Source: Candidatus Eutrophovita brisbanensis (GTDB taxonomy: Bacteria > Pseudomonadota > Gammaproteobacteria > Burkholderiales > Eutrophovitaceae). From it: DNA of 64,000 bases. The translations under genes were made by a program, and so were the position numbers. The stretch is taken from positions 77,863 to 141,862 of the forward strand of contig JAYQTM010000001.1 of NCBI GenBank assembly GCA_038147395.1, read 5' to 3'. Below the pieces are notes generated by a model. The model had not been told where the DNA came from, did no database searches, and saw nothing but the letters and a program-made list of their open reading frames with translations. Positions within the stretch are counted from its first letter, which is position 1; every line of letters starts with the position of its first letter. This document shows positions 1-64,000 of the stretch, piece by piece.

Positions 1-437
1 GCTGTCTCGTAGTCTTGATGGGTATACATAATGGCCGTCGCCGAGGGAGAAATCTGAGGGATACCCGAATCGTAATATATCTTTGATGCTGGAATCGTCG
101 TACCCGAATTTAGGTGGCCCACGACACCAACCACCTCAGAATCCACTAGTTTTTGAGCAACGACTGTTCCTTTTTGTGGGTTCGCCTCATCATCTTCGGA
201 AATTAACTCAAACCGAATACGCTCGCCGGCGATGACGACATTTGCTTGATTGGCCTCCTCGATTGCCAATAACGCACCTCGCTCATTATCTTTGCCGAGG
301 TGAGATATCGGTCCAGTCAACGGCCCAACGTGCCCAATGCGTACAATTCGCGCTCCGTCCTCGGTCTGTTCACTCTGACCACACCCAACCAACATCAATC
401 CAAAAAGCGCCATTGTGACTACGCGTTTAAGTAACAT
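1..437 (-). CDS. Branched-chain amino-acid-type ABC transporter substrate-binding lipoprotein (LivK / Leu-Ile-Val-binding family); only the N-terminal part lies in the window
   Basis: The reverse strand from the ATG at 437, with a GGGAGA SD just upstream, reads MLLKRVVTMALFGLMLVGCGQ (lipobox LVGC). It continues IGHVGPLTGPISHLGKDNERG...VVGVVGHLNSGTT, which is typical of the N-terminus of LivK-family binding proteins. The ORF runs off position 1. Confidence 0.75.
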   Translation of the reverse strand, partial: MLLKRVVTMALFGLMLVGCGQSEQTEDGARIVRIGHVGPLTGPISHLGKDNERGALLAIEEANQANVVIAGERIRFELISEDDEANPQKGTVVAQKLVDSEVVGVVGHLNSGTTIPASKIYYDSGIPQISPSATAIMYTHQDYET

Positions 438-553
438 CTTTTCTCCCGAGTTCGTTAATCAGCTACTCTCTATGAACGAGAAGCCTCAGCGATTCAATCT
501 TAGCAGCGCACCCTGGATTGTCAATTTGAGGTCAACGCACAGAAACAGCAGGT

Positions 554-583
554 ACAAAAAAAGCCGGCCCAAGCCGGCTTTTT
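554..583 (-). terminator. Rho-independent terminator downstream of the cytochrome c gene
   Basis: A perfect 8-bp stem, AAGCCGGC / GCCGGCTT, has a 4-nt loop. It is flanked by an A-run and a T-run. On the minus-strand RNA the hairpin is followed by UUUUUU. Confidence 0.8.
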
Positions 584-597
584 CGAAATGTCATGAG

Positions 598-933
598 TTA
601 CTTAAGAGACGCAATCCACTCTGCGAGGATCTTGGCTTCCTCAGCACTCACAGCGGTATTTGGTGGCATAGGGATTGGTCCCCACTGACCCATACTGCCT
701 TTAAGAATTGAATTAGCAACGCGAGCTACGTCAATCGCTTTACCCTTTGGGTCTTTACCAGCAGCAATAGCTTGCGCAATGCTTTTGTAAGCTGGGCCGA
801 CTAATTTTTTGTCAATGGCATGACAGCTCAGGCAGTTCTTAGCCTTCGCTAACTCAGCAGCGTCTTGCGCCTGCGCAAGCGTGACGAAACCGAGACCAAG
901 AGCAACGAAAAACGATAAAACAGCTTTCTTCAT
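598..933 (-). CDS. Periplasmic class I cytochrome c (c551/c552 type)
   Basis: Signal peptide MKKAVLSFFVALGLGFVTLAQA, haem motif CLSCH, then AIDKKLVGPAYKSIA and WGPIPMPPN, which closely resemble Pseudomonas cytochrome c551. The start was moved to the internal ATG at 933, which has an AGAAGGAA SD. Confidence 0.9.
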   Translation of the reverse strand: MKKAVLSFFVALGLGFVTLAQAQDAAELAKAKNCLSCHAIDKKLVGPAYKSIAQAIAAGKDPKGKAIDVARVANSILKGSMGQWGPIPMPPNTAVSAEEAKILAEWIASLK

Positions 934-1063
934 GTAATTTCCTTCTCTATCTGTATCACCTACTTTTGCGACCACATTCGCTATAAAACGTTCGGTCAAC
1001 ATTCGTGTTTGCAACAATGCACCTGCGAGGACGGATTATACAGTCAAACCTTACACACAACAT

Positions 1064-1966
1064 CTAAAACAGCTCTAAAAAAATACCCAGGAATATAACG
1101 CCGCCCACCCAGTTGTTGTGTAAAAACGCTCGAAAACACCCCTCGCGATCGCGGGCTTTAATCATTGGGTATTGAAACGCGATCAATATCGCCGCGCCGA
1201 ACAACCCCAAGTAATAGACCATCCCGTAACCGAGAAGTATCCCAACTCCCGCCAACATGAACAGAAATGCAGCATGAAACATAAAGACACCCGCAATGTC
1301 CCATGATCCGAATAAGATTGCCGAAGTTCTGATACCTATATTCATGTCATCGTCTCGGTCAACCATCGCGTATTCGGTATCGTAAGCGATAGCCCAAAAG
1401 ACGTTAGCGATTAACACAAGCGCTGTAATCCCGGTTATTTCGTTACGGGTCGCGGCCCAGGCCATCGGAATACCAAAGCCAAATGCAACACCTAAATAAG
1501 CTTGGGGAATTGACAGAAAACGCTTCGTGTACGGATAACTTATCGCGAGAAATAGCGCTAAGAACGACAAGGCTACAGTCAATGCGTTTAGCGTGAGAAC
1601 CAATGCAAATGACGCCAACGAGAGTATCAGCGCGACAAGAAGAGCCTCGCGAGTACTAATTTCTCCGGAGGCCAATGGCCGATCCTTTGTGCGTGATACA
1701 AAGGGGTCAAATTCTCGATCAGCAATATCGTTCGCTGCGCAACCTGCAGAACGCATGAGAAATGTACCCAACACAAATACGATTAAGACATGCAGGTCAA
1801 CGGCTCCATTGGAAGAAATCCAAAGCGCCCAAAGCGTGGGCCATAGAAGTAAGAGCGTTCCAATTGGTTTATCGAGCCGCACAAGTCTCGAATATGCGCC
1901 AAGCTTAGCAATTGTTATTTTCTTAATACCCAAATCAAACCTCTGTGTATTTTTCCTTTGAGCCAT
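1064..1966 (-). CDS. ubiA: 4-hydroxybenzoate polyprenyltransferase (UbiA)
   Basis: Polytopic membrane protein with RLDKPIGTLLLLWPTLWALW and the NDIADREFD aspartate-rich motif of UbiA. The start is uncertain. The ATG at 1966 overlaps the recG 3' end. A TTG at 1933 with a GAGG SD 6 nt upstream gives an E. coli-like spacing of about 20 aa to DKPIG. Confidence 0.9.
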   Translation of the reverse strand: MAQRKNTQRFDLGIKKITIAKLGAYSRLVRLDKPIGTLLLLWPTLWALWISSNGAVDLHVLIVFVLGTFLMRSAGCAANDIADREFDPFVSRTKDRPLASGEISTREALLVALILSLASFALVLTLNALTVALSFLALFLAISYPYTKRFLSIPQAYLGVAFGFGIPMAWAATRNEITGITALVLIANVFWAIAYDTEYAMVDRDDDMNIGIRTSAILFGSWDIAGVFMFHAAFLFMLAGVGILLGYGMVYYLGLFGAAILIAFQYPMIKARDREGCFRAFLHNNWVGGVIFLGIFLELF

Positions 1967-4010
1967 ACCAAAGATCAATATGACGCTCTGCCTGCTCCGG
2001 ATAACACTCTAGAAAAATCGGCGCAAATTTTTTTGCCATATTCAAAAGTGACACATCCCTCTCGATGTCGGCATAACGAAGCATTGGCACTCCAGATTGT
2101 CGCGCCCCGAGCACTTCACCTGGTCCGCGCAAACGTAAATCCTCCTGCGCCACTTTGAATCCATCAGCAGATTCATAAATAATTTTCAAACGCTCTTTTG
2201 CTAAGTCCGTCAATTTTGGGTCAAACAGCAATATACAAGAGCTCGAAGCTGTTCCCCTGCCAACACGGCCTCTGAGCTGGTGTAACTGAGACAAGCCCAT
2301 TCGCTCAGCATGCTCAATCACCATCACGGTCGCATTCGGCACATCAACGCCCACCTCAATCACAGTTGTTGCAACCAATAAATCAAGGTCCCCTTTTGAA
2401 AACGAATCCATCACCGTTGCTTTTTCAGCGCCCTTCAGTCGACCATGAACCAAACCAACCCGTAGGTCAGGAAACTGCTGACTCATCCTTTCAAACGTTT
2501 TCAGCGCCGTCTCTAGTTGCAACGACTCAGACTCGTCAATCAATGGGCAAACCCAGTAAGCTTGCTGACCACTCTGACATGACTCCCTGATCCTGGAGAA
2601 CACCTCATCACGCCTTGAGTTGCTGACAAGTTTCGTCGTGACCGGGGTTCGCCCCGGCGGCAACTCCTCAATCGAGGACACATCCAAATCACCGAAAAAA
2701 CTCATCGCTAACGAGCGTGGAATAGGAGTGGCACTCATCATCAACTGATGTGCTTGCATCAATCCCCCCTCACCTTTATCCAACAACGCCAACCGCTGTT
2801 TGACGCCAAATCGATGCTGCTCATCGATAATCACGAGCCCCAATTTCTTGAAGTGCACATGCTCTTGAAATAATGCGTGCGTGCCGATCACAAACTGAGC
2901 TAAACCCGCCTTGATGTCGCTCACTGCTTTCTCGCGCTCACTCTTGGATATTGAACCTGTTAGCCGCACCACGTCGATCCCAAGTCCTGTCATCCAACTC
3001 TCGATCTTCGAGAAATGTTGCTCGGATAGAATTTCTGTCGGGACCATTAAGGCAACTTGAAAACCAGCCTCAAGCGCTTGTAGCGCAGCGATACCGGCGA
3101 GCACCGTCTTACCACTCCCAACATCTCCTTGGAGCAAACGCCGCATTGGTGATCGCTTTTCTAAATCAACCTCTATTTCCCCCATTACTTTTTTTTGGGA
3201 TGGCGTTAAGTCGAACTCGAGGGATTCGAGAAATTTGGAGATGAGCACCTTGCTGCGCCCCATCGAAGGAGCAATATGCATTGATCTTTTCTCGTAATTT
3301 TTCCTCATCACTAGCTGTTGTGCGAGCAGTTCGTCAAAATGTACGCGCTCCAGTGTTTTACTCGTTGGGTCAGACAATTCGGCGATATCAATGTGTGCCG
3401 GCGGGAAATGCAAATTCCTGACTACGTCACTAAGCTGCAACAACCCCATATCCGATAAATGGTCTTCGGGGATGGTCTCTATTGTCCCGACAAGTCGAAC
3501 CGCTTGATCAACTGCTTTTCGAATGACCGGTTGAGTAAGTCCCTTGGTTGTCGAATAGATGGGGGTCAGTGTTGTTGGCAGTTGGTCGGTATCCGAACGA
3601 AGCTTAAATCTCGGATGAACCATCTCTCGTCGGCCTGAACGATTCCTTTTGATCTCACCGACCACTCTGAGGCGTGCGCCACTGGACAACATTCTTTGCT
3701 GATTCGGATAAAAATGGAAAAAACGCAACACCAGTTCCTCCGTCTCATCCTCGGCGAAAATCACGAGCTGCCTTCTTGGCTTAAATTCAACTTTTGCGTC
3801 AATCACATCGACATCGACTTGAATCAAAATTCGCTCTGGCGCGTCGCGAAGCCTCCATATTTTCGTTTCGTCCTCATACCGCAACGGAAAAAATAAAAGC
3901 AAGTCTTCCCAACGATGAATACCAAGCTGACGAAATTTCTCTCGATTCGCTGGTGTGCCGATTTCCTGATTTTTCGTCAGCTTAGATTGAGGTTTGATCT
4001 CGGGCGACAT
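1935..4010 (-). CDS. recG: ATP-dependent DNA helicase RecG
   Basis: 691 aa with an N-terminal wedge/OB region, Walker A GDVGSGKT, DEQH box (IIDEQHRFG) and QLHQLRGRVGRG helicase motif VI. Confidence 0.95.
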   Translation of the reverse strand: MSPEIKPQSKLTKNQEIGTPANREKFRQLGIHRWEDLLLFFPLRYEDETKIWRLRDAPERILIQVDVDVIDAKVEFKPRRQLVIFAEDETEELVLRFFHFYPNQQRMLSSGARLRVVGEIKRNRSGRREMVHPRFKLRSDTDQLPTTLTPIYSTTKGLTQPVIRKAVDQAVRLVGTIETIPEDHLSDMGLLQLSDVVRNLHFPPAHIDIAELSDPTSKTLERVHFDELLAQQLVMRKNYEKRSMHIAPSMGRSKVLISKFLESLEFDLTPSQKKVMGEIEVDLEKRSPMRRLLQGDVGSGKTVLAGIAALQALEAGFQVALMVPTEILSEQHFSKIESWMTGLGIDVVRLTGSISKSEREKAVSDIKAGLAQFVIGTHALFQEHVHFKKLGLVIIDEQHRFGVKQRLALLDKGEGGLMQAHQLMMSATPIPRSLAMSFFGDLDVSSIEELPPGRTPVTTKLVSNSRRDEVFSRIRESCQSGQQAYWVCPLIDESESLQLETALKTFERMSQQFPDLRVGLVHGRLKGAEKATVMDSFSKGDLDLLVATTVIEVGVDVPNATVMVIEHAERMGLSQLHQLRGRVGRGTASSSCILLFDPKLTDLAKERLKIIYESADGFKVAQEDLRLRGPGEVLGARQSGVPMLRYADIERDVSLLNMAKKFAPIFLECYPEQAERHIDLWYGSKEKYTEV

Positions 4011-4106
4011 CGTAACTCTTGAGTTTATCTCTCGGGCAATTCAATTGTAGGCTCTGGCAACTGACCCAAGTTTTACACAGTTAATCAGTAATCTGACTGC
4101 CATGGG

Positions 4107-4112
4107 TATAAT
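4107..4112 (+). promoter_or_regulatory. Candidate -10 hexamer (TATAAT) of a kup-proximal promoter
   Basis: A perfect TATAAT lies 110 nt upstream of the kup ATG in the recG/kup divergent region. No convincing -35 element is present. Confidence 0.3.
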
Positions 4113-4144
4113 ATGCTGCAACACAGCATGGTTATCGATGACAA

Positions 4145-4175
4145 CTTACTCCGTTGGGAGTGAGATTTTATTTTT
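4145..4175 (+). terminator. Intrinsic-terminator-like hairpin plus U-tract inside the kup 5' leader (possible attenuator or 3' end of a small RNA)
   Basis: CTTACTCC-gttg-GGAGTGAG forms 8 bp with one G-U pair and is followed by ATTTTATTTTT. No plus-strand gene lies upstream for it to terminate. Confidence 0.5.
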
Positions 4176-4222
4176 GGTAATAAAACTTTAAGATCCAGCT
4201 CCGCCAGCCTTTATTCTCTCGG

Positions 4223-6109
4223 ATGAATACTAACGTGCAAGGGACTCAAAAACAAAGTATCGCTGCCCTAACCATTGCAGCCATTGGCGTTGTCTTTGGG
4301 GATATCGGAACGAGTCCAATTTACACAGTCAGAGAAGTATTTAGCCCACGCTACGGGATCGAGCCATCAACGGATAACATCCTAGGTTGCCTTTCACTCA
4401 TATTCTGGGCATTAGCACTCATCGTTGCAGCGAAATACGTCTTCTTCATGCTCAAAGCGGACAATCGTGGCGAGGGTGGCATGATGGCACTGCTTGCCCT
4501 AGTTCTAAAGGCAACAGAAAAGAAACCTCGAAAACGGTTCTTGCTAATCACACTCGGATTATTTGGAGCAGCGCTGTTCTATGGCGATGGGATTATCACG
4601 CCAGCTATTTCCGTGCTGTCAGCCGTGGAAGGGCTTGGCGTAGCGACTCCGGCTCTAGAGCCCTACGTGATACCGATTACGATCGTGATCGTCATCTTAT
4701 TATTCATGTTGCAACAAAAAGGAACTGGCGGCGTTGGTGCGCTCTTTGGCCCTGTCACCGTCATATGGTTTGGTGTACTGGGTGTGCTTGGAATCACAAA
4801 TTTAATTTTGGATCCATCCGTGCTTCGGGCTATCAACCCAGCGTACGCTGTGGGTTTCTTCGTTGAGAATAAAATCTTCGGGTTCTTGGCTATTGGTGCG
4901 ATTGCGCTCGCGGTGACGGGTACAGAGGGTATCTACACTGACATGGGCCATTTCGGCCGCAAACCCATACGCTTCGCTTGGAGTCTGTGGGTATGGCCGA
5001 ATTTGCTACTAAATTATTTTGGCCAAGGTGCATTGATCATCTCATCACCCGAGACCATCTCTCACCCATTTTTCAATATGGTCCCATCATGGGGTCTCTA
5101 TCCACTCATTTGCATGACGACCGTGGCAACGGTCGTTGCGTCTCAAGCGGTCATCTCGGGCACCTACTCACTGACGCGTCAAGCAATCCAGCTAGGTTAC
5201 TGCCCCAGACTGGATGTGTTTCATACCTCGGAAAGTGAGATTGGTCAGATTTATATGCCCTGGATCAATTGGACTCTTCTAGCGGCAGTCCTTTTGCTCA
5301 TTCTCTCTTTTGGATCCTCCAGCAATCTAGCCAGCGCGTATGGTGTAGCCGTCACTGGAATGATGACTATCGATACCGTCATGGCGTATTTTGTTGTCAC
5401 CCACTTGTGGGGTTGGCGTCGGTGGTATGCCATACCGATCGCACTGATTTTCCTCGTCTTTGATCTCATTTTATTCTCGGCGAATTCAGTGAAAGTTATC
5501 CATGGTGGTTGGTTCCCTTTCACCATCGGGTTAGTGCTATTTATTTTTTTCACTACCTGGTATCGAGGCCGCCAAGCCTTAGCAAAAGAACTTGCTCCAG
5601 ATTCACTCGAAATCGGTCCGTTTTTAAAGAGCCTCGCGAGCTATCCTCCTCAGCGAGTGAGCGGCACTGCTGTATTCATGACGACGTCTCCAAACGCAGT
5701 GCCACATGCTCTGCTGCATAATCTCAACCACAATAAAGTGCTCCACGAGCGCGTCATACTACTAAACGTGTCAACCGAAGAAATACCTCACGTCGCCACG
5801 CAAGAACGACTCGAAGTAGAGGCGATCACAGAGGATTTCTACAAGGTCGTGGTGCGTTATGGGTTCAAGGACCAGCCCGATATACCTGCAGCGCTTCGCC
5901 TAGGGCGCGAGAAAGGGATTGATCTGAATCCTATGGAGACCTCGTATTTTCTATCTCGACAAACACTTGTACCAAAACTAGGAAAAGACATGGCGTTATG
6001 GCGAGAAAAATTATTCGCCCTCATGTCGCGGAACTCCTCAAGTGCCGTCAGCTTTTTTAATCTCCCTGCGAATAGAGTCGTCGAATTAGGTACCCGAATC
6101 GAGCTGTAA
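4223..6109 (+). CDS. kup: Potassium uptake transporter Kup (KUP/HAK/KT family)
   Basis: 628 aa, about 12 TM segments and a cytoplasmic C-terminal domain. The N-terminal signature GVVFGDIGTSPIY and NRGEGG motif are present. Confidence 0.95.
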   Translation: MNTNVQGTQKQSIAALTIAAIGVVFGDIGTSPIYTVREVFSPRYGIEPSTDNILGCLSLIFWALALIVAAKYVFFMLKADNRGEGGMMALLALVLKATEKKPRKRFLLITLGLFGAALFYGDGIITPAISVLSAVEGLGVATPALEPYVIPITIVIVILLFMLQQKGTGGVGALFGPVTVIWFGVLGVLGITNLILDPSVLRAINPAYAVGFFVENKIFGFLAIGAIALAVTGTEGIYTDMGHFGRKPIRFAWSLWVWPNLLLNYFGQGALIISSPETISHPFFNMVPSWGLYPLICMTTVATVVASQAVISGTYSLTRQAIQLGYCPRLDVFHTSESEIGQIYMPWINWTLLAAVLLLILSFGSSSNLASAYGVAVTGMMTIDTVMAYFVVTHLWGWRRWYAIPIALIFLVFDLILFSANSVKVIHGGWFPFTIGLVLFIFFTTWYRGRQALAKELAPDSLEIGPFLKSLASYPPQRVSGTAVFMTTSPNAVPHALLHNLNHNKVLHERVILLNVSTEEIPHVATQERLEVEAITEDFYKVVVRYGFKDQPDIPAALRLGREKGIDLNPMETSYFLSRQTLVPKLGKDMALWREKLFALMSRNSSSAVSFFNLPANRVVELGTRIEL

Positions 6110-6297
6110 GCGGGCTAGGGCGGGGAATCGCTTTCTCCACGCTCGTTGAGGTAGACTAAGTCACTTATTCTTTATATATTTGTTGCGTGCTAAAGGGTGT
6201 TTTGCCGAGCGGCTCACAGTCTGTGTCAATCGCGCGAAGCACTCAGCAAAATTAGAGCCTTCCATCAAAGGCCGCTCAACCAGAGGAATCATTAATA

Positions 6298-7149
6298 ATG
6301 GACTACGTCGCCCCTAATTCGGCTCAAGAAGTCAGCCAAGCCCTATCAAAAGAAGGAGCTTTCGCGCTCGCAGGTGGAACAGACTTACTTGTCAAACTAA
6401 AAACGCGGATGAGTGTTCCGCAAACCGTGGTTGATATCAAGAACGTTCCTCGCATCCGATCAATTGAAAAAACGGGTGACAGTTGGTGGATTGGCGCAGC
6501 CACACCCTGTGCCGAAATCTCAGAGCACGCGGATTTTGCAAAAGATTGGCCTGGCGTTGTAGAGGCGCTATCGCTCATCGGCTCAACTCAAATTCAAGGA
6601 CGTGCCTCACTTGGCGGAAATCTATGTAACGCGTCACCTGCAGCTGATAGCGTGCCAGCGCTTATCGCAGCGCGTACAACCTGTGTCATTTCCGGTGAAA
6701 GCGGTGAGCGGGAAGTGCCAGTCGAATCGATCGTTCAGTCCCCAGGTAAAACTTCTTTGAAACAAGGCGAATTTATTGTTGGTTTCAGATTGCCCTTAAG
6801 CGCGAACAAATCTGGAGACGCATACTTAAGACTGATACCGAGAACAGAGATGGATATTGCTGTCGTCGGCGCAGGAGTCGCACTGTCTCTGGATACATCT
6901 GGGAAAATAGCTGCCATTCGAATCGCCCTTGGTGCTGTCGCACCAACCCAAGTAGTTTTGTCTGGCCTAGAAGACCTGTGTGTCGGAAAAGAGCCGAACA
7001 ACGACTTGATTGAAAAGCTTGTCGCTATCGCCGAAGATGCCTGTAAACCAATCGATGACAAGAGAGGCACGGTTGAATATCGCAAAACAATTGCCGGAGT
7101 TCTAACAAAACGAGCATTTTCAATCGCATTGGATAGAGCTAAAAATTAA
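6298..7149 (+). CDS. Molybdenum hydroxylase FAD-binding (medium, CoxM/XdhB-like) subunit
   Basis: 283 aa with the AGGTDLLVKLK FAD-binding motif and a C-terminal CO-dehydrogenase-flavoprotein-like region (DDKRGTVEYR). It is the first of an M-S-L gene trio. Confidence 0.85.
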   Translation: MDYVAPNSAQEVSQALSKEGAFALAGGTDLLVKLKTRMSVPQTVVDIKNVPRIRSIEKTGDSWWIGAATPCAEISEHADFAKDWPGVVEALSLIGSTQIQGRASLGGNLCNASPAADSVPALIAARTTCVISGESGEREVPVESIVQSPGKTSLKQGEFIVGFRLPLSANKSGDAYLRLIPRTEMDIAVVGAGVALSLDTSGKIAAIRIALGAVAPTQVVLSGLEDLCVGKEPNNDLIEKLVAIAEDACKPIDDKRGTVEYRKTIAGVLTKRAFSIALDRAKN

Positions 7150-7178
7150 TAAACAATCCATCAAAACAGGATATAAAA

Positions 7179-7658
7179 ATGGCGAAAAAACATGTCTCAA
7201 CAACGATTAATGGTGACGAGCACGAATTTCTTTGTCACCCACAACAAACGTTACTCGACGTGTTGCGAGACGAACTCGATCTAACAGGAAGCAAAGAGGG
7301 CTGCGCCACTGGAGATTGTGGTGCCTGTAGCGTGTTGTTGGATGGACGGCTTGTGTGCTCATGCTTAGTGCTTGGTGTTGAGGCCCAGGATAAAAACGTT
7401 GAGACAATCGAAGGAATGTCGAGTGGATCAGATTTACACCCACTTCAGAAGAAATTCATCGACCTGGCGGCGTTGCAATGTGGCATATGCACTCCTGGTG
7501 TTCTTGTGGCGGCAAAAGCGTTACTCGCTAGAAATGCAAACCCCTCGGAGGAAGAGGTAAGATTTTGGCTTGCTGGAAATTTATGCCGCTGCACGGGGTA
7601 CGACAAAATTGTTAGGGCTGTAATGGAAGTTGCTGCCGAAGCCCGAAATACACAGTAA
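7179..7658 (+). CDS. Molybdenum hydroxylase [2Fe-2S] (small, CoxS-like) subunit
   Basis: 159 aa with two cysteine clusters, CATGDCGACSV and QCGICTPG...CRCTGY. Confidence 0.9.
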   Translation: MAKKHVSTTINGDEHEFLCHPQQTLLDVLRDELDLTGSKEGCATGDCGACSVLLDGRLVCSCLVLGVEAQDKNVETIEGMSSGSDLHPLQKKFIDLAALQCGICTPGVLVAAKALLARNANPSEEEVRFWLAGNLCRCTGYDKIVRAVMEVAAEARNTQ

Positions 7659-7676
7659 AGAAACGGGGAAATTGCT

Positions 7677-9950
7677 ATGAATGATATGACCCAAACTCAT
7701 CTTGAGCGCGAACTAAAAATCGTGGGCACACGGCCTGAGCGGCCCGATGGTGTCGATAAAGTGACAGGGCGGGCGCTGTTTGGCGCGGATAAATCTCTAC
7801 CCAACATGCTCGTTGGTCGCGTTCTTCGAAGCCCACACGCGCACGCAAAAATCATATCAATTGATACATCAAAAGCTGAAGCCTTAAAAGGCGTCAAGGC
7901 CGTTGTAACTCGTGAAGACTTTGAAGATTTACCGTCAGAGTTTGTGCCAAATGGCGAGATGGTTGTGAATTTTAAAGACATCACGCGAAACATCATGGCG
8001 CGTGAAAAAGTCTTGTATATCGGCCACACCGTGGCTGCGGTTGCTGCTCTCGACGCGGAAATCGCAGAAAAAGCTCTGCAGCTCATCGATGTGCAATATG
8101 AAATCTTGCCCCATGTATTGGAGATATCCGAAGCGGAAAAACCCGATGCTCCATTACTTCATGAAGACATGTTCACCATCGGTGTCGATCCCACGCCAAA
8201 GAACGCATCAAACATTGCCAAACGGGTGGAATTTGGTTTCGGCGATGTGGAAGCAGGTTTTAAAGAAGCGGATCTCGTGATTGAACGTGAATTCAATACC
8301 AAGCCAGTCCACCAGGGGTATATCGAACCACACGCGTGCTTGGCTAGTGTGTCAGAAGATGGTCAAGCAGAGCTATGGTGCTCCACTCAGGGCCCCTTCG
8401 TCGTGAGAAACTTCTGTACAAAATTACTTGGGATGAATCGCTCGCAACTTCGTGTCACGGCCTCTGAGATTGGCGGTGGATTTGGCGGAAAAACAGTTGT
8501 GTACCTTGAGCCACTCGCACTCGCTCTATCAAAGAAGTCATGTCGACCGGTCAAAATGGTCATGAGCCGTGCCGAAGTGTTGACCTCAAGCGGCCCTACC
8601 TCGGGAGCTAACGTCTGGGTGAAAATTGGCGTTAAAAATACGGGTGAAATTACTGCCGGTGAATGTGTACTGAAGTACCAAGCGGGTGCCTTTCAAGGCG
8701 CACCTGTTGGTCCAGGAGCAATGTGTGCATTTGCGCCATATGATCTAAAAAACGTTCGAGCAGTTGGGTTCGATATTGTCGTGAATCAACCGAAGGTGGC
8801 GGCATATCGTGCTCCTGGGGGACCAATATCTGAGTATGGCGTTGAGAGTGTGCTTGATGAAATTGCATTGCAGCTCAATATGGACCCCATCGATCTACGC
8901 CTAAAAAATGCAGCGAAAGAGGGCACCACTGCACCCTACGGCCCAAAACTTGGCCCAATCGGAATGGTTGAAACGTTAGAAGCCGCGAAAGCTCACCCAC
9001 ACTATTCCGCTCCATTGGGTCCCAATCAAGCACGAGGAATTGCCTCGGGGTTTTGGTTCAACATCGGTGGTGAAACAAGCTCATCCATTACGATTAACGA
9101 GGACGGAACAGTAGGACTTACTTTAGGGACACCAGACATCGGTGGGTCTCGGGCGTCGATGGCGATGATGGCTTCGGAAGAGCTTGGAATACCTATGAAC
9201 GTGATCAAACCGATCATTGGGGACACCAACTCTTTGGGATTTAATTTTGTCACGGGTGGCAGCCGAGCTACTTTTTCAACTGGCAAGACGGTTGTTCAAT
9301 CAACTCGCGCGGCAATCGATGAACTCAAAAAGCGAGCAGCGCTCCTCTGGGATGTGGATATTGAACAAGTCGAATGGGCGGACGGACACGCGCGGCTTGT
9401 TGGCGCAGATGAACCGAAATCTTTGAGTCTTGCACAACTTGCGAAAGAAGCTGGAAAAACTGGTGGTCCGATTGTCGCAAATGCATCGATCAACGCAACT
9501 GGTGCAGGACCGAGTCTCGCAACTCATATCGTTGACGTTGAAGTGGACAAAGAAACAGGGAAGGTCTCGGTTGTTCGTTACACCGCGATTCAAGATGCAG
9601 GTAAAGCAATTCACCCGAGCTACGTTGAAGGACAAATGCAAGGGGGGGCTGTGCAAGGCATTGGTTGGGCGCTGAATGAGGAATACATTTTTAACGAGGC
9701 CGGTGAAATGCAGAATACGGGTTTTCTTGATTACCGAGTACCCGTTTGCTCTGATGTTCCTATGATCGACACAGTCATTATCGAGGTCCCGAACCCGAAC
9801 CACCCATATGGCGTCAGAGGTGTTGGAGAAACTCCGATCATTCCACCACTTGCGGCGATTTCAAATGCAGTGTCTCGGGCAACGAATCTTCGATTTAATG
9901 AATTGCCTTTGTCACCACCTAAGGTATTGTCACGAATAGCCAAGGGATAA
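7677..9950 (+). CDS. Molybdopterin-binding large subunit of a xanthine dehydrogenase / aldehyde oxidase-family enzyme; substrate unknown
   Basis: 757 aa with an N-terminal a/b-hammerhead-like region, an AYRAPGGP motif and a C-terminal RGVGETP containing the catalytic Glu. It lacks the VAYRCSFR loop of aerobic CO dehydrogenase. Confidence 0.85.
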   Translation: MNDMTQTHLERELKIVGTRPERPDGVDKVTGRALFGADKSLPNMLVGRVLRSPHAHAKIISIDTSKAEALKGVKAVVTREDFEDLPSEFVPNGEMVVNFKDITRNIMAREKVLYIGHTVAAVAALDAEIAEKALQLIDVQYEILPHVLEISEAEKPDAPLLHEDMFTIGVDPTPKNASNIAKRVEFGFGDVEAGFKEADLVIEREFNTKPVHQGYIEPHACLASVSEDGQAELWCSTQGPFVVRNFCTKLLGMNRSQLRVTASEIGGGFGGKTVVYLEPLALALSKKSCRPVKMVMSRAEVLTSSGPTSGANVWVKIGVKNTGEITAGECVLKYQAGAFQGAPVGPGAMCAFAPYDLKNVRAVGFDIVVNQPKVAAYRAPGGPISEYGVESVLDEIALQLNMDPIDLRLKNAAKEGTTAPYGPKLGPIGMVETLEAAKAHPHYSAPLGPNQARGIASGFWFNIGGETSSSITINEDGTVGLTLGTPDIGGSRASMAMMASEELGIPMNVIKPIIGDTNSLGFNFVTGGSRATFSTGKTVVQSTRAAIDELKKRAALLWDVDIEQVEWADGHARLVGADEPKSLSLAQLAKEAGKTGGPIVANASINATGAGPSLATHIVDVEVDKETGKVSVVRYTAIQDAGKAIHPSYVEGQMQGGAVQGIGWALNEEYIFNEAGEMQNTGFLDYRVPVCSDVPMIDTVIIEVPNPNHPYGVRGVGETPIIPPLAAISNAVSRATNLRFNELPLSPPKVLSRIAKG

Positions 9951-9964
9951 TTTGCTCTAATCAC

Positions 9965-10213
9965 TTGGCTAAACTCGTACTCACAGGATCACTCAAATCA
10001 CTCGCGGGTGGAATCAGCGAGTTCGATATCCAATCAAAAAACATCAAGCAGCTCATAGAAGAACTTGAAACAACCTGTCCAGCGTTAGCGCCGTTAATCA
10101 AGTCAGAAGGATTCGCGGTCGCGATAGACAGCGAAATCTATCAAGACGTGCTGTTTGCCAAAATAGGTGAAGACAGCGAGGTTCACCTCATCCCTCCGAT
10201 CGGGGCAGGATAG
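9965..10213 (+). CDS. MoaD/ThiS-family beta-grasp (ubiquitin-like) small protein
   Basis: 82 aa with a TTG start, MoaD-like length and pattern, ending ...VHLIPPIGAG. The C-terminus is G-A-G rather than the canonical G-G. It starts 14 nt after the large-subunit stop. Confidence 0.55.
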   Translation: MAKLVLTGSLKSLAGGISEFDIQSKNIKQLIEELETTCPALAPLIKSEGFAVAIDSEIYQDVLFAKIGEDSEVHLIPPIGAG

Positions 10214-10248
10214 TCAGTTTTTTTACTCCAGCAGCGGAGTGTAAGTAA

Positions 10249-10992
10249 TTATCTAATGCTTCGTCCGCCGTCAACAGGGATCGCTAGCCCTGTCATAAAA
10301 GAAGCATCCTCACTCGCTAAAAAAGCGATGGTCGCGGCAACTTCCTCGGGCTGAGCAATGCGCCCCAGTGGATGTTTTTCAATCATCGCCTGCTCAATAA
10401 CTCGAGGGTCGGGAGCTTCTGCCATCATACCTCGTGCCATATCCGTATCAATCGTAGCTGGACAGATACAGTTCACTCGTATTTTTTCTTTAGCATGGTC
10501 TAGTGCTAAGGACATCGTCATGGATACAATCGCACCCTTTGTCGCTGCATATGCCACCAAGCGATGATTCCCTCGGATCCCATTGATTGAAGCAATATTC
10601 ACGATCGCGCCAGCACCTCGTTCTCTCATCAAGGGAATTGCTTTTTTACACCCAAGGAAACTTCCTCGTAAATTGATCGCCATCACCTCGTCCCACAGCT
10701 CTTGACTGGTCTCCTCTGCTGTACCAGTGGGCGAAATACCAGCACTGTTAATCAGCACATCCAAACCACCAAAGTTTTTTCTAGCAAAATCGACCGCGGC
10801 ATCCCAAGACGTCTCCTCCCTCACATCCAGGATAACTGAGCTAAACGACGATACAGCTTCTGCTTGCTCGTCACTGAGTATGCCAGACACAACGGTGCCA
10901 CCTTCCTCCGCAATACGTTTCGCACTCGCAAGTCCGATGCCGCTTCCTGAGCCAGTGATCAAAACAACCTTATTCTCAAAACGCCCGCGCAT
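10249..10992 (-). CDS. Short-chain dehydrogenase/reductase (classical SDR)
   Basis: 247 aa with ITGSGSGIGLA (TGxxxGIG), NSAG and YAATKGA (YxxxK) motifs. Confidence 0.85.
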   Translation of the reverse strand: MRGRFENKVVLITGSGSGIGLASAKRIAEEGGTVVSGILSDEQAEAVSSFSSVILDVREETSWDAAVDFARKNFGGLDVLINSAGISPTGTAEETSQELWDEVMAINLRGSFLGCKKAIPLMRERGAGAIVNIASINGIRGNHRLVAYAATKGAIVSMTMSLALDHAKEKIRVNCICPATIDTDMARGMMAEAPDPRVIEQAMIEKHPLGRIAQPEEVAATIAFLASEDASFMTGLAIPVDGGRSIR

Positions 10993-11034
10993 GTCTTCCC
11001 TTTCTTTTTGACATCACTTTTGATGAGTGACTAT

Positions 11035-12072
11035 TTACATGAAAAGTGTTTGCAATTTTTTCTCATTTGGGTCGCGAATAATACCTCTCTCGGTGATAAT
11101 CGCGGTCACGAGCTTCGCAGGCGTGACATCAAAAGCAGGGTTTCTCACAGAGATACCCTTGGGCGCCCATCGAAGATCGCCGTAACCCGTGACTTCATCT
11201 GCTGACCGCTCCTCAATCGGTATATCCACACCGGATGGCACAGTCATGTCAATCGTGGATAACGGACATGCGACATAAAAGGGTATATCGTGCTCTTTCG
11301 CCAACACAGCGACCATGTAGGTACCGATCTTATTCGCGACATCACCATTCGCAGCAACCCGATCCGTCCCAACAATTACTGCGTCAATCTCACCGCTTTT
11401 CATAAAGTGGCCTGCCATATTGTCCGTGATCAACGTCGTATCAATACCTTCCTCGCTAAGCTCCCAAGCAGTGAGTCTCGCGCCCTGTAGAAATGGTCTT
11501 GTCTCATCAGCAAAAACGCGAATATCCTTACCCTGAGCAATCGCCGATCGAATGACACCAAGCGCAGTTCCATGCCCAGCCGTCGCAAGCGCACCCGCAT
11601 TACAGTGAGTCAAAACTGTGTCGCCATCAGAGATCAGCGCGGCGCCATGATCTCCCAACGCTTGATTGATAGAGATATCTTCACGGTACAATGCGTGCGC
11701 TTCCTCCAATAATCCATCTGCAATTTCTACTTGGTCCAAGTCCGACAAGTTAGAAAAAGCTCGCCGCATCCTATCGAGTGCCCAAAATAAATTTACGGCC
11801 GTTGGTCGACTTGCGGCTAACGTCTCTAAAGCCACTTTAAGTTTCCGAGTAAATTCGTCACGTGGTACGGATCGAAGCTTGGCGGCCTCTAAAGCCACGC
11901 CATACGCTGCGGCAACGCCGATTGCGGGCGCACCGCGGACGACCATCGTTTTAATACCCTCAGCCACCGATGCTGCATCCGCATACGACAGGTACTCAAA
12001 TACTGATGGCAGCCTCCTTTGGTCGATCATCTCTAGCCGACCCTCTCGCCACCGCAACGTTTGTACCTTCAT
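11035..12072 (-). CDS. mtnA: S-methyl-5-thioribose-1-phosphate isomerase (MtnA)
   Basis: eIF-2B alpha/beta/delta-like fold with RGAPAIGVAAAYG, TRPTAVNLFWA, THCNAG and GTDRVAANGD motifs. The ATG at 12072 is preferred over the TTG at 12102, which overlaps the apt stop. Confidence 0.9.
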   Translation of the reverse strand: MKVQTLRWREGRLEMIDQRRLPSVFEYLSYADAASVAEGIKTMVVRGAPAIGVAAAYGVALEAAKLRSVPRDEFTRKLKVALETLAASRPTAVNLFWALDRMRRAFSNLSDLDQVEIADGLLEEAHALYREDISINQALGDHGAALISDGDTVLTHCNAGALATAGHGTALGVIRSAIAQGKDIRVFADETRPFLQGARLTAWELSEEGIDTTLITDNMAGHFMKSGEIDAVIVGTDRVAANGDVANKIGTYMVAVLAKEHDIPFYVACPLSTIDMTVPSGVDIPIEERSADEVTGYGDLRWAPKGISVRNPAFDVTPAKLVTAIITERGIIRDPNEKKLQTLFM

Positions 12073-12088
12073 AGGATAAATCCCGCTT

Positions 12089-12616
12089 TTACTCACCCTC
12101 AAATTGCACCATTGAGTGCACCCGTTTGCCTAACCCCTCCAACTTTCGACTACCCCCAAGCTCGGGAAGATCAATGACAAAACAACACTCAACGACCTGA
12201 CCACCCACGCCCTCAATCAATTTAACTGCTGCCTCAGCAGTCCCTCCAGTTGCAATTAAATCATCAACCAAAAGTACCTTTGATCCCTCAGATACAGCAT
12301 CAGCGTGTATTTCAATTTCGTCTACACCATATTCGAGTTCATACGTTTGCGAAACCGTTTTTGCAGGCAACTTGCCCTTTTTTCTGACTGGCAAAAATCC
12401 CACGCCCAGAGATGCCGCTAATGGTGCTCCGACTATAAAACCCCGCGCCTCAATTCCAGCCACACAGTCAATCGAAAGCTCTTTATATCGTTGGGTCAAC
12501 GTATCAATCATCGTCTTAAATCCTGCCGGGTGACCGAGAAGCGTCGTAATGTCTCGAAACATGATTCCCGGCTTCGGATAATCGGGAATCGTTCGAATCA
12601 GTTCAGTTAGGTTCAT
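12089..12616 (-). CDS. apt: Adenine phosphoribosyltransferase
   Basis: 175 aa with [15 protein letters not shown] and the PRPP loop [13 protein letters not shown]. Confidence 0.95.
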
Positions 12617-12652
12617 AAGCCACTTTCTTATCTATGTTCCTCATCACCAAGG

Positions 12653-13534
12653 TCACGTATTTAAAACACGACCCGCCACAGCATCTAGCTTTTTAATCAT
12701 TTCAGGATCACGGGCATCTGCACTCGTAATTAGCGCATACTCAAGAGCACTTTTGCACTCACAGGACGCTCCGCTCGCATCATGGTGTATCGCCGGCGCA
12801 AGCTCGCTGACCAAAGTTTTTGCTTTTTGTGCATTACCGACAAGTACTTTAATCACCTGCTCGACAGTGACGTGACCATGATCAGGGTGCCAACAATCAA
12901 AATCCGTCACCATTGCAACGCTTGCGTAGCAAATTTCCGCTTCTCGAGCCAGCTTCGCTTCAGGCATATTTGTCATACCAATGACGTCGCAACCCCACTG
13001 CCTGTACAAGTTGGATTCTGCAAGCGTCGAAAACTGTGGTCCTTCCATTACAAGATAAGTCCCCCCTTTTGAATGCGCGATATTTGACGACTTAAGTGCA
13101 TGCTCAACTAAATTTCCCAGTCTGGAACATACGGGGTGAGCTACCGACACGTGGGCCACCAATCCTTCACCGAAAAACGATTTCTCCCGCGCAAATGTTC
13201 GATCAATAAACTGATCAACGATCACGAACATTCCAGGCTCTAAATCCTCTCTTAACGATCCAACTGCACTTACAGAAATTAAATCCGTCACCCCCAAACG
13301 CTTCATCCCATCAATGTTTGCTCGAAAGTTCACATGGCTCGGAGATATCTTATGTCCTCGTCCATGTCTTGGGAGAAACACTATTTTCTGACCTTTAAAC
13401 TCACCCACCAAAAATTGATCAGACGGTTCCCCAAATGGACTGGCCACATCTGTCCATGCCATATTTTCTAATCCATCAATGTCGTAAACCCCACTGCCTC
13501 CAATAATTCCTACGACAGGTTTTTCACTCATCAC
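12653..13534 (-). CDS. mtnP: S-methyl-5'-thioadenosine phosphorylase (MTAP/MtnP)
   Basis: 293 aa, PNP/MTAP family, with GIIGGSG, FLPRHGRGH and MTNMPEAKLAREAE motifs. Confidence 0.9.
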   Translation of the reverse strand: MMSEKPVVGIIGGSGVYDIDGLENMAWTDVASPFGEPSDQFLVGEFKGQKIVFLPRHGRGHKISPSHVNFRANIDGMKRLGVTDLISVSAVGSLREDLEPGMFVIVDQFIDRTFAREKSFFGEGLVAHVSVAHPVCSRLGNLVEHALKSSNIAHSKGGTYLVMEGPQFSTLAESNLYRQWGCDVIGMTNMPEAKLAREAEICYASVAMVTDFDCWHPDHGHVTVEQVIKVLVGNAQKAKTLVSELAPAIHHDASGASCECKSALEYALITSADARDPEMIKKLDAVAGRVLNT

Positions 13535-13575
13535 TCACTCCTCGAATTACTCTCACTTCGGCGTCCCTCCATTTA

Positions 13576-14364
13576 TCAATTGATGCGGTCACCCTTATTG
13601 ACAGTCGTCAAAATGACGCCAAACAGGATCATCGGTACACACAACCATTGTCCCATGGTAAGCCCTAAACCAATAAAACCCATATGCGCATCTGGTTCCC
13701 GAAAAAATTCAACAATAAATCTTGATAATGCATAGCCAGCTAAGAATAATCCGGAGACCTTGCCAATTAGTCGTTGCTTTTGCGAATACAACCACAGAAC
13801 GATAAATAGAAGGACGCCCTCTAATAAACATTCATACAGCTGCGACGGATGACGCGGGACAATAACACCCGACTGAGGAAATACCATACCCCACGGAACA
13901 TCAGTTGACCGCCCCCAGAGCTCTCCATTGATAAAATTCCCAAGCCTCCCAGCAGCCAATCCTAAGGGAACCAAAGGCGCGATGAAGTCCGTTAGAGATA
14001 ACCAGTTTTTTTGTCGTTTTCTAGCGTATACAAATACTGCAGAACACACACCAATGAGTCCACCGTGAAATGACATCCCACCATGCCAAACGTAGAGGAC
14101 AGATAATGGGTCTGTAAGAACCGACGCAAAATCGTAAAAAACGACGTAACCCACCCGTCCTCCAATGATGACTCCCAGGACAATGTAAAAAACCAAATCA
14201 TCGAATTCCCTCAGGCTCACAGGACTTGTCGAAGCAGATTTAATGCGTTGCCGCCCAAGAAGAATTCCCGCGGCAAAACCCACGAGGTACATCAAGCCAT
14301 ACCAACGAACAGCAAGCGGTCCGATTTGTAATGCGACAGGGTCAAATTCTGGGTGATACAACAT
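13576..14364 (-). CDS. lgt: Phosphatidylglycerol-prolipoprotein diacylglyceryl transferase
   Basis: 262 aa membrane protein with [20 protein letters not shown] and [14 protein letters not shown] signatures. Confidence 0.95.
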
Positions 14365-14377
14365 GACTCAATTCTCA

Positions 14378-15064
14378 CTATTCTGGGATGCGCGCTTGCA
14401 ACATTCTGCCACGAATGATGGCCATCTTGCGCATCGAATAGTCGGTGTCACCCCGCTGTGCATAAAGCCTCGGCGACGGGATGTACGCAGCTAACTTAGC
14501 AGCCTGCGTCTCTGTGAGTGATGCCGCCGTCAGCCCGAAATAATGTCGCGCAGCAGACGAAGCGCCGTAGATACCCGTACCCCATTCAATCACATTTAAA
14601 TAAATTTCTAAAATTCTTCGCTTTGATAAAGTTGACTCGAGCATCAGCGCGACGATGACCTCTTGAATCTTCCTTAAAAAAGAACGCTTTGGTGATAGGT
14701 AGAGATTCTTCGCAAGCTGCTGGGTAATTGTCGACCCCCCAGATACTGTTTTTCCTTTGCGTAAATTTGTGGTGGCCGCGTTCTTGATCGCCTGCCAATC
14801 AAACCCATGATGACTCAGAAACCTCGCATCCTCAGATGCAACAACCGCACGTTTCAGGTGTATTGAAATTTGATCATAGTTCACCCATCGATAAACGGGT
14901 TGCCCTTTTTGTTCATCAACGTAAGCTTGCATGAAGGCTGTTCGTTCGGGAGGCGAGTGACGCAATGCATAAATTCGCCACATAAAACTTGCCTCGTAAC
15001 TAATCACAATGATTAGCGCAAGCAAACATGCTCGCAATAACCACCTTTTGAGGCCGACAATCAC
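14378..15064 (-). CDS. mtgA: Monofunctional biosynthetic peptidoglycan transglycosylase
   Basis: GT51 motifs ASEDARFLSHHGFD, GGSTITQQLAKN and RILEIYLN. I place the start at the GTG at 15064, which overlaps the aroE TGA (GTGA) and has an AGGA just upstream. The longest ORF reaches 15118. Confidence 0.85.
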   Translation of the reverse strand: MIVGLKRWLLRACLLALIIVISYEASFMWRIYALRHSPPERTAFMQAYVDEQKGQPVYRWVNYDQISIHLKRAVVASEDARFLSHHGFDWQAIKNAATTNLRKGKTVSGGSTITQQLAKNLYLSPKRSFLRKIQEVIVALMLESTLSKRRILEIYLNVIEWGTGIYGASSAARHYFGLTAASLTETQAAKLAAYIPSPRLYAQRGDTDYSMRKMAIIRGRMLQARIPE

Positions 15065-15897
15065 TTTCCTCGAAGTACCTCGATCACACCCTTCGCGTCT
15101 GGCCTCTTGCCTCGCCAAAGGTAAAATGACTCCGCAGCCTGCTCAACAAGCATACCCAGACCGTCTGATACCCGAGCGGCATTCGCCATCTCCGCCCAAC
15201 GAGTGAAGGAAGTCTCTTGCTTTCCGTACATCATGTCATACGCTAACGCACCATTAGCGAGAGCTTTTGTACTCACCGGAAACGCATGATCCGTCAGGCT
15301 ACTCGACGTTGCGTTAACGACAAGGTCAAAGGAGGCTTCCCCGACAGCGTCTAGCCCGCCTGAGTCTAGCCGGACCGAATGATTCTTAGCCTGTTGAGCC
15401 AAAGCTTTAACCAACTCGTTGGCTTTGGCCGCCGTCCTGTTAATGACCACGATCTCTCGAGGTCGCTCTTGAACAATAGGCAAAAGTACACCTCTTGTTG
15501 CACCACCGCTGCCGACAATGAGCACAGATTTCCCTGTCACAGAAAAACCAAGATTGCGTGTGATGTCATTTACTAACCCTACGCCATCGGTGTTATCTGC
15601 AAAAATTTGTCCGTCTCGAAACGTCAATGTGTTTACTGCTCGTGCGGACTGTGCGCGTTGTGAGTGCGTTGTGGCAAACTCAAACGCATCAACCTTAAAT
15701 GGCACAGTAACGTTAGCACCTAGGCCACCCGCATCAATAAATTTCATCACACTTTTTTTAAACTCTCCGAGGGGAACGAATAATTTCTCATATCGAATCG
15801 GGTCATTTGTTTGCTCAGCAAAGAGAGCATGTATTCTCGGTGATTGACTGTGCTCAACAGGATTTCCGAAGACAACGTAATGATCAAGCTCGCTCAT
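15061..15897 (-). CDS. aroE: Shikimate dehydrogenase
   Basis: 278 aa with GNPVEHSQSPRIH, NVTVPFK, NTDGVG and GSGGA motifs. Confidence 0.95.
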   Translation of the reverse strand: MSELDHYVVFGNPVEHSQSPRIHALFAEQTNDPIRYEKLFVPLGEFKKSVMKFIDAGGLGANVTVPFKVDAFEFATTHSQRAQSARAVNTLTFRDGQIFADNTDGVGLVNDITRNLGFSVTGKSVLIVGSGGATRGVLLPIVQERPREIVVINRTAAKANELVKALAQQAKNHSVRLDSGGLDAVGEASFDLVVNATSSSLTDHAFPVSTKALANGALAYDMMYGKQETSFTRWAEMANAARVSDGLGMLVEQAAESFYLWRGKRPDAKGVIEVLRGK

Positions 15898-16797
15898 TTA
15901 TTGAGCCCTCGTGACAACAAATTCATTTTTTTGAAACGACCAACGACGTGTGATGGACAAGATATCGTAACGTTTGCGAAGTTCGGGATCAAATGGTCGG
16001 AAGGGAGCTGCTGCAGACACAATTTCTCGAGCAACTCGATCAAGTAGACGAGAGCCAGACGGCACATCAATGAGAACTCGTTCCACTGATCCATCAGAGT
16101 TAATTGACACCGTCACAACCATGACACCCTCTTCACTATCAACACTCACGTTTCTTGAGTAAAGCTTGGTACCGATGTCCTCGATCCGTTGTTTCCACTC
16201 GTCGACGTAAGCCGCGAACTCAACAGCTCTCGTATTCGCTCCTATAAATTCGCGATTAGGGCGCTTTTGATAACGTTGCCATTCTTTTTCTATTCTTGCT
16301 TCGAGACGATTACGCGTCTCCTCACTCAAGCTATCCGCTTCCATGTACTTTGAGTTCGTCCCGGATTGCTTGATCGGATCGTCAATGCGGTCTAGGTCGC
16401 GCAAGTCGCTTGTTGTCATCTCTATTGCAAGTAGCTTTTTAACTGTATTTTCAAGCTCAATCACACGCTCACTGGCAGCAGAAACTTGAGATTGGGTTGT
16501 CGAGAATTGACTGATTGGCACATTGACCGTCGCAACAACGTCTCTGTCGGTATTTCCACCACCTTGTAAATTATGTTGTGCTAGCAAATCAGACACTGGA
16601 AGCGTTCGCCTCGATTGCGCATTAACAATGACTACCTCAAGGTCAGCTCGATTCACTCGCGTCGATGGGTTATTCGAAAAATATAAGGAAATAATGTACA
16701 CATGCGCACAAAGGGATAACCCCAAACAAATAAGAAATGCATTGCTCGGTCTCCGCCGGTATTGCGCACGCCGCTGCGAATAAGCTAGTTGACGCAT
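15898..16797 (-). CDS. Membrane-anchored protein with a TonB-C-terminal-like domain
   Basis: 299 aa with an N-terminal TM anchor, a central charged coiled region and a C-terminal GVMVVTVSINSDGSV...SSGSRLLDRVA... domain resembling the TonB C-terminal fold. No Pro-rich spacer is present. Its stop abuts the aroE start (TAAATG). Confidence 0.5.
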   Translation of the reverse strand: MRQLAYSQRRAQYRRRPSNAFLICLGLSLCAHVYIISLYFSNNPSTRVNRADLEVVIVNAQSRRTLPVSDLLAQHNLQGGGNTDRDVVATVNVPISQFSTTQSQVSAASERVIELENTVKKLLAIEMTTSDLRDLDRIDDPIKQSGTNSKYMEADSLSEETRNRLEARIEKEWQRYQKRPNREFIGANTRAVEFAAYVDEWKQRIEDIGTKLYSRNVSVDSEEGVMVVTVSINSDGSVERVLIDVPSGSRLLDRVAREIVSAAAPFRPFDPELRKRYDILSITRRWSFQKNEFVVTRAQ

Positions 16798-16822
16798 GAG
16801 CCTCGATACTCAATCTGTTGCA

Positions 16823-18649
16823 TCAAACCAACTCACATATCGCGTCGTTGTCGTATAAATTGATATCCGTCATTTTGACGCGCACGAGTTCGGACGCTTC
16901 TTTGCTCGTCGCTCCAATCAACTTGCATGTGAGGGGAATATCATCTAGCTGTATGACGCCATCTCTCAAACAGTGAGCCTCGAATTCACCCTCCGGCATT
17001 TGCTGTAACCACTTAAGGCACCAAAACCTCTCCATAGTGCGCTGAAACTCAGCGTATCCCGAGTATTTATTTTCGAATTCATGCAAGATTGCAGGCAGCC
17101 GCTCATCTCCTTGTGAATAAGGCGGCTCTGCTCCTTCAATCAATGCGATTAATTGGCGCTGATTGAGTAGATCAACGTAGCGGCGTAAAGGGCTAGAAAA
17201 CCAGCCATACACTTCCACACCCATTGCACTATGCGGTAGAGGCTCTAATGATAGTCCTGACTGAGTCTTAGTCTTCACCCGATATAGGGCTGCACAAGAA
17301 GCTGACTTTAATTGTTTTGCCCAGTGGGTATTCGCAAAAATCATCAGTTCGGAAACAATCACATCAATCGCCGAACCTCTTTTTCGCTGCTTGATTGTGA
17401 CGGAATCGCCAAAGACTCGAAATGAAAACTCCCGGCGATGATGATGAGACTCTTTTTCTCCCCTCGCGATCCTGAGTTTATTTGCAATTCGATACAAGGT
17501 ATGAAGATCCAATCCTCCGGCGACCGAGTCCGCTAATTTGACGCAAGAGTCACTGTCGAAATGTTCCTCTAGTTCCTCTGTGTTGAGATTTTGTCGCACC
17601 GTCAATAACTCTAATTTCGTCGTGCATCGAATCACCGTAAATTCAGAATCTAATTCGACATAAAGCGACACAACTGGAGACTGCTTTCCCGATTTGAGCG
17701 TGCATTCATCGACCACTTTTTGCGGGGACATCATCATTTTTCCAGCAGGATGGTAAACCGTCGACATTCTTCGGCGCAGTTCCTTATCCAAGGTTGATTC
17801 CGCCTCGATTAAAAGCGATGGCGCTGAAATATGTATGCCCAACTGCCAGCCGCCATCAGACAATGGAAGCAAAGACAATGCATCATCGATTTCCGTTGTC
17901 GCCGCATCATCAATGCTGTACGCGTCGATATGCGCTGGACTCAAACCATCCGTTGTTTTGACGCTGAAATCACGAGGCTCTCCTGGTGCACATTGAGCGT
18001 GCTCAAATAAAAATCGGCCCATATGAAAATCATATGGATCAGGCATCACGCCTAAGCTAATGAGTAAGCTTCGTCGATCAAGTTTCTTTCGGGCGCAAAC
18101 TTCGTCTAGAGCTTTTTCCTCGATTGCGTTTTTCTCCCGCTTGTAAAGAAATCTTGGTATCAATTGACTTAACTCTTTTGGAAATTCATTCTTCTCGAGC
18201 CTTGCAATGTAATCAGTCAGCTGTAGCTCTCGTTGCCTCTTAATTTCTAAAGAGGCTTTGGCCGAGGCCAAAGCATCAGGCGTTGCTGGTTTAAATAATC
18301 CCTTACCTTTTTTATAAAAATGCGTTGGGTTATCAAACAAAACCTTCAGCACACCAGCGGTATCTTCCTTAGTCGAAGTTGTACCAAAATAGATTCGAGT
18401 GACGTCCTCAAAATTTCGCTCAATTGAATCGAACGCCTCCCACAACAAATCTGCATCAATTGATGATGCGACGTCATCTACTTTCTGCACAAAAGTATCA
18501 ATGTCTTGATGGTCGAACTCAATAAAGACATGGTTCGATTTTATTTTGACTTGTTTACCAAACTGACTCTGTACCTGAAGGGACGAGCCCGTATCTTTGA
18601 TGATGCGCCCGGCTTTCAGGCTGCCTGACTCTAAGTAAAAGACGTTCAC
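16823..18649 (-). CDS. RNB-domain exoribonuclease (RNase II family)
   Basis: 608 aa with a GTG start and the IDDAATTEIDDALS catalytic aspartate cluster. The remainder is RNB-like (HSAMGVEVYGWFSSPLRRYVDLLNQRQL). Confidence 0.8.
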   Translation of the reverse strand: MNVFYLESGSLKAGRIIKDTGSSLQVQSQFGKQVKIKSNHVFIEFDHQDIDTFVQKVDDVASSIDADLLWEAFDSIERNFEDVTRIYFGTTSTKEDTAGVLKVLFDNPTHFYKKGKGLFKPATPDALASAKASLEIKRQRELQLTDYIARLEKNEFPKELSQLIPRFLYKREKNAIEEKALDEVCARKKLDRRSLLISLGVMPDPYDFHMGRFLFEHAQCAPGEPRDFSVKTTDGLSPAHIDAYSIDDAATTEIDDALSLLPLSDGGWQLGIHISAPSLLIEAESTLDKELRRRMSTVYHPAGKMMMSPQKVVDECTLKSGKQSPVVSLYVELDSEFTVIRCTTKLELLTVRQNLNTEELEEHFDSDSCVKLADSVAGGLDLHTLYRIANKLRIARGEKESHHHRREFSFRVFGDSVTIKQRKRGSAIDVIVSELMIFANTHWAKQLKSASCAALYRVKTKTQSGLSLEPLPHSAMGVEVYGWFSSPLRRYVDLLNQRQLIALIEGAEPPYSQGDERLPAILHEFENKYSGYAEFQRTMERFWCLKWLQQMPEGEFEAHCLRDGVIQLDDIPLTCKLIGATSKEASELVRVKMTDINLYDNDAICELV

Positions 18650-18676
18650 AGCGTGCTCTTCCCAGTCACGTATGCG

Positions 18677-19252
18677 TTAGAGACTTGGATCGACGACATA
18701 CGCCATAACAAGATCGACATACTTTCCAAAATCACCAAATCCATGATCACTGCCCTGGATAATTAATTGACGCGCACCATCGTATCGCTTGACTGCAACT
18801 TTCCAATCTAATAATTCATCGCCTGTCGTGTGTATCAGGAATATTCGATCTAAACGGCTTAACCTATCAACGTAAAGTGCTTTTAATTGGCTCAAGTGAT
18901 CAACGGTAAACTCATACTCCTCCTTCGTGTACAGATTGGTCTGTTTCCCTACATACGCAGATAAACCCTCGTGAGGGGTGATCGCCGGATTAATCAACAC
19001 GCAGCGATGCCCCAGTCGCTCAGTCAAATATGTCGCGTAATATCCACCAAGCGAACTCCCGATTAAAGTCACCTCATCGTGCTGAGATATTTCTCGTTCG
19101 AGACACGCAACTGCCTCGTTAGGCCAGTGCGGCAGATCAGGACACCAAAACTGTAATTCTTTGTCGTGATCCTGAATCGCTGACTGAATCACGCCCGCCT
19201 TATATGACGATGCGGAACTATTAAACCCATGAATGTAGACGATAAGACTCAT
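18677..19252 (-). CDS. YqiA/YcfP-family alpha/beta hydrolase (esterase)
   Basis: 191 aa. The N-terminus LIVYIHGFNSS and nucleophile elbow GSSLGG resemble E. coli YqiA. Confidence 0.8.
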   Translation of the reverse strand: MSLIVYIHGFNSSASSYKAGVIQSAIQDHDKELQFWCPDLPHWPNEAVACLEREISQHDEVTLIGSSLGGYYATYLTERLGHRCVLINPAITPHEGLSAYVGKQTNLYTKEEYEFTVDHLSQLKALYVDRLSRLDRIFLIHTTGDELLDWKVAVKRYDGARQLIIQGSDHGFGDFGKYVDLVMAYVVDPSL

Positions 19253-20626
19253 TCATTTTTCTTTCTTCAGGGCATCAAGAATTCGATCGTGAACGTTCTC
19301 GAAATGTCCGTTACTCATCACCAAAATTTTATCTCCGGGACTCGTCTCGTTAATAATCGAACGCACCAGCGCGTCAATATCGTCACTGATAAACGATTGA
19401 TCTTGGCTCTCGCAAAAAAGTTGTCGCGCATCCCAGATCAAACCATTTGAATAGAGGTGAACTGTGTCGGCGGAGACCAGACTAGATGCCAATTCGCCCT
19501 TGTGATCACCCCTCCTCATTGTATTAGATCGAGGCTCTAATACCGCATGCACTCTCGAATTGGGGTAGCGTGCCTTCAGCCCATCAACCGTTGCTTTGAT
19601 TGCGGTAGGATGATGCGCAAAATCATCGAACACCTCGATATCGTTCACAATACCGCGTGAGCTCATGCGGCGCTTGACTCCTGAGAATTCCTCAAGCGCC
19701 TGGCAAGATACCTCAATAGGAATCCCGCAGTGTCGCGCCGCCAATATGGCAGCCATTGCGTTATCCAAATTATGCCGCCCAAAAAAATCCGGTGAAAATG
19801 TCCCCTGAATTTGGGCCTCATTCGTTATGTCAATCCGAGAACCATCATCGTGAACACGATAAGACCAATGATTGGCATCTTGGCCAAAATAGATCGACTC
19901 GCTCCAACAACCCATATCCAACACATTTTTAAGAGCAGGCGAATCTTGGTTGACAATGAGCGCGCCAGTTTTAGGGATCATTCTGACCAAATGATGAAAC
20001 TGCCGCTCTATTGCCTTAAGGTCATCAAAAATATCAGCGTGATCAAACTCTAAATTACCAAGCACCAACGTTCTAGGGTGGTAATGAAGGAATTTTGAAC
20101 GCTTGTCGAAAAATGCGGTGTCGTACTCGTCAGCCTCAATGACAAAGAAATCCGAATCAGTCAATCGAGACGATTCCGGAAAATCATTTGGCACACCGCC
20201 GATCAAGAAACTCGGGTTGAGCCCTGCGTCATCCAAAATCTTTGTGAGCATTGAACTCGTTGTCGTTTTGCCATGGGTACCAGCGACCGCCAATACCCAC
20301 TTCGATCTGATGACATTCTCATAGAGCCACTGTGGGCCAGAAATATACGGTAAATTCTGTTCTAGGATTGCCTCCATCAGAGGGTTTCCTCGAGTAACGA
20401 CATTGCCAACAACAAATACGTCGGGCTGGAGCTCCAATTGGCTTGGGTCCCAACCCTCGATCAAATCGATTTCCATCGCATTTAACTGAGTGCTCATCGG
20501 AGGATAAACACCGCTGTCGCACCCCGTAACGCGAAAACCAGCTTGTCTCGCAATCACTGCGAGACCACCCATGAACGTGCCACATATCCCCAGAATATGA
20601 ATGTGCGGCGGTTTTTTGGTACTCAT
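19253..20626 (-). CDS. mpl: UDP-N-acetylmuramate:L-alanyl-gamma-D-glutamyl-meso-diaminopimelate ligase
   Basis: 457 aa Mur ligase with HILGICGTFMGGLA and GTHGKTTT motifs. Its size and pattern match Mpl rather than MurC. Confidence 0.9.
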   Translation of the reverse strand: MSTKKPPHIHILGICGTFMGGLAVIARQAGFRVTGCDSGVYPPMSTQLNAMEIDLIEGWDPSQLELQPDVFVVGNVVTRGNPLMEAILEQNLPYISGPQWLYENVIRSKWVLAVAGTHGKTTTSSMLTKILDDAGLNPSFLIGGVPNDFPESSRLTDSDFFVIEADEYDTAFFDKRSKFLHYHPRTLVLGNLEFDHADIFDDLKAIERQFHHLVRMIPKTGALIVNQDSPALKNVLDMGCWSESIYFGQDANHWSYRVHDDGSRIDITNEAQIQGTFSPDFFGRHNLDNAMAAILAARHCGIPIEVSCQALEEFSGVKRRMSSRGIVNDIEVFDDFAHHPTAIKATVDGLKARYPNSRVHAVLEPRSNTMRRGDHKGELASSLVSADTVHLYSNGLIWDARQLFCESQDQSFISDDIDALVRSIINETSPGDKILVMSNGHFENVHDRILDALKKEK

Positions 20627-21753
20627 AACCGATGCCTCCGGTCTCCGTGACGAAAACCCATTAGGGGGTTTTCAATATCCCGAGACAAACACATGACTTT
20701 AAAAATATCACCCATAATTTCCGGCGATAGGAGTTTCTGAACAGATGAAACGACTGGTAAATATGTCTCGACTGATTCAGGATCTAACTCCTCTAAGAAT
20801 TTCGTAATCCCGCAGTTAACAAGAAAATCCGCCTGACTCGCGTAGCCACTGACATCAAGCCCATGGTCAATAGCAACTGAACCCAACCGGGTGAAATTGA
20901 CGTGAGCAGTAATATCCTTCTGGCCCAGAAGCGTTAAGGGATTACCATCTGTTTGATGTTGATGATGGCACGCGAGCGTGCCCGAGCTGCGCTCAGGGTG
21001 ATAATAACTTAACTGCTCATACCCATAGTCGATCACAAAAATGCAACCTTGAGACAAACTCTCGGCCAAGTCTCTAACTAGACCATCCGACGCAACACAC
21101 AACTCGGTCAAGTAAGGCGCTGGCACATCCAATTGATCAACGGCCTCGGTTAATCGATGGTCTGAAAACAGTCGGTCCGACCAAGTCAGCTGGCCGCCAG
21201 AAATCGTCACGCCTCGCTCCATCCAACCGGTCTCCGACTTAACCATTAAATGGACAGGAAGCGCATCAAACACTTCATTCGCAACCATGACTCCGGTGAA
21301 ATTCTTTGGCAATTCCCCGATCCAACTCACCCGGTTGCGCACGTCAGGGTCCAAAACCATCAGGGTCTCCTTTTGTCTGGAGGTCAATTCAGGGCTAGGT
21401 TCTAGAATGAAATAGTTCTTTGGGAGATCTCCGATTCGCTTGAGCTCACGCAGCACGTCGCGCGCAAGGCGACCACTTCCGGCACCTAACTCAAGCACGC
21501 CCTCCTGAGTTTGCGAGAGCACCTCCGCGACTTGTCTGGCGAGACACCTACCAAAAAGGGGACTAAGTTCCGGCGCAGTGATAAAATCTCCTCCGCGGCC
21601 AAACTTTTGGCGACTACCTGAGTAATAACCGATTTTCGGCTCGTAGAGCACGTGATGCATGAACTGTGCAAAGGATAACCAGCCAGCATTTTCGTTAATT
21701 AACGTCGTGAACAAGTCAATGAAACGATCGTCAAGGTTTTGCTCTTCATCCAT
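20623..21753 (-). CDS. MidA/NDUFAF7-family SAM-dependent methyltransferase (DUF185)
   Basis: 376 aa with GDFITAPELSPLFG and ELGAGSGRLARD motifs. It shares an ATGA overlap with the mpl start. Confidence 0.8.
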   Translation of the reverse strand: MDEEQNLDDRFIDLFTTLINENAGWLSFAQFMHHVLYEPKIGYYSGSRQKFGRGGDFITAPELSPLFGRCLARQVAEVLSQTQEGVLELGAGSGRLARDVLRELKRIGDLPKNYFILEPSPELTSRQKETLMVLDPDVRNRVSWIGELPKNFTGVMVANEVFDALPVHLMVKSETGWMERGVTISGGQLTWSDRLFSDHRLTEAVDQLDVPAPYLTELCVASDGLVRDLAESLSQGCIFVIDYGYEQLSYYHPERSSGTLACHHQHQTDGNPLTLLGQKDITAHVNFTRLGSVAIDHGLDVSGYASQADFLVNCGITKFLEELDPESVETYLPVVSSVQKLLSPEIMGDIFKVMCLSRDIENPLMGFRHGDRRHRL

Positions 21754-21848
21754 AAACGAAATAGTACACAGATATCGTTAGTATCTTGACCACGATGCCG
21801 AGAAAAATTTCTGCCGGATTGGAAGCGGCAGCAAAGGGTGTTTGATCG

Positions 21849-22631
21849 ATGAGAACCCACGCCACACAATCTGATAGGAATGTACTCATCACGGGTGCTG
21901 CCAGACGCATTGGGAGCGAGATCGCTATTGGGCTCGCCAAAGAAGGCTTTAACGTAGCGATCCATTGCAACCAGTCCACATCAGAGGCTAATGAGCTCAA
22001 AAAAGCCATTGAGGAGACCGGGGTTTCAGCCACGGTGATTTCCGCAAATCTCTCTGACGCTGACTCAGCAAAAAAAATCTTTAACGCGGCGAATCGTCAG
22101 ATCGGTCCGATCAGCTACCTCATCAACAACGCATCGCTATTTTCTTATGACAGCCCAGCGTCCGCGAGCTGGCAAGACCTTGATGCACACATGCGAGTAA
22201 ATCTGTTCGCACCGATTTTGCTGACACAAGCCTTCGCAGACCAACTGTCAGACCAGAGTGAGGGCTGTGTTATAAACCTTTTAGATCAGAAGACGCACAA
22301 TTTAAACCCCGATTTTTTCTCGTATACGCTGAGCAAAGTCGCGCTAGAGAGCGCAACAAAAATGCTTGCCTCGACGCTCGGACCTAAAATACGAGTGTGT
22401 GGACTCGCACCAGGCATCACGCTGCCAAGCGGAGAACAAACTGACGCAGGTTTCGAAAAAGCGCACAAATTGTCGCCTCTTGGACGCAGTTCCTCAACTG
22501 AGGACCTTGTCGAGGCAGCCAAGTACTTGCTTGCCGCCCGATCCATCACTGGCACAACTTTAATTGTGGACGGTGGACAACATCTATGGCCAACGCACCG
22601 AGATGTCCAGTTTGAAGTCAACACTAATTAA
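21849..22631 (+). CDS. SDR oxidoreductase, pteridine/dihydromonapterin reductase (FolM)-like
   Basis: 260 aa with ITGAARRIG and YTLSKVA (YxxxK) motifs. It lies directly upstream of folB, the usual context of FolM-type reductases. Confidence 0.6.
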   Translation: MRTHATQSDRNVLITGAARRIGSEIAIGLAKEGFNVAIHCNQSTSEANELKKAIEETGVSATVISANLSDADSAKKIFNAANRQIGPISYLINNASLFSYDSPASASWQDLDAHMRVNLFAPILLTQAFADQLSDQSEGCVINLLDQKTHNLNPDFFSYTLSKVALESATKMLASTLGPKIRVCGLAPGITLPSGEQTDAGFEKAHKLSPLGRSSSTEDLVEAAKYLLAARSITGTTLIVDGGQHLWPTHRDVQFEVNTN

Positions 22632-22648
22632 GAAAGAGGCTGTCAAAC

Positions 22649-23023
22649 ATGCCGCACGACTCAAAACCACACCGAAAAATCTTTCTTAAGAACATGGCCG
22701 TCGAATTGTCGATTGGAATCCATGATTTTGAAAAATTAGCGAAACAAAACGTCTTGGTTAACGTGACGTTAGACCTTGACCCACATGTTCGGGTCAGTCA
22801 CGACTCAATTTCTGAAACGGTGGACTACGACTTTTTGAGAAACATGATCATAGAGCTCGCCTCAACGCAACATTTCCACCTCCAAGAAACCTTTTGTGAA
22901 AAAATTCTTGCGTTGTGCTTACGACAAGACGGAGTTTATGCGGTAAAAGTCTCATCCCAAAAAACAGACGTTTATCCGGACTGCGAGTCTGTAGGCTTTG
23001 AAATTTTCGAGACCAAAAGCTAA
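22649..23023 (+). CDS. folB: Dihydroneopterin aldolase
   Basis: 124 aa of FolB size and pattern (IGIHDFEK...VDYDF), placed between the pteridine-reductase-like gene and ttcA. Confidence 0.75.
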
Positions 23024-23028
23024 TTACC

Positions 23029-23946
23029 ATGCCATCTGCAACCCAAAAAACCACGTATAACAACAATAAGCTCGCAAAACGTCTTCAGCGTTTAACTGGG
23101 GAAGCCATCTCAGATTACGACATGATCCGCGACGGCGACAAAATCATGGTTTGTTTATCGGGGGGTAAGGATAGCTACACCATGTTGGACATATTGTTAG
23201 CGCTTCAAAGTAGAGCACCGATTTCATTCGAACTGATCGCTGTTAACCTGGACCAAAAACATCCAGGATTCCCCGAAGAGGTGCTGCCTGAATACCTACG
23301 TTCTATCGGCATCGATTTTCGAATCGTTAAACAGGATACCTACAGCATCGTAAAAAATGTCATCCCAGAGGGTAAAACCATGTGTGGCCTTTGTTCTCGT
23401 TTAAGGAGAGGGATCCTCTACCGAACAGCCTCGGAGTTAGGCGCCACAAAAATTGCGCTGGGACATCATCGTGAAGATATTATCGAAACGTTCTTCCTGA
23501 ATATGTTTCATGGCGGACGCCTCAAGGCGATGCCTCCAAAACTTCTATCCGATGACGGCCGTCACACCGTCATTCGTCCGCTCGCGTATTGCAAAGAAAA
23601 GGATATTGAAGGCTATGCTGACATGAAAGATTTCCCGATCATTCCCTGCGATCTGTGTGGTTCACAAGAAAATTTACAGCGCCAAGTGACAAAAGCAATG
23701 CTCCGGGAATGGGACAAGAAATTCCCTGGGCGCGTCGATACGATTTTTAGCTCGTTAAAAAAAATAACGCCATCACATTTACTCGACCCTAACTGGTACG
23801 ACTTTAAAAACTTATCCCGCGATACTGTATCGAAAGGCGATGGAGATATCGCGTTTGACCCGATTCGGTTTGACGATTCGGGACACGATCGAGAAATCAT
23901 TCAAATTCAGAGCGCGGAGGAAAACTCGAGCATACCTCGTGCGTAA
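23029..23946 (+). CDS. ttcA: tRNA 2-thiocytidine(32) synthetase TtcA
   Basis: 305 aa with the PP-loop SGGKDS and the Fe-S cysteines [10 protein letters not shown] and CDLCGSQ. Confidence 0.95.
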
Positions 23947-24021
23947 ATCCTTTATAATGCTCGGCTCAAAAATTCAGTGTCCTGACACGACATCAACGGA
24001 AACGACAAAGGTCAAATCTAC

Positions 24022-25254
24022 ATGAGTGATAATTCTTTATCGAAGATTGGTTCATTTTACCCACCTCAACGCACCCTGATGGGACCAGGGCCGTCAGAGA
24101 TTCACCCGCGTGTGTTCTCGGCAATGGGGCGCCCAACGATCGGTTACTTGGATCCCGTATTCGTTGAGATGATGGAAGAATTAAAAGAACTGCTCCGATA
24201 TGCGTTCCAAACGAAAAATGCGCTCACGTTCCCTGTTTCCGGTCCAGGGTCTGTTGGAATGGAAATGTGTTTTGTCAACATGGTGAGCCCAGGAGATAAA
24301 GTCATCGTGTGTCGAAATGGCGTTTTCGGTGGCCGTATGATCGAGAATGTCGAACGCTGTGGAGGAACCGCCATCGTTGTCGACGACCCGATGGGCCAAC
24401 CGGTCGACCCAGAAAAAGTCCGTGAAGCATTCAAAAGTAATCCCGACGCAAAGGTTCTCGCCTTTGTTCACGCCGAAACATCCACTGGCGTTCGATCGGA
24501 TGCGAAGACCCTCGCGGCGATTGCTCAAGAGAACAACGCACTGACGATCGTGGATACAGTGACTTCCCTCGCCGGAGTTCCTGTTTTAGTTGATGAATGG
24601 GGCCTCGATGCCGTCTATTCTGGAAGTCAAAAATGTTTGTCTTGCACACCAGGTTTATCGCCTATAACGTTCAGCGACAGAGTTGTGGAGCACGTCAAGT
24701 CTCGGAAACATAAGGTCGAGAGTTGGTTTATGGATTTAAACCTTCTGCTAGGCTACTGGGGCGAGACCACTCGAACATATCACCACACAGCACCGACTAA
24801 TTCGCTCTACTCACTGCATGAAGCGTTAGTCATGCTCAGAGACGAAGGCTTGGAAGCGTCTTGGGCGCGCCACCAACGAAATCACATGGCGCTGAAAGCT
24901 GGACTAGAAACGCTAGGGCTAAAATATTTAGTGGATGAGGCTTATCGTTTACCGCAGATGAATGCAGTTTATGTCATGCCCGGTATAGACGAAAAAGAGG
25001 TCCGTCGCCGACTTCTTGAGGAGATGAATATTGAAATCGGAGCCGGGTTAGGCACGCTTGCCGGAAAAATTTGGCGCTTCGGTATCATGGGCTACAGCTG
25101 CAAAATGGAAAACGTCATGCTCTGCTTGTGTGCGCTAGAAAGCGTATTCGTTGACATGGGGGCAAAGATTGAAGTCGGTGCAGCAGAAGCCGCGGCTTAC
25201 CACGCTTACGCCGCACATCCCATTCGCACGAAGTCGCTGAAAAACGCAGCGTAA
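24022..25254 (+). CDS. Class-V PLP aminotransferase (alanine-glyoxylate / serine-pyruvate aminotransferase family)
   Basis: 410 aa with MGPGPSEIHPRV at the N-terminus and PLP-lysine motif SGSQKCL. Confidence 0.8.
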   Translation: MSDNSLSKIGSFYPPQRTLMGPGPSEIHPRVFSAMGRPTIGYLDPVFVEMMEELKELLRYAFQTKNALTFPVSGPGSVGMEMCFVNMVSPGDKVIVCRNGVFGGRMIENVERCGGTAIVVDDPMGQPVDPEKVREAFKSNPDAKVLAFVHAETSTGVRSDAKTLAAIAQENNALTIVDTVTSLAGVPVLVDEWGLDAVYSGSQKCLSCTPGLSPITFSDRVVEHVKSRKHKVESWFMDLNLLLGYWGETTRTYHHTAPTNSLYSLHEALVMLRDEGLEASWARHQRNHMALKAGLETLGLKYLVDEAYRLPQMNAVYVMPGIDEKEVRRRLLEEMNIEIGAGLGTLAGKIWRFGIMGYSCKMENVMLCLCALESVFVDMGAKIEVGAAEAAAYHAYAAHPIRTKSLKNAA

Positions 25255-25281
25255 CCTGATTAATCGAGAGTTGAGCCGATC

Positions 25282-26127
25282 TTAGCGCGGCATTGAACCG
25301 AGCTTCAATGAGTCACAGATCGCGCTCACCTTGTCCGATTGGTTCATTGTATAAAAGTGTAAACCTGGGGCGCCTGACGAAAGTAGGCGCTCACACATTT
25401 TCTGAACGACCTCTAAACCAAATAGTTGAATTGACTTAATATCGTCAGCGAAGTGTTCTAATTTTTTTCGAATCCACCTCGGAATCTCAGCGCCACACGC
25501 GTCCGAAAAACGAGCCAACTGAAAAAATTTCTCGATAGGCATCACCCCGGGAATAATCGGGATCGTGACTCCGCGGGATGTGCATTGATCGACAAAGTGA
25601 TCGTATGCGTCGGTATTAAAAAAGTACTGCGTGATCGCCGCCGTCGCACCTTCATCGACTTTGTGTTTGAAATTGGAAATATCTGCGTCTGGCGATTTGG
25701 ACTGCGGGTGATATTCCGGATACGCGGCCACGTAGATCTCAACTTCATCCCCTAGCCTTTTTCGCATGTGGCCAACCAACTCAGAGGCATACTTAAATTC
25801 CCCCGACTGCGCCATACCGGAGGGTAAATCTCCCCTCAACGCGACAAAACGATCAATCTGCCAACCCGTATACTTCTCCAGTAGCGCATCCATTTCAGCC
25901 TTCGTCGCGCCAATACCCGATACGTGAGGTGCCACAGGAAATTGAGCGGCCTTCATTTCCTCAACGATCCGAAGCGTTTTATGCTGAGTCGATCCACCTG
26001 CACCGTAAGTGATGGAGTAAAACTCTGGCGTATAGCGGGTGAGTTGATCACGAACCGAGGCGAGCTTTTCCACCCCAAGATCTGTTTGGGGTGGAAAAAA
26101 CTCAAAGCTAAGATGGGCTTGCGTCAT
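25282..26127 (-). CDS. metF: 5,10-methylenetetrahydrofolate reductase
   Basis: 281 aa with SFEFFPP, ITYGAGGST and ALRGD motifs. It lies downstream of ahcY in the same orientation. Confidence 0.95.
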   Translation of the reverse strand: MTQAHLSFEFFPPQTDLGVEKLASVRDQLTRYTPEFYSITYGAGGSTQHKTLRIVEEMKAAQFPVAPHVSGIGATKAEMDALLEKYTGWQIDRFVALRGDLPSGMAQSGEFKYASELVGHMRKRLGDEVEIYVAAYPEYHPQSKSPDADISNFKHKVDEGATAAITQYFFNTDAYDHFVDQCTSRGVTIPIIPGVMPIEKFFQLARFSDACGAEIPRWIRKKLEHFADDIKSIQLFGLEVVQKMCERLLSSGAPGLHFYTMNQSDKVSAICDSLKLGSMPR

Positions 26128-26168
26128 AAGTTAGCGCCCACTTATTATCGTTATGGCTAGCAATTGCT

Positions 26169-27584
26169 TTAGTAGCGATAATGTTCAGGTTTGTAGGGGC
26201 CCTCTCGCGTTACCCCAATATATTTCGCTTGAGCTTCGGTTAATTCCGTGAGCTGAACATTCAAGGTTGCTAACTGCAAACGAGCGACCTTCTCATCTAA
26301 ATGTTTCGGTAGGACATAAACACCAAGCGGATATTTCTCTGGGTGATTGAACAGTTCAATTTGTGCAATCACTTGGTTTGCAAAGGATGAACTCATGACA
26401 TAACTCGGATGTCCAGTCGCACACCCAAGATTCACAAGTCGACCCCCTGCCAAGAGGATGATCTTCTTTCCGTCTGGAAACACAATATGGTCGACTTGGG
26501 GTTTGATGTTTTCCCATTCATATTTTTCGATTGAGGCGACATCGATTTCATTGTCGAAATGTCCGATGTTGCACACAATTGCCTGATCCTTCATCGCTGC
26601 CATGTGATCATGTGTGATCACGTTGTAGTTTCCAGTCGCTGTCACAAAAATGTCTGCCTTATCCGCGGCGTACTCCATTGTGACCACCCGAAAACCTTCC
26701 ATGCTGGCTTGCAACGCACATATCGGGTCCACTTCAGTGACCCAAACTTGGGCTGAAAGTGCTCGCAACGCCTGTGCAGAGCCCTTACCCACATCGCCGA
26801 ATCCCGCAACAACGGCGACTTTGCCAGCAATCATGACGTCTGTCGCGCGCTTAATCGCATCAACAAGTGACTCTCGACATCCATACAAATTATCGAATTT
26901 GGATTTTGTCACTGAGTCGTTCACGTTAATTGCTGGAAAACGAAGCGAGCCCTCTTTGGCCATCTCGTAAAGACGCTTCACACCCGTCGTCGTCTCTTCT
27001 GTCACGCCCTTGATTGCAGCCAGTCGTGGGGAGTACCAATTGGGGTCTACCGACAATTTTTTCTTGATCGCACTGTAAAGCGCGCGCTCCTCTTCACTCG
27101 TGGGATTATCAAGAACGGTTAAATCAGTTTCGGCCTTAGCGCCTAAATGAAGCAATAACGTGGCATCACCTCCGTCATCGAGGATCATATTCGCTTGCTC
27201 ACCTGGCCAGTCAAAAATTCGATGCGTGAATTCCCAATACTCATCAAGACTCTCGCCTTTGAACGCAAATACCGGAACTCCTGCTTCAGCAATCGCTGCC
27301 GCTGCGTGATCTTGTGTGGAATAAATGTTGCAAGACGCCCAGCGGACATCGGCACCCAGGGCGGTGAGGGTCTCTATTAACACGGCCGTTTGAATTGTCA
27401 TGTGAAGCGAGCCCGCGATACGCGCCCCCTTCAAGGGTTTGCTGTCGACAAACTCTGCACGAATCGACATCAACCCTGGCATCTCGGTTTCAGCAATCGC
27501 AATCTCTTTACGACCGAATGCCGCATGTGAGAGATCGGCTACAACGTAATCATCCTTGGATAGTTCTTTTAACACTGCTGACAT
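26169..27584 (-). CDS. ahcY: Adenosylhomocysteinase
   Basis: 471 aa with a conserved AhcY sequence throughout ([33 protein letters not shown]-terminus). An AGGAG SD is present. Confidence 0.97.
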
Positions 27585-27621
27585 TCACACTCTCCTAAAG
27601 CAAAATGGATTCAGGTAGAGC

Positions 27622-27667
27622 AAAAAAAACGCCCATAAACCCTGAACATAATTTGGTTTATGAGCGC
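27622..27667 (-). terminator. Intrinsic terminator forming the expression platform of the SAH riboswitch
   Basis: The minus-strand RNA reads GCGCUCAUAAACC-(loop)-GGUUUAUGGGCG followed by U8. The 5' arm reuses the GGCGCUC 3' segment of the aptamer. Confidence 0.75.
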
Positions 27668-27726
27668 CGTTTTCCGTGCTGAGCCTAGCCCCGACTGTTT
27701 TCCGGGGTCGCAACGCTCCTCAGCAA
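27661..27726 (-). promoter_or_regulatory. SAH (S-adenosylhomocysteine) riboswitch aptamer
   Basis: The minus-strand RNA reads UUGCUGAGGAGCGUUGCGACCCCGGAAAACAGUCGGGGCUAGGCUCAGCACGGAAAACGGCGCUCA. This contains the conserved GAGGAGCG-UGC, CAGGCUC and AACGGCGCUC blocks and the P4 hairpin. It sits in the canonical position upstream of ahcY-metF. Confidence 0.85.
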
Positions 27727-27734
27727 TGTTGCCA

Positions 27735-27740
27735 ATTATA
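27735..27740 (-). promoter_or_regulatory. Candidate -10 hexamer (TATAAT) for the ahcY-metF transcript
   Basis: A perfect TATAAT on the minus strand lies about 8 nt upstream of the first aptamer nucleotide. The -35 region, inside the metK 3' end, is weak. Confidence 0.4.
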
Positions 27741-27752
27741 GCGAATCTGAGA

Positions 27753-28910
27753 CTATAGAGCGCCTCGTAAAGTTTCGACTTTGTCCAAACCCTCCCATGA
27801 AAACTCCGGCTCGTCACGACCGAAGTGCCCGTAAGCCGCTGTCTTTTCATATATTGGTCGCAGAAGATTCAACATTTGTACGATCCCTTTTGGTCGCAAA
27901 TCGAAGTGTTTCTGGACTAAATCAGCGATTTTTTCATCACTCAGTTTACCCGTCCCAAATGTTGTGACAGCGACACTCGTCGGTTTCGCGACACCAATTG
28001 CGTATGATATTTGCACCTCACATCGAGAGGCCAAACCAGCCGCTACGATGTTTTTAGCGACATATCGCGCCGCGTACGCTGCAGATCGGTCCACTTTCGA
28101 GGGATCTTTACCACTAAAAGCACCACCGCCATGGTGTGCCGCGCCGCCGTAGGTGTCCACAATGATTTTTCGACCGGTCAAACCACAATCCCCCTGAGGG
28201 CCGCCAACAACGAATCGCCCCGTTGGATTCACCAAATAATTGATATCTCCCTTGACGAACTCATTTGGGAGTACCGGCTTGATAATTTCCTCTATCACCG
28301 CTTCCCGAATTTGATCGAGCTCGATATCTGGCGAGTGCTGCGTTGACAGCACGACCGTATCAATGGCCTCAGGTCGGCCATCCTTATATCTAAGCGTGAC
28401 CTGTGACTTCGCATCCGGTCTCAGCCACGGGAGACGACCGTCCCGACGAAGTTCAGATTGTCGCTCGACCAATCGATGTGACAAGTGGATCGCAAGTGGC
28501 ATAAACACCTCTGTCTCGTCACAGGCGTAGCCAAACATTAGGCCTTGGTCACCGGCCCCCTGATTCAGTGGGTCGTCATGAGCGGCATCGACGCCTTGTT
28601 TGATATCCGGACTCTGTTTGTCGTATGCAACAAGAACCGAACAACCCTTATAGTCAATGCCAAAATCCGTATTGTCATAGCCAATACGCTTGATGGTATC
28701 TCGAGCCACTTGCTGAAAATCGACATTCGCAGTCGTTGTAATTTCCCCAGCCATTACAACCAAACCAGTGTTCACAAGGGTCTCAGCAGCAACACGGGCT
28801 ACAGGGTCCTGCGCTAAAATCGCATCTAACACTGCGTCAGAAATTTGATCAGAGACTTTGTCTGGATGACCCTCAGAAACGGACTCAGAGGTAAATAAGT
28901 ATTCGCTCAT
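27753..28910 (-). CDS. metK: S-adenosylmethionine synthase
   Basis: Starting at the ATG at 28910, the protein reads [19 protein letters not shown], with [12 protein letters not shown] and GGGAFSGKD motifs. The longer ORF to 28955 adds 15 non-conserved residues. Confidence 0.97.
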
Positions 28911-28985
28911 TGAATATTTCCACAATTCATTGAAAATGGTGGCGAAGTCTAACAAAGCTGCATCAAAAAACCAAATATATAGCTC

Positions 28986-29861
28986 ATGCTAATCATTATT
29001 TTCCGGCTACTTGCGAAGTTACCCCTGCGGCTCCTTCATGCCTTGGGGGGTATCCTCGGAGCGCTAATTGCCGTTTCCTCGCCTACATACAGGAGGCGAT
29101 TAGCGGAAAATATCGCCAATAGCGGTATCCCAAAAACCCAAGAGGAAAAGAAAACTCTTATAAAAAACAACATATTAGAGAATGGCAGGGCCATCACAGA
29201 ACTACCCGCGATATGGTTTACGGGGTCCACGTACCGTGATGATTTGGTCTTGTCGGTAGACGGACTGGATCTTGTCTTGGCGGCACGACAAGCCGGTCGA
29301 GGCCTCATCTTATTATCACCGCACCTCGGGTGCTTTGAAATTATTCCCCACCACATCGCTAATATGATGCCGTTCACAGCTCTTTATCGGCCACCAAAAA
29401 TTAAGTGTTTAGCGCCTCTCATGAAGCTTGGGAGAGAGCGTCACAACATTAATCTCGTCCCGACCAACACATCGGGCGTGCGTTCACTTTTCAAAGCGTT
29501 AAAACGGGGAGAGGCCATCGGCATCTTGCCAGACCAAGTCCCCGCCTCTGGTGACGGAGAATGGGCTGAATTTTTTGGTCGGCCAGCGTACACTATGAAC
29601 CTGTGGTCACGCTTGGCGGAAAAAACCAACGCGACGATCCTGTTTGCTCACGCAAAGAGGGAAGCGAGTGGCAAGGGGTTTCGGTTGTACTACACAAAAC
29701 TCCCAACAAAGAGGCCACAAGAGGGAGCTGCCTCCCAACTAAATAGAGGTCTTGAACAATTAATCACCGAGAATCCAACCCAATTTTTATGGGCCTACAA
29801 TCGCTACAAAAATCCGACACAAGAGCCAATTCCAGTATCGAATTCGCAACCAACTATATAA
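28986..29861 (+). CDS. lpxL: Lipid A biosynthesis late (lauroyl/myristoyl) acyltransferase, LpxL/HtrB family, copy 1
   Basis: 291 aa with an N-terminal membrane anchor and HLGCFE (the HX4E/D acyltransferase motif). It sits in the metK-divergent position known for tandem lpxL genes in Bordetella-type genomes. Confidence 0.7.
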
Positions 29862-29885
29862 CTGCCACTGAATTGGATTAACCAA

Positions 29886-30764
29886 TTGATTACCCGTTTT
29901 AGTCTGGCTATTTTATGGCTCGTACACTTTCTTCCACGCCCAATCATCTCAGGGATCGGCGCGTCGCTTGGGATCTTGTTTTACGCTTTATCGGCGGAGA
30001 GACGTCACGTCGTCGAAAAAAATGTAGCTCTATGTTTTAAAGAAAAACCAACTCGTGAGCAAAAGCGCCTCAGGAAACGTCACTTCATCTCGCTGGGCCG
30101 GGCGATTACCGATAGTTCGATTGCCTGGTGGGGCAGCGAGGAGTCCATTCGAAAGCTAGCCTCAGTAAAAGGAAAAGAACATCTAGACCGTGCGCTGAGT
30201 GTGGGGCCTGTGATTGTGCTCGCACCACACTTTGTGGGTGTTGAAATTTTAGGAATACGGCTATCCCTCGAGGAAAATGCACAATCGATGTACAGTCAGC
30301 AAAAAGACCCTGTTTTAAACCAATTCTTGATCTCGAAACGCTCCAGATTCCGCGACATTCGACTGTTCTCGCGGCAAGAAGGTATCAAGAATATCGTGCG
30401 ATCACTCAAAGCCCGGCTACCACTTTTTTTTCTACCGGACATGGACTTTGGTCCAAGGGATGCAGCATTTGTACCTTTTTTTGGCGTGCCAGCTGCGACA
30501 ATCAATGCGGTGCCGAGGCTCGCGATGCTGACTAATGCCCGAATTGTTCCCGTTACAATACGTCAAACGGGAGCCAAGTCACCCTATCGGATTCAATTTT
30601 TTGAGGCGTGGGACAATTATCCAACTGGGGATTCAGCGTTGGATACTCGACGCATGAACGCATTTATTGAGGACCAAGTAATTCAGATGCCCGAGCAATA
30701 TTACTGGGTGCACAAACGATTCAAAACGAGACCTGACGGGCAGCCCTCCCTCTATGAGCAGTAA
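29886..30764 (+). CDS. lpxL: Lipid A biosynthesis late acyltransferase, LpxL/HtrB family, copy 2
   Basis: 292 aa with a TTG start, motif HFVGVE and a C-terminal PEQYYWVHKRFK typical of the family. It is a tandem paralogue of the preceding gene. Confidence 0.7.
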   Translation: MITRFSLAILWLVHFLPRPIISGIGASLGILFYALSAERRHVVEKNVALCFKEKPTREQKRLRKRHFISLGRAITDSSIAWWGSEESIRKLASVKGKEHLDRALSVGPVIVLAPHFVGVEILGIRLSLEENAQSMYSQQKDPVLNQFLISKRSRFRDIRLFSRQEGIKNIVRSLKARLPLFFLPDMDFGPRDAAFVPFFGVPAATINAVPRLAMLTNARIVPVTIRQTGAKSPYRIQFFEAWDNYPTGDSALDTRRMNAFIEDQVIQMPEQYYWVHKRFKTRPDGQPSLYEQ

Positions 30765-30788
30765 CATGATGAGCCAATCAACCACCAT

Positions 30789-31316
30789 ATGATTGAACGC
30801 TACGACATCAGCGTCGCGGAAGTGTCCCTCGAAGACAAGGAAACTATCTGTCGTTTAGCCCAGGAAATTTGGTACTTACACTACCCAGGGGTGATTACAG
30901 TCGCTCAAATTAATTACATGCTTGGGCAACGTTACACAACTTCAGCGATCGAATTATCCGGCGAGAACTCGGATAGCTGGTGGCTCAAAGTACTGGTAGA
31001 TCAAGCAATCCAGGGATTCGCCCACTTTGAATTCAGCAGGTCCTTAGATAAGGCCAAGCTTGACAAACTATATGTCCATCCCCGCGCTCATCGAATAGGC
31101 TGTGCACGCAAATTATTGGACTATGCCGAGCATCAACTCTCAAAAAGTGGCATCGAACACATTACACTTCAAGTCAATAAAGGCAATGTGGGATCAATCA
31201 AGTGCTACGAGCGTTTAGGGTACTCAAAGGTGGAGGATATCGTGGTCGATATCGGTAATGGATATGTGATGGACGATTTCATCATGTCAAAAAAAGTCGA
31301 ACGGTCGTTAACATGA
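30789..31316 (+). CDS. GNAT-family N-acetyltransferase
   Basis: 175 aa with an acetyl-CoA-binding region (LYVHPRAHRIGCARKLLDYAE) and the YERLGY motif. Confidence 0.8.
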   Translation: MIERYDISVAEVSLEDKETICRLAQEIWYLHYPGVITVAQINYMLGQRYTTSAIELSGENSDSWWLKVLVDQAIQGFAHFEFSRSLDKAKLDKLYVHPRAHRIGCARKLLDYAEHQLSKSGIEHITLQVNKGNVGSIKCYERLGYSKVEDIVVDIGNGYVMDDFIMSKKVERSLT

Positions 31317-32161
31317 GCTTTAAATTCACAAAAATGGAAGGGGCGGGTAACGACTTCATCGTGATTGACGCGACGACAAACCCCTTTAGTCTGCGACCAT
31401 CACTCATCAAACGACTGTCAGACCGTCATTTTGGAATCGGCTTCGACCAGCTTCTCGTCGTAGAAAAGAGCCAGCGAAAAGACGTTGACTTCGCATACCG
31501 CATTTACAATTCCGATGGCGGCGAGGTGAACCAATGTGGAAACGGCGCTCGGTGCTTCGCAAAATTTGTCTATGAAAAAAAACTCACGAACAAGACAGAG
31601 ATCGTCGTTGAGACACGATCGGGACTGATCAAACCAAAACTAGAAAATGATGGCGAGGTCAGTGTCGACATGGGGGTGCCTCTATTTTCACCCAAAGATA
31701 TTCCACTAAATGTTGATCAACAACAAAACACCTATCGGCTGACACTCAACGACCGAGATATGGAGTTTGGCAGCGTGTCAATGGGTAATCCACATGCGAT
31801 ATTTTTTACGGCAAACCTAGGGACGACCCCTGTTTCCGAGTGGGGGCCACTACTGGAAAGTCACCCCACGTTTCCAGAGCGTGCGAACATCAGCTTCGTT
31901 CAAGTGACCTCCCGCAACCAACTCAAAATGCGCGTCTGGGAAAGGGGCGCTGGAGAAACATTAGCCTGTGGCACTGCAGCCTGCGCCGCTGTCGTGTTCG
32001 GAATCAAAGAAGACCTCCTAGACAGAGCGTGTGATGTCTCACTCCCCGGGGGCGTGCTTAACGTTTCTTGGACGGGTGATGATCAATCGGTTTTTCTCAA
32101 AGGACCTGCAACAACAGTGTTTGAAGGAACGATTGACTCTCGGTATATCGAAAATGAATGA
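31313..32161 (+). CDS. dapF: Diaminopimelate epimerase
   Basis: 282 aa with FTKMEGAGNDF and the two catalytic Cys contexts NSDGGEVNQCGNGARC and ETLACGT. Confidence 0.95.
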   Translation: MSFKFTKMEGAGNDFIVIDATTNPFSLRPSLIKRLSDRHFGIGFDQLLVVEKSQRKDVDFAYRIYNSDGGEVNQCGNGARCFAKFVYEKKLTNKTEIVVETRSGLIKPKLENDGEVSVDMGVPLFSPKDIPLNVDQQQNTYRLTLNDRDMEFGSVSMGNPHAIFFTANLGTTPVSEWGPLLESHPTFPERANISFVQVTSRNQLKMRVWERGAGETLACGTAACAAVVFGIKEDLLDRACDVSLPGGVLNVSWTGDDQSVFLKGPATTVFEGTIDSRYIENE

Positions 32162-32789
32162 TACGGACGCCGTAGACCACATACTGAATAACCCCAGTAT
32201 ATGGTCAGAATATCCAGAGCTACTGGCAAAAGCACAACGGGTGTTAGCCGAAACTGACAGTAACCAAAAAGTCGTCTCGCTATCCGATCGACAGGTTCCT
32301 AAATTGCAGCAGCGTATTCGACGTCTCGAGAGTGAAATGGTCGCGTTTATCGATAACAGCCGCGATAACGGAGCTCTATGGAATTCTCTACTAAAAGCAA
32401 CGCTTGAATGCAGTGCGGTACCAACCCATTCAAGATCACTCGAGTTGATTGAAACAACACTTAAATCACAGCTTAATGTCGAGCATTGTCAAATCCATTT
32501 ACCCACAGATGAGCTCTCTTCCGCCCACAAGCTCAATGACGATCAAGATGAACCCTTAAAACCCGTGACAAAAATTACATTTTTGTCTGGTGTGCCCGAC
32601 GAGTTACGTGGATTTTTCGAAGTCAATCACTGGGAGTCTATTGTAATGATTCCGATCGCTAAAAATAGCAGGCACGGGTTCGTGTCGTTCGCGTCCTCGA
32701 ACCCCAACAAGTATACGGCTGAGACCGACACAGAATTCCTAGAAAAAATTGGCATTGTGGTTACAGAACTTCTCATTCCTGGCAATTAA
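32154..32789 (+). CDS. DUF484 (YigA-like) protein
   Basis: It occupies the conserved position between dapF and xerC and has a GAF-like C-terminal half. The start is set at the ATG at 32154, overlapping the dapF stop. The longest ORF starts at 32031 inside dapF. Confidence 0.7.
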   Translation: MNDTDAVDHILNNPSIWSEYPELLAKAQRVLAETDSNQKVVSLSDRQVPKLQQRIRRLESEMVAFIDNSRDNGALWNSLLKATLECSAVPTHSRSLELIETTLKSQLNVEHCQIHLPTDELSSAHKLNDDQDEPLKPVTKITFLSGVPDELRGFFEVNHWESIVMIPIAKNSRHGFVSFASSNPNKYTAETDTEFLEKIGIVVTELLIPGN

Positions 32790-32810
32790 TATCAAGAACC
32801 TGTCAAACCG

Positions 32811-33707
32811 ATGACGCACAACATGGAAAACGCAAAAAACGCGTATTTCACACACCTTGAGACTGAACGACGAATGTCTCCCAACACCATCGGGAGCTAC
32901 AAACGAGATCTTCAAACTTTATCAAACGCGTTTCATGACTCCTTGGATGCCGTAGAAACACACGATATTCGTCGACTAGTTGCTCGCCTTCACGCATCCG
33001 GATTGAGTGGTAAAACGTTATCCAGAATGTTGTCTTCATGGAGGGGATTCTTCCGTTTTTTAACCGAACGCTTCCAATACAAAAATAATCCATGTGTCGG
33101 TATACGCGCCCCCAAAACGGCCAAACGTTTACCCGACACCTTGACGCCAGATGAAATCACCAAGCTATTAGAATTGGCGACCGATGATGAACGATCGTCG
33201 CGAGACTGGGCCATGTTTGAACTGTTTTACTCATCAGGGCTGAGAGTATCTGAATTGGCAACATTAAAATTCTTGGACTTAGATTTAAAGGATCACACTG
33301 TACGCGTCACTGGTAAAGGGAATAAAACTCGGGTAGTCCCCATTGGACGAAAAGCTGTCGATGCGATCAATCATTGGCTGCATATCCGAGAGGCTGCGGG
33401 TCGGGGAATTATCAAATTTCTATTCCCGAATAACCAAGGTGAACCGCTGAGTGTCCGGACAATACAATACCGCCTCACTTATTGGTCAAAAAAACAAGGT
33501 CTTCCACAAAACGTCCACCCACACATGCTGCGGCACTCGTTTGCATCACATATTCTTCAATCAAGCGGCGATTTGCGATCCATACAGGAAATGCTCGGGC
33601 ACGCGAATATATCGACCACTCAGGTATATACACACCTAGACTGGCAGCATCTCGCACAAACATATGACAACGCACACCCCAGAGCGAAACGTAAAGAGAA
33701 CAACTAA
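32811..33707 (+). CDS. xerC: Tyrosine recombinase XerC (chromosome dimer resolution)
   Basis: 298 aa with a conserved catalytic context (ELFYSSGLRVSEL, HMLRHSFASH, LGHANISTTQVYTH) and dapF-DUF484-xerC synteny. Confidence 0.9.
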   Translation: MTHNMENAKNAYFTHLETERRMSPNTIGSYKRDLQTLSNAFHDSLDAVETHDIRRLVARLHASGLSGKTLSRMLSSWRGFFRFLTERFQYKNNPCVGIRAPKTAKRLPDTLTPDEITKLLELATDDERSSRDWAMFELFYSSGLRVSELATLKFLDLDLKDHTVRVTGKGNKTRVVPIGRKAVDAINHWLHIREAAGRGIIKFLFPNNQGEPLSVRTIQYRLTYWSKKQGLPQNVHPHMLRHSFASHILQSSGDLRSIQEMLGHANISTTQVYTHLDWQHLAQTYDNAHPRAKRKENN

Positions 33708-33727
33708 CGCAAAATGCATCAAATCAG

Positions 33728-34357
33728 ATGTTAAACCTGATACTCGTTCGCCACGGCGAGACTGACTGGAACCATGAACAGCGCATTCAAGGGCAACTTG
33801 ACATCCCGCTAAATAAAAACGGTACCAAGCAAGCGCGCGCCGTCTTTTCCAAACTAAAAAAGGAACCGATTGACGCAATCTTTAGTAGCGATCTAACGCG
33901 AGCAATGGAGACAGTGGCGCCATTCAAGCAACTAGGCTTTTCGATTAATCTTGATTCAAATCTGCGAGAGCGATCACTGGGCATGCTGGAAGGACTCTGC
34001 GTCAAGGAAGCCGTGGAGCTAATGCCAGAGGACCTGCGTGCCTTTCAAACTCGATCTTACACTGTTACTCCCAAAAATAGCGAATCAATGTCAGCATTTG
34101 AAAAGCGTATTCGCGTGTTTCTGAGTAAAATCTCCGAGACATACGAGAGGGGCAATATACTCGCGGTGACTCATGGCGGTGTGATTGACGTTGTTTGGAG
34201 AATCGCAAACAATATTTCGCCTACAGATCCTGTAAAACCGACCGTGACAAATGGATCAATCCATCGGCTCCAACTGATCAACAACGGAGGCGTCGTGATC
34301 GAAAATTTTAACGATGTCGATCACATGAAGGCGATGAGTCACTTAGATGACGTCTGA
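33728..34357 (+). CDS. Histidine phosphatase family protein (phosphoglycerate-mutase-like)
   Basis: 209 aa with the LVRHGETDWN catalytic motif and a later THGGV motif. Confidence 0.8.
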   Translation: MLNLILVRHGETDWNHEQRIQGQLDIPLNKNGTKQARAVFSKLKKEPIDAIFSSDLTRAMETVAPFKQLGFSINLDSNLRERSLGMLEGLCVKEAVELMPEDLRAFQTRSYTVTPKNSESMSAFEKRIRVFLSKISETYERGNILAVTHGGVIDVVWRIANNISPTDPVKPTVTNGSIHRLQLINNGGVVIENFNDVDHMKAMSHLDDV

Positions 34358-34400
34358 GACGATGCCAATTTAATACGATAATTTAGGAAACTAAAACACG

Positions 34401-34943
34401 ATGAAAGTTGAAATGCACGGCACGACGATTATTTCTGTGCGTAAGGGAAATCAAGTTGCCATCGGCGGTGACGGACAAGTGACGCTCGGCAACTGCGTCA
34501 TGAAAGGGACGGCGAAAAAAGTGAGGAAGTTATACCAAAATAAAATCCTCGCCGGTTTTGCGGGAGGCACTGCCGATGCCTTCACGCTGTTTGAACGCTT
34601 CGAGGCAAAACTTGAAAAATATCAAGGTCACCTTTTGCGCTCAGCCGTGGAGCTCGCGAAAGACTGGAGAACTGATAGGATGCTTCGCCGCCTCGAAGCG
34701 ATGCTTGCTGTAGCTGATCTTGAAACATCTCTCATCATTACGGGTAATGGCGACGTCGTAGAACCGGAAGACGGCTTGATCGCAATTGGAAGTGGTGGAT
34801 CATTTGCGCAAGCTGCCGCCAAAGCCCTTCTTCTACACTCCGATCAAAATGCAGAGACGATCGTGAAAACCGCGCTGACTATTGCTGGAGATATTTGCAT
34901 CTACACGAATCAAAATCATTCGATAGAAACACTCAACGATTAA
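34401..34943 (+). CDS. hslV: ATP-dependent protease subunit HslV
   Basis: 180 aa with a short N-terminal extension (MKVEMHG) before the catalytic TTIISVRK, then [10 protein letters not shown] and GSGG motifs. Confidence 0.95.
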
Positions 34944-34957
34944 AAGAAACAAAAATC

Positions 34958-36289
34958 ATGTCAGAAATGAACCCACAGGAAATTGTCCATGAACTCGATA
35001 AACACATCGTTGGACAACATCCAGCAAAAAGAGCCGTAGCCATCGCACTTCGAAATCGATGGAGACGCAAACAAGTCGAAGAGCCACTCCGACAAGAGAT
35101 AACGCCAAAAAATATTTTAATGATTGGCCCAACCGGTGTGGGAAAAACTGAGATCGCACGGAGACTAGCAAAGTTATCTGACGCTCCCTTCATCAAAGTA
35201 GAAGCAACTAAATTTACGGAAGTAGGTTACGTCGGAAAAGATGTTGAATCTATCGTTAGAGATTTAATTGAAACAGCGATCAAGCAAACGAGAGAAAAAG
35301 AGACGGCTAGGTTACGGCACCACGCCGAGGACCTCGCTGAAGAGCGCGTGTTAGACACACTCTTACCAACAGCACGATCAACAGACCAGTCCGAATCGAA
35401 CAACGCCACAGAGTCGACCACGCGTCAAAAATTCAGGAAACGCTTGCGTGAAGGAGAGCTGGACGACAAAGAAATAGAAATTGATGTCGCCCAGGCCAGT
35501 GCCCAAATGGAAATACTCGCCCCCCCTGGGATGGAAGATTTGACATCGCAAATCCAAGGTATGTTTCAAAACATGGGATCAGGAAAAAGCGTCAAAAAGA
35601 AAATGAAAATTAAAGACGCTCTCAAGATTCTTATTGATGAGGAAGCCAATAAACTCATCAACGATGATGAAATCAAACTTAATGCCGTGTCGAATGCGGA
35701 AGAAAACGGCATCGTATTTTTAGACGAGATCGACAAAATTGCAGGCCGCCACGAAGGTAGTGGCGCAGAGGTATCGCGACAAGGGGTTCAAAGAGATTTA
35801 TTGCCTCTTGTTGAAGGAACGACCGTGACGACAAAGTATGGCATGGTTAAAACGGACCACATCTTATTTATTGGAAGTGGGGCGTTTCATCTCTCCAAGC
35901 CATCTGATTTAATTCCAGAGTTGCAAGGCCGGTTCCCAATACGCGTCGAGCTAACAAGCCTGAGTGTCGAAGATTTTGAACGAATACTGACGGCAACGGA
36001 TGCGTGCCTGTGCAAACAGTATGAGGCATTACTCAAAGCCGAAGATGTCCATCTGGAATTTACAGATGATGGTATTCGGCGAATCGCAGAAATCGCCTGG
36101 CACGTCAATGAAAAGACCGAAAATATCGGCGCACGACGTCTCTACACCGTCATGGAAAAACTGCTCGAGGACCTGTCGTTTGACGCCTTCAAAAAAACGG
36201 GTGAGACTATCAAAATTGATGTCGATTACGTGAACACTCGACTGAACGATTTATCAGAGAGCGAAGACCTTGCCAGATACGTTTTATGA
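34958..36289 (+). CDS. hslU: ATP-dependent protease ATPase subunit HslU
   Basis: The start at the ATG at 34958 gives [20 protein letters not shown], with Walker [16 protein letters not shown] and Walker [10 protein letters not shown]. Confidence 0.95.
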
Positions 36290-36299
36290 TCAATAACCC

Positions 36300-36797
36300 A
36301 TGAGGAACAGACCAATGAAAAAAACAGTACTTAACCTTATCTTTAGTTTTTTTGCAGTGAGCGCACTCCAAGCCCAGGCGGTTGAAATGCGACCTGTCAT
36401 GACTCTTGATCTCGCAAAAAAAATGGCTCTCGCTTGCGAAGAAAAAGCCATTCAGGAGGGCTGGAAACTAAACATAGCCATCATGGATAACGGCGGAAAT
36501 TTAGTCTACTTTGAGCGCATGGATCGAGCATTCCTAAAGAGCATCGACATCGCTATTTTGAAAGCTGAAACCTCTGCAGGGTTTCCATTTTCAACCAAAG
36601 TGCTTGAAGAAATCGCGGCAACAAGAGTCCCTGGCATTGCTCACGTTCCAGGCATTGCAACCTTTGAAGGTGGTCTACCCGTTAAAACGGCAAGCGGCGA
36701 GCACATTGGGTCAATCGGTGTCTCCGGTGCAAAAGCACATGAAGACGGCATCTGCGCTCAAGCGGCAATTGATGCGGTAGCAGAAGACCTCAAGTAA
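36300..36797 (+). CDS. Secreted GlcG/HbpS-like (DUF336, haem-binding/degrading-like) protein
   Basis: 165 aa with signal peptide MKKTVLNLIFSFFAVSALQAQA and a GGLPV...GSIGVSG motif typical of GlcG/DUF336. Confidence 0.7.
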   Translation: MRNRPMKKTVLNLIFSFFAVSALQAQAVEMRPVMTLDLAKKMALACEEKAIQEGWKLNIAIMDNGGNLVYFERMDRAFLKSIDIAILKAETSAGFPFSTKVLEEIAATRVPGIAHVPGIATFEGGLPVKTASGEHIGSIGVSGAKAHEDGICAQAAIDAVAEDLK

Positions 36798-36801
36798 AAA
36801 A

Positions 36802-37470
36802 TCAAAGTTTTGTGCCGTGGCTCAATATTCTGAGCGCGGCACAAGCAGCGCCATATCCATTATCGATGTTTGTGACGGTCAACCCTGAGGAACAACTGGA
36901 TAGCATCGACTTCAGCGCAGATTCTCCACCCTTCGCAACGCCATAACCAACCGACGTCGGCACTCCAATAATTGGCTGACTCACCAACCCGCCCAGGACT
37001 GTTGGAAGAGCAGCATCCATGCCTGCCACCACGATCAACACATCGGATTTTTGAATATCACTGAGTCGTTCCATGAGTCTCCATAGACCGGCCACACCCA
37101 CATCAGCAACCTCTCTCGGGGCGTGACCGTAGTATCTCAATGTCCTTGCCGCTTCTCGTGCGACCCCTGCGTCCGAGGTGCCAGCAGAAATTATTGCGAC
37201 GCGGTTTTCATCGCGCGAGTCATGTGCCTGACCAAATATTGCCGTTTGGGATAGTTCGTCGTAATCCAAGTCAAAACTCTGAATCTCCGTAATCGCCGCG
37301 TGCGTCTCGCGATTTAACCGCGTTAACAAAAAACTCTGTTGTTTCGATTTTGCCTGCGTCAATATTTCTACTATGTGGTCTGCCGTTTTTCCCTCACAAA
37401 ATATCGCCTCTTCAAGTCCAATGCGCTGGCCACGATCAAAATCTAATTTAATATCTGATGAACGAGTCAT
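36802..37470 (-). CDS. larB: Nickel-pincer cofactor biosynthesis protein LarB (NaAD carboxylase/hydrolase, PurE-like fold)
   Basis: 222 aa with an N-terminal extension plus a PurE-like core (VAIISAGTSD, AGMDAALPTVLGG, IGVPTSVGYG). It shares an ATGA overlap with larE and belongs to the larC-larE-larB operon. Confidence 0.85.
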   Translation of the reverse strand: MTRSSDIKLDFDRGQRIGLEEAIFCEGKTADHIVEILTQAKSKQQSFLLTRLNRETHAAITEIQSFDLDYDELSQTAIFGQAHDSRDENRVAIISAGTSDAGVAREAARTLRYYGHAPREVADVGVAGLWRLMERLSDIQKSDVLIVVAGMDAALPTVLGGLVSQPIIGVPTSVGYGVAKGGESALKSMLSSCSSGLTVTNIDNGYGAACAALRILSHGTKL

Positions 37471-38309
37471 GCTACCTCCGTGGTAGAACTTGGTTTCACG
37501 TGGATAAATGCACTACCGACCGAGTAATAATCGATACTCACCTTGTTTGAAAGCTCATTATCGGAAAATATCTGTTTAACTTGATCAATCAGTTGTCCCT
37601 TCGCTAAATCGTCGAGCCCGTCCAATGTGTTGGCATCCAACTCAATCGTGATTCCCGTCGAGCGAACTCGACACCTGACTGCAGAGGGGTTTCCGCCGAG
37701 ATATTCCTTGACGCAACGCTCAGCGTTGTTAATTAATGGAAGCACCCTGGAATCAATTCGAATACCCGTCTCTACCCGACTTGATAAACAAGGAGACGCG
37801 GGCAAATCAGCCAAATGACCAAGTCCGACCGACGTGGCAATCTCACGAACGATGCGTTTAGAGATCTGAGACTCGACAAAGGGGTGTCTGACCTGCGCTT
37901 TTTCGGCGGCATTTAATCCAGGTCGATAATCACCGATGTCATCTAAATTAGCCCCCGAAAGAATTTGCCGATTCGTTCGAGACGCGATACTGTCGTATAG
38001 GTTCGTTTTACAAAAAAAACAACGGTTCACCGGGTTGGCCAAGTAATCCTCATCTAAAAACTCACCCGCATCGATAACATTTAATCGCCACCCTCGATCA
38101 ATCGCGAGTTTCTTTGTCCGTTCTGTTGCCTCGGGTGGCACAGCGGGAGATACCGCATGAAATAATTCGACGTCAAGGTCATTCACGCTTTCCGCTACCG
38201 CCGCTAACGTGAGGCTGTCAATTCCACCACTGACTGCGATCGCCACAGCGTTCATTTGCATGAGCTGCTCGGTCAACCGCTTCATGTGCAGTTTCGTATC
38301 GACGCTCAT
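37467..38309 (-). CDS. larE: Nickel-pincer cofactor biosynthesis sulfur transferase LarE
   Basis: 280 aa with the PP-loop SGGIDS and the sacrificial-Cys context PASPCLSSRV. Confidence 0.85.
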   Translation of the reverse strand: MSVDTKLHMKRLTEQLMQMNAVAIAVSGGIDSLTLAAVAESVNDLDVELFHAVSPAVPPEATERTKKLAIDRGWRLNVIDAGEFLDEDYLANPVNRCFFCKTNLYDSIASRTNRQILSGANLDDIGDYRPGLNAAEKAQVRHPFVESQISKRIVREIATSVGLGHLADLPASPCLSSRVETGIRIDSRVLPLINNAERCVKEYLGGNPSAVRCRVRSTGITIELDANTLDGLDDLAKGQLIDQVKQIFSDNELSNKVSIDYYSVGSAFIHVKPSSTTEVA

Positions 38310-38887
38310 TTCAACTGCTCGTTAGGGCTTTCTACCAGAGCCTCTCGACGAATGGCTTCACGCTCGCGATGCCCTCGAACTCCCTCGAGTGAGGAAACCT
38401 CAACCTTTCCATCCCATTGATCGTCGTCAGCTCGCGATACCAATTTGATGTCGACCATATGACCGTCAACATTAACCGTCGTCTGTTCTCGACTCAGTGT
38501 GACTCTCCGTAGCGTCTGATAACGAAGGCCTATGGTAGTTGTTTCTAAAAAGCACGCTCTGAATACTTCATCAACTCTATCAACCTGGGCAAGCACTCGA
38601 ACGGTGATGCCAATGCGGTTTTTTTTACCAGTAAATGACGTTTGAACGACATCTAAGACCGTATCGATCGCCCGAATGTGATCCAATCCAATCGCTAAAT
38701 CCTCTGGAGACTGATCGTCGATATCAAACTCGATTTGTATCACGGTATCGCCATCATGATCGCTCTTACCCGTTAAAACGAGCAATCTGACAACGTTACT
38801 CTTTCCTGTTAACGTCCGTGTACCAAAACCAATGCCTGACCCGGCCAGAGTTCCTGCCGGCATCACACCCTGTTGTGTTGGTTTCAA
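38306..38887 (-). CDS. larC: LarC (nickel insertion cyclometallase, DUF111), C-terminal fragment in a different frame from the N-terminal fragment
   Basis: This frame stays open upstream to 38971. There it encodes GFEFYDDGIGGERITPTGAAILNYL, the conserved LarC TPTGAA segment, before the first possible start (TTG at 38887). Confidence 0.8.
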   Translation of the reverse strand: MKPTQQGVMPAGTLAGSGIGFGTRTLTGKSNVVRLLVLTGKSDHDGDTVIQIEFDIDDQSPEDLAIGLDHIRAIDTVLDVVQTSFTGKKNRIGITVRVLAQVDRVDEVFRACFLETTTIGLRYQTLRRVTLSREQTTVNVDGHMVDIKLVSRADDDQWDGKVEVSSLEGVRGHREREAIRREALVESPNEQLK

Positions 38888-38942
38888 ATAATTCAGGATT
38901 GCCGCACCAGTTGGGGTGATCCGCTCACCCCCAATTCCATCA

Positions 38943-39497
38943 TCATAAAACTCGAAACCCTCGAGTAAGTATCACAGTCGCTGGTGTCGGCACTGGAAGC
39001 TCGCCATGACTCGTCTTGACCCGACCATGTCCAAGCGGGAGCAGCCCAACCGTCCACTGCGCGTCAAGTTGATGAATTAAAAACGCCGCCCCAACGATAT
39101 CCGCAATTGAATCCCACTCGCCAACCTCATGAAAACTGATCGTGTCGACAGTTTTCCCATGAACCTGAGCTTCGGCCTCAGCCAATCGAGTAAAAATGGC
39201 TATCGCAATCTTCGTCACCTCTTCCGATAGCGGAGACTGCTCCAGCATTTCTTTTATTTGTCGGTAGGGTGTGTGGTGGTGATGGTCTTCAACAGCAGAC
39301 TCATCAACATGGAAGTATGTCCCAGTGAGAATCTTATCGGAATGTTCTCTCAGCTCCATGCCCACAACATCAGGGAGGCCTGCGGCACGAATCGCCGAAC
39401 ACATGCCCTCATAGAGTTCGGGCCGAGCGTCTAGGACCGCGGCAATAAACATATCTCCGGCGATGCCACCGACAAGATCAAGGTGTGCGCGCGTCAT
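38943..39497 (-). CDS. larC: LarC (DUF111), N-terminal fragment
   Basis: The fragment has HLDLVGGIAGDM at the N-terminus, a His-rich stretch (EDHHHHTPY), and FHEVGEWDSIADIVG. It ends at a TGA 11 nt after a GGG-TTT-CGA site where both frames encode Gly-Phe. Confidence 0.8.
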   Translation of the reverse strand: MTRAHLDLVGGIAGDMFIAAVLDARPELYEGMCSAIRAAGLPDVVGMELREHSDKILTGTYFHVDESAVEDHHHHTPYRQIKEMLEQSPLSEEVTKIAIAIFTRLAEAEAQVHGKTVDTISFHEVGEWDSIADIVGAAFLIHQLDAQWTVGLLPLGHGRVKTSHGELPVPTPATVILTRGFRVL

Positions 39498-39532
39498 CAG
39501 CTCCTCGCCTTAGCTATACCAAACTCAAGGCA

Positions 39533-40855
39533 CTACGCGTGCACATGCTCCTTTGGCGCCATCATTGGGTACAACTTCCCTTTCGTATCAAATTTAAACG
39601 GTTGGGCGTCGCTCAGAATTTCAAATTTGTCGGGGTTATTTTTGATGTGTGGCAAAAGATTTTCTGACACGTGAATATCCATGACCTCTAGCGTCGTCGA
39701 TATTCGAACAATCTTCGTATCCTGAGGCTTCACTCTAACAACCGTTTTTACGGCAAGTTGAATCGCTTCCTGATCACTATTCATGATGATAGGAATCGCC
39801 GCACCATCCAGATAGGTCGACGTAATAACGTTTGCGTAGGTTTTCGCAATATCTAACTCTCGGTATACATCCATCGTGATAACATCCGCGGCGCCCAAGC
39901 CTGTGGCGTTACCGTGTGTCTCTGGTGTGAGGCCTAAAACTGCTATTTTCTTGACGTGTGGCTTCATATCCCACTCAACCTGCCGGCAATTACGGCCGGT
40001 GATATTTGGATCCATACCGGACCCAGAAATATTTTTCCCGATTTTCTCAACCACCAAAACGTCAATTTCATCGAATTGGAGCATCGGCATATATTGCTTT
40101 GCTAGGGTCTGAAGCTCAGGCTCTCGATCAAAGATCTGCTCGCTCGGCACAACCTCAATGATCGCTGTCTCATCCGCTGCATTTTCAATCATCGCAACAC
40201 CGAACAGAACATTTTTGGTACCCATGATAATTTTTGCCGCCTTGGGTAAAAGCTCACCGAACATATCCATACCGTAGGTATGAAGTGTCGATGCACCAAT
40301 AATTTTACCCATTCCAATAGTGAGCATTTTCACAATTCCGGACTCGATCGGCGCTCGAAAATTCGTATGCGGCTTAATTCGACACACAAGCGCGATGGCG
40401 TCCGCCTCGGCCGCAAATTTATCAAGGTAAACCGGCATTCCGTCGTCAGCCTTTCCAATCTCAACGACTTCCATACTCGACTTAACAGGGCAGCCAATAT
40501 AAGCCTCCGTCACACCATAACCGTCAAGAACTTCTTTCTGTCCTTCGGCTGTTGCACCGCCATGGCTGCCCATAGCTGGAAAAACAAACGGCTCGGCACC
40601 CAGCGCCTTGAGTTGCGTTACGACCGCTTTGACACACTCAGCAATGTTATTCACACCTCGCGAGCCAACGCCGAGTGCAACGGTCATACCTGGCGTGATT
40701 TTTGACTGGATGTCAGGTTTCGCGAATTCGCTGACGACGGTAGCCGTCACATCATCAATTCTTGGTAATTGAAATTTTTGCCTGACATGCACCATTTTTG
40801 GAAGTGCGACGTCTAGTCCACCCGCAATGTTTACGTCTATACGATCACCGATCAT
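39533..40855 (-). CDS. LarA-family (lactate-racemase-like, nickel-pincer-dependent) 2-hydroxyacid racemase/epimerase; substrate unknown
   Basis: 440 aa from the ATG at 40855 with an AAGGGA SD. Motifs PAMGSHGG and RIKPH-x13-K-x15-H align by eye with LarA His108, His174, Lys184 and His200. It is the first gene of the operon that continues into larC-larE-larB. Confidence 0.65.
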   Translation of the reverse strand: MIGDRIDVNIAGGLDVALPKMVHVRQKFQLPRIDDVTATVVSEFAKPDIQSKITPGMTVALGVGSRGVNNIAECVKAVVTQLKALGAEPFVFPAMGSHGGATAEGQKEVLDGYGVTEAYIGCPVKSSMEVVEIGKADDGMPVYLDKFAAEADAIALVCRIKPHTNFRAPIESGIVKMLTIGMGKIIGASTLHTYGMDMFGELLPKAAKIIMGTKNVLFGVAMIENAADETAIIEVVPSEQIFDREPELQTLAKQYMPMLQFDEIDVLVVEKIGKNISGSGMDPNITGRNCRQVEWDMKPHVKKIAVLGLTPETHGNATGLGAADVITMDVYRELDIAKTYANVITSTYLDGAAIPIIMNSDQEAIQLAVKTVVRVKPQDTKIVRISTTLEVMDIHVSENLLPHIKNNPDKFEILSDAQPFKFDTKGKLYPMMAPKEHVHA

Positions 40856-41004
40856 CAACAATCCCTTCAGCCTAAAGTAGAAAATTTCAAAGGCAACTTG
40901 CCCCTTCTGGTCTTTCAGTTATTCTATCTCAGAACCTCTACTTTAGCCCCAACCAAATATGGCTCCCATGCTAATCTCAGCTTGTTCACACTTAAAGCAA
41001 TTCC

Positions 41005-42738
41005 ATGCCAAGTCCTAAAAAACTCAAAAGTGCCGACTTGAGGTCCCATAAATGGTTTGGCCCACAGACACTCAGGGCTTTTGGGCATCGCTCTCGAACG
41101 CTACAGATGGGATTCAGTCGAGAAGACTACGAAGGAAAACCTGTTATCGGGATACTTAACACGTGGAGTGAACTCAGCCACTGTCACTCGCACTTTCGAG
41201 AGCGAGCGGAAGACGTCAAACGAGGGGTATGGCAATCAGGCGGCTTTCCTGTCGAAATACCCGTCCTATCACTCGCTGAGGTTTATCAAAAGCCGACCAC
41301 CATGATGTATCGAAACCTCCTGGCCATGGAGGTTGAGGAGGTTCTGAGGTCCTATCCGATCGATGGCTGCGTCCTGATGGGGGGGTGCGACAAAACACCT
41401 CCTGGTTTATTGATGGGTGCGATCAGCATGGGTTTACCAACCATTTTTGTCCCAGCAGGCCCAATGTTGCGCGGAAATTGGCATGGCAAAACACTTGGAT
41501 CGGGATCGGACGTGTGGAAATACTGGGATGAGCTGCGCGCTGGAAATATCTCACAACAAGACTGGCATGATATTGAGGAAGGCATTGCCAGATCCGTTGG
41601 GACGTGCATGACAATGGGCACCGCATCGACGATGACAAGCATTGTCGAGACACTTGGTTTCGCTTTACCAAACTCCTCAACCATTCCTGCGCCAGATTCA
41701 AACCATCCGAGGATGGCGTCGAATTCAGGAAGACGCATCGTTGATATGGTTTGGGAAGATTTACGTCCTCGTCATATCTTGACCGAGCGATCGTTTGACA
41801 ATGCCATTCGTACGCTGATTGCGCTAGGGGGATCGACCAACGCACTCATCCATCTTATTGCCATCGCCAGGAGGGCTGGCTTTGAGTTGGCGCTCGAAAA
41901 GTTTGAGGAATTGGGACAGTCAACGCCCTACCTTGTCAATATGAGACCATCCGGTAAATATCTAATGGAAGATTTTCATTATGCTGGCGGGCTCGCTGGA
42001 TTACTCAACGAGATGCGTTCACTGTTGCATCAAGACGAGATAACTTGCACCGGAAAAACGCTCGGCGAAAACATCTCCCCATTCAAAATTCACAACTCAG
42101 ATGTCATCAAACCGCTGGATCAACCCATGTCGCCTGAGGGTGGTCTGGTGGTTTTGCGAGGAAACCTCGCTCCAAACGGTGCCGTCATCAAGACAAGTGC
42201 AGCCACCCCATCATTACTGCAACATGTAGGTAAAGCGATTGTTTTTGATGACTACAACGATATGGAAAAAAGGTTAGACGACCCCGATCTTGATGTCGAC
42301 GAGAATAGTATTCTAGTGTTGCGAAATGCTGGTCCCCAGGGGGGGCCGGGTATGCCCGAATGGGGGATGTTGCCGATCCCAAAAAAATTACTAAAAAACG
42401 GGGTGCGTGACATGGTCCGTGTATCAGACGCGCGGATGAGCGGCACAAGTTACGGGACCTGTGTCCTGCATGTCTCACCAGAGTCCTGGATTGGAGGGCC
42501 GCTGGCATTTGTCAAAACGAATGACCGCATGGAGCTCAATGTTGCCAATAGAGAAATTAATCTTCTTATTTCTGATGATGAATTGGCATCGCGAAAGAAA
42601 CAATGGCGACCCAATCCTGAGAAATTTTCTCGCGGTTACGGAAAATTCTTCACTCGTCACATCTTACAAGCTGACGAAGGGTGCGATTTCGATTTTCTCA
42701 ATTCTAACGACGCAACACCTGACCCGGAAATTCATTAG
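41005..42738 (+). CDS. IlvD/Edd-family dehydratase of the aldonate (arabonate/xylonate)-dehydratase type
   Basis: 577 aa with RSHKWFG...GKPVIGILNTWSELSHCHSHF...GGFPVE...GGCDKTPPG, a pattern shared with L-arabonate/D-xylonate dehydratases. Fe-S cysteine contexts are present. Confidence 0.8.
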   Translation: MPSPKKLKSADLRSHKWFGPQTLRAFGHRSRTLQMGFSREDYEGKPVIGILNTWSELSHCHSHFRERAEDVKRGVWQSGGFPVEIPVLSLAEVYQKPTTMMYRNLLAMEVEEVLRSYPIDGCVLMGGCDKTPPGLLMGAISMGLPTIFVPAGPMLRGNWHGKTLGSGSDVWKYWDELRAGNISQQDWHDIEEGIARSVGTCMTMGTASTMTSIVETLGFALPNSSTIPAPDSNHPRMASNSGRRIVDMVWEDLRPRHILTERSFDNAIRTLIALGGSTNALIHLIAIARRAGFELALEKFEELGQSTPYLVNMRPSGKYLMEDFHYAGGLAGLLNEMRSLLHQDEITCTGKTLGENISPFKIHNSDVIKPLDQPMSPEGGLVVLRGNLAPNGAVIKTSAATPSLLQHVGKAIVFDDYNDMEKRLDDPDLDVDENSILVLRNAGPQGGPGMPEWGMLPIPKKLLKNGVRDMVRVSDARMSGTSYGTCVLHVSPESWIGGPLAFVKTNDRMELNVANREINLLISDDELASRKKQWRPNPEKFSRGYGKFFTRHILQADEGCDFDFLNSNDATPDPEIH

Positions 42739-42763
42739 CAATAACAGACCTCGGAGGCTACTC

Positions 42764-43474
42764 TTGACAGATAAAACACCGCCATACGAAGACATGCTAG
42801 CTTCCGTAACCACGGCGAGTCTAAGCGCTCAACTCGTAAAACGAGGCTTTCGGACGCGCTCCATTCCGAACATTCAATCTGTTAACCCCACAACCAAGCG
42901 ACTAGTCGGACGAGCATTTACCTTGCGTTACATACCGATGCGGGAAGATGTGGCCACAGGGCCTAACATGGGGAAACCAGACAATCCTCAACGTCAGGCG
43001 ATAGAAACGGTCCCCCCGGGGCACGTCCTCATCGCCGATACCCATGGGCTTGATGTGAGCGGCACGTTCGGTGACATACTCGTCGCAAGACTACAAGTGC
43101 GAGGTGTGGCGGGGATCGTATCCGACGGGCCGATGAGAGATGTGAGTGAAATTAAACGAATGCCTCTACCGGTTTTTGCAAGACAAAATGCTGCGCCACC
43201 TAGCTACGCCAGCATGATGGCAGTGGACTCACAGGTCCCCATAGGCTGCGGTGGTGTTGCCGTGTTCCCCGATGACCTTATCGTCGCAGATGAAGACGGA
43301 GTCGTCGTCGTGCCTCAGGATATTGCCGACGAGGTTATCGTCGATGCCTTTCAACAAGACCAACTTGAAACTTATATCCGTATGCGCATTGATAACGGAG
43401 AATCGATCGTTGGTGTATACCCAGCCAGCGAATCTGTGATTGCCGAATATGAAGAGTGGAAAAAAAATCGTTGA
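42764..43474 (+). CDS. RraA-family protein (4-hydroxy-4-methyl-2-oxoglutarate aldolase / oxaloacetate decarboxylase-like)
   Basis: It carries the family motif GTFGDILVARLQVRGVAGIVSDGPMRD (G..G.....G..G.V.DG..RD). A TTG start at 42764 follows a GGAGG SD by 6 nt, and an alternative ATG lies at 42794. The ORF is open back to 42461 inside the preceding gene. Confidence 0.75.
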   Translation: MTDKTPPYEDMLASVTTASLSAQLVKRGFRTRSIPNIQSVNPTTKRLVGRAFTLRYIPMREDVATGPNMGKPDNPQRQAIETVPPGHVLIADTHGLDVSGTFGDILVARLQVRGVAGIVSDGPMRDVSEIKRMPLPVFARQNAAPPSYASMMAVDSQVPIGCGGVAVFPDDLIVADEDGVVVVPQDIADEVIVDAFQQDQLETYIRMRIDNGESIVGVYPASESVIAEYEEWKKNR

Positions 43475-43597
43475 GTATCTCGCGCACTATTTTTAAATAT
43501 CATGAACTTTCATCGCGATTTCAATTGGGGCCAAAGCGTCGGATATGAGTCCCATAGATCTCACCATTTGCTGATCTTTCCGAGAATTTAAACAACC

Positions 43598-44776
43598 ATG
43601 TCAACATCCCGAGCCGGCCGACACTTTTTACAAATACCTGGACCGACAAACGTGCCAAATCGTATTCTTTCGGCGATTTCTCGACCCACCATTGATCACC
43701 GAAGTGACGAATTCCAAGAACTTGGTTTAGACATTTTCGCGAAGTTAAAACGGTTGTTTCGATGCGAAGCCTCCGTATTTGTTTATCCATCCTCAGGAAC
43801 CGGAGCCTGGGAAAGCGCATTGGTGAATACTTTAAATCCGGGCGACACGATACTGATATACGAAACTGGATATTTTTCAAACCGGTGGAAGTCCCTCGCT
43901 GAACGTCTTGGCATCAAAGTTGAGCTACTCGAATCAGATTGGCGTCAGCCTGTTGATAGCTCCCGTATTCACCACACCCTCAAAAAAGATTCAGAAAATC
44001 TCATCAAAGCTGTTTGCGTGGTTCATAACGAAACGTCAACAGGGGTTGTCTCAGATATTAGTGGAGTAAAACGAGCAATCACAGAGGCAGAGCACGATGC
44101 ACTCCTCATGGTCGACACAATTTCCTCTCTTGGTTCTATTGATTACGACCACGATAAGCTAGGCGTAGATGTCAGTATCGGTGCGTCTCAAAAGGGGCTC
44201 ATGCTGCCTCCAGGGCTTGGTTTTACCGCCGCGAGTGAACGCGCCTTAAGGATGAATGCAACATCAAAATTCCCGCGAAGCTACTGGAGCTGGGAGGAAA
44301 TGCAACCGCATTGTCAAAAGGGCTTTTTCCCCTACACACCAGCGACAAATCTTCTTTTTGGGTTACAGGAGGCACTTAAAATGCTTCTAGATGAAGTCGG
44401 CCTCGAGCCCACATTCAAACGTCATGAGCGGCACGCTCGAGCGACACGACAAGCCATATCTCATTGGGGGCTAGAAATGCTGTGCCAAGATACAGCGTGT
44501 GCTAGCAACACACTGACCGCCGTACTCACGCCTGGCAACGTCAGCGCCAATAGCCTAAGGAAACTTATATCTGAAAAATTCGATATGTCTCTTGGAACGG
44601 GGCTCGGGAAATTTGAAGATAAAGCTTTCAGGATTGGACACCTGGGTGACTTTAACGATTTGTCTTTGGCAGGGACTTTATCTGGAGTCGAAATGGGCCT
44701 CCGACTGTCAAACATTCCCTTCAACACGGGCGGCGTCCACGCCGCCTTAGAATATCTCGCCGGCTCTATCGATTAA
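43598..44776 (+). CDS. Class-V PLP aminotransferase (serine-glyoxylate / alanine-glyoxylate aminotransferase-like)
   Basis: 392 aa with the N-terminal HFLQIPGPTNVPNRIL and PLP-lysine motif GASQKGL. Confidence 0.8.
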   Translation: MSTSRAGRHFLQIPGPTNVPNRILSAISRPTIDHRSDEFQELGLDIFAKLKRLFRCEASVFVYPSSGTGAWESALVNTLNPGDTILIYETGYFSNRWKSLAERLGIKVELLESDWRQPVDSSRIHHTLKKDSENLIKAVCVVHNETSTGVVSDISGVKRAITEAEHDALLMVDTISSLGSIDYDHDKLGVDVSIGASQKGLMLPPGLGFTAASERALRMNATSKFPRSYWSWEEMQPHCQKGFFPYTPATNLLFGLQEALKMLLDEVGLEPTFKRHERHARATRQAISHWGLEMLCQDTACASNTLTAVLTPGNVSANSLRKLISEKFDMSLGTGLGKFEDKAFRIGHLGDFNDLSLAGTLSGVEMGLRLSNIPFNTGGVHAALEYLAGSID

Positions 44777-45738
44777 CTTCCCCTAGCCGCGCGAGTTAAT
44801 CGATCCCGAATACCATCCCACTCACTTTCACTTGGAACGGCTTCAACGAGTATCAAATCTAAACGCATCAGATCTAAAGACCTCAACGTTTTATAGAGTA
44901 ACGTGGCATAGCTAGCCGCATCGTTTGGAGCCGAGATCAAATTGTCATCTATTAGCTCGCTTGGCTCAGGTGAAAGCATTACGACGCCCAATTTTTTTTG
45001 TTTGAGATTATCTCGATAAAACACCACAAGCTCATCACGAGGCAACACCATCAACTTCGTTCGTGGAGCATAGTGCGCGGGCAACGCTCCCGGCACTCTA
45101 GGGGCATCTAGTCCCGCAAGCTTGACGGGCCTCCCTGTAGCCAAACTCACTTGGTCCGCCGTAATCATTCCTGGTCTCAAAACAACAGGGGCGTCTCCCT
45201 CAAACCCGATAATGGTTGACTCTATTCCCACATGACAGGGGCCACCATTCAAAATAAAACTGACTTCTTCATTAAATTCTTTTGCGACATCTTGGACTCT
45301 CGTCGGGGATAAACGACCAAATTTGTTAGCAGATGGGCCCACCACTCCTCGGCCTACTTTGTTTAGTAGGGACAGCGCAACGGGGTGATTCGGTATGCGA
45401 ATCGCCACTGTATCTTGTCCCCCGGTAACTGTATCCGACACCTTGTCTGTTTTTTGTAGTACCAGTGTCAGCGGACCCGGCCAAAATTTCTCGGCTAATG
45501 AAAGGGCAATATCAGGAATATTCATCGCTAGTTCACTGACCAAATCAACAGAACCAACATGGACAATCAACGGATGATCGTGTGGCCTATTTTTCGCGTC
45601 ATAAACCCGTCTGACTGCATCTGGATTAGACGCGTCCGCCCCTAATCCGTAAACCGTCTCTGTCGGAAAAGCAACGATATGTCCCGCTATTAATTTCTCA
45701 GCAGCAAGTACAGCATCATCGCTTATTCTCGAATCCAT
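44773..45738 (-). CDS. L-threonylcarbamoyladenylate synthase (Sua5/TsaC2 type, with C-terminal Sua5 domain)
   Basis: 321 aa with FPTETVYGLGAD and GPLTLVL motifs plus a C-terminal domain of about 120 aa. Confidence 0.85.
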   Translation of the reverse strand: MDSRISDDAVLAAEKLIAGHIVAFPTETVYGLGADASNPDAVRRVYDAKNRPHDHPLIVHVGSVDLVSELAMNIPDIALSLAEKFWPGPLTLVLQKTDKVSDTVTGGQDTVAIRIPNHPVALSLLNKVGRGVVGPSANKFGRLSPTRVQDVAKEFNEEVSFILNGGPCHVGIESTIIGFEGDAPVVLRPGMITADQVSLATGRPVKLAGLDAPRVPGALPAHYAPRTKLMVLPRDELVVFYRDNLKQKKLGVVMLSPEPSELIDDNLISAPNDAASYATLLYKTLRSLDLMRLDLILVEAVPSESEWDGIRDRLTRAARGS

Positions 45739-45757
45739 AAATATTCCGCACTCGCCC

Positions 45758-46624
45758 TTAGCAAGTAAGAAGGTTCAATGCCTCTGAATATTTTTCTGCT
45801 GTACTTTGAGCAATCTCGAGCGGTACCCGAGGGGCAGGTGGCGCCTTATCCCAAGATATCGATTCCAGCCAGTCCCGGATAAACTGTTTATCAAACGAAG
45901 GTGGGCTCGTCCCCTCACGGTATTGGTCTTTAGGCCAAAAGCGGGATGAATCTGAAGTGAGCGCCTCATCGATCAGATAAACTTCACCCGACTTGTCGAT
46001 ACCGAACTCAAACTTCGTGTCAGCAATGATAATTCCTCGCTCGAGCGCATATTCAGCCGCGGTCTCATACAACTGAAGTGCTTTTTCCCGCACTTGTGTC
46101 GCGTACTCCGGCCCAATGGTGGCAACAATTTCTTCGTATGAGACATTCTCATCATGATCACCAACAGCAGCTTTTGTTGACGGTGTGAAAATCGTTTGCG
46201 GAAGTTTTGATGCCTCTACCAAGCCTTCGGGTAATTCGATACCACACACGGCTCCAGTATTAAGATACTCCTTCCAACCTGAGCCAGCTAAATAGCCCCT
46301 TACAATTGCTTCCACTGGCAGGGGATCAAGCTTGCGCACTACCATCGACCGACCCTCGACTTGTGCATATTCACTGTCGGTCAAAAAATCGCGCGGAGAC
46401 TGGTCCAACCAATGATTTGGAATCACGGAAGACAACTTCTTAAACCAAAAAACCGAAAGCTCCGTCAATAAGCGCCCTTTTCCAGGAATCGGATCTGGGA
46501 GAATCACGTCAAAAGCAGACAACCGATCCGTTTGGACAACCAATAATCTGGTGTCATCAATCTGATAGATATCACGGACTTTTCCCTGGTACACAAATTC
46601 AAGTGACTTGATATCAGTTTTCAT
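45758..46624 (-). CDS. purC: Phosphoribosylaminoimidazole-succinocarboxamide synthase
   Basis: Long-form PurC with QGKVRDIY, LSAFD and IIADTKFEFG motifs. The ATG at 46624 is preferred over the TTG at 46645. Confidence 0.95.
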   Translation of the reverse strand: MKTDIKSLEFVYQGKVRDIYQIDDTRLLVVQTDRLSAFDVILPDPIPGKGRLLTELSVFWFKKLSSVIPNHWLDQSPRDFLTDSEYAQVEGRSMVVRKLDPLPVEAIVRGYLAGSGWKEYLNTGAVCGIELPEGLVEASKLPQTIFTPSTKAAVGDHDENVSYEEIVATIGPEYATQVREKALQLYETAAEYALERGIIIADTKFEFGIDKSGEVYLIDEALTSDSSRFWPKDQYREGTSPPSFDKQFIRDWLESISWDKAPPAPRVPLEIAQSTAEKYSEALNLLTC

Positions 46625-46646
46625 CAACGAAGCTCTCTCGTGCAAA

Positions 46647-47774
46647 CTACGCCTCCAAAACTTGTTTTATTTCGAGAATCGTCTTAATCGCCTGATCACA
46701 ATCACGATCAAGCGCGGTGATATGTCCCATTTTGCGGCCCGGTCTTGGCGCGTTCTTACCGTATAGGTGTAATTTGACATCATTTCGTCTCACCACCTCT
46801 TCCCAGTTTGGCTCTCCGGCCTTCCAAAGGTCTCCAAGAATGTTGTACATCACTGCTGGCGACGACAAGGTAGGGTGACCGAGTGGCAATTCTGCCAAAA
46901 TACGAACTTGCTGCTCAAACTGGGACAGGGAACACGCGTCAATCGTGTAATGTCCGCTGTTGTGTGGTCGCGGGGCGATTTCATTCACGACTAATTCGTC
47001 ATTCTCGAGCACGAAGAACTCAACACACAGTACACCACAATAATTGAGTTCTCTCGCGATGTGTATTGCGACCGACTCAGCCTCAGATGCCAAATCTCGT
47101 GAAATGCGTGCGGGCACAATAGAGAGGTCGAGAATTCCGTTACGGTGTTGATTTTCTGCAATCGGAAAGATCTCCGTGAGTCCTTGCACATTCCTACCAA
47201 CAACAACAGAAATTTCTGTCTTTAACGGAAGTCGCTTCTCTAAAACACACGGCACCTTACCTAATTCAGCATAAGCTTCGCGGGCTTCCTCTACGGTCTG
47301 AACAGAGCGTTGGCCTTTGCCATCATAACCAAATCGGCTGGCTTTAAGAATGCCTGGCAATAAAGTCGACAGCTCGGAATCTCGAATATCATTTTGATCT
47401 GTCAGCGCCTCGAACGGCGCCACAGCAACACCACATTCAGATAAAAAAGTCTTTTCTAAAATGCGGTCTTGCGCAACCGCCACAGCCTCTGCATTTGGTC
47501 GAGTCGCGACCGACGCCGCAAGCAAACTAAGGCTTTCTGCGGGGACATTCTCAAATTCTGTCGTGATGACCTTTGTGAGCCGCGTTAACTCACTTAGGGC
47601 GGAATGATCATCGTATTGAGCAACGATGTGTTTTTCCGCCACTCGCCCTGCCGGACTGCCTTCGTCCGGGTCCAAGACCGCCACCTTATAGCCCATCGTT
47701 TGCGCAGCTGTAGTAAACATCCTCCCAAGCTGCCCACCTCCGAGAATGCCAAGCCAAGAACCGGGATTAATCAT
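46647..47774 (-). CDS. purK: N5-carboxyaminoimidazole ribonucleotide synthase
   Basis: 375 aa ATP-grasp protein with [19 protein letters not shown] and [12 protein letters not shown] motifs. Confidence 0.95.
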
Positions 47775-48295
47775 TTAGTGATACGTTTTTTTGTGGGTAA
47801 TTTCATCGCACGAACTTTTGTTCGCTGCTTCGTCCTAAATGATGAAAGGGCTTTATTCAATTTTTCGTCGTTACGCGCAAGAATTGCTACCGCGAATAAA
47901 CCAGCATTAATGGCGCCCGCCTCCCCAACCGCGAACGTCGCAACAGGAATACCTTTGGGCATTTGTGCGATCGATAGAAGTGAGTCAAGCCCATTCATCG
48001 CTCGCGATGTCACGGGCACACCCAGCACAGGGAGAATCGTCTTGGAAGCCACCATGCCTGGTAGATGCGCAGCGCCTCCTGCACCAGCAATAATTATTTG
48101 GATACCGCGCTCTTCGGCTGTCCTCGCATATTCAAACATCTCATCTGGTGTTCGGTGCGCAGACACAACTTTCGCCTCGTGACAAACCCCAAACTGCTCG
48201 AGGGTTTGTGTCGCGTGGCTCATGACGTCCCAATCGCTGTTGCTACCCATAATGACGCCAACAACTGGGCGGTCCTTAGTTTTTCTCGTTGTCAT
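47771..48295 (-). CDS. purE: N5-carboxyaminoimidazole ribonucleotide mutase
   Basis: 174 aa with [17 protein letters not shown] and [10 protein letters not shown] motifs plus a basic C-terminal tail. It shares an ATGA overlap with purK. Confidence 0.95.
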
Positions 48296-48318
48296 ATCAA
48301 AAATCCGTAACCCGTCGG

Positions 48319-48759
48319 TTATTCCTTCCCAAAATTCGGGAGATGAGAAGGCGGACGGTTGTCATCCTCGGAATACGGGAATCGCACATGTCCATAACGA
48401 ATCACGAGTACAGCAATCGCGATTAACAAAATCGACCCAGCCACACCAACCATGTGCCAAATATCGAGCTCCTTCATATCTAGGATGATAAAACGCGCCA
48501 TAGCGACCATCGCAATATATAAAGGAAATCGAACCGGCAATTTCCCCGAGCTGTAATAAAGACTCACCATGGTCAAGACCTCGAGGTAGAGGAACAAGAG
48601 CAACAAGTCTCCAAGCGTGACCGCTTGATTGTTGATCATCAACATCACCTCTTGGTAGCCAGCAATGATTGTGGCAATACCAATCACGAATAAACCAAGA
48701 TTCTCAATCAGCGCGAGTGCGATCCGAACAAATCTGGTGAGTGGATTTTGGTTAGACAT
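48319..48759 (-). CDS. psiE: PsiE-family (phosphate-starvation-inducible) inner-membrane protein
   Basis: 146 aa with 4 TM segments. The region [39 protein letters not shown] parallels E. coli PsiE [40 protein letters not shown]. Confidence 0.7.
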
Positions 48760-48782
48760 GTCTTTTTGTGGCCTAGATGGTC

Positions 48783-49826
48783 TTAATTTTTGCCATAGAT
48801 AGCCGCAATGTCATCTAACGGAATGGGCTTTATCTTTGCCGCATTACCTGCGGTGCCAAATGCCTCAAACCGGGCTTTACAAATACTTTTAGCCGCGTCT
48901 TTTGCAGGCTTTAAGTACTTTCTTGGATCAAACTCGGCCTTGTCATCGTTAAACGATTTCCTGATCGCACCAGTCATTGCCAATCGAATATCTGTGTCGA
49001 TATTGACTTTTCTGACACCGTGTTTGATCCCCTCTTGAATCTCTTCGACTGGGACACCGTACGTCTCCTTCATCGCGCCTCCGTTTTGACGAATGATCTC
49101 GAGCCACTCCTGAGGGACACTCGACGAACCATGCATGACCAAATGAGTATTGGGGATTTTTGCATTAATCGCTTTAATTCTATCGATAGCAAGAATGTCG
49201 CCCGTTGGTTTACGGGTAAACTTGTAAGCACCGTGAGAAGTCCCAATTGCAATAGCGAGAGCGTCGACCCCAGTTTTCGAAACAAAATCTGCTGCCTGGT
49301 CAGGGTCAGTTAACAACATCTCGCGAGTCAAAGTGCCTTCAGCGCCCGAACCATCCTCTTTATCGGCCTGCATGGTTTCCAATGATCCTAAACACCCGAG
49401 CTCTCCCTCAACAGAAACGCCAACGGCATGAGCCATATCAACGACGTGTTTCGTTACTGCGACATTGTATTCATATGACGAGGGCGTCTTGGCATCCTCT
49501 TCCAACGAACCATCCATCATGACACTTGAAAACCCGGAACGAATCGATCGCTGGCAAACCGCCGGGGATGCACCGTGGTCTTGGTGCATCACAATTGGAA
49601 TTTCGGGATATTGTTCAATTGCGGCTAATATCAAGTGTCGCAGGAACGGCTCCCCTGCGTACTTTCTAGCACCCGCAGAGGCTTGCATAATCACCGGACT
49701 GTCTGTTTCTGACGCCGCCTCCATAATCGCTTGAACCTGTTCGAGGTTGTTCACGTTAAACGCTGGGACGCCATAACCATGTTCTGCTGCGTGATCGAGC
49801 AGTTGCCTCATCGAAACTAGTGCCAT
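48783..49826 (-). CDS. fba: Class II fructose-bisphosphate aldolase
   Basis: 347 aa with [15 protein letters not shown], the [10 protein letters not shown] Zn/His contexts, and the tkt-gap-pgk-fba operon context. Confidence 0.95.
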
Positions 49827-49869
49827 GTTCTTCTGTTCCTTAAGTAGTTATCTAAGAATGTTATTGTGG

Positions 49870-51060
49870 TTAGCTCGCGGATTCGCTTGCGCGCTTTTCG
49901 AGAATATCTAGGGCGGGTAAGGTTTTACCCTCCAAAAACTCTAAGAAAGCACCGCCGGCTGTAGAAATGTAGTCAATTTTATCAGCCACACCGAACTTTG
50001 TAACTGCGGCGATCGTGTCGCCACCACCAGCGATTGAAAAGGCCGTGGAGGCGGCAATAGCCTGCGCCATCGCTCTGGTACCACCCTCAAAACTTGGGAA
50101 TTCAAAAACTCCTACGGGCCCATTCCAGACAACGGTTCCAGCTGAACGGATGATGTTTTCAATCTCTTTCATTGTTTCGGGGCCGAAATCAAGAACCATT
50201 TCACCATCCGCGATGTCGTCGACCGACTTAAGAACACCCGGCGCTTTCTCATCAAAAGACGTGGCACACACGACATCTGTCGGGAGGGGAATTTGACCGC
50301 CATTTCGTTCTATTAGAGCCGTAACTTTCGTGGCTTCTTGAACTAGGTCTTTTTCCGCTAGGGATGCCCCGACAGTCTTACCCTGCGCCATCAAGAACGT
50401 ATTCGCGATCCCGCCACCGAGGATCAAATGATCAACCTTGTTAGCAAGTGATGACAAGATTGTGAGCTTTGTCGATACCTTCGCACCACCAACAATCGCT
50501 ACGAGCGGCCGCCTTGGTGACGACAGGGCTTTTGATAAGGCGTCCACCTCGGCCATCACGAGAGGGCCTGCGACTGCAGTCTTGACATATTTCGCGATCC
50601 CGTGGGTCGATGCGTGCGCGCGATGAGCTGTACCGAATGCATCATTGACATACACATCGCACAACTTAGCCATATTTTGAGAGAGTGCCTCGTCGTTTGA
50701 TGTCTCTCCGACATTCATTCGACAATTCTCTAGAAGAATAACTTGTCCGGGCTCGATCGCTACCCCAGATAACCAATTCTTGGCTAAAGTCACTTCGAGC
50801 CCGAGCAGCTCGGTTAATCTTCTTGCCACTGGAGCGAGCGAGTATTTTTCATCAAATTCCCCCGCGGTCGGTCTGCCAAGGTGTGAGACAACCATAACCG
50901 AGGCTCCAGCTTCCAAGGCAAGCTTTATCGCGGGTAACGATGCGCGTATTCTCGTGTCATCCGTTATTTGTCCCTGCTCATTAAAAGGCACATTCAAGTC
51001 TGATCGAATAAGAACGCGCGCTCCATTGAGAGAAACATCGTTAAGTGTGAGTAATTTCAT
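49870..51060 (-). CDS. pgk: Phosphoglycerate kinase
   Basis: 396 aa with RSDLNVP, SHLGRP and STGGGAFLE-type ([15 protein letters not shown]) motifs. Confidence 0.97.
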
Positions 51061-51080
51061 GCGTCTTTCAGTCTGTTCAA

Positions 51081-51114
51081 TAAATAAAAATAGGGCGTGA
51101 TATCACCACGCCCC
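51081..51114 (-). terminator. Hairpin plus U-tract between gap and pgk (partial terminator or processing site)
   Basis: The minus-strand RNA reads GGGCGUG-gugauau-CACGCCC followed by UAUUUUUAUUU. It lies 20 nt after the gap stop. Confidence 0.55.
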
Positions 51115-51134
51115 ATCTAAGTGATTGAGACAAA

Positions 51135-52148
51135 TTAGGATGCTGACATCAAAGCGACTGTCGTGTCGAGCATCCGATTCGAAAAGCCCCACTCGTTGTC
51201 GTACCACGAGCAAATTTTAACTAACGTTCCCTCAGATACCTTCGTTAACGTGGCGTCAAAAATAGAAGAAGCTGGGTTGTGATTAAAGTCGACAGAAACA
51301 AGTGGTCCGTCTGAGTAATCAAGAATTCCCTTCATGTTTCCGTCAGCCGCCGCTTTGACAATTTGATTCACCTCATCAACAGAGGTATCTCGCTTCGCCA
51401 CGAAGGACAGATCAACAACGGACACATTGATCGTCGGCACTCGCATTGCAAACCCGTCTAATTTTCCGTTAAGTTCGGGGAGCACTAAGCCGACCGCAGC
51501 AGCAGCGCCAGTTTTCGTGGGGATCATCGACATTGTTGCTGAGCGCGCCCGACGAAGATCAGAATGGTACACGTCGGTTAATACTTGATCATTCGTATAA
51601 GCATGTATGGTGGTCATTAATCCGTTGACTACACCTATACCATCGTTCAACGCTTTAACAACCGGCGCCAAACAATTAGTCGTACACGACGCATTTGATA
51701 TCACCTCATCCTTCGATGTAAGCACTCCATGGTTCACGCCGAAGACTACTGTCGCGTCAACATCCTTTCCTCCAGGTGCCGAGATCACCACCTTTTTCGC
51801 GCCAGCTTTTAAATGCGCACCTGCTTTCTCTTTGGAGGTGAATAAGCCTGTGCATTCGAGCACCACATCAACCTTTAAATCGCCCCAAGGTAACGCGCTC
51901 GGGTCTCGCTCTGCAACCACTCGAATTCTATCTCCATTAACGATAAGGTCTTGCCCCTCAATCGACACATCTCCGGGAAACCTTCCGTGCGCTGTGTCGT
52001 AACGAGTCAGGTGCGCATTTGTCTCAGCGTCACCGAGGTCATTGATAGCGACGATCTCTATGTCATGCTTTTTACCGCCCTCATAGTGCGCTCGCAAAAT
52101 ATTCCTACCAATTCGGCCGTAACCATTAATCGCTACTCGTAAGGTCAT
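51135..52148 (-). CDS. gap: Glyceraldehyde-3-phosphate dehydrogenase
   Basis: 337 aa with INGYGRIGR, the active site [12 protein letters not shown], and WYDNEWGFS. Confidence 0.97.
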
Positions 52149-52208
52149 TCATTTACTCCTTATTCCAAATCAAAACTTTAAATAGGTTCCCCACTCCGTG
52201 GCCATCGA

Positions 52209-54206
52209 TCAGCTAACGACACCCTTCACTGCTTTGACGACTGATTCGATAGTGATTCCAAAGTACTCATATAGCTGATCCGCTGGTGCTGATTCGCCAA
52301 ATGAATCAATACCCACGACTGCGCCGTCTAGGCCAACGTATTTACGCCAAAAATCTGTCACGCCAGCCTCCACCGCGATTCTGGGCAAACCTCTCGGTAA
52401 CACTTCTTCCTTATAAGCATCTGGCTGTCGATCAAATACGGTCGTTGACGGCATTGAGACGACTCGAACAGACATCCCTTCACTGTCGAGAAATTTTTTG
52501 GCTTCCATCGCGAGCGATACTTCTGAACCAGTCGCTAGGATAATCGCCTGGGGATTTGCCGAATCAGATAAAACGTAACCGCCGTTTTTAATCTTCGCTA
52601 CCTGCTCTTCTGTCCTTTTTTGATGTGGAACGCCCTGCCGAGTCGCCAATAAACAGCCGGGCCCATCAGCGCGTTCTAACATCTCACCCCAGGACACGAG
52701 TGTTTCTATCGAATCACACGGTCGCCAAACATCAAGGTTGGGAATCGCTCGTAAACTTGATGCGTGTTCAACCGGCTGATGCGTTGGCCCATCTTCTCCC
52801 AAGCCAATCGAGTCGTGCGTGAAAACAAATAACGACCGGACTTTCATCAACGCAGCAACACGTAGCGCGTTACGACAATAATCTGAAAATACCAAGAACG
52901 TCGCGCCATATGGGATAAAGCCGCCATGAAGTGCGAGACCATTCATGATTGCCGCCATCCCGAATTCCCGGACACCGTAGAATAAATAGTTGCCAGAGTC
53001 TTTCGCGCTAACCGGCTTGGAACCGGACCACATCGTCAGGTTAGACGCTGCAAGGTCCGCCGATCCACCGATTAACTCAGGCAATAGCGGCCCCATCCAT
53101 TCAAGAGAGTTTTGTGATGATTTTCTCGTGGCTAATTTCGCGCCCTCTGAGTCCCATTTCTTAACCTCAGTTTGCAATGCTTGTGACCAACCTTCTGGTA
53201 ACTGCCCTGTCATTCTGCGATTCAGCTCTGCGATGAGGTCGGGATATTTTGAACCGTATACGTTTACTTTTTCAGCCCAAAGAGACTGCGCTTTTTCTCC
53301 AGCCACCTTCGCATCCCAAACTTCATACACTTCCTCCGGAATGACAAAGGGGCCATGCTCCCACTTCAACGACTCACGGGTTTTAGCAATTTCCTCCTCA
53401 CCAAGCGGTGCTCCGTGTGAACTCCCCGTATTTTGTTTGTTGGGAGAACCTTTCCCGATAATTGTTTTGCAACATATGAGCGTTGGTTTGTCGCTACTAT
53501 TTTTTGCGGCGTTAATTGCCTCATTGATTTGGCTGTGGTCGTGTCCGTCGATATCGCGGATAACGTTCCAACCGTACGATTCAAATCGAGCCGGCGTATC
53601 GTCCGAAAACCAACTCTTTATGTTTCCCTTCTCCGAATCGATGGATATGCCATTGTCGTCGTAGAACACGATTAATTTGTTAAGGCCAAGGGTACCCGCA
53701 AGAGAACACACCTCATGAGATATACCCTCCATTAAACACCCGTCGCCAAGAAAAACGTACGTGTAATGATCAATCAATTCGATATTGTCTCGATTGAATT
53801 CAGCCGCCAAAGTTTTTTCAGCAATCGCCATGCCAACGGCATTGGCAACGCCCTGGCCCAGAGGCCCTGTCGTCGTCTCAACGCCCGGGGTCATACCCAA
53901 CTCTGGGTGTCCCGGTGTTTTTGAATGCAGCTGTCTAAAGTTCTTTAGCTCATCAATGCTCAAATCGTATCCTGACAAATGCAGTAAGGAATAGAGGAGC
54001 ATTGAGCCATGACCGTTGGACACAACGAATCGATCTCGATTGAACCAGCCAGGATCTCTGGGGTTATGTCTTAAATGTTTTTGCCAAAGGACTGCAGCAA
54101 TATCAGCCATTCCCATGGGCATCCCAGGGTGCCCCGAGTTAGCCTTTTGTACCGCATCCATTGAAAGCGCTCGTATCGCATCCGCGAATTTCACATCGTT
54201 TAACAT
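52209..54206 (-). CDS. tkt: Transketolase
   Basis: 665 aa with [19 protein letters not shown] and GEDGPTHQP motifs. Confidence 0.97.
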
Positions 54207-54337
54207 TGTCTTCAGGTCTTCCGGTATCAGAATCAGTAGGAATCACCAAGGTGACGCTTTGAGACGCCCCTTAGAAAGTCCGATATTTTAACGCATCGAG
54301 CGGAAATCCCCTCGGTCAACGCGCGCTAGTTGGCACA

Positions 54338-55588
54338 TTAGTCCGTGTCCGACTTTTTCGATGCCTTGATGCCTAGTTGTTTCAGTTTCCTGTAAAGGTG
54401 CGTTCGCTCGATGCCAGCCTTATTTGCTACCTTAGACATATTTCCTTGCTCTTTTGCCAAGTGATATTCTAGATATTGTTTATCAAACATCTCTTTGGCC
54501 GAGCGATAGTCTCGGTCGAAATCAAAGCCCAAGGCGTTGGTATCTTCTCCTCGCGAGGTTTGGTCCACTGCAGCGATCACATCCTTAACGCCAATTTCAT
54601 CTCCCGTTGAAGATTGCGCACACGTCGATACCGATGACTGAAGTTGGCTCAGATTCGCAGGCCATGAGTAGGACCGCAACTTATTCAGGGCGGCTACAGA
54701 AAAATATTTCTCTGGGTATTTATGCGACAACATTGCCCTTGCTATTTCGATGATGTCTTCTAGACGATCCCTCAGCGGAGGCACATTGACGACATATTCG
54801 GAAATCTTCTCGAAGAGATTTAGCTCGAACTTATCTTCAGAAACTAGCACGGATAAGGATTTTCGGGTCGAGGCTAAAATCCTCTTGCCCCCCGAAATAT
54901 ACTCCGACCAATCAGCGACTAACTTACGCTGTTGGTCTCGTGGTAGCGCATCGATGTCCCGGATAAAGGTAATTCCTCTTTCGATTTGTTTGGTTTGCGA
55001 CGCCTTCGGGGATTCCAGTCCTTCTTTTCCGTCCAAGACTATTATCGGTTCATCTCCAAGACTGAGCAGAGCACCAATCTGATCAATGCCGCACCCAGGT
55101 TCTCCAACGAATAGCGCTGGAGCTCTTGTTGTCTTGAGTGCATCTAGATCTTTTTTCAGTTTAATCGCTTTTTCAGTTCTTCCAAGCGTGACAAAAATTG
55201 GCTCTTGTGGCGACTTTTCTCGAGAACCGTCCCTGATTGCTGACGACACAGTAGAAAGAAGCTTTTGTAACGCGATGGGCTTTTCAAGAAAGGAGTATGC
55301 GCCAATGCGTGTGGCCTCAACTGCCGTGTCGATAGTACCGTGCCCAGACATCATGATGACTGGCATCGTCATAAGGCCCGTTGACGACCATTCCTTAAGC
55401 AGGGTCACGCCGTCAACGTCCGGCATCCATATATCCAAGAGCACCAGGTCAGGCCTATTCTTTGAGAACGACTCCCTCGCCTGTGTCGCACTCTCTGCTG
55501 TGACAACCTGGTGGCCTTCTTCTTTTAAAATTTCAGAGAGCAGTTCCCTGATGCCAATCTCGTCGTCTACCACTAATATTTTGCTCAT
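54338..55588 (-). CDS. ntrX: NtrX-like NtrC-family response regulator with a degenerate AAA+ module
   Basis: 416 aa with a receiver domain (ILVVDDE...DLVLLDIWMPD) and a C-terminal Fis-type HTH (NMSKVANKAGIERTHLYRKLKQLGI). Walker A reads GEPGCGID (no Lys), Walker B reads ITFIRDI, and no GAFTGA loop is present. Confidence 0.75.
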   Translation of the reverse strand: MSKILVVDDEIGIRELLSEILKEEGHQVVTAESATQARESFSKNRPDLVLLDIWMPDVDGVTLLKEWSSTGLMTMPVIMMSGHGTIDTAVEATRIGAYSFLEKPIALQKLLSTVSSAIRDGSREKSPQEPIFVTLGRTEKAIKLKKDLDALKTTRAPALFVGEPGCGIDQIGALLSLGDEPIIVLDGKEGLESPKASQTKQIERGITFIRDIDALPRDQQRKLVADWSEYISGGKRILASTRKSLSVLVSEDKFELNLFEKISEYVVNVPPLRDRLEDIIEIARAMLSHKYPEKYFSVAALNKLRSYSWPANLSQLQSSVSTCAQSSTGDEIGVKDVIAAVDQTSRGEDTNALGFDFDRDYRSAKEMFDKQYLEYHLAKEQGNMSKVANKAGIERTHLYRKLKQLGIKASKKSDTD

Positions 55589-56028
55589 CAGGAAGCCACT
55601 ACCTTTTTCGAGATATTTAAATCGCTCTGATTAGCGATAGGAAATTTTATTTCGATCACCGCACCCGTCTCCACATTGGATAATCGGACTTGACCATCAT
55701 GCTCCTCAATGATCTTCTTGACTATTGCCAACCCCAGCCCCGTTCCCTTTGCCTTTGTCGTAAAGTAAGGGTCAAAGGCTCTCTCGAGCACCTCCTCCGA
55801 AAAACCAGGCCCGTTGTCTCGTAGCACTAGTTCAACTTCTGCCCCTAGCGTTTTGGTTTCAATGGTCACGCAAGCATCATGTCTACCCGATAATGCCTGC
55901 TCGGAGTTCTGAATCAAGTTGTGCAACACTTGCCTGAGCTTACCTGTATCGCCATAAAAATCGGGCACATCAGGCGCCAGCTCAAGTTTAAGGTTTAATG
56001 TCACTTGCTCGATACAAATCCGCAACAT
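55588..56028 (-). CDS. ntrY: NtrY-like sensor histidine kinase, C-terminal fragment (HATPase_c / CA domain only)
   Basis: 146 aa with N-box HNLIQNSEQA, G1 DNGPGF and G2 GTGLGLAIV. It overlaps the upstream fragment by 41 nt in the +1 frame. Its stop overlaps the ntrX start (TGATG). Confidence 0.8.
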   Translation of the reverse strand: MLRICIEQVTLNLKLELAPDVPDFYGDTGKLRQVLHNLIQNSEQALSGRHDACVTIETKTLGAEVELVLRDNGPGFSEEVLERAFDPYFTTKAKGTGLGLAIVKKIIEEHDGQVRLSNVETGAVIEIKFPIANQSDLNISKKVVAS

Positions 56029-57769
56029 CTCTCACCAAGTCGTTTATGTTGAGTTGTATCGATTTACGCTGTGGGTTCCGTGAGTACTCGTTAAACGCAT
56101 TAACCATCGTTTTAAGCGCGGCGACTTGATCCACAATTGTTTTTATCGAACGATCTAACATTTCAGAGTCCGCTGGTTCAAGCTTGTTGGACAGACGATG
56201 CGTCAACCTCTCAGCAGAAAGCTGTATTGGCGTGAGAGGGTTTTTAATTTCATGCGCCAAACGTTGCGCCACCTCACCCCAGAGGGCAGAACGTTGCGCT
56301 TGTAGTAGATTCGTTACGTCCTCAAAAGCAACCACAAAACCAGAAATATTACCCCCCTGGAGCACCGCTCCTCGCACGAGCAAAATCGTTTTGCTACCGT
56401 TTATCTGCAATTCCGTCTGGTGTTCCCAGCTTGTTGATCCGCCCTCAACACTTCTATCGAGGATTAATTTTTTTATAGCTAAAAAGCCTTCTTGTTTCTC
56501 GTATTCCTCATGATCACTCAAGAGATTACCGAGGTTTCCACCGAGAATTCTTTGTGCGCTGGGGTTGTATGCCCTGAGTTTCAACTGATCATCGAAAGTG
56601 AGTACCCCAGCGGATAATGTCTCAAGAACACCTGTTAAATACGCATTTGCTTGTGTGAGTGCCGATTGATGCTGTTCGGCCGCCTCCCGCGCTTCTGACA
56701 ACTGCCCCGTCATCACACTAAAAGATTCCGTTAAGAGCCCCAATTCGTCTTGCCTACTGATAGGCGCCCTTTGTCGATAGTCGCCTTGCGCGACCGCTCG
56801 GGTACCGGCCGCCAAAAAACCTAGAGGAGCCGATAATCGATTACTGAACATGACGGCCATCAAGACGACAGACAGCAACGCCAAGACCAAAGACAAAGTG
56901 AGCGCCATGGTATACAACCGCTTCAAACCGTACTTCGACAGAGAAAGTTGTTGGTAATCTTGATACGCCTCCTGTACCCTCGCCGCATCTTCCGCCAGAT
57001 GTTGCGGCACAACCTGGATCGCCTGAAGTATTTGCATCTCCTCGTCAAGGCGGTTTATTGGCACAATCACTCTCAAGAATATGTTGTCGTCGCCATCCTC
57101 CTCAAATGCCGCGTATGGTTGCTGAAGTTGGGCTTGCCGCAGCATGGTTTGGCTGGGCGCGCGAGGTATTATGCTGTCGGTGCCGACACCTGAAGACGCG
57201 ACGATCTCGCCGCTTATCGAAAAAACAGTCGCTTCACTGATGGCCGCTTGATCCCGCAAACTGTGAATGGACGCCATTTGCGCGACATTTCCCTGATAAG
57301 AAAGACTCGCAGCCATTGAATCTGCCTTACTTTGCAGCTCCCTAAGTCCATTTTCTAGGTTGGCTCGCCCCAGATTCAATCCTCCCTCAAGCGCTCGATC
57401 GACCCGAACATCAAACCAGGACTCCACAGAACCAGCCAGAAATTTTACGGACACCGTGTACATCACTAGACCAGGAACCAATGCCACTAGCGTAAATACC
57501 AAGACAAGGCGAACCGTGAGTTTTGACCCAAAGACATTAGCCCTAAAGCGCCTGACGGTAACAAGTATTTGCGCACCGACCAAACTCAGCAGCACAACAA
57601 TTAGCGCGACACCAACACCAAGTAATTTAGGTAATGTTTGCGCGATATCGCTCGTCGGTGAAATTTGAGTGGACAGCAAATAGAGCAAGTAAAGGCCGAA
57701 AACAAAAGACCCAAGAACAATGGCCCGGAGAGCATTTCGTTTCAATGTTCTTGAAAAGTAACGGCGCAT
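55988..57769 (-). CDS. ntrY: NtrY-like sensor histidine kinase, N-terminal fragment (TM segments, HAMP, PAS, DHp with H-box)
   Basis: It has four predicted TM helices, a HAMP-like segment, a PAS region and the H-box LAHEIKNPLTPIQLSAERL. It terminates before any ATP-binding domain. The start is set at the ATG at 57769, 2 nt after the DUF4390 stop. Confidence 0.8.
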   Translation of the reverse strand: MRRYFSRTLKRNALRAIVLGSFVFGLYLLYLLSTQISPTSDIAQTLPKLLGVGVALIVVLLSLVGAQILVTVRRFRANVFGSKLTVRLVLVFTLVALVPGLVMYTVSVKFLAGSVESWFDVRVDRALEGGLNLGRANLENGLRELQSKADSMAASLSYQGNVAQMASIHSLRDQAAISEATVFSISGEIVASSGVGTDSIIPRAPSQTMLRQAQLQQPYAAFEEDGDDNIFLRVIVPINRLDEEMQILQAIQVVPQHLAEDAARVQEAYQDYQQLSLSKYGLKRLYTMALTLSLVLALLSVVLMAVMFSNRLSAPLGFLAAGTRAVAQGDYRQRAPISRQDELGLLTESFSVMTGQLSEAREAAEQHQSALTQANAYLTGVLETLSAGVLTFDDQLKLRAYNPSAQRILGGNLGNLLSDHEEYEKQEGFLAIKKLILDRSVEGGSTSWEHQTELQINGSKTILLVRGAVLQGGNISGFVVAFEDVTNLLQAQRSALWGEVAQRLAHEIKNPLTPIQLSAERLTHRLSNKLEPADSEMLDRSIKTIVDQVAALKTMVNAFNEYSRNPQRKSIQLNINDLVRDVADLYRASDIKP

Positions 57770-57771
57770 GG

Positions 57772-58362
57772 TCACATTACCCAGCGATACCAAGGGGAAG
57801 ACACCTCCCACTTATCAGATTCCAGGGCTTCCAACTGGAGCGCGCTTGGTAGCCCGCTGGCCTCAAGGCGAAGCCTGACTTGTGCTTCGTATTCAACATC
57901 TTGACTGATTTGTTCGACGTTAAATACGGCCCAATCTCGAATTGATCCTACCCCCTTCAACGCATCATCGAGTGTGTCAAAGTTCGCGTCGATGCCGCGT
58001 AACTTATCTTTTACCTGATATTGCCTTGTAAGCGCGTTGTAGGACAGTCTGTAGGGCAAAGAAGTCTCTACAACCATTTGATCCCAGAGACCCCATCGAC
58101 GATTTATCACATTAAAATCTAGAACAAACGGTAACGACACTCCCTTATTCAAAGCGTCCTGCACCTGCGGCTTAAGCGCGATATTGAAATCTGCGTTTAA
58201 AAAATACGTGTCTTCTCTATTTTGAAGATTCACCGATTGAACAACAATTCCCTCGGCGAGGAGTTGACTCGACCAACCAGCGAACACCAACACGATAAGA
58301 GCGCTCGTGACACTCCTAAATTTTTTCAAATAACGCGTGAAAAAATCCATCGTTATCTTCAC
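57772..58362 (-). CDS. DUF4390-family periplasmic protein
   Basis: 196 aa with a signal-anchor N-terminus. It occupies the conserved position between rsmB and ntrY seen in Betaproteobacteria. An alternative start lies at 58350. Confidence 0.6.
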   Translation of the reverse strand: MKITMDFFTRYLKKFRSVTSALIVLVFAGWSSQLLAEGIVVQSVNLQNREDTYFLNADFNIALKPQVQDALNKGVSLPFVLDFNVINRRWGLWDQMVVETSLPYRLSYNALTRQYQVKDKLRGIDANFDTLDDALKGVGSIRDWAVFNVEQISQDVEYEAQVRLRLEASGLPSALQLEALESDKWEVSSPWYRWVM

Positions 58363-58777
58363 CCGGAAGCATTAAGTGTCCATCGTCTCCGTAACCTGGT
58401 GACAATGCCGCATCTGTAAATTTGCCCAAAAACCATCGCACCTGATCCTGATTCTCTTCTCTAAAGATAGAGCATGTTGAGTACAGTAATTTACCACCCC
58501 TGTCCACGAGCTTCCACAGACTAGATAACAAACTTCTTTGCTGTATCGCGAACTGCTCGATATCGCCCTCTTTTCTACTCCACTTCACATCTGGATGACG
58601 GCGAGTAACCCCTGAGGCCGAGCAGGGTGCGTCCACCAAAATTCTGTCAAACAATCGACCATCCCACCAAGAGGCCACGTCACTCGCGTCAGCGACTTTT
58701 AACTTACACGATAAATTCAACCGAGATAAGTTCTCTGTCACCCGACCAAGTCTCTCCTTGTCTTTATCAAGCGCCAT
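58316..58777 (-). CDS. rsmB: 16S rRNA (cytosine967-C5)-methyltransferase RsmB, C-terminal fragment
   Basis: The fragment has FDRILVDAPCSASGVTRRHPD and YSTCS catalytic-Cys motifs. In the same frame, upstream of the first ATG, the DNA still encodes DGHRVLDACAAPGGKTTHILE (SAM motif I). Confidence 0.8.
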   Translation of the reverse strand: MALDKDKERLGRVTENLSRLNLSCKLKVADASDVASWWDGRLFDRILVDAPCSASGVTRRHPDVKWSRKEGDIEQFAIQQRSLLSSLWKLVDRGGKLLYSTCSIFREENQDQVRWFLGKFTDAALSPGYGDDGHLMLPGEDNDGFFHALFEKI

Positions 58778-58839
58778 CAGATCAACGTCCGCAAGCTCTA
58801 AAATATGCGTCGTTTTTCCGCCGGGAGCTGCACACGCGT

Positions 58840-59580
58840 CTAAAACTCTGTGGCCATCTGTAGGTCTAGGCGAATCGCTGTCGTCTGCGCACCCAAATCC
58901 TGGACTGAAACCAGCCCACCGGTGAAGCCCGGAATTTTCTTCACATGAACTGGCTCATCGAGAATGACAGCTTTGTGGAGCCCTTGAGTCGCACGCGCTC
59001 GATATCGTATTCCTTCGCGGTCGAGAGTTTCCAAAAAATCATCTGCCGCTAGCTTTCTGACATTGACTCGAAGAGTTAAATTAGGATGTAACAACGACTT
59101 AGCTAAAGACGCATCACCATGATGGCCCAACTGGTCCCGTACTTTTTTAACCCACCAAAGGGGATGCTGATGCGTCGCCCTTTCATCTAGAGCAGCAGCC
59201 CCCTTAATCACGTCCCTCTTACGAAGATAATTTCTCAATATCGCGTTAACCAAACCCGATAGCTTTTCGTGACCTAACCGTTTTGTGACATCAACGGCAG
59301 CGTTGACGACAGCATGATTAGCCGCGCGGGTATGTTCAATCTGATAAATCGCGACGAGGATAAGGTTCTCTACGCCCGTTGGTCTTTTTTTTGCCAAGAA
59401 GTCCAGTGCAAACATCAGAAACCCTAGATGCCGACACGCACCGTAAACCGAGTTTCTTACCGCAGCTCTGTCACCCTCTGGGGTATTCGCCTGGGGCCTC
59501 TCCGACAATACCTTCGTCAAGTTGTGACCAGCGCGAACGTCTGCCAAACACGCTTGAGCAATCAACTGAATCTCAATCAC
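58840..59580 (-). CDS. rsmB: RsmB, N-terminal fragment (NusB-like RNA-binding domain and linker)
   Basis: 246 aa ending ...GLVSVQDLGAQTTAIRLDLQ, then 5 out-of-frame residues and a stop. It follows fmt as in the canonical def-fmt-rsmB order. Confidence 0.8.
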   Translation of the reverse strand: MIEIQLIAQACLADVRAGHNLTKVLSERPQANTPEGDRAAVRNSVYGACRHLGFLMFALDFLAKKRPTGVENLILVAIYQIEHTRAANHAVVNAAVDVTKRLGHEKLSGLVNAILRNYLRKRDVIKGAAALDERATHQHPLWWVKKVRDQLGHHGDASLAKSLLHPNLTLRVNVRKLAADDFLETLDREGIRYRARATQGLHKAVILDEPVHVKKIPGFTGGLVSVQDLGAQTTAIRLDLQMATEF

Positions 59581-59589
59581 CGTAGAACT

Positions 59590-60522
59590 CTACCCAAAAC
59601 TGTGGCCGACCTCGGTTCGTTGTCCTGCCGCAAATTCTGCTGCGCTCATGCGCCTGCCCCCTTGCCTTTGCAACGACGTGAGGAGCAATGAGCCTTCACC
59701 GCAGGCAACCAAAATACCTCGTTCATTAATCTCTAGCACCAATCCTGGTTGCATTGTCATTTCCCCAGAGGGTGGTTTAGGTTGAGCCGCCCAAATTTTC
59801 ACGCTGTTGTTCTGCAGATTAGTCATTGCGCCTGGATAGGGGTTGAGCGCCCGCACTAAACGGTCGATTTCCTGACAATGTTGTGCCCAGTTCACAACCG
59901 AATCGTCTTTAGTTATTTTCTTCGCATACGTCGCCCCTTCAGTGCTTTGACTGCGAGGACTATCCAAATTGGTCCTATCGGATAAGGTCTCAACAAGTGC
60001 GCGGGCTCCCAACTCGGCCAGTTTATCGTGTAACAAACCGGTCGTATCTGTGCTCTCAATTTGGATCTTCTCCATTCGGTATACAGGGCCTGTATCAAGC
60101 CCCTCTTCCAACTGCATAATACAAACACCCGTCTCGTCATCGCCGGCCATAAGCGCTCGATGTATGGGAGCTGCTCCTCGCCAGCGCGGCAAAATTGATG
60201 CGTGAACGTTAACGCACCCAAAAGGAAAAGCATTTAGCAGGCTCTTCGGAACCAGTTGGCCATAAGCAACCACGACCATTATGTCCGCCGAACAACTGAC
60301 AATTTTCTGAACCACGTCATTGCTTGATAGCGTCTCTGGTTGATAAATATCCAAGCGATGCGTTATCGCCAGCTGTTTCACGGCGCTTTGAGATAAACCC
60401 ATACCTCGACCAGCCCGCCGGTCCGGCTGAGTGATTACGAGCGGCACCTCAAAACCACTTTGCATCAACCGGTCGAGGCTGACGGCCGCAAACTCAGGGG
60501 TCCCAGCAAAGATAATTTTCAT
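59590..60522 (-). CDS. fmt: Methionyl-tRNA formyltransferase
   Basis: 310 aa with IIFAGTPEFA, NVHASILPRWRGAAPI and the HxSLLPxxRG-type motif. Confidence 0.95.
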   Translation of the reverse strand: MKIIFAGTPEFAAVSLDRLMQSGFEVPLVITQPDRRAGRGMGLSQSAVKQLAITHRLDIYQPETLSSNDVVQKIVSCSADIMVVVAYGQLVPKSLLNAFPFGCVNVHASILPRWRGAAPIHRALMAGDDETGVCIMQLEEGLDTGPVYRMEKIQIESTDTTGLLHDKLAELGARALVETLSDRTNLDSPRSQSTEGATYAKKITKDDSVVNWAQHCQEIDRLVRALNPYPGAMTNLQNNSVKIWAAQPKPPSGEMTMQPGLVLEINERGILVACGEGSLLLTSLQRQGGRRMSAAEFAAGQRTEVGHSFG

Positions 60523-60524
60523 GT

Positions 60525-61040
60525 TTAAACTTCAGGTCCATTAAGAGCGCGACTTTTTTTTTCCAAACGCTTAACGATTCGGCTCTGCTTTAATCTGGAT
60601 AAATATTCGACGAATACTTTGCCGTCAAGGTGGTCAATCTCATGCTGAATACAAACCGACAACAAACCATCCGCCTCAAGGGCGTACTCATCGCCGAATT
60701 TATCTAACGCTTTGATGGAAATTCGTTCAGACCGCTCTACTTTTTCGAAAATGCCCGGGACACTCAGACATCCCTCCTCCCCGACGCAGGCACCTTCTCG
60801 ATGAGTTATTTCTGGATTAATGAGTACTAATAAATCGTCATGGCTATCAGAAACGTCGATCACAATGACGCGTTCGTGACGGTTAACCTGTGTTGCGGCC
60901 AGCCCAATGCCCGATGCGGCATACATGGTCTCCGCCATATCTTCAATGAATGATCTCAATTCTTCATCGACCTCATCCACTCGTTTTGCAACGGTGTGAA
61001 GGCGGTCGTCTGGGTATTTGAGAATCGGCAAAAGAGACAT
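60525..61040 (-). CDS. def: Peptide deformylase
   Basis: 171 aa with [14 protein letters not shown] and QHEIDHL metal-binding motifs. Confidence 0.97.
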
Positions 61041-61219
61041 AACGGGTGCTCGAAAATGGATAAATGTAGGGAACTGCTATTCTACCAATCAGTCCCAGGC
61101 GAGAGTTTAGCCGTTATCGCTTGACTCGCAAGTGCGATTAAGAGATCCTTTAGACAGGTGATCAAGTGCACTCGAAACAGATTTTAGCGCCCGTTTGAAT
61201 ATCAACTAAAGGAAATATT

Positions 61220-61678
61220 ATGTTCGACATACTTTTTTATTTGGTTGAAAACTTTTTCCAAAACGGCGGGCTGCCCGATAACGAAACCATCTCTCAGAAA
61301 CTGTCTGATGCCGGATTTGAGGACGAAGACATATCTGAATTATTAACCTGGCTCAGAGGCTTTGACGCAAATCACCAAATGCTTGTTTCGAGTGACGCGC
61401 TAAAAACGAATAGTGCTATTCGGGTTTACTCGCCAGAAGAAATCAACAGCATTTCGGTAAAAGCGCGAGGCTTTCTAACGTTTTTAACTGACTCAGAAGT
61501 GATAACGGCGCCCCAAAGAGAAACCATTATCGATCGAGTGGTCGCGTTATCCGAATCCCAGGTCGGTGTCGATGAAATTAAGCTTATCGTACTGTTAGCA
61601 CTATGGAATCAACAGGGTTCAATCGACAGCGTCACGCTTGAACTGCTCGCGGCTAGGGACGAAACCGCTTTACAGTAA
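61220..61678 (+). CDS. smg: Smg protein (DUF494)
   Basis: 152 aa beginning MFDILFYLVENF, similar to E. coli Smg. It lies immediately upstream of topA. Confidence 0.85.
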   Translation: MFDILFYLVENFFQNGGLPDNETISQKLSDAGFEDEDISELLTWLRGFDANHQMLVSSDALKTNSAIRVYSPEEINSISVKARGFLTFLTDSEVITAPQRETIIDRVVALSESQVGVDEIKLIVLLALWNQQGSIDSVTLELLAARDETALQ

Positions 61679-61752
61679 AAATTACGAGAATTTGGTGTCT
61701 CGAGCGATCTCTTGTATGATCGCCGCGAAATAACTCGCTCTAATTTTTGAAA

Positions 61753-64000
61753 ATGGCACAAAACCTCCTTATCGTTGAATCCCCCTCGAAAGCTGGAACA
61801 TTAAAAAAATATCTTGGGAAAAGCTATGACATCCTAGCGTCTTACGGCCACATCAGAGATTTACAGGCGAAGGAGGGTGCTGTTGATCCTGACAATAGCT
61901 TTTCGCTCAAATACGAGCTGGTTGCTCGAAACAAAAAACACGTCGACGCGATTACGAAAGCAGTAAAAGCAGCAGATACAATTTTGCTCGCTACCGACCC
62001 GGATCGTGAGGGTGAGGCCATCGCATGGCATCTAGCCGAGATCCTCAAAGAAAAAAAGCTGCTCAAAGACAAAGCGCTCAAACGTGTTGTCTTTTACGAA
62101 ATCACTGAATCAGCCGTCAAAAGCGCGATCGAGAACCCGAGAGATGTGTCTATGCCTCTCGTCAACGCGCAACAAGCGCGCCGCGCTCTAGACCACTTAG
62201 TCGGGTTCAATTTATCGCCTATTCTTTGGAGAAAGATTGCCCGGAATCTTTCCGCTGGCAGGGTTCAAAGTCCAGCGCTCAGGCTAATCGTTGAGCGAGA
62301 GGAAGAAATTGAACGCTTTGATAGCCAAGAATACTGGTCAATCCACGCGAATACGGGCAAAGGCAAATCGACTTTCTCAGCAAAACTCACCGCATTTAAA
62401 GGAGATAAAGTAGAGCAATTTTCCTATTGTTCAGAAAAGGACTCTAATGCTGTCACTGAGGCTATAAAAAAAGTCTCGAATAATTTTACTGTAACGAACA
62501 TTACCAGAAAGCCTCGATCTCGATCAGCAGCAGCACCTTTCATTACATCAACGCTACAACAAGAAGCTGTTCGTAAACTCGGGCTCACTGCCCGCTCAAC
62601 GATGAGTGCTGCTCAACAACTCTATGAGGGCATTGATGTAGGCGGAGGCGTCGTCGGTCTGATTACTTACATGAGAACAGACTCTGTTGCGCTTTCGAAA
62701 GAGGCGGTCGCTGACATACGGGGTTATATCAGTAAAAATTTTGATAAAAGCTATTTGCCTGCGAAGCCTGTATCGTACAAAACAAAATCTAAAAATGCGC
62801 AAGAAGCACACGAGGCGATCCGTCCCACTTCGATCTCACGCACACCAGAGTCCGTTAAAAGTTACTTAAGGCCAGACCAGTTCGCCCTATACGAAATGAT
62901 TTGGAAGCGCACGGTCGCGTCTCAAATGACTCCCGCAAAATTCGACACTACGAGCGTCGAGTTGTCTTGTAATCCGGCTGGCACGACCTTTAGAGCGAAT
63001 GGTCAAATTCTAGTCTTCCCAGGATTCATGTCCGTCTATCTTGAGGGCGCAGACGACAAAGACGATGAAAAAGAAGCCAAATTGCCAGAATTGGCCATTA
63101 ACGATGAGTTTTCAATCAATGAGATATATGGAGAGCAACATTTTACGCAGCCACCACCGAGATACTCAGAGGCAAGCTTAGTAAAAACACTTGAAGAATA
63201 TGGCATCGGTCGGCCCTCTACTTATGCAAACATTATCTCCACGTTAGTTGATCGCGGTTATGCGCTTTTAGATAAAAAACGCTTCACTCCCACGGATGTT
63301 GGCCGAATTGTTAACAATTTTCTCACCGCACATTTCAAGACATATTTAGATTTTGGCTTCACGGCTGAATTAGAAGCTGAATTGGATGAAATTTCTGCAG
63401 GATCACTTGACTGGATCAAAGTTATCGGGAAGTTCTGGGCGTCTTTTTCAAAACAATTGGAGAACAAAACTGAAGCAAACAGGGGCGTTCCCCTTCCTCG
63501 AGCGGATACCACCGTCAGAACTTGGAAAGACTTTTCACGACAACTCTCGAACGACAGTTGGATAAAACAGCCCCTATTAGAAGAATGCCCGAAATGCAGC
63601 TCTACGGTCCTATTACAAAATAGCTCAAGAGGCCTATTTGTTGGTTGCAGTGGATATCCAAAATGTGACTTCACCGAGCCCTTTGGCTCTGGCCCGATAC
63701 AGAAAGAACCGCTTAACCTTGGTAATCATCCGGAGCAAGGCCTACCAATATTTCTAATGAGCGGCCCCTATGGCCCGTATGTTCAGATTGGAGAAACCCC
63801 TCCAGCTGGCTCGAAAGAAAAGAAACCAAAACGTGGCGCATGGCCAAAGGATCACCCATTACCACTGAGCGCTGACGAAGAGGCATTCGCCACAGCGCTG
63901 AAGGCATTAAGCTTACCTCGGTTAGTCGGCCTACACCCAGAGACTCAAAAGCCCATCGACGCTAACATCGGCCGGTTCGGCCCATACCTTCGACACGATG
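61753..64000 (+). CDS. topA: DNA topoisomerase I (type IA); 3' end beyond the window
   Basis: MAQNLLIVESPSKAGTLKKYLG (Toprim domain), DPDREGEAIAWH, the active-site region GLITYMRTDS and Zn-ribbon CPKCSS...CSGYPKC are present. The frame is open from 61753 through 64000 (checked at ...GRFGPYLRHD). Confidence 0.95.
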   Translation, partial: MAQNLLIVESPSKAGTLKKYLGKSYDILASYGHIRDLQAKEGAVDPDNSFSLKYELVARNKKHVDAITKAVKAADTILLATDPDREGEAIAWHLAEILKEKKLLKDKALKRVVFYEITESAVKSAIENPRDVSMPLVNAQQARRALDHLVGFNLSPILWRKIARNLSAGRVQSPALRLIVEREEEIERFDSQEYWSIHANTGKGKSTFSAKLTAFKGDKVEQFSYCSEKDSNAVTEAIKKVSNNFTVTNITRKPRSRSAAAPFITSTLQQEAVRKLGLTARSTMSAAQQLYEGIDVGGGVVGLITYMRTDSVALSKEAVADIRGYISKNFDKSYLPAKPVSYKTKSKNAQEAHEAIRPTSISRTPESVKSYLRPDQFALYEMIWKRTVASQMTPAKFDTTSVELSCNPAGTTFRANGQILVFPGFMSVYLEGADDKDDEKEAKLPELAINDEFSINEIYGEQHFTQPPPRYSEASLVKTLEEYGIGRPSTYANIISTLVDRGYALLDKKRFTPTDVGRIVNNFLTAHFKTYLDFGFTAELEAELDEISAGSLDWIKVIGKFWASFSKQLENKTEANRGVPLPRADTTVRTWKDFSRQLSNDSWIKQPLLEECPKCSSTVLLQNSSRGLFVGCSGYPKCDFTEPFGSGPIQKEPLNLGNHPEQGLPIFLMSGPYGPYVQIGETPPAGSKEKKPKRGAWPKDHPLPLSADEEAFATALKALSLPRLVGLHPETQKPIDANIGRFGPYLRHD

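Follow-up and report, generated by a model that had tools for sequence, protein, structure and literature searches.

In the survey of Desguin 2020, group 22 of the LarA homologs was entered as 'unknown function'. The LarA residues R75, H108, H174, K184 and H200 are conserved in this group, the substrate-binding residues Y294, Q295 and K298 are replaced in the published alignment by D, T and I (or V), and Table S1 of the survey gives COG0129 an association of 30% with group 22. GntE, an NPN epimerase acting in sugar-acid catabolism, has already been characterised. Two further described systems bear on the locus analyzed here: the larC1 and larC2 genes of Lactiplantibacillus plantarum, which are joined by a programmed frameshift (PMC13510736), and the sugar-acid dehydratase PuDHT, which showed no activity on dihydroxyisovalerate (PMC9314677).

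Gene content of the lar locus

The window, a stretch of 64,000 nucleotides, comes from an uncultured marine Burkholderiales bacterium. It carries an eight-gene block (Table 1) whose members were identified by profile searches (Pfam, NCBIfam): larB, larE, larC and a 440-aa LarA homolog on the minus strand, and an IlvD/Edd dehydratase, an RraA-like protein and a class-V aminotransferase on the plus strand. The gene order, the 4-base overlaps (larC/larE, and the start of larB over the stop of larE) and the 149-bp divergent gap given in a preliminary description were borne out by these searches and by the coordinates. The same eight-gene arrangement was found in ten independent conspecific assemblies with 98.6-99.5% nucleotide identity. 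The block contains no transporter, regulator or upstream dehydrogenase or lactonase that could indicate the substrate, in agreement with the earlier statement on transporter and regulator genes, and all profiled flanking genes are housekeeping genes (one flank: lpxL, dapF, xerC, hslVU; other flank: sua5, purCKE, fba, pgk, gap).

Table 1. Features of the lar locus and their positions in the window
Feature	Length	Coordinates	Strand	Model
larB, NaAD carboxylase/hydrolase for nickel-pincer nucleotide (NPN) synthesis	222 aa	36802..37470	-	NF033503, Pfam AIRC
larE, ATP-dependent sulfur insertase, CXXC-C type	280 aa	37467..38309	-	TIGR00268
larC, CTP-dependent nickel insertase		38306..39497	-	Pfam Ni_insertion, two pieces
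LarA homolog of group 22, NPN-dependent isomerase	440 aa	39533..40855	-	NF052515
Divergent intergenic region between LarA homolog and dehydratase	149 bp	40856..41004	.	
IlvD/Edd-family [2Fe-2S] sugar-acid dehydratase	577 aa	41005..42738	+	NF009559
RraA-fold protein	236 aa	42764..43474	+	PF03737, NF006093
Class-V aminotransferase, serine:glyoxylate / alanine:glyoxylate type	392 aa	43598..44776	+	PF00266

A sigma-70 consensus scan of the divergent gap gave nothing usable. On the minus strand, a -10-like TAGAAT occupies 40921-40926, upstream of the start of the larA homolog by about 66 nt. The block CTGAGATA(A/G)AAT was the sole common stretch in an alignment with seven related loci and is a possible promoter.

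The LarA homolog scored 534 bits against NF052515 'NPN-dependent isomerase, group 22' (cutoff 400) and matched Pfam Lar_N weakly (27 bits). Its 18 best PDB matches in Foldseek belonged without exception to the LarA family (E 2e-9 to 1e-5). Residues R66, H98, H163, K176 and H192 are invariant among 20 sequences of 44-85% identity and their spacing fits that of LarA R75, H108, H174, K184 and H200; the NPN-binding and catalytic residues are thus conserved. These results indicate that the gene is a genuine member of the LarA superfamily with its own maturation genes, as originally described. The residues D, T and I (or V) of group 22 at LarA Y294, Q295 and K298 suggest that the reaction is perhaps not a simple C2 inversion; the C-terminal (substrate) domain of the LarA-homolog model is unreliable, with pLDDT <50 over residues 261-391.

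The products of larB and larE exceeded the cutoffs of the LarB equivalog NF033503 (271.8 bits, cutoff 175) and of TIGR00268 (224 bits, cutoff 150), respectively. LarE carries a PP-loop SGGIDS at 27-32, C97xxC100 and C174, a combination of motifs also present in the LarE of Thermotoga maritima, which is catalytic and [4Fe-4S]-dependent (PMC9283937). Positions 2-177 and 204-357 of Pfam Ni_insertion are split over two larC ORFs. The complete NPN set plus LarA enzyme of the preliminary description was confirmed by profiles; the split of larC in the window had been overlooked. The larA homolog, larC, larE and larB were found together in essentially all 61 betaproteobacterial loci, and the lar operon is a unit that travels whole.

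The dehydratase passed NF009559 'L-arabinonate dehydratase' (969.7 bits, cutoff 882) and fell under the cutoffs of TIGR00110 ilvD (444 vs 618), edd (231 vs 708) and the ilvD models NF002068 and NF009103. Its best PDB matches were 8ej0 (648 bits), an entry titled only 'Dihydroxyacid dehydratase' that we take to be PuDHT, and the L-arabinonate dehydratase of Rhizobium, 5j83 (646 bits). The sequence contains C60, C128 (within GGCDKT), C201 (within GTCMT), MSGTS at 478 and a C-terminal His, features that fit the signatures given for sugar-acid dehydratases (PMC9314677). Judged by profiles and motifs, the enzyme is of the sugar-acid type and not a biosynthetic IlvD, as had been proposed.

The RraA-like protein matched PF03737 (118 bits) and passed NF006093 (291 bits, cutoff 208), and it remained under the cutoffs for HMG/CHA aldolase (98 vs 179) and RraA (49 vs 136). 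Its D104, R125 and D126 align with D102, R123 and D124 of the P. putida HMG/CHA aldolase 3NOJ chain; it is possibly a class II pyruvate aldolase or an oxaloacetate decarboxylase, and its role within the block is uncertain. Translation most likely starts at TTG 42764, which is preceded by GGAGG and agrees with the gene calls in conspecific assemblies; on these grounds the GTG at 42461, start of a longer overlapping ORF, was rejected. The aminotransferase matched PF00266 (84 bits), with serine-glyoxylate aminotransferase 6pk1 as best PDB match (321 bits). Its best NCBIfam match was BhcA with 404 bits against a cutoff of 650, and it is therefore not a BhcA equivalog. Its last 4 bases are shared with the convergent sua5, and its tie to the block is uncertain.

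Group-22 neighbourhoods and the proposed pathway

Group-22 neighbourhoods were counted at 105 loci from other phyla, outside the betaproteobacterial clade, with Pfam checks on representatives. UxaA/GarD-type dehydratases were present at 30 of these loci, short-chain dehydrogenases (SDR) at 28, FGGY kinases at 19, and TRAP and TctA transporters at about 20 and at 14, respectively; KDPG aldolase, PfkB kinase and glucuronate isomerase (UxaC) were also seen. IlvD/Edd dehydratases occurred at 14 of the 105 loci, often directly adjoining the group-22 gene, and in the group-22 tree this association is spread over at least five separate branches. Outside the clade, group-22 genes sit in acid-sugar catabolic clusters. 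The group-22 cutoff was passed by all four diverse LarA homologs tested. NF009559 was also passed by the group-22-adjacent dehydratase of Geomicrobium halophilum (L093; 1012 bits) and by that of a Geopsychrobacteraceae MAG (L126; 988 bits), which is separated from the group-22 gene by 12 bp. L093 is a Bacillota genome. An HpcH/HpaI class II pyruvate aldolase is encoded in both clusters, and L126 additionally has tartronate-semialdehyde reductase, glycerate kinase and pyruvate kinase. This gene content points to a scheme of dehydration followed by aldol cleavage, and the RraA-fold protein could play the corresponding part in the window.

We lean, with modest confidence, towards a pathway joining the isomerase and a sugar-acid dehydratase. 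What the analysis shows directly is which genes are present, that the catalytic residues are conserved and that both enzymes are co-located across phyla. The minus-strand operon would make the NPN cofactor and load the group-22 enzyme, which would most likely invert a carbon bearing a hydroxyl group, probably C2, in a polyhydroxy acid with one or two carboxyl groups, through transient hydride transfer to the cofactor. The dehydratase would accept one C2/C3 configuration only, converting the isomerised acid to a 2-keto-3-deoxy acid, and the isomerase would widen the range of stereoisomers entering it. This reaction order, isomerase then dehydratase, and an acid sugar or aldarate as substrate are what we infer from these data. 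With low confidence, the RraA-fold protein may then cleave the keto-deoxy acid, yielding pyruvate and either an aldehyde or glyoxylate (or may act as a decarboxylase on oxaloacetate), and the C2/C3 fragment may go to the aminotransferase. The substrates named in the preliminary description are speculation, and its interpretation as a whole is partly supported.

A serious but less probable explanation is inherited gene order: the lar operon would serve an unrelated substrate, and the dehydratase, RraA-like and aminotransferase genes would be independent genes juxtaposed by DNA loss in a streamlined marine lineage. The hslVU-to-purC block is syntenic across the betaproteobacterial clade (hslVU, hbpS, larBECA, [variable], ilvD-like, [variable], rraA-like, [variable], sua5, purC), with inserts as different as a glg cluster, RtcB/archease/HSP20, a cation-efflux gene, and DUF1330 with a CitMHS transporter. 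The closest relatives also differ in content: four sister genomes lack the RraA-like gene (L001, L004, L006, L007), one also lacks the aminotransferase, and one lacks the dehydratase; L003 has the dehydratase only and L009 the aminotransferase only. The RraA-like and aminotransferase genes, gained and lost independently among sister genomes, adjoin the lar/dehydratase pair only in the source species and one related genus, and RraA-like orthologs of 63-68% identity are found elsewhere in unrelated clusters, with UbiD/UbiA or with Rieske oxygenase and DAO/GCV_T genes as neighbours. The lar/dehydratase adjacency within the betaproteobacterial clade could reflect inherited order rather than functional coupling. 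Against this explanation, group-22 genes adjoin IlvD/Edd dehydratases across several unrelated phyla and branches of the tree, those of L093 and L126 belonging to the same NF009559 subfamily; non-homologous UxaA/GarD-type acid-sugar dehydratases take the same position at 30 loci; and the same association appears in the Desguin 2020 survey. The neighbourhood analysis proposed in the preliminary description upheld the LarA/dehydratase pair, which recurs across phyla, and not the RraA-like and aminotransferase genes, which are lineage-restricted.

In the wider betaproteobacterial clade, glycogen or other unrelated genes lie between the lar operon and the dehydratase. At 39 of the 61 betaproteobacterial loci glgB-glgA immediately precedes the larA homolog in the same orientation, with gaps of roughly 70-110 bp, and the dehydratase, where the flank is long enough, is 5-9 kb off, past unrelated genes. 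Divergently upstream are glgC and two families of 560-660-aa ORFs, which we read by eye as GH57 enzymes. This arrangement, together with three Bathyarchaeota loci in which a gene of a BLAST cluster read as GlgC is directly upstream of the group-22 gene, would suit a group-22 enzyme that works in this clade with glycogen or alpha-glucan metabolism and not with the dehydratase. We consider this very unlikely, since glgA was found at none of the 105 outside loci, glg genes are absent from the lar locus in the window and in its nearest relatives, and we know of no NPN chemistry acting upon glucans or sugar nucleotides.

The larC break and the class of the dehydratase

A single additional base at about 38968-38969 divides the larC of the window into two ORFs in different frames (38943-39497 and 38306-38887). 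Eight of the ten conspecific assemblies have a single 396-aa larC gene, with GTGATCTTACTC or GTGATACTACTC at the position of the break in the intact assemblies and GTGATACTTACTC in the window, and 100-N gaps are placed precisely there in two other MAGs. The window larC reads as a chimera of two population alleles, and the break is therefore taken as an assembly artefact. The two frames and the L. plantarum precedent (PMC13510736) would also agree with a dead Lar system, larC being a pseudogene, or with a required programmed frameshift. This is more improbable still: the break falls within the LarC1 domain, near residue 176, whereas the L. plantarum frameshift is at the 271/272 domain boundary; the site has no slippery sequence; neither half shows any further lesion; and the in-frame conspecific genes, the apparent merge of two alleles and the gaps in two MAGs all count against it.

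The least probable alternative, that the IlvD-family gene is the organism's biosynthetic dihydroxy-acid dehydratase, draws on its passing two subfamily models so titled (NF004784, NF009560), but it passed the L-arabinonate dehydratase cutoff and missed those of TIGR00110, NF002068 and NF009103, its GCDKT, SGT(S) and C-terminal His are those of sugar-acid dehydratases and differ from the GCDKNM/SGGT of the branched-chain type, and the characterised PuDHT is inactive on dihydroxyisovalerate.

Comparison with described NPN systems

The novelty suggested in the preliminary description for a route coupling an NPN epimerase to an IlvD-type dehydratase and an RraA-type aldolase is weakened by the COG0129 entry in Table S1 of Desguin 2020 and by the characterised GntE. 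Since the pairing recurs across phyla and was tabulated in 2020, it is a lead to a substrate and not a new kind of system, and the locus is useful as a lead toward the substrate of the uncharacterised group-22 NPN isomerases.

Gene layout and the cofactor-synthesis set

The genes of the block were called by ORF listing and profile searches, and these bore out the arrangement claimed in the preliminary description, in which minus-strand lar genes diverge from genes for an IlvD/Edd dehydratase, an RraA-fold protein and a class-V aminotransferase. One correction was needed, in that larC carries what looks like an assembly artefact. The LarA-homolog and dehydratase genes are separated by 149 bp, and 4-base overlaps occur at both the larC/larE and larE/larB junctions. 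The block lies between housekeeping genes, with hslV and hslU (plus a signal-peptide HbpS/GlcG-like gene) on one side and sua5, purC, purK, purE, fba, pgk and gap on the other, and the G+C content is even at about 48%. No transporter or regulator was found in the block or among the other window genes profiled, and an Rfam search detected no RNA elements within the block. A scan for sigma-70 promoters and terminators was uninformative (1 promoter-like site against 11.6 expected).

Features of the block and of nearby regions, in window positions
Feature	Position	Strand	Basis or remark
SAH riboswitch	27655-27727	-	Rfam RF01057
471-aa ORF	26169-27584	-	downstream of the SAH riboswitch
HbpS/GlcG-like (DUF336) gene	36300-36797	+	N-terminal signal peptide
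larB	36802-37470	-	profile search
larE	37467-38309	-	profile search
larC	38306-39497	-	profile search; two ORFs in the window
site of the extra base in larC	38960-38975	-	alignment with relatives
LarA homolog, 440 aa	39533-40855	-	NF052515
short block common to related loci	40917-40934		divergent intergenic region
IlvD/Edd dehydratase	41005-42738	+	NF009559
RraA-fold gene, 236-aa protein	42764-43474	+	passes generic RraA-like subfamily model
class-V aminotransferase	43598-44776	+	PF00266

In the divergent intergenic region the related loci have a single short block in common, CTGAGATA(A/G)AAT in the orientation of the LarA homolog, which could be a -10 element and lies about 66 nt ahead of the LarA-homolog start codon. 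The HbpS/GlcG-like gene starts 10 bp past hslU, ends 4 bp from the convergent larB, and adjoins larB in 31 related loci. The SAH riboswitch scored 53.9 bits (gathering score 37), and by size and position the ORF downstream of it would fit an S-adenosylhomocysteine hydrolase.

The window larC consists of two ORFs in different frames. An alignment with eleven relatives traced the frame change to a single extra base near residue 176, within the LarC1 domain. Many public assemblies encode the identical LarA-homolog protein; ten of these are 98.6-99.5% identical to the window across 11.3 kb and carry the same eight genes in the same order. At the critical spot the in-frame assemblies read GTGATCTTACTC or GTGATACTACTC, two synonymous alleles, and the window reads GTGATACTTACTC, a merge of both. 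Two other metagenome-assembled genomes (MAGs) of the species have 100-N scaffold gaps exactly at the break. An exact-product look-up of the 184-aa LarC1 ORF gave no match, which fits this ORF as an artefact. The break looks like a product of strain-mixture assembly. With larC uninterrupted (396 aa) in eight of the ten conspecific assemblies, the window sequence reading as an allele merge and the gaps falling at the same spot, the organism most likely has an intact Lar set. A programmed frameshift was considered and rejected: in Lactiplantibacillus plantarum it lies at the LarC1/LarC2 boundary, at residues 271/272 (PMC13510736), not near residue 176. A pseudogene was likewise rejected, as conspecific assemblies carry the intact gene. 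What looks like a broken gene in a metagenome-assembled genome can thus turn out to be two strain alleles merged into one sequence.

LarB and LarE are uninterrupted, and each passes the cutoff of its model. LarE has the PP-loop SGGIDS and, with C97xxC100 and C174, the CXXC-C motif of the catalytic LarE of Thermotoga maritima, which depends on [4Fe-4S] and is non-sacrificial (PMC9283937). The NCBIfam model matched by LarE is named 'sacrificial' despite this motif.

Assignment of the encoded enzymes

The LarA homolog matched the NCBIfam model NF052515 ('NPN-dependent isomerase, group 22'; NPN, nickel-pincer nucleotide cofactor) at 534.1 bits against a cutoff of 400, over model positions 1-391 of 392, and Pfam Lar_N at only 27 bits. 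A PDB sequence search with the LarA homolog alone gave no relevant match, and a 20-sequence profile reached a LarA-like structure only at E 0.096; judged by sequence, the protein is very distant from the studied LarA enzymes. The predicted structure was confident in the N-terminal domain, with pLDDT below 50 for residues 261-391 (shallow alignment). In a Foldseek search against the PDB the top 18 matches were all LarA-family structures (E 2e-9 to 1e-5, probability 1.00), the next match standing at E 7e-3, and the model points to a LarA-type fold. Residues R66, H98, H163, K176 and H192 were invariant in 20 family members of 44-85% identity, and their spacings (+32, +13, +16) fit R75, H108, H174, K184 and H200 of LarA. 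In group 22, R, H, H, K and H are conserved at those five LarA positions (Desguin 2020, Dataset S2), and the LarA residues Y294, Q295 and K298, which bind the substrate carboxylate, are replaced by D, T and I (or V) (Desguin 2020 alignment).

Group 22 was labelled 'unknown function' by Desguin et al. (2020) and is among the larger LarA-superfamily groups without a known reaction. More than 7,900 relatives of the LarA homolog were retrieved at E <1e-10, and the exact protein is indexed in 72 blocks of a metagenome/genome collection; given these 72 blocks, group-22 function may matter for acid-sugar turnover in the sampled habitats. Literature searches yielded no characterised group-22 enzyme and no route combining NPN with IlvD or RraA with IlvD, beyond the 2020 Table S1 and the FlDet precedent.

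The dehydratase scored 969.7 bits (cutoff 882) with NF009559, whose name, 'L-arabinonate dehydratase', is an annotation and not an assay result. It did not reach the ilvD or edd equivalog cutoffs (TIGR00110, 444 against 618; NF009103, 285 against 710; edd, 231 against 708). Its best PDB relatives were the Rhizobium L-arabinonate dehydratase (5J83) and 8ej0, which we take to be PuDHT, a characterised sugar-acid dehydratase that the entry title does not name. The protein has C60, GGCDKTP at 126, GTCMT at 199, MSGTS at 478 and His as its last residue. The published signatures of the sugar-acid dehydratases are three cluster Cys, GCDKT(T), SGT(A) and a C-terminal His, and PuDHT is inactive on dihydroxyisovalerate (PMC9314677). 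The two slight departures from this consensus are P for T and S for A. By these motifs the enzyme would be of the sugar-acid type, set apart from the branched-chain dihydroxy-acid dehydratases. A biosynthetic IlvD was rejected on motif and score grounds, and it appears unlikely on the same grounds that this gene encodes the organism's only biosynthetic dihydroxy-acid dehydratase, the case that would have undone the preliminary description.

The RraA-fold protein passed a generic subfamily model only. It was below the cutoffs for the HMG/CHA aldolase (NF006731, 97.6 against 179; TIGR02798, 84.3 against 304.5) and for RraA, the RNase E regulator (NF006875, 49.4 against 136; TIGR02998, 33.3 against 241). 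Its best PDB relative was 5X15, entitled 'Putative transferase', presumably the Streptomyces RraAS2. In an alignment with the P. putida aldolase 3NOJ, residues D104, R125 and D126 fall on D102, R123 and D124 of the chain, the active-site Asp and Arg-Asp pair of this HMG/CHA aldolase. The RraA family comprises aldolase/oxaloacetate decarboxylases, RNase E regulators and the keto-deoxy-glucarate dehydratase/decarboxylase FlDet (PMC8563752).

The aminotransferase was below the cutoff of the BhcA equivalog (403.6 bits, cutoff 650), and its closest solved structure was a plant serine-glyoxylate aminotransferase (321 bits); on sequence grounds it is assigned to the serine:glyoxylate type.

Gene neighbourhoods in close and distant relatives

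The window LarA homolog was used to fetch 80 loci, of which 61 came from uncultured Burkholderiales/Betaproteobacteria (66-85% identity). In essentially all of these 61 the LarA homolog is followed by larC, larE and larB, with larC a single gene, and the side upstream of the LarA homolog varies. In the nearest marine relatives (L001, L003, L004, L006, L007, L011, L045 and L060; such handles denote fetched loci of relatives) the LarA homolog has the dehydratase as its divergent neighbour. The aminotransferase occurs in six fetched relatives (L001, L004, L006, L007, L009 and L060), adjoining sua5 in the sister genomes that carry it, and adjacency of the RraA-like gene is confined to the window species and L060. 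L003 has the dehydratase alone and L009 the aminotransferase alone.

In 39 betaproteobacterial loci (within L008, L010 and L012-L061, upstream of position ~10001) the LarA homolog is immediately preceded, on its own strand, by genes read by eye as glgB and glgA, the gaps being roughly 70-110 bp; glgC and two ORF families read as GH57 genes are divergently upstream. Pfam confirmed glgA in one glg-bearing genome. In loci with a sufficiently long flank the dehydratase is found again 5-9 kb off, with the RraA-like gene further on and differing genes between. As intervening genes and flank content vary in the relatives, the arrangement inside the betaproteobacterial clade could be inherited gene order.

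The locus L183 (contig CALODZ010000016.1) has a CitMHS/TrkA_C-type anion transporter and a DUF1330 gene at 4643-6478, between the dehydratase and the RraA-like gene. It has glgA at the locus edge, and the contig apparently also holds an 83%-identical LarA homolog. This transporter is the sole transporter hint for the betaproteobacterial clade.

To extend the comparison to distant relatives, a scan from a single Sporomusa protein yielded 8 loci only, and an alignment-based scan yielded 80 more, from Bacillota, Spirochaetota, Synergistota, Desulfobacterota and related groups, Chloroflexota, Acidobacteriota, Alpha- and Gammaproteobacteria and Bathyarchaeota. All four LarA homologs tested from the distant set were above the group-22 cutoff, those from Bacillota, a Geopsychrobacteraceae MAG and a Bathyarchaeota MAG scoring 512-560 bits on NF052515. 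In the tree the window clade branches separately, and none of the non-betaproteobacterial sequences there is more than 48% identical to it.

All ORFs were clustered and representatives profiled, which covered 105 loci outside the betaproteobacterial clade. The neighbours included a UxaA/GarD-type dehydratase (30/105 loci), a short-chain dehydrogenase (28/105), a TRAP transporter (~20/105), an FGGY kinase (19/105), a 6PGDH-like cluster gene (15/105; the cluster also includes a tartronate-semialdehyde reductase), an IlvD/Edd dehydratase and a TctA transporter (14/105 each) and a DHDPS-family enzyme (13/105), together with KDPG aldolase, PfkB kinase and glucuronate isomerase.

IlvD/Edd neighbours fell on at least five separate branches of the group-22 tree. 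In Geomicrobium halophilum (L093) and the Geopsychrobacteraceae MAG (L126; 12-bp gap) the neighbouring dehydratase passes the same NF009559 cutoff as the window enzyme. Both clusters also hold an HpcH/HpaI class II pyruvate aldolase, TctABC and an iron alcohol dehydrogenase, and L126 has in addition a true tartronate-semialdehyde reductase, glycerate kinase and pyruvate kinase, a gene set that resembles the lower glucarate/galactarate route. Co-location in distant phyla, these two loci included, is the strongest evidence that isomerase and dehydratase act jointly, and by analogy the two loci would provide a precedent for a class II aldolase as the step after the dehydratase. The isomerase/dehydratase pairing put forward in the preliminary description is real and recurrent, and an association of COG0129 with group 22 had already been tabulated at 30% (Desguin 2020, Table S1).

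Other group-22 settings were also seen. Eight Bacillaceae loci (L096, L103, L108, L111, L115-L117 and L119) share a recurrent gene set of slightly variable order, consisting of a ROK regulator, glucuronate isomerase, the group-22 larA homolog, a short-chain dehydrogenase, larE, an FGGY kinase, larB and larC, with the 6PGDH-cluster gene nearby. This set suggests a hexuronate route in which the group-22 enzyme would resemble GntE, the D-gluconate/D-mannonate 2-epimerase, as a mannonate/gluconate-type epimerase. In three Bathyarchaeota MAGs (L147, L155 and L162) the gene before the group-22 larA homolog shares a BLAST cluster with ORFs read as GlgC (nucleotidyl-transferases), and downstream of the larA homolog come an iron alcohol dehydrogenase and a D-2-hydroxyacid dehydrogenase, unlike the bacterial settings.

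The extension of the route to an aldolase and an aminotransferase fared less well. RraA-fold orthologs of 63-68% identity elsewhere adjoin UbiD/UbiA, or a Rieske oxygenase and a DAO/GCV_T enzyme, and none of them has a dehydratase nearby. A common pathway for the RraA-fold protein and the aminotransferase is chemically plausible, and with its support coming from this lineage the case is a weak one. In an alphaproteobacterial MAG (L179) and three metagenome contigs (L184-L186) the RraA-fold ortholog (63-65% identity) lies between an NMT1-type binding protein/TRAP permease and a Rieske oxygenase with a DAO/FAO/GCV_T enzyme, which looks like a different catabolic cluster, lacking a dehydratase.

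Proposed route and comparison with known systems

In the proposed mechanism the cofactor would be built by LarB, LarC and LarE, the group-22 enzyme would use it for a hidden redox isomerisation of a polyhydroxy acid, and the isomer with the accepted configuration would be taken by the dehydratase. The reported substrates of the sugar-acid dehydratase class are L-threonate, D-xylonate, D-gluconate and L-arabinonate, and a C-terminal His favours chains of at least five carbons (PMC9314677). In our reading all four have the 2R,3S configuration. Dicarboxylic (aldaric) acids are hinted at by the TctABC and CitMHS transporters found in related loci, along with neighbours of the GarR/GarK type. Other group-22 branches are accompanied by glucuronate isomerase, a short-chain dehydrogenase, an FGGY kinase and the 6PGDH-cluster gene, a setting that looks like that of a mannonate/gluconate-type role; group-22 substrates probably differ between branches. 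Since the substrate-binding residues of LarA are replaced, an isomerisation other than C2 inversion may occur.

A fuller reading, which we put forward as a rather unlikely one, would have the group-22 enzymes epimerise aldaric or other polyhydroxy-dicarboxylic acids with the nickel-pincer cofactor, perhaps accounting for the long-orphaned tartrate epimerase, or else act as hydride-shuttle isomerases other than by C2 inversion. In both cases they would feed an IlvD/Edd dehydratase, and in the present lineage of marine Burkholderiales, an abundant one, its keto-deoxy product would be split by the RraA-fold aldolase, with the aminotransferase capturing glyoxylate or hydroxypyruvate. If true, acid-sugar catabolism would have a nickel-dependent entry not described before. 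That the isomerase is paired with a sugar-acid dehydratase whose subfamily is defined gives a concrete, testable lead. The pairing recurs in Betaproteobacteria, Bacillota and a Geopsychrobacteraceae genome, so that a substrate screen can be narrowed to aldonic and aldaric acids that form epimer pairs. The system is not of a new kind: it belongs to a known group whose biochemistry is uncharacterised, and it would be a reasonable choice for deorphanisation.

One close characterised parallel is GntE, an NPN-dependent enzyme of LarA-superfamily groups 19 and 20 (Thermotoga maritima, Corynebacterium glutamicum) found within sugar-acid catabolic clusters, which inverts C2 and so lets one epimer enter the downstream pathway (PMC7583248). 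The window LarA homolog is also an NPN-family enzyme by sequence in a sugar-acid gene setting, but it falls in a different phylogenetic group (22), its signature residues differ (T-N/D after the second catalytic His; Y294, Q295 and K298 not conserved), and its partner is an IlvD/Edd dehydratase instead of mannonate/gluconate enzymes. With L. plantarum LarA the window shares the larB/C/E trio beside an NPN enzyme and the conserved Arg, His, His, Lys and His, whereas structure-based identity is 13-18%, LarE has a CXXC-C iron-sulfur motif in place of the single sacrificial Cys, and the conspecific larC is one continuous gene without a programmed frameshift.

The window dehydratase belongs to the same NCBIfam equivalog as the L-arabinonate dehydratase of Rhizobium leguminosarum (5J83) and PuDHT, and shares with them the cluster Cys, the SGT motif and the C-terminal His. 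In contrast to the Weimberg and Dahms oxidative pentose pathways it pairs with an NPN isomerase, and no aldose dehydrogenase, lactonase, keto-deoxy-pentonate dehydratase or semialdehyde dehydrogenase was found near it. The D-glucarate/galactarate route (dehydratase, GarL, GarR, GarK) has a similar logic of a dehydratase followed by a class II pyruvate aldolase; however, the window lacks GarL, GarR and GarK, its aldolase candidate is of the RraA fold, and its dehydratase is of the IlvD/Edd and not the GarD/GudD type. This candidate shares the RraA fold and the aligned Asp/Arg-Asp residues with the HMG/CHA aldolase/oxaloacetate decarboxylase of P. putida (3NOJ), yet scores below the curated cutoffs of both this equivalog and RraA. 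FlDet demonstrates that the RraA-fold family can act on 2-keto-3-deoxy acid sugars (PMC8563752).
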